Source of the DNA: Candidatus Micrarchaeota archaeon
Lineage (GTDB): Archaea > Micrarchaeota > Micrarchaeia > Anstonellales > Anstonellaceae
DNA length: 11,320 nucleotides
Assembly: GCA_013331805.1 (NCBI GenBank)
Contig: DUFS01000075.1
Coordinates: forward strand, 5,860 to 17,179
Direction: 5' to 3'
The translations under genes were made by a program, and so were the position numbers. The notes under the pieces were generated by a model. The model was not told where the DNA came from and did no database searches. It worked only from the letters and a program-made list of their open reading frames with translations. Below are positions 1 to 11,320 of the stretch, in pieces. Numbering within the stretch: the stretch's first letter is position 1; the number at the start of each line of letters is the position of its first letter.

Positions 1-1
1 T

Positions 2-1084
2 GCCTCCCTTGACAAGAAGCTCCCCTCCCTTATCTGTGAAGGAAGCGCCCATCTTGGAAAGCTCGCGCATCACGATTCGCATCCTGGCCCCTTCAGATCT
101 CCCAAGCGAGCCCATATTCTTGATCGATGTCTCGCCAGCGGCAAGGGACGCAAGCACAAGTGCGTGCGGAAGCAGCCTGCCAAGCTCTGGAGCCGAAAGA
201 GAAGCAGAAGAAAGGCTGCCTGCAGATGAGAGGAAATTTCCATTCCTGGAATGCGCTTCGGCTCCGAATGAAGTAAGCAGCTTTTCCAACGCCGGATCGG
301 GCGGCATGCCTTCGACCTCTATCCTTCCTGCCACAGCGCCTGCAAGCAAAAGGAAGGAGGATAGGTATGAGCTCGGGGGGACTTCAATCTCGCCAGGGGG
401 CGCGTACTCCTGGCCGCCCTGCACGTACAGGAAATCGCTCCCCTCGCTGCTGAAGGATATGCCGCACTTTTTCATCACTCCTATGGTCTGCCCAACGTAT
501 TCCCAGCCAGGCATTTGCCCTTCGATCCCTATTTCCGTGTCATCCATGCGCAAGGGAGCGCAGAGAAGCAGGCCTGAAAGGAACTGCGTGCCCAGCTGGG
601 AAGGGTAAACCATCTGCTCAACGCTGATTGGACCTTTTATCCTGACTGGGAGGAACCCGGAGGGGGTGAAGCAGGTTGCGCCCAGCCTCTCAAGGTAACC
701 CACATAGGGCTCTATGGGCTTTTTTCCCAACTGTCCGGAGCCAGACAGCTCCACTTCTTTGTCGAAAAGAGAGCAGAGGGAAATGAAGAGCTTGAGCGTG
801 GTGTTGCTTGCGCCGCAAGCGAGGATGGGTGGGGGGAAAATCTCCTCCGCGCCGAACACGTCTGCAACCGTTCCTTCCGTGACTATGTCCGCTCCAAAGG
901 CGTTGCACGCCGATATTGTGGCATCAATATTGGGGGAAGGCGGAAGATTGGAAACCACGGTCTGGCCAACAGCAACCGAGCATGCGAAAAGAATCCTGTG
1001 AGGGGCTGCAACTGAGGCTGGCGCGCGGATTTTCCCTGCGATTATCGAACGGCGGATCAACCTTTCCACACCAAAGGTTCGCAT
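2..1084 (-). CDS. AroA/EPSP-synthase-like protein with degenerate active site (3' end beyond window)
   Basis: Manual translation from ATG 1084; the frame reads open to the window edge, which would explain its absence from the ORF track. MRTFGVERLIRRSIIAGKIRAPASVAAPHRILFACSVAVGQTVVSNLPPSPNIDATISACNAFGAD...CGASNTTLKL...GKKP...GFLPVRIKG...LGTQFLSGLLLCAP...VPPSSYLSSFLLLAG...LGRLLPHALVLASLAAGETSIKNMGSLGRSEGARMRIVMRELSKMGA. Motif order and spacing are collinear with AroA. Confidence 0.85.
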   Translation of the reverse strand, partial: MRTFGVERLIRRSIIAGKIRAPASVAAPHRILFACSVAVGQTVVSNLPPSPNIDATISACNAFGADIVTEGTVADVFGAEEIFPPPILACGASNTTLKLFISLCSLFDKEVELSGSGQLGKKPIEPYVGYLERLGATCFTPSGFLPVRIKGPISVEQMVYPSQLGTQFLSGLLLCAPLRMDDTEIGIEGQMPGWEYVGQTIGVMKKCGISFSSEGSDFLYVQGGQEYAPPGEIEVPPSSYLSSFLLLAGAVAGRIEVEGMPPDPALEKLLTSFGAEAHSRNGNFLSSAGSLSSASLSAPELGRLLPHALVLASLAAGETSIKNMGSLGRSEGARMRIVMRELSKMGASFTDKGGELLVKGG

Positions 1085-1129
1085 ACGCCTTTTTTATTCC
1101 TTTATCTGGAGAATTCCGCTGGGAGGGAA
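1085..1129. promoter_or_regulatory. 45-bp divergent promoter region between aroA-like gene and trm1
   Basis: Only non-coding gap between two head-to-head starts; contains AT-rich ttttttatt and tttatc TATA-like stretches. Confidence 0.45.
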
Positions 1130-2221
1130 ATGGGCAAAACAAAAGAAGGGGGCATGCTGCTCTCGGTTCCAAATGGGGTTTTCTACAATCCGGAGATGGA
1201 GCTTTGCCGGGACCTTTCGGGCCTGTGCCTCGGCGCACTCGGGGGAAAGCTGTCCGTGGTGGACGCCATGTGCGCAACCGGGGTGCGGGGCCTGCGCTAC
1301 AGGAAGGAAAACGGAAACGTGTCTTCGCTTGCGCTTGTGGACATGAGCAGCAGGGCGGTGGCAGCCGCGAAAAGGAATGCGGCGGCGAACAGGGTGAAAT
1401 GCACTGTGGCAAAAAGGGACGCCTGCGAGTATCTCCGCAATAGGGGATTTGACTTTGTCGAGCTTGACCCGTTCGGCTCCCCTGCGCCCTATCTTCACGA
1501 CGCGGCAAAATCTTTCAGGGAAAAAAAGCAGGGATTCCTTTCGGTCACCGCAACTGACATGGCTGTGCTTTGCGGCGCGCACCATGCTGCCTGCATGAAA
1601 TACTACGGAGCGGTTCCCCTTGACAACGAATTCTGCCACGAGAACGCGGTAAGGATACTGGCAGGAAAGGTCATACTCAACTGCGCGCCCTTCAACCTCT
1701 CTGCCGAGCCCATATTCACGCTGTCCCACAGGCATTACGTTAAAATGATATTCGAACTCAGGCGGGGCTCCGAAGGCGCTGTGGAGTCGGTGAAACGGCT
1801 GGGTTTTGTATCCTACTGCCCTGCGTGCTGCTTCCGCGAGGCAAAAAGGCTGGTTGCTATCGAGCGCTGCCCGTCCTGCGGCCATCTTCTCCAGTATGCC
1901 GGGCCGCTTTACACAGGAGCGCTTTGGAGGGAGGATACCCTGAAATCCATGCTCAGGCTCAATGCAAAACGCGTCTACCGCAAGCGCGCCCAAATCGAAA
2001 AGCTTCTGAACACCATGATTTCAGAAAGCGGCATACGCGCATACGGCTATTATGATTTGCATACGCTGGCCAAGAAACTCTCGGTCAGGATAAAGGGAAT
2101 GGAAGAGATGCTGGCTGACTTTGCCGCAGAGGGCCTTTCCGCCTCCCGAACGCATTTCTGCCCTACTGCAATCAGGACTGACGCGCCGCACAAGAAAATA
2201 ATCGAGCTGGTGAGCAAGTGA
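1130..2221 (+). CDS. trm1: tRNA (guanine26-N2)-dimethyltransferase Trm1
   Basis: GVFYNPEMELCRDL, SAM-binding DAMCATGVRGLRY, LDPFGSP, VTATD, CxxC...CxxC zinc motif, GPLY, C-terminal SRTHF..AIRTDAP; 363 aa. Confidence 0.95.
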   Translation: MGKTKEGGMLLSVPNGVFYNPEMELCRDLSGLCLGALGGKLSVVDAMCATGVRGLRYRKENGNVSSLALVDMSSRAVAAAKRNAAANRVKCTVAKRDACEYLRNRGFDFVELDPFGSPAPYLHDAAKSFREKKQGFLSVTATDMAVLCGAHHAACMKYYGAVPLDNEFCHENAVRILAGKVILNCAPFNLSAEPIFTLSHRHYVKMIFELRRGSEGAVESVKRLGFVSYCPACCFREAKRLVAIERCPSCGHLLQYAGPLYTGALWREDTLKSMLRLNAKRVYRKRAQIEKLLNTMISESGIRAYGYYDLHTLAKKLSVRIKGMEEMLADFAAEGLSASRTHFCPTAIRTDAPHKKIIELVSK

Positions 2222-2685
2222 ACGATCTTGAGACAATAGAAAAAATACTCGCAATGAAAAAAATTGCCGTTGTGGGGCTTTCGGACAATCCGGAAAGGCC
2301 TTCCTTCGTTGTCGCAAAATACCTCGAGGAGAAAGGATACGAGATAATACCTGTCAACCCTTCAATCGACTCCTGGCTCGGCCATAAAAGCTTCCCTGAC
2401 ATCCCTTCCGTGCTCCAGAAAATCGAGGTAGTGGACATATTCAGGAAAAGCGAATCAGTGCCGGAAATAGTCAGGCAGGCAATAGCGGTCGGGGCAAAGG
2501 CTATCTGGATGCAGGAGGGAGTGGTGTCTGAGACTGCAGCTGAAGAAGCAAAGGCTGCCGGGCTCCTGGTTGTCATGGACAGGTGCATGAAAAAAGCCCA
2601 CGAGGCTTTTTTCAGAAGTGGAAGCGAATCCGCTTCCACTCAGATCAAGAAGGAGCACGAGAAAAGGCAGGCAGAACCACGTTGA
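2218..2685 (+). CDS. CoA-binding protein (YccU-like)
   Basis: KIAVVGLSDNPERPS, GYEIIPVNP, VVDIFR, AKAIWMQEG, VVMDRC are typical of the family. GTG start overlaps the trm1 TGA (GTGA). Confidence 0.9.
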   Translation: MNDLETIEKILAMKKIAVVGLSDNPERPSFVVAKYLEEKGYEIIPVNPSIDSWLGHKSFPDIPSVLQKIEVVDIFRKSESVPEIVRQAIAVGAKAIWMQEGVVSETAAEEAKAAGLLVVMDRCMKKAHEAFFRSGSESASTQIKKEHEKRQAEPR

Positions 2686-2700
2686 TTACCCTACCTCGCA

Positions 2701-2749
2701 ATATATAACCATTCTTGTCCAAACAGAAGAAAAGATTAACAATTGTTAA
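2701..2749 (+). promoter_or_regulatory. TATA box (2701-2708) and perfect 14-bp palindrome TTAACAATTGTTAA (2736-2749) upstream of FTR1 permease
   Basis: atatataa is followed about 30 bp later by an exact palindrome ending 9 bp before the ATG at 2759. Confidence 0.6.
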
Positions 2750-2758
2750 CGTGGTGGC

Positions 2759-3580
2759 ATGCCTCTTGCAGAATTCATAGTCGCATTCCGCGAAACATTT
2801 GAAATCGCGCTTGTGATAGGCATAATGCTCGCCTACCTTCACAAGACGAAAAACTCAAAGCACTCTGGCGCGTTATACCTCGGGATAGCGCTTGCTGTGA
2901 TTGCCAGCGTGCTTGCAGCAGCCGCCATCAACCTTGCCGCGGAATGGTTTGAGGAGAATGAGGCGCTATTCGAAGGCACGGTGCTTGTCATCTCGGCCGT
3001 GCTGGTGACATGGCTCGTTCTTTGGATGTTGGAACAGAAGGACATAATTGGTAGAATTAAGAAAGGGCTGAGGGTGAAGATTGGGCGGAATGAAAAGGCG
3101 GGGCTGGTGGCATTCGCATTCGTTGCGGTTTTCAGGGAAGGGGCGGAGATGGTCCTATTCTTGTGGGGCATCTGGGCCTCCACTGGGGCGATAAGCGTTG
3201 CGGGCGCAATTGCAGGGGGCGCTGTGGCGCTTCTAGCCGCCTATGCGTTTTTCACAAGCGCGCTGAAGCTGCCCCTGGGAAAATTTTTCACCTATACTTC
3301 CATTGTATTGGTGCTCCTGGCAGCCGGGCTTCTGTCGCAGGGCGTGCATGAGCTCCAGGAAGCCAAGGTGCTTCCAACCGCAATCGAGCATGTCTATGAC
3401 ATCACCCCTTCCCCAAACGCGGATGGAAGCTTTCCCTTGATGCATGAAAAGGGCGCAATCGGGGGGGTACTCAAGGGCCTTGTTGGCTATGACACCTCGC
3501 CCTCGCTTGAGCAGGCAGCGGCCTATTTCATTTACCTCGGGTCTGCCCTGCTTCTCTACAGGCGTATATCCGATCGCTGA
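2759..3580 (+). CDS. FTR1/EfeU-family iron permease
   Basis: Two RExxE motifs (FRETFE, FREGAE), about 7 hydrophobic segments, LAAGLLSQGVHELQEA, GxxLKGLVGY; 273 aa. Confidence 0.92.
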   Translation: MPLAEFIVAFRETFEIALVIGIMLAYLHKTKNSKHSGALYLGIALAVIASVLAAAAINLAAEWFEENEALFEGTVLVISAVLVTWLVLWMLEQKDIIGRIKKGLRVKIGRNEKAGLVAFAFVAVFREGAEMVLFLWGIWASTGAISVAGAIAGGAVALLAAYAFFTSALKLPLGKFFTYTSIVLVLLAAGLLSQGVHELQEAKVLPTAIEHVYDITPSPNADGSFPLMHEKGAIGGVLKGLVGYDTSPSLEQAAAYFIYLGSALLLYRRISDR

Positions 3581-3594
3581 AAACAGGTTCGGTG

Positions 3595-3602
3595 TTTATT
3601 AA
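3595..3602 (+). promoter_or_regulatory. TATA-like box for tRNA cluster
   Basis: tttattaa ends 26 bp upstream of the tRNA-Phe 5' end. Confidence 0.5.
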
Positions 3603-3628
3603 CGTTTATTCTTACAATTCTGCTGCAC

Positions 3629-3759
3629 GCCATAGTAGCTCAACCTGGGAGAGCAATCGGCTGAAGAACTGCCTGCTGGATAGAGGGATGCTGGATTCCC
3701 CAAAACCCGCAGGAGGTTTTGGGACCGATGTGTTGCTGGTTCAAATCCGGCCTATGGCA
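3629..3759 (+). tRNA. tRNA-Phe(GAA) with 57-nt intron at 37/38 (3667-3723)
   Basis: Acceptor GCCATAG/CTATGGC plus discriminator A, D-stem GCTC/GAGC, anticodon stem ATCGG/CCGAT with loop CT-GAA-G|A, T-arm GCTGG-TTCAAAT-CCGGC; 74 nt after intron removal; CCA not encoded. Confidence 0.92.
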
Positions 3760-3762
3760 TGA

Positions 3763-3840
3763 CAAAATTGCGGAGCAATTTTGGCAGACAGGGGAGCAGC
3801 GGCTCCCATGGATCGGAATTTCGCGCGAGCGAAATTACGA
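3763..3840 (+). repeat. Three consecutive stem-loops in tRNA-Phe/tRNA-Asn spacer
   Basis: CAAAATTGC-gga-GCAATTTTG (3763-3783); GGGAGC-agcg-GCTCCC (3792-3807); AATTTCGC-gcga-GCGAAATT (3817-3836, extendable by TCG/CGA). Confidence 0.8.
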
Positions 3841-3845
3841 AATTT

Positions 3846-3969
3846 GCCTCGGTAGCTCAGTCATTTCTTGAGGGTAAGCCTCTTGAGACTGAACGGTAGA
3901 GCGATGGACTGTTACCGCGCGTTTGCGGCGGAAATCCATAGGTCGAAGGTTCAAGTCCTTCCCGGGGCG
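3846..3969 (+). tRNA. tRNA-Asn(GTT) with two introns: D-loop 17/18 (3863-3894) and canonical 37/38 (3915-3933)
   Basis: Acceptor GCCTCGG/CCGGGGC plus discriminator G; the D-loop becomes AGTC|GGTA after removing 32 nt (BHB helix TCAG/CTGA); anticodon stem ATGGA/TCCAT with loop CT-GTT-A|A after removing 19 nt (BHB helix CTGT/GCGG); T-arm GAAGG-TTCAAGT-CCTTC. Confidence 0.92.
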
Positions 3970-3981
3970 CTTAGAGCGAAT

Positions 3982-4080
3982 CGGGAGCAGTGGAACGATG
4001 CGTCGTTCCGCTCAATCCCGGGCGTACCGAAGTTCGGCACGGGAGCAGTGGTCGCAAGACCGCTCAATCCCGGGGCGCTT
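3982..4080 (+). repeat. Two tandem BHB-forming repeat units, each ending in a copy of the tRNA-Asn 3' end
   Basis: Unit 1 (3982-4024): CGGGAGCAGTGG-aacgatgcgtcgtt-CCGCTCAATCCCGGGCG. Unit 2 (4040-4080): CGGGAGCAGTGG-tcgcaaga-CCGCTCAATCCCGGGGCGCTT. 4068-4080 is identical to 3960-3972. Confidence 0.9.
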
Positions 4081-4084
4081 TTTT
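4079..4084 (+). terminator. oligo-T terminator candidate for tRNA operon
   Basis: First T6 run downstream of tRNA-Asn, immediately after repeat unit 2; archaeal terminators are commonly oligo-T. Confidence 0.45.
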
Positions 4085-4253
4085 CCTTAAGCGGCCAGCC
4101 TCATTTTCCCGATATTTTGATTAAGGATTTTATTCAGGATTTTCTGCCCGAGGAATGCCGGCTTCCCATCATTTTATAAAACATGATTCCCTGCCTTGGC
4201 AACTGAACGCTTTTTTACCCTTTTCCTTGCAAATGGAGCACAAGGTTGATGCC

Positions 4254-4574
4254 ATGATTGACAAGGAAAAAATCCAAAAGGAAGAGGAGGCTGTTGCAGC
4301 GCTTGTGGACGAGTTCAACTCCAAGCTTACCTCCGAAATGAAGGGGCGCCCCTATCTCCTGGTGCTCTCCACATTGTACGAAGTGGAGCGGGAAGGGAAC
4401 AAGAGCAAGATAGCCGCGCAGTGGAACTGGCGCACGAACATCGACAGCAGGACAGAAGGGAGGAAGGAATCCGACATAGAAACCGGCAGAAAGATGATGC
4501 TTCTTCTCATTGACCAGCTCAAAGACGTGGTGGAGCGGCCCAAGAACGGGCTCAAGGGCCGCTACAAGCTCTGA
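4254..4574 (+). CDS. hypothetical soluble protein (106 aa)
   Basis: Natural charged composition (MIDKEKIQKEEEAVAALVDEF...); SD-like aggttgat before ATG 4254 (alternative ATG 4233); stop converges on the eno stop; no family recognised. Confidence 0.7.
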   Translation: MIDKEKIQKEEEAVAALVDEFNSKLTSEMKGRPYLLVLSTLYEVEREGNKSKIAAQWNWRTNIDSRTEGRKESDIETGRKMMLLLIDQLKDVVERPKNGLKGRYKL

Positions 4575-4581
4575 ATACCGG

Positions 4582-5841
4582 CTAGAAGACAAGGCAGGAA
4601 TCTTGGGCAAATGAGCCGGATGATAGCTCTTCTTCTATCTGGAGGAGCCGGTTGTACTTTGCCGTCCTCTCTGCACGGGCACATGAGCCTGTTTTTATCT
4701 GCCCGCAGCCTATGCCCACCGCAATGTCGGCAATCGCAGTGTCCTCGGTTTCACCCGAGCGGTGCGACACTATTACGCCCAGCTTGTGCTCCTGGCAGAC
4801 CCTGGCAGCCTGAAGCGCCTCGGAAAGCGTGCCCACCTGGTTCACTTTCAGAAGGAGCGCGGAAACTGAGTTGCGCAGGATTGCGGATTTGAGCCTGTCC
4901 ACATTGGTCGCCAACAAGTCATCGCCAACGATCTGCACCTTGCCTGAAAGCCTTTTGCGCAGGGCTGCAAAGCCTTCAAAGGACTCCTCCTCAAACGGGT
5001 CCTCCAGGCTGACAATCGGAAACTCCTTTGCAAGAGACACGTAATAGTCGGAAAGCTCTTCTGGGAAGAGCAATTTGCCGTCTATTGAGTATTTCCCTGT
5101 TTTTGATTCGTAAAATGAGGATGCTGCTGCGTCAAGGGCGAGCTTGACCTCCTTTGCATATCCGCATTCCTTTATGGCGGACTCCAAAAGCCCCAATGCC
5201 TCGCGGGAATCCGAGCAGGGGGGCGCAAACCCTCCCTCATCGCCCAGTGAGATGGAGCCCTTGCCGTATTTTTTCGTTATCTTGTGGGCAAGTGAATGGT
5301 AGATTTCAGCTCCTGCCCGGAGGGCATCGGAATAAGCCTTGAAATGGAGCGGGAAGATCATGAATTCCTGTATTGAAATCCCGTTTGCGGCGTGCTTGCC
5401 CCCGTTGAGCACATTCATCATGGGAGCCGGGATCTTCTTTTTCCCAAACCTCCTGTAAAGGCTGACGCCGTTTTCGGACGCAGCGCACTTTGCTATTGCG
5501 AGCGAAACCGCAGTCGTGGCATTGGCCCCGAGATTGGACTTGTTCGCTGTGCCGTCCAGGTCGCACATCTTCTGGTCAGCGCGCTTCTGGTCCCCCACTT
5601 CCATGCCTGCCAAAGCCTTTGCAATGGGTCCGTTCACGTTGCCCACTGCCACCTTGACGCCCTTTCCGCCGTACCTTTTCCCCCCGTCGCGAAGCTCCAT
5701 TGCCTCGTGGCTGCCGGTCGAGGCTCCGGACGGCGATGTGGCCCTGCCAAAGCCTTTTTCGGAACGCACCTCTGCCTGCACCGTTGGGTTGCCCCGCGAG
5801 TCGAGAACTTCGCGTGCGAAAATGCGAGTAATCTTGGTCAA
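4582..5841 (-). CDS. eno: enolase
   Basis: REVLDSRGNPTV, PSGASTG, GDEGGFAP, LLLKVNQVG, VSHRSGETED, QIKTG..R.ER.AKYN. Start placed at TTG 5841 (GGTGG SD; MTKITRIFARE matches the usual N-terminus) rather than GTG 5868. Confidence 0.97.
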   Translation of the reverse strand: MTKITRIFAREVLDSRGNPTVQAEVRSEKGFGRATSPSGASTGSHEAMELRDGGKRYGGKGVKVAVGNVNGPIAKALAGMEVGDQKRADQKMCDLDGTANKSNLGANATTAVSLAIAKCAASENGVSLYRRFGKKKIPAPMMNVLNGGKHAANGISIQEFMIFPLHFKAYSDALRAGAEIYHSLAHKITKKYGKGSISLGDEGGFAPPCSDSREALGLLESAIKECGYAKEVKLALDAAASSFYESKTGKYSIDGKLLFPEELSDYYVSLAKEFPIVSLEDPFEEESFEGFAALRKRLSGKVQIVGDDLLATNVDRLKSAILRNSVSALLLKVNQVGTLSEALQAARVCQEHKLGVIVSHRSGETEDTAIADIAVGIGCGQIKTGSCARAERTAKYNRLLQIEEELSSGSFAQDSCLVF

Positions 5842-5905
5842 TCCACCCACCCGTACCAAGGCTTCCACTTTATACTTAAAAAAACGATTGGGTCGGAAAA
5901 GCGGC

Positions 5906-8900
5906 TTACTTCTTCTCGATGGAAAGCCTGACGCAGGACTCGTCTATCTCCCACTCCTTGGAAAAGCCGCCTGCGTGATGCGCGAATCCAACGGTCTCTG
6001 CGTTCACCTGGGAGGCAAGAGCCGAAGTGTGGCGCTTGAGAATTGAAAGGAGCTCCTTCCCGTCGGTTTCGATGTGCAGCGCTATCCTGTCTTGCTCAAG
6101 CAGCTTTCTCTCCTTTCGCATGATCTGCACGCGCCTTGCCACCTCGCGGACCATGGCCTCCTCGTAAAGCTCCTTTTTTATTTCGGTTTTCAGGAACACC
6201 CTCCCCCCTTCGAATTGGGAGATGGCAAAGCCTTCTGATTTTTCCTGCACTTCCACCATGTCCCGCTCCACTGCGAATTTTCCCGAGGCAAGAATTGTCT
6301 TCTCCTCGGAAGAAAGCCACGCAGCAAGCTCGGATGGCGGGATGCTGCCAATTGCGACAAGTGCGGCAGGCGAATCCTTCTTGAAAGCAGCCCCGACCTT
6401 GGACTTGTTGATTGTGACAGAATGCTCTGTCCTGGGCTGCTTGCCCGCCTTTGCGCTTCGCGCGTTTGAGAGCGACTCGATGAGCGTGGACAGGTGCTCG
6501 ACTGCGGAGAGGACTTCGGTGGATTCAGAAACCACCCGTATCTCCTCGACCGGCCAGCGAAGCGGGATGGAAGCCTTCTGCCTGCACGACGCTGCCGCGG
6601 TGGCTATCCCCCTTGCGATTTCAAAGCGCCGCTCCAGGAGCTGGTCAATTTTCTTCTTGTCGGATTCCGGGAAGCCGCAGAGGCTTATGGAATCCTTGCG
6701 CTCGAATTTCTTGAAGAATGACAGGTAGACGGATTCGGATATGAAAGGTGCAATGGGGGAAAGGAGCCGAAGCGCGTCGAATACGGCGTAATAGAGCACT
6801 GCCATGGCCGAGCAGCCCTCCCCTTCCTCATCTATCCTCTGCTTCGCGATCTTCATGTAAAAGCGGCTTATGTCCTCGACCAGGAAATCCCGGGCTGCGT
6901 TTGCCGCCAGGTGCGGCCTGTGGGTTTCAAATGCGGATTCGCAGGCCGACACAGTGCCGGAAAGTCGGGAAAGCAGCCACCTGTCCTCGGGCTTCAAAGA
7001 TTCATCAGCAGGGAGGATGGGCTTGCGGTCCGAAGGATAGAATCTTGACATGAACACTCCGAGGTTGTATATGGTCGAAAGCGAGCGGTGGGATTCCTTC
7101 ACCTCGCTCCAGTTGAAGCGCAGGTCGTCCCACACGGTGTTTGAAAGCGACCAGAGCCGAAATGCGTCAGCCCCGTACTTTTCCACCACTTCCTCAAGTG
7201 GCACGAAGTTGCCGACGGACTTGGACATCTTCTCCCCCTTCTCGTCCACGAAAAAGCCGTGCATCAGGCAGACCTTGTAGGGAATTTCGTTGTTCAGCAC
7301 CACTCCTGATCCCAGAAGCGAGTAGAACCAGCCGCGCGTCTGGTCCTTGCCCTCGACTATGAAATCCGCCTTGTGGAACACTTTGCGCTCCTCAAAGGTA
7401 AGCTGCGCCCAGACCGAGTTTCCGGAGTCGAACCAGACGTCCAGCACGTCAGGAACCCGGTGCATCTGCGAGCCGCATTTGGTGCACTTGAACTTCACGG
7501 CATCAATATACGGCCTGTGCAGCTCCTGGACCTTGTGCGCAAGCTCTTCCGCAGAGCCTATGACCTTGAGATGCGAACAATTGCCGCACTTCCAGATTGG
7601 CAGCGGTATGCCCCAGTAGCGCTGCCGCGAGATGCACCAGTCGGGCGCCGAGGCGACGAATTCGCGGAAGCGCGTCTTGGCAAAGTGGGGCTGCCACTCG
7701 CAATGCTCTATTTCCTCCAGCATTTTTTCCTTGAGCTTGGAAACCGAGATGAACCACTGGTCTGTGGCAATGAATATCAGCTGGGACTTGCAGCGCCAGC
7801 AGTGCGGATATCGGTGCGTAACTGCGCTCCTGTGCACAAGCGCTTTGCAGGACTCGAGGTCTGCAATCACCTTCTCCGATGCTTCGCGCACGTGCATGCC
7901 TTCGTAAAAGCCGCCCTCGGCAGTGAATTTGCCAGCCGTGCTGACAGGGGAAAATATCTCTATCCCGAACCTTTTTCCAATTATAAAGTCTTCAGGGCCA
8001 TGGCCTGGCGCGCAGTGCACCAGCCCGCTTCCGTCCTCAAGCGTGACATACTCGTCGGAAAGAACAACCTTGCGTGCGAATTTTTTCCCTATCTTTTCCT
8101 GGAGCGGATGGATGTACTCGGTCTTCTCAAGCTTTTTCCCCGAAATTTCGCCCAGCACTGTCGCGGACTTGCCCACAAGCGACATCAAATGCTCCAGCCT
8201 TTCCTTTGCCACTATCCAGGTCTCGCCATCCACCTTCACCTTCACATAGGTGTAGACCGGGTGAGCCATTATCGCCATGTTGGACACCAGCGTCCAGGGC
8301 GTGGTGGTCCAGATAATGAAGTATTCGTTTTCTGACCCCTGCACTTTGAACTTGACGTAAATCGAGGGGTCGGACTCCTCCCCATACTCGAGCTCGTAGT
8401 TGGCAAGAGTGGTTTCGCAGCGGCTGCAGTAGGGCACCACGTAGACCCCCTCGTGCAGCAGCCCCTTCTCGTGCGCCGTTGCGATCGTCCTCCAGGATGA
8501 CTCGATGTAGCTGTCCTTGTAGGTAACGTAGGGGTTTTCCCAGTCCATCCACACGCCAAGGCTCGAGAACTGCCCGCTGATAACGCCGATGTACTGGGTT
8601 GCGAATGCCTTGCACTTTTCCACGAACTTCTCTATCCCGATTTTCTCAATTTCGCGCTTGTTGGTGAGCTTGAGCTCCTGCTCCACCTTCACCTCGATGG
8701 GAAGGCCGTGCGTGTCGAAGCCTGGCTGGGCCCGCACATTCCATCCCTTGGCCCTCCTGTAGCGGCACACCGCGTCCTTTATGCACTTGTTCCAGGCAGT
8801 GCCGGGGTGTATCTGGCCAGTGGCATAAGGGGGCCCGTCGCAGAAATAGTAGGGCTTTCCCGCCAGGGCAGCCTTTTTTGCCTTCTCGTATATTTTCTCC

Positions 8901-8950
8901 TTTTTCCAGAAATCGGCTATCGACTCTTCAAGCTTTGGCTGGTTGTGCAA
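5906..8950 (-). CDS. ileS: isoleucine--tRNA ligase (archaeal type)
   Basis: DGPPYATG.HPGT (HIGH-type motif), PGFDTHGLPIE, editing WTTTPWT and GLVHCAPGHGPED, DWCISRQRYWG, EGKDQTRGWF, KMSKS; TTG start; 1014 aa. Confidence 0.97.
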   Translation of the reverse strand: MHNQPKLEESIADFWKKEKIYEKAKKAALAGKPYYFCDGPPYATGQIHPGTAWNKCIKDAVCRYRRAKGWNVRAQPGFDTHGLPIEVKVEQELKLTNKREIEKIGIEKFVEKCKAFATQYIGVISGQFSSLGVWMDWENPYVTYKDSYIESSWRTIATAHEKGLLHEGVYVVPYCSRCETTLANYELEYGEESDPSIYVKFKVQGSENEYFIIWTTTPWTLVSNMAIMAHPVYTYVKVKVDGETWIVAKERLEHLMSLVGKSATVLGEISGKKLEKTEYIHPLQEKIGKKFARKVVLSDEYVTLEDGSGLVHCAPGHGPEDFIIGKRFGIEIFSPVSTAGKFTAEGGFYEGMHVREASEKVIADLESCKALVHRSAVTHRYPHCWRCKSQLIFIATDQWFISVSKLKEKMLEEIEHCEWQPHFAKTRFREFVASAPDWCISRQRYWGIPLPIWKCGNCSHLKVIGSAEELAHKVQELHRPYIDAVKFKCTKCGSQMHRVPDVLDVWFDSGNSVWAQLTFEERKVFHKADFIVEGKDQTRGWFYSLLGSGVVLNNEIPYKVCLMHGFFVDEKGEKMSKSVGNFVPLEEVVEKYGADAFRLWSLSNTVWDDLRFNWSEVKESHRSLSTIYNLGVFMSRFYPSDRKPILPADESLKPEDRWLLSRLSGTVSACESAFETHRPHLAANAARDFLVEDISRFYMKIAKQRIDEEGEGCSAMAVLYYAVFDALRLLSPIAPFISESVYLSFFKKFERKDSISLCGFPESDKKKIDQLLERRFEIARGIATAAASCRQKASIPLRWPVEEIRVVSESTEVLSAVEHLSTLIESLSNARSAKAGKQPRTEHSVTINKSKVGAAFKKDSPAALVAIGSIPPSELAAWLSSEEKTILASGKFAVERDMVEVQEKSEGFAISQFEGGRVFLKTEIKKELYEEAMVREVARRVQIMRKERKLLEQDRIALHIETDGKELLSILKRHTSALASQVNAETVGFAHHAGGFSKEWEIDESCVRLSIEKK

Positions 8951-8956
8951 AATGAA

Positions 8957-9301
8957 TCACCCTGGCGAAACGAAGAAACGCGCAAGAGAGGAGAGCGCCG
9001 GGACCGCAAGGCAAAGCGGCAGGAAAAAAAGCGGGAGGACAGTGGAAAGCGCGTAAAAGGAAAATGCGGATGCCAGAAACGAGGCGATCACAACCACAAG
9101 GTAGAAATACGCGGAGTCGGGCGAGCCCAGTCCCGCCTTGCCCAGGTATTGCAGCGCGAAAAAACCTGCCAAGGAAAGCGCGAAAAGCGACACGGCATAG
9201 AGTGGCGAAACCCTGCCCTGCGAATCGAATAGGACAACCAGCCCGACTGCTGCCAAAGAAAACACAAGGCAATACTCGAAATCCCCGAATTTCACGATCA
9301 T
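8957..9301 (-). CDS. small hypothetical integral membrane protein (about 4 TM)
   Basis: Four hydrophobic stretches; fills the gap between ileS (6 bp away) and the rfcS promoter; ATG 9301 or GTG 9304. Confidence 0.65.
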   Translation of the reverse strand: MIVKFGDFEYCLVFSLAAVGLVVLFDSQGRVSPLYAVSLFALSLAGFFALQYLGKAGLGSPDSAYFYLVVVIASFLASAFSFYALSTVLPLFFLPLCLAVPALSSLARFFVSPG

Positions 9302-9366
9302 CACTTCGCTAAATACAGAGGCTAAACATATTTAAGCCTGTGGAAATAAAGCTTCGCGGGAGGATT

Positions 9367-10320
9367 ATGTCAGAATACACGCCCTGGACCGAGAAATACC
9401 GGCCCAAAACCCTCAAGGACATTGTGGGGCAGAAGGAGATCACACGCCTGCTTTCAGCCTACGTTAAGGAGAAGAACATGCCCAACCTGCTTTTCGCAGG
9501 ACCGCCAGGCATTGGGAAGACCACTGCGGCCCTTGCCCTTGCGCGCGACTTGTACGGCGAAAACTACCGCGAAAGCATTCTCGAGCTAAATGCCTCGGAC
9601 GAGCGCGGCATAGACGTGGTGCGGGGCAAGATTAAGGACTTTGCAAGGACCGTTTCGCTTTCCGATGTGCCCTTCAAGATAATCTTCCTGGACGAGGCTG
9701 ACTCGCTCACCAATGACGCGCAAAACGCGCTTCGCAGGACAATGGAGCTCCACGTGAACGTGACCCGCTTCATACTTTCCGCCAATTACTCCTCAAAGAT
9801 AATCGAGCCATTGCAGAGCCGCTGCTCGGTGTTCCGATTCAGGCCCCTCACGCACGAGGAGTCGACCGAGATGATCGAGAGGGTGGGGCGCGCAGAGAAG
9901 CTGAAGCTGGACAAGGGGTCGATCGAGGCTCTTCTCTATGTTTCAGAAGGGGACATGCGAAAGGCGATAAACGCGATGCAGGGGGCGTCGCTTCATTCAG
10001 CGGCACTCAGCGCCGAAACCGTCTACAAGAGCGCGGCAAGGGCTGAGCCTGCCGAAATCAAGGAGATGATGGAGCTTGCGCTTTCCCGCAAGTTCGTGGA
10101 GGCAAGGAAAAAGCTCCACCAGCTCATGATCTCCTACGGAATGTCCGGCGAGGACGTGCTCATCCAGATGTACCGCTCCATTGACTCCTTGCAGCTTTCC
10201 GAGAGGGAAAAGGTCGCGGTAATGGACAAGATAGGCGAGTACAATTTCCGCCTTGTCGAGGGCGCGAACGAGCTCATCCAGATCGAGGCGCTCCTCGCGC
10301 AGTTCCTGCTGATAAAGTAG
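9367..10320 (+). CDS. rfcS: replication factor C small subunit
   Basis: PWTEKYRP, Walker A GPPGIGKTT, LELNASDERGIDVVR, Walker B IIFLDEAD, SRC motif, GDMRKAIN; ATG 9367 preferred over GTG 9340. Confidence 0.97.
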   Translation: MSEYTPWTEKYRPKTLKDIVGQKEITRLLSAYVKEKNMPNLLFAGPPGIGKTTAALALARDLYGENYRESILELNASDERGIDVVRGKIKDFARTVSLSDVPFKIIFLDEADSLTNDAQNALRRTMELHVNVTRFILSANYSSKIIEPLQSRCSVFRFRPLTHEESTEMIERVGRAEKLKLDKGSIEALLYVSEGDMRKAINAMQGASLHSAALSAETVYKSAARAEPAEIKEMMELALSRKFVEARKKLHQLMISYGMSGEDVLIQMYRSIDSLQLSEREKVAVMDKIGEYNFRLVEGANELIQIEALLAQFLLIK

Positions 10321-10353
10321 ATCTCGTTTTTTCGTGGTGCTGATACACGAGAT
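10321..10353. terminator. T-run/hairpin between convergent rfcS and island ORFs
   Basis: ATCTCGT...ACGAGAT inverted repeat enclosing a T6 run directly after the rfcS stop. Confidence 0.35.
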
Positions 10354-10383
10354 GGAGGAGCTAAAAATTAGTCCCAACTTCTC

Positions 10384-10485
10384 TTAGAACTTTTTATTTT
10401 TTAAACTCCTAAGTAGTTTCATGTATTCTTCTCTCTGCTTTTCCATAGCTTTTCGAAATTCACGAGAGATTTTATCTTCGTCCAT
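10384..10485 (-). CDS. small hypothetical protein (33 aa)
   Basis: MDEDKISREFRKAMEKQREEYMKLLRSLKNKKF*; ATG lies 1 bp after the stop of the 166-aa ORF; below the ORF-track cutoff. Confidence 0.5.
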   Translation of the reverse strand: MDEDKISREFRKAMEKQREEYMKLLRSLKNKKF

Positions 10486-10486
10486 T

Positions 10487-10987
10487 TTAATCATCCTTTT
10501 CTTTTTTTAATATCAATATGTATTTATTCATCTCGGCTATTAGCTCTTTTGAGATTTTTTCTTTCTTTTTCATAGTAGCCAGTTCTTGCAATAAGCGATA
10601 CTGGTTATCATACATTTCTCCTAATTTATTGATAATTACTCTTTCGTCCTGTTCCTTCTTTAATTCCGTATTTCCATTTGGATATAAACTTTGTATGCTC
10701 ATAATTCCATGAAAGCCAGACATTACCCCACCAACTAATAGAAGAATTCCATAGTCATTCAAGAATAACGCTTCATTCGGGTCTAAGACTTTAATTCCAA
10801 AAACTTCTATAAAAACTAGAAAAAGCAGCACTAACAAAACTAATCCAGACCAAAAAGAAATTATGCCAAGGATGAACCGCAATCCCCTTTCAGGTTCTAT
10901 TCTCTTTTTCAAAAATTCAGAAACGGCAAACGCGAGAACTGCTAGGACAGATAACCCAACAACAACAGAATTGACAAATGACGCCAT
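10487..10987 (-). CDS. hypothetical membrane protein (3 TM plus charged coiled-coil-like C-terminus)
   Basis: Three hydrophobic segments followed by a K/E-rich helical tail; 8 bp from the upstream ORF; AT-rich codons. Confidence 0.75.
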   Translation of the reverse strand: MASFVNSVVVGLSVLAVLAFAVSEFLKKRIEPERGLRFILGIISFWSGLVLLVLLFLVFIEVFGIKVLDPNEALFLNDYGILLLVGGVMSGFHGIMSIQSLYPNGNTELKKEQDERVIINKLGEMYDNQYRLLQELATMKKKEKISKELIAEMNKYILILKKEKDD

Positions 10988-10995
10988 TTCAAGAC

Positions 10996-11223
10996 CTATA
11001 TATTAGCAAATTTAACCAAAATAGCACCGACGACTGCACCTATACCCAAATAGAAGATAGCTGGATAAGTGACTCCAAGAAACGAATTCAAATTAGATGT
11101 TAGCATGTAAAGGATAACTGCCCCTATGAATGCCCCCCCAATAAGCCGTTCAGTCTCAGTCATAGTTTTCATTATCCCTGTATCGTTTTTATCTCTTCCC
11201 CTTACCTCGTTTCCACTAACCAT
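10996..11223 (-). CDS. small hypothetical membrane protein (2 TM)
   Basis: Strong SD AGGAGGT upstream of ATG 11223; two Gly-rich hydrophobic helices. Confidence 0.75.
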   Translation of the reverse strand: MVSGNEVRGRDKNDTGIMKTMTETERLIGGAFIGAVILYMLTSNLNSFLGVTYPAIFYLGIGAVVGAILVKFANI

Positions 11224-11243
11224 TTTTACCTACCTCCTTGTTT

Positions 11244-11302
11244 CTGCACCCAGAGTCGAACGCCTGCACCCAAAGTCAGTCATTTTGACCACTTTAGGTG
11301 CA
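11244..11302. repeat. Three copies of TGCACCYARAGT (two direct, one inverted)
   Basis: ctgcacccagagtc 11244-11257 and ctgcacccaaagtc 11264-11277 (20-bp period); inverted actttaggtgca 11291-11302. Confidence 0.8.
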
Positions 11303-11320
11303 AAGCCAAATTGATACAAA

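Follow-up and report, generated by a model that had tools for sequence, protein, structure and literature searches.

Two hairpin units behind a tRNA-Asn gene of a Micrarchaeota archaeon are probably insertions of a small, gene-less element that duplicates tRNA tails

Directly behind a tRNA-Asn gene of a Candidatus Micrarchaeota archaeon lie two short repeat units, outside the tRNA body, which can each be drawn as a bulge-helix-bulge (BHB), the shape of an archaeal tRNA intron. This raises the question of whether they are spliced, whether they serve the tRNA transcript in some other way, or whether they are DNA that has been inserted at this site. The sequence-only reading of the locus suggested that they could be splice-competent BHB cassettes, possibly a trailer-processing device, and named a mobility footprint or a tRNA-targeting mini-repeat family as the fallback. 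It is the fallback that has held, with the same layout recurring behind many tRNAs across the genus. The explanation we favour, at a probability of roughly 0.6, is that the units represent two successive insertions of a small, gene-less and probably mobile element that duplicates the tail of its target, the trailer of the tRNA transcript being a by-product.

The window, that is the complete stretch of 11,320 nt that was analysed, belongs to an archaeal genome of 1.19 Mb (83 contigs, 52.9% G+C), and the genes around its tRNA locus encode Trm1, the small subunit of RFC, enolase and a tRNA synthetase of the Ile/Val type. The features of the locus are all on the plus strand. A tRNA-Phe(GAA) with a long anticodon-loop intron (3629–3759; Rfam RF00005, 49 bits; ARAGORN -i) is the upstream neighbour, arranged in tandem with tRNA-Asn(GTT), and the spacer between the two (3760–3845) consists of three hairpins in series (inverted repeats I1 and I2). 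The tRNA-Asn gene is complete (3846–3969; ARAGORN -i, with 29.7 bits in Rfam for the 3' part, 3879–3969), its discriminator being G3969. By our own reading of the sequence its exons are 3846–3862, 3895–3914 and 3934–3969, separated by an intron in the D-loop (3863–3894) and one at position 37/38 (3915–3933), for which the BHB scan returned motifs at 3857/3889 and 3909/3928; the exon joint is confirmed by orthologues that have no D-loop intron. Apart from tRNA, no known RNA family scored above the Rfam thresholds at the locus, a YrlA match of 26.7 bits against a 69-bit cut-off being taken as chance.

The two units (3970–4024 and 4025–4077) stand directly 3' of this twice-interrupted, intact gene. 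The segment that is repeated, DR1 (3960–3972), consists of the tRNA's own 3' end (T64 to G73) and the following CTT. The insert of unit 1 (46 nt, 3970–4015) begins with a linker that carries a small hairpin (3970–3981) and continues with an inverted copy, CGGGA (3982–3986), the motif GCAGT (3987–3991), a hairpin GGAACGA/TCGTTCC (3992–4009) and the conserved end GCTCAA (4010–4015), after which DR2 (4016–4024, TCCCGGGCG) repeats the tRNA 3' end minus one G. The insert of unit 2 (43 nt, 4025–4067) has the same order, with a linker hairpin (4025–4039), CGGGA (4040–4044), GCAGT (4045–4049), a hairpin GGTC/GACC (4050–4061) and GCTCAA (4062–4067), and is followed by DR3 (4068–4080), an exact 13-nt copy of DR1 (TCCCGGGGCG plus CTT, 13/13), which is probably the displaced original end of tRNA-Asn with its native flank. 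The tail copied by the units reads TCCCGG(G)GCG. Both inserts were delimited from the sequence, inverted repeats, the BHB scan and folding, the second also from public contigs, and the direct repeats from the sequence. The left arm CGGGAGCAGTGG (3982–3993 and 4040–4051) and the right arm CCGCTCAATCCCGGG (4008–4022 and 4060–4074) are identical in the two units while the cores differ, yet each core is fully paired (GGAACGA-TGCG-TCGTTCC vs GGTC-GCAA-GACC). The coordinates, arm sequences and tail copies that the sequence-only reading had given are all correct.

The first T-run after both units, a T6 run at 4079–4084, is likely to be the archaeal terminator of the tRNA transcript, judging by sequence, and T-runs come after the distal copy in many related units too. 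As there is no T-run before 4079, the units are probably co-transcribed with tRNA-Asn. Between the direct repeats of the window there is neither an ORF nor an integrase or recombinase, integrases being confined to kb-scale islands at the same repeats. As in an att footprint, the 3' part of the tRNA is directly repeated, the gene is regenerated and a fragment of it is displaced, and the same type of footprint was found at 5 other tRNA loci of the host genome.

The repeat is real DNA, since independent metagenome contigs span both units: contigs from three of four public DNA runs, which belong to 3 studies, cover 3885–4202, 3898–4300 and 3940–4300 with 0–1 differences, and the fourth run provides overlapping pieces. 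An assembly artefact, against which the sequence-only reading had advised a check, is thus ruled out by three independent runs. Position 4062 is G>A in 2 of the 4 runs.

We consider it probable that the two units are local copies of a widespread kind of tiny, gene-less insertion behind tRNA genes. In units of this kind the order is a first target copy (normally the tRNA tail), a linker, often an inverted tail copy that abuts the core, the core, and a second target copy, the parts of the element being one or two perfect hairpins, a conserved end ...GCTC(C/A)AT and a direct copy of tRNA positions ~59/64 to 73. A core of ~48 nt, which reads TTT-hairpin-AAA, (T/A)CTGTC, second hairpin, TCCAT, is shared at 92% mean column identity by three units of the host genome, behind three different tRNAs, and one unit of a relative, G019. 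The covariance model R1, built from the commonest two-hairpin core, has matches in 21 of the 23 genus genomes (E<=0.01), as many as 20 in a single genome. Under the stricter filters of the phylum search it matches 8 of 151 sampled genomes at E<=1e-5 (5 of 85 genera), another order included, and the layout holds outside the genus too, also at one non-tRNA target.

R1 does not match the window units: there is no match on 3970–4084, and the only one in the window is weak and lies on the minus strand (3759–3810, E 0.04). Their membership therefore rests on the shared layout (linker, inverted copy, hairpin or hairpins, GCTC(C/A)AT, target copy) and on the terminal GCTCAAT, an end that recurs in a canonical core of G119, while a one-hairpin variant occurs in G011. 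The window units are a reduced subtype, composed of a linker hairpin, a 5-nt inverted copy, GCAGT, a single hairpin, GCTCAAT and the tail copy. The pattern GGGAGCAGTGG-N-CCGCTCAAT, proposed as a search by the sequence-only reading, has no occurrence in the host genome other than the two in the window; when relaxed to GCAGTGG-N-CCGCTCAAT, it has 4 matches in 2 of 121 order genomes, three of them in the host genome, G000, and so finds a third unit with the window arms. This one obeys the same layout at a non-tRNA site (G000:C83:36846), where it has its own direct repeat, GCAGCTTG, and its own inverted copy. The fourth match, in G001, is coding-like and without a hairpin, and was dropped.

Further units of the host genome stand behind tRNA-Gln (one, contig C46), tRNA-His (two, C13) and a tRNA 3' part at the end of contig C36 (two), between islands at tRNA-Asp (one, C60) and behind an island of ~6 kb at tRNA-Ser (one, C37), and in each case they end in a copy of the 3' end of that very tRNA. 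At distances of up to 300 nt from tRNAs, the density of perfect hairpins is 8.5x the genome-wide value. When 40 relatives were searched with the locus by BLAST, only the tRNA body was matched. Inspected by eye, tRNA-Asn orthologues in 7 of 19 other genomes (L004, L007, L008, L015, L017, L018 and L019) have a hairpin insert together with the species' own 3' end, and the remaining loci have no insert or carry kb-scale islands. The linker and inverted copy of unit 2 resemble those of the second tRNA-Asn unit of G015. An empty and a filled site can be compared directly: G021 reads tRNA|ctggtgtttgtatggc, while G022 reads tRNA, insert, a 14-nt copy (positions 60–73) and tggtgttcctatggc, and thus has an extra linker, insert and 14-nt copy, while the host sequence that follows the distal copy is that of the empty site.

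The 30 best loci include 22 that are preceded by a T-arm motif and 19 that carry an 11-nt direct repeat (at most one mismatch). In 13 of the 30, a tRNA scored by Rfam either ends no more than 30 nt from the core or stands at the head of the array, a count to be read in the light of the fact that intron-rich tRNAs often escape Rfam. Eight of the 30 have an inverted copy directly adjoining the core in which 8 or more bases match, and in 13 the shuffle p is <=0.06; this copy usually contains one central pyrimidine-pyrimidine mismatch, and it is missing or unclear in more than half. The direct repeat ranges from 9 to ~38 nt depending on the locus, and the inverted copy changes with the locus as well. 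Subtype or inner hairpins vary from one unit of an array to the next (C36, L054, L099 and the window), which points to successive insertions rather than slippage. Literature searches in full text, the results of which were assessed from titles and abstracts, brought up no account of such units.

The process we favour would run as follows. A single lineage-specific element family would insert in the T-loop or 3' part of tRNA genes, and occasionally elsewhere, and each insertion would supply the linker, often with a short inverted target copy, one or two hairpins and the right end ...GCTC(C/A)AT. The segment from position ~59–64 to the discriminator would then flank the insert on both sides, and as the proximal copy completes the tRNA, the gene stays intact; the displaced original tail and the T-run terminator would end up downstream. 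Maturation of tRNA-Asn would be ordinary, with EndA splicing the two internal BHB introns and RNase Z cutting after G3969, so that a hairpin-rich trailer of ~110 nt would be left as a by-product. The host genome encodes an EndA domain protein, RNase Z (306 bits) and RNase P RNA, so that no unusual 3' processing route is required, and the idea that EndA stands in for an absent RNase Z can be ruled out.

The family, with its layout, spread and insertion-like presence and absence, is evident from the genomes, and so is its occurrence side by side with integrase islands that share its repeats. On contig C60 the tRNA-Asp tail at the contig start is followed 90 nt behind by a tyrosine integrase (PF00589, 1e-27), and the 13-nt tail occurs again at 8184, 8276, 12600 and 14781, so that tail copies bound three kb-scale segments and one mini unit of 92 nt. 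In G003 a 10.4-kb element is flanked by the tRNA-Asn tail and a second element begins behind it; in two further integrase elements no second repeat was found within 11.7 or 20 kb. Homologues of the C60-type integrase exist in 12 of the 23 genus genomes, many of them 150–250 nt behind a tRNA end. Units occur both proximal and distal to islands (the likeness to island arms was judged by eye), and they behave as one more kind of insert at a site that the islands use.

It might be argued from this that no independent element exists, the units being what decay has left of integrase islands, or else the result of local tandem duplication between tRNA-end repeats. Islands with tyrosine integrases do occupy these same tRNAs, with the same repeats as their borders, several arrays run on into a partial next unit, and a regenerated gene with a displaced fragment is the textbook signature of an island (PMC4383910). 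We nevertheless consider this unlikely. The ~48-nt core stands at 92% identity behind three tRNAs of one genome and follows many tRNAs in 21 of 23 genomes; its junctions to the repeat are exact and recurrent, which random decay would not produce, and the units of an array differ in subtype. The core is also absent from the right arms of the islands of G003 and G019, the far ends of which are readable, which speaks against the units as deletion derivatives of such islands, and it is found in nine genus genomes without such an integrase (1e-10 cut-off). A CTGTCG near the end of the C60 island is probably a coincidence.

How the units move is a separate matter, for which our best guess is site-specific recombination or T-loop homing, with the necessary factor supplied in trans. 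For an integrase, a double-stranded circle of the size of a unit (~90 bp) is too small. Neither an enzyme nor an autonomous partner of the units was identified, and RAYT, transposase and IntI were not found. ORFs of the GIY-YIG type are present in the genus, where most of the 23 genomes have one of UvrC size and a few have shorter ones, and further examples are an ORF of 177 aa inside a G005 island and one of 219 aa in G012. With the 219-aa ORF left aside, no GIY-YIG was seen inside a unit, and a nuclease-bearing mini-element was rejected.

A second alternative is that the units are working parts of the transcript, either as a tRNA-like minihelix for RNase P and RNase Z (a 't-element'), in which the inverted copy pairs with the distal tail copy and hairpins replace the T-loop, or as an aid to folding or termination. 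The possible helix, the 3' strand of which is that of the tRNA T-stem and acceptor, is significant in the 13 loci mentioned above; the whole trailer folds with a z of -4.38 against shuffles; and the T-runs behind the distal copies, as well as the density of hairpins near tRNAs, would fit. Several observations speak against this. In the 31 best R1 matches, 420 of 434 stem-pair cells are Watson-Crick, with 1 G-T, 2 A/C and 11 gapped, while the stem sequences differ widely, and such nearly pure Watson-Crick stems fit DNA palindromes or young copies better than RNA that has long been selected, even if R1, by which the stems were found, may somewhat favour Watson-Crick pairs. The distal copy has decayed at several loci (DR2 of the window, L036, L037 and L043), and the inverted copy, lacking in many units, is only 5 nt long in the window. 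Moreover, orthologous tRNAs possess units, lack them or have them in varying number, and units also occur at non-tRNA sites. We therefore infer that the units are mobile DNA rather than working RNA, and regard a function in the transcript as quite improbable.

There remains the shape by which the locus was noticed. A scan for 4 Watson-Crick pairs, 3-nt bulges, an outer helix of at least 2 bp and an inner one of at least 4 bp reproduced what the sequence-only reading had reported: in both units a helix GAGC/GCTC with bulges AGT and AAT, an outer helix of 2 bp and inner helices of 7 and 4 bp, with predicted excised lengths of 25 and 19 nt. Such geometry within a span of 60 nt, however, occurs 1430 times genome-wide, and the compact form seen in the window is found 210 times over the 1.19 Mb (0.088 per kb per strand), mostly outside tRNA loci as judged by eye. 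A compact BHB is thus common by chance and by itself weak evidence, and as the arms are common to both units, the two motifs are not independent but count as one event.

The energetics point in the same direction. The BHB fold has -14.0 kcal/mol against a minimum free energy (MFE) of -24.2 in unit 1, and -10.5 against -20.7 in unit 2, and so lies 10.2 kcal/mol above the MFE in each, with an ensemble probability of ~1e-8. What dominates is the competing fold, which has an inner hairpin lengthened by AGTGG/CCGCT and a pairing of CGGGA with TCCCG, the very GTGG/CCGC structure that the sequence-only reading had named beforehand as its refuter; the MFE structure of the whole trailer is non-BHB as well (cloverleaf-like, -54.3 kcal/mol). 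Conservation of the geometry in homologues, the lack of which that reading had likewise named as a refuter, is not seen. The third unit of the same subtype, on C83, has CA, not GA, before GC, leaving 3 bp and a C-C mismatch in the helix, so that the GA of the window units is part of the inverted copy, which is specific to the locus, rather than of the element. No BHB is present in the closest homologue of unit 2, namely the second tRNA-Asn unit of G015, in which linker and inverted copy are the same. Among the 30 canonical units, only 3 show BHB-like geometry near the junction under permissive rules, and none has a compact cassette around the last hairpin. Within unit 2 itself, the 4062 G>A polymorphism disrupts C4046-G4062, one of the 4 helix pairs. 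The BHB shape may be explained as a by-product: the locus-specific CGGGA ends in GA, which together with the GC of the element would form GAGC, and this would pair with the conserved GCTC of the element. Most likely, then, the intron-like shape of the units is a side effect of the tRNA-Asn locus.

If the units were EndA substrates, an ε2-type endonuclease would cut the bulges and RtcB would join the ends, giving the ligated junction GGGAGCAG|TCCCG and circles of 25 and 19 nt, whereby the trailer would be processed or maturation gated. In favour of this, both units have a strict hBHBh' with an all-Watson-Crick 4-bp helix, equal in quality to the BHB of the tRNA-Asn D-loop intron (outer helix 2–3 bp), they are probably transcribed with the tRNA in a genome that encodes an EndA domain protein, and the family core occurs inside a real T-loop BHB intron of G014. 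The ε2 enzyme of ARMAN-2 cuts strict and relaxed BHBs in vitro (PMC3239211). Set against the disfavoured fold, the short outer helix, the chance frequency of the motif, its loss in homologues and the polymorphism in its helix, splicing of the units is very unlikely. No Rfam family matched the units or the region of the ligated product, no BHB that would join the tRNA T-loop to the distal tail copy was returned by the scan, and tRNA-Asn is complete upstream without any splicing of the units, which interrupt no functional RNA.

A link to introns does exist, at another level. Two tRNAs of G014 carry the core within their T-loop, with no tail duplication. In the Ser-type tRNA it is enclosed by a BHB (helix GTTC/GAAC, bulges AAT and AAA, outer helix of 3 bp, inner helix of 2 bp and then a mismatch), the cuts of which would remove a 58/59 intron of 232 nt and restore the T-loop TTCAAAT; the second tRNA, the body of which reads as N, shows only a relaxed motif. 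In G008, by contrast, the T-loop of the orthologous tRNA is uninterrupted and a unit lies in the trailer. T-loop introns at 53/54 and 59/60 are described for ARMAN-2 (PMC3239211), and for Caldiarchaeum an integration of mobile elements was proposed to link tRNA fragments and intron gain (PMC3293823). Introns and trailer cassettes may therefore be connected in origin; the connection that the sequence-only reading had suspected stands in this sense, while working trailer splicing is unsupported.

One might go further and regard such mini-insertions as the raw material of the T-loop introns of Micrarchaeota, with the window cassettes as 'proto-introns', a speculation that we offer only tentatively and think doubtful. 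An insert that arrives in the T-loop with a spare 3' end would be harmless at once. Where the proximal spare copy is lost, or was never brought, the module would have to be spliced, and its survival would depend on the formation of a BHB, such as that of the 232-nt intron of G014. The window cassettes would then be cases of an EndA-type motif outside the exons, with cleavage and circularisation as possible rare events.

Introns at odd positions and broken-up tRNA genes are an old open question in Archaea, and a gene-less multi-copy insert could offer a concrete and testable route from mobile DNA to intron: the element keeps the tRNA alive via tail duplication, and in the relative G014 it sits inside a bona fide T-loop intron. 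There are also consequences for annotation, as the units produce false 'partial tRNAs' and att-like repeats, account for contig breaks at tRNA ends in these metagenome-assembled genomes, and can be mistaken for splicing signals, as at the tRNA-Asn of the window.

Among known systems, integrase islands in tRNA genes resemble the units in that the direct repeat extends from the T-loop or T-stem to the tRNA 3' end or beyond, the gene remains intact, the displaced copy keeps its native flank, and arrays arise by successive insertion. The units differ in having no gene, in their length of about 45–95 nt, in their conserved hairpin core and end motif, in the inverted target copy that is often added, and in being present in genomes without that integrase family. 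Archaeal BHB tRNA introns are likewise short structured inserts common to unrelated tRNA genes, and the insertion point of the units, 58/59 to 60/61, coincides with known T-loop intron positions. Unlike these introns, the units lie outside the mature tRNA, duplicate the tail and need no splicing, and the BHB is neither conserved nor favoured. In the Thermoproteales, BHB tRNA introns have reportedly been 'transposed' between tRNA genes. REP/BIME, MITEs, RPE and integron attC sites are also multi-copy, gene-less, hairpin-forming and intergenic, with variable stems and conserved structure. In contrast to all of these, the units have no terminal inverted repeats intrinsic to the element, and they are oriented and specific to the tRNA tail; from MITEs they also differ by a target duplication of 9–38 nt that is not of fixed length. 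The Caldiarchaeum model (PMC3293823) also derives intron gain and fragmented tRNAs from mobile-element integration at a tRNA gene; there, the element is 1.8 kb long, encodes a recombinase and is associated with a 5' fragment, whereas here gene-less mini-inserts come with copies of the 3' end.

The two hairpin units of the window (3970-4024 and 4025-4077) are placed between the tRNA-Asn gene and a small gene on the same strand, which is conserved 3' of tRNA-Asn in many species of the genus and for which no Pfam match was found. In the window this gene corresponds to a 139-aa ORF at 4155-4574, the translation of which probably starts near 4255, and orthologous loci are L004, L006, L007, L009, L011, L014, L015 and L017. 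Public metagenome contigs revealed two strain-level SNPs within the units: a G>A exchange at 3978 in one run, located in the small linker hairpin, and a G>A exchange at 4062 in two runs, located in the helix of the bulge-helix-bulge (BHB) that the sequence-only reading had proposed for unit 2.

No tRNA was found in the window by ARAGORN in default mode; with intron search, both tRNAs (3629-3969) were found, the start of tRNA-Asn being mis-set. In the whole genome, ARAGORN -i detected only 12 tRNAs and Rfam only 17, which implies that many interrupted tRNAs are still unannotated.

Perfect hairpins, in rows of 3 or 4, fill tRNA gene leaders, spacers and trailers, for example at 3760-3845 in the window and at G000:C46:8645-8759 elsewhere in the genome. 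Hairpins with a stem of at least 8 bp are concentrated around the listed tRNAs: 28 of the 267 in the genome lie no more than 300 nt from one, which is an 8.5-fold higher density. In the spacer 3' of tRNA-Phe, GGGAGC-AGCG-GCTCCC is followed by AT, a sequence similar to the right end of a unit lacking the tail copy (the direct copy of the tRNA 3' end).

The subtype seen in the window is represented by a third unit (G000:C83:36846-36871, L121) at a non-tRNA site, where it adjoins the start of an opposite-strand gene and has its own direct repeat and its own inverted copy. Behind tRNA-Asp, the body of which forms the end of contig C71, there is an array of inserted segments (G000:C60:1-14800, L023). 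A tyrosine integrase of 393 aa is encoded 90 nt past the tRNA-Asp tail. ORFs in its vicinity include one that is CcdA-like, one that is Schlafen/AlbA_2 ATPase-like and one with an NYN domain. Further copies of the 13-nt tail occur on C60 at 8184, 8276, 12600 and 14781, and the contig breaks of C36, C60 and C71 all fall within near-identical T-arms.

In genome G003, an Rfam group II intron (RF00029; L057, C28, 2668-2743, minus strand) scored 43.5 bits against a cut-off of 40 bits and is about 1.1 kb away from a unit; a reverse transcriptase source within the genus could bear on mobility.

Two tRNAs of genome G014 carry the two-hairpin core of the family in their T-loop (C1, L100, around 72600-74900, minus strand), and tail duplication is absent at both. 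For one of these inserts, 232 nt long, a BHB fits at 58/59 and restores TTCAAAT. Because their flanks are common to both, the two inserts look like a single intron copied between tRNAs.
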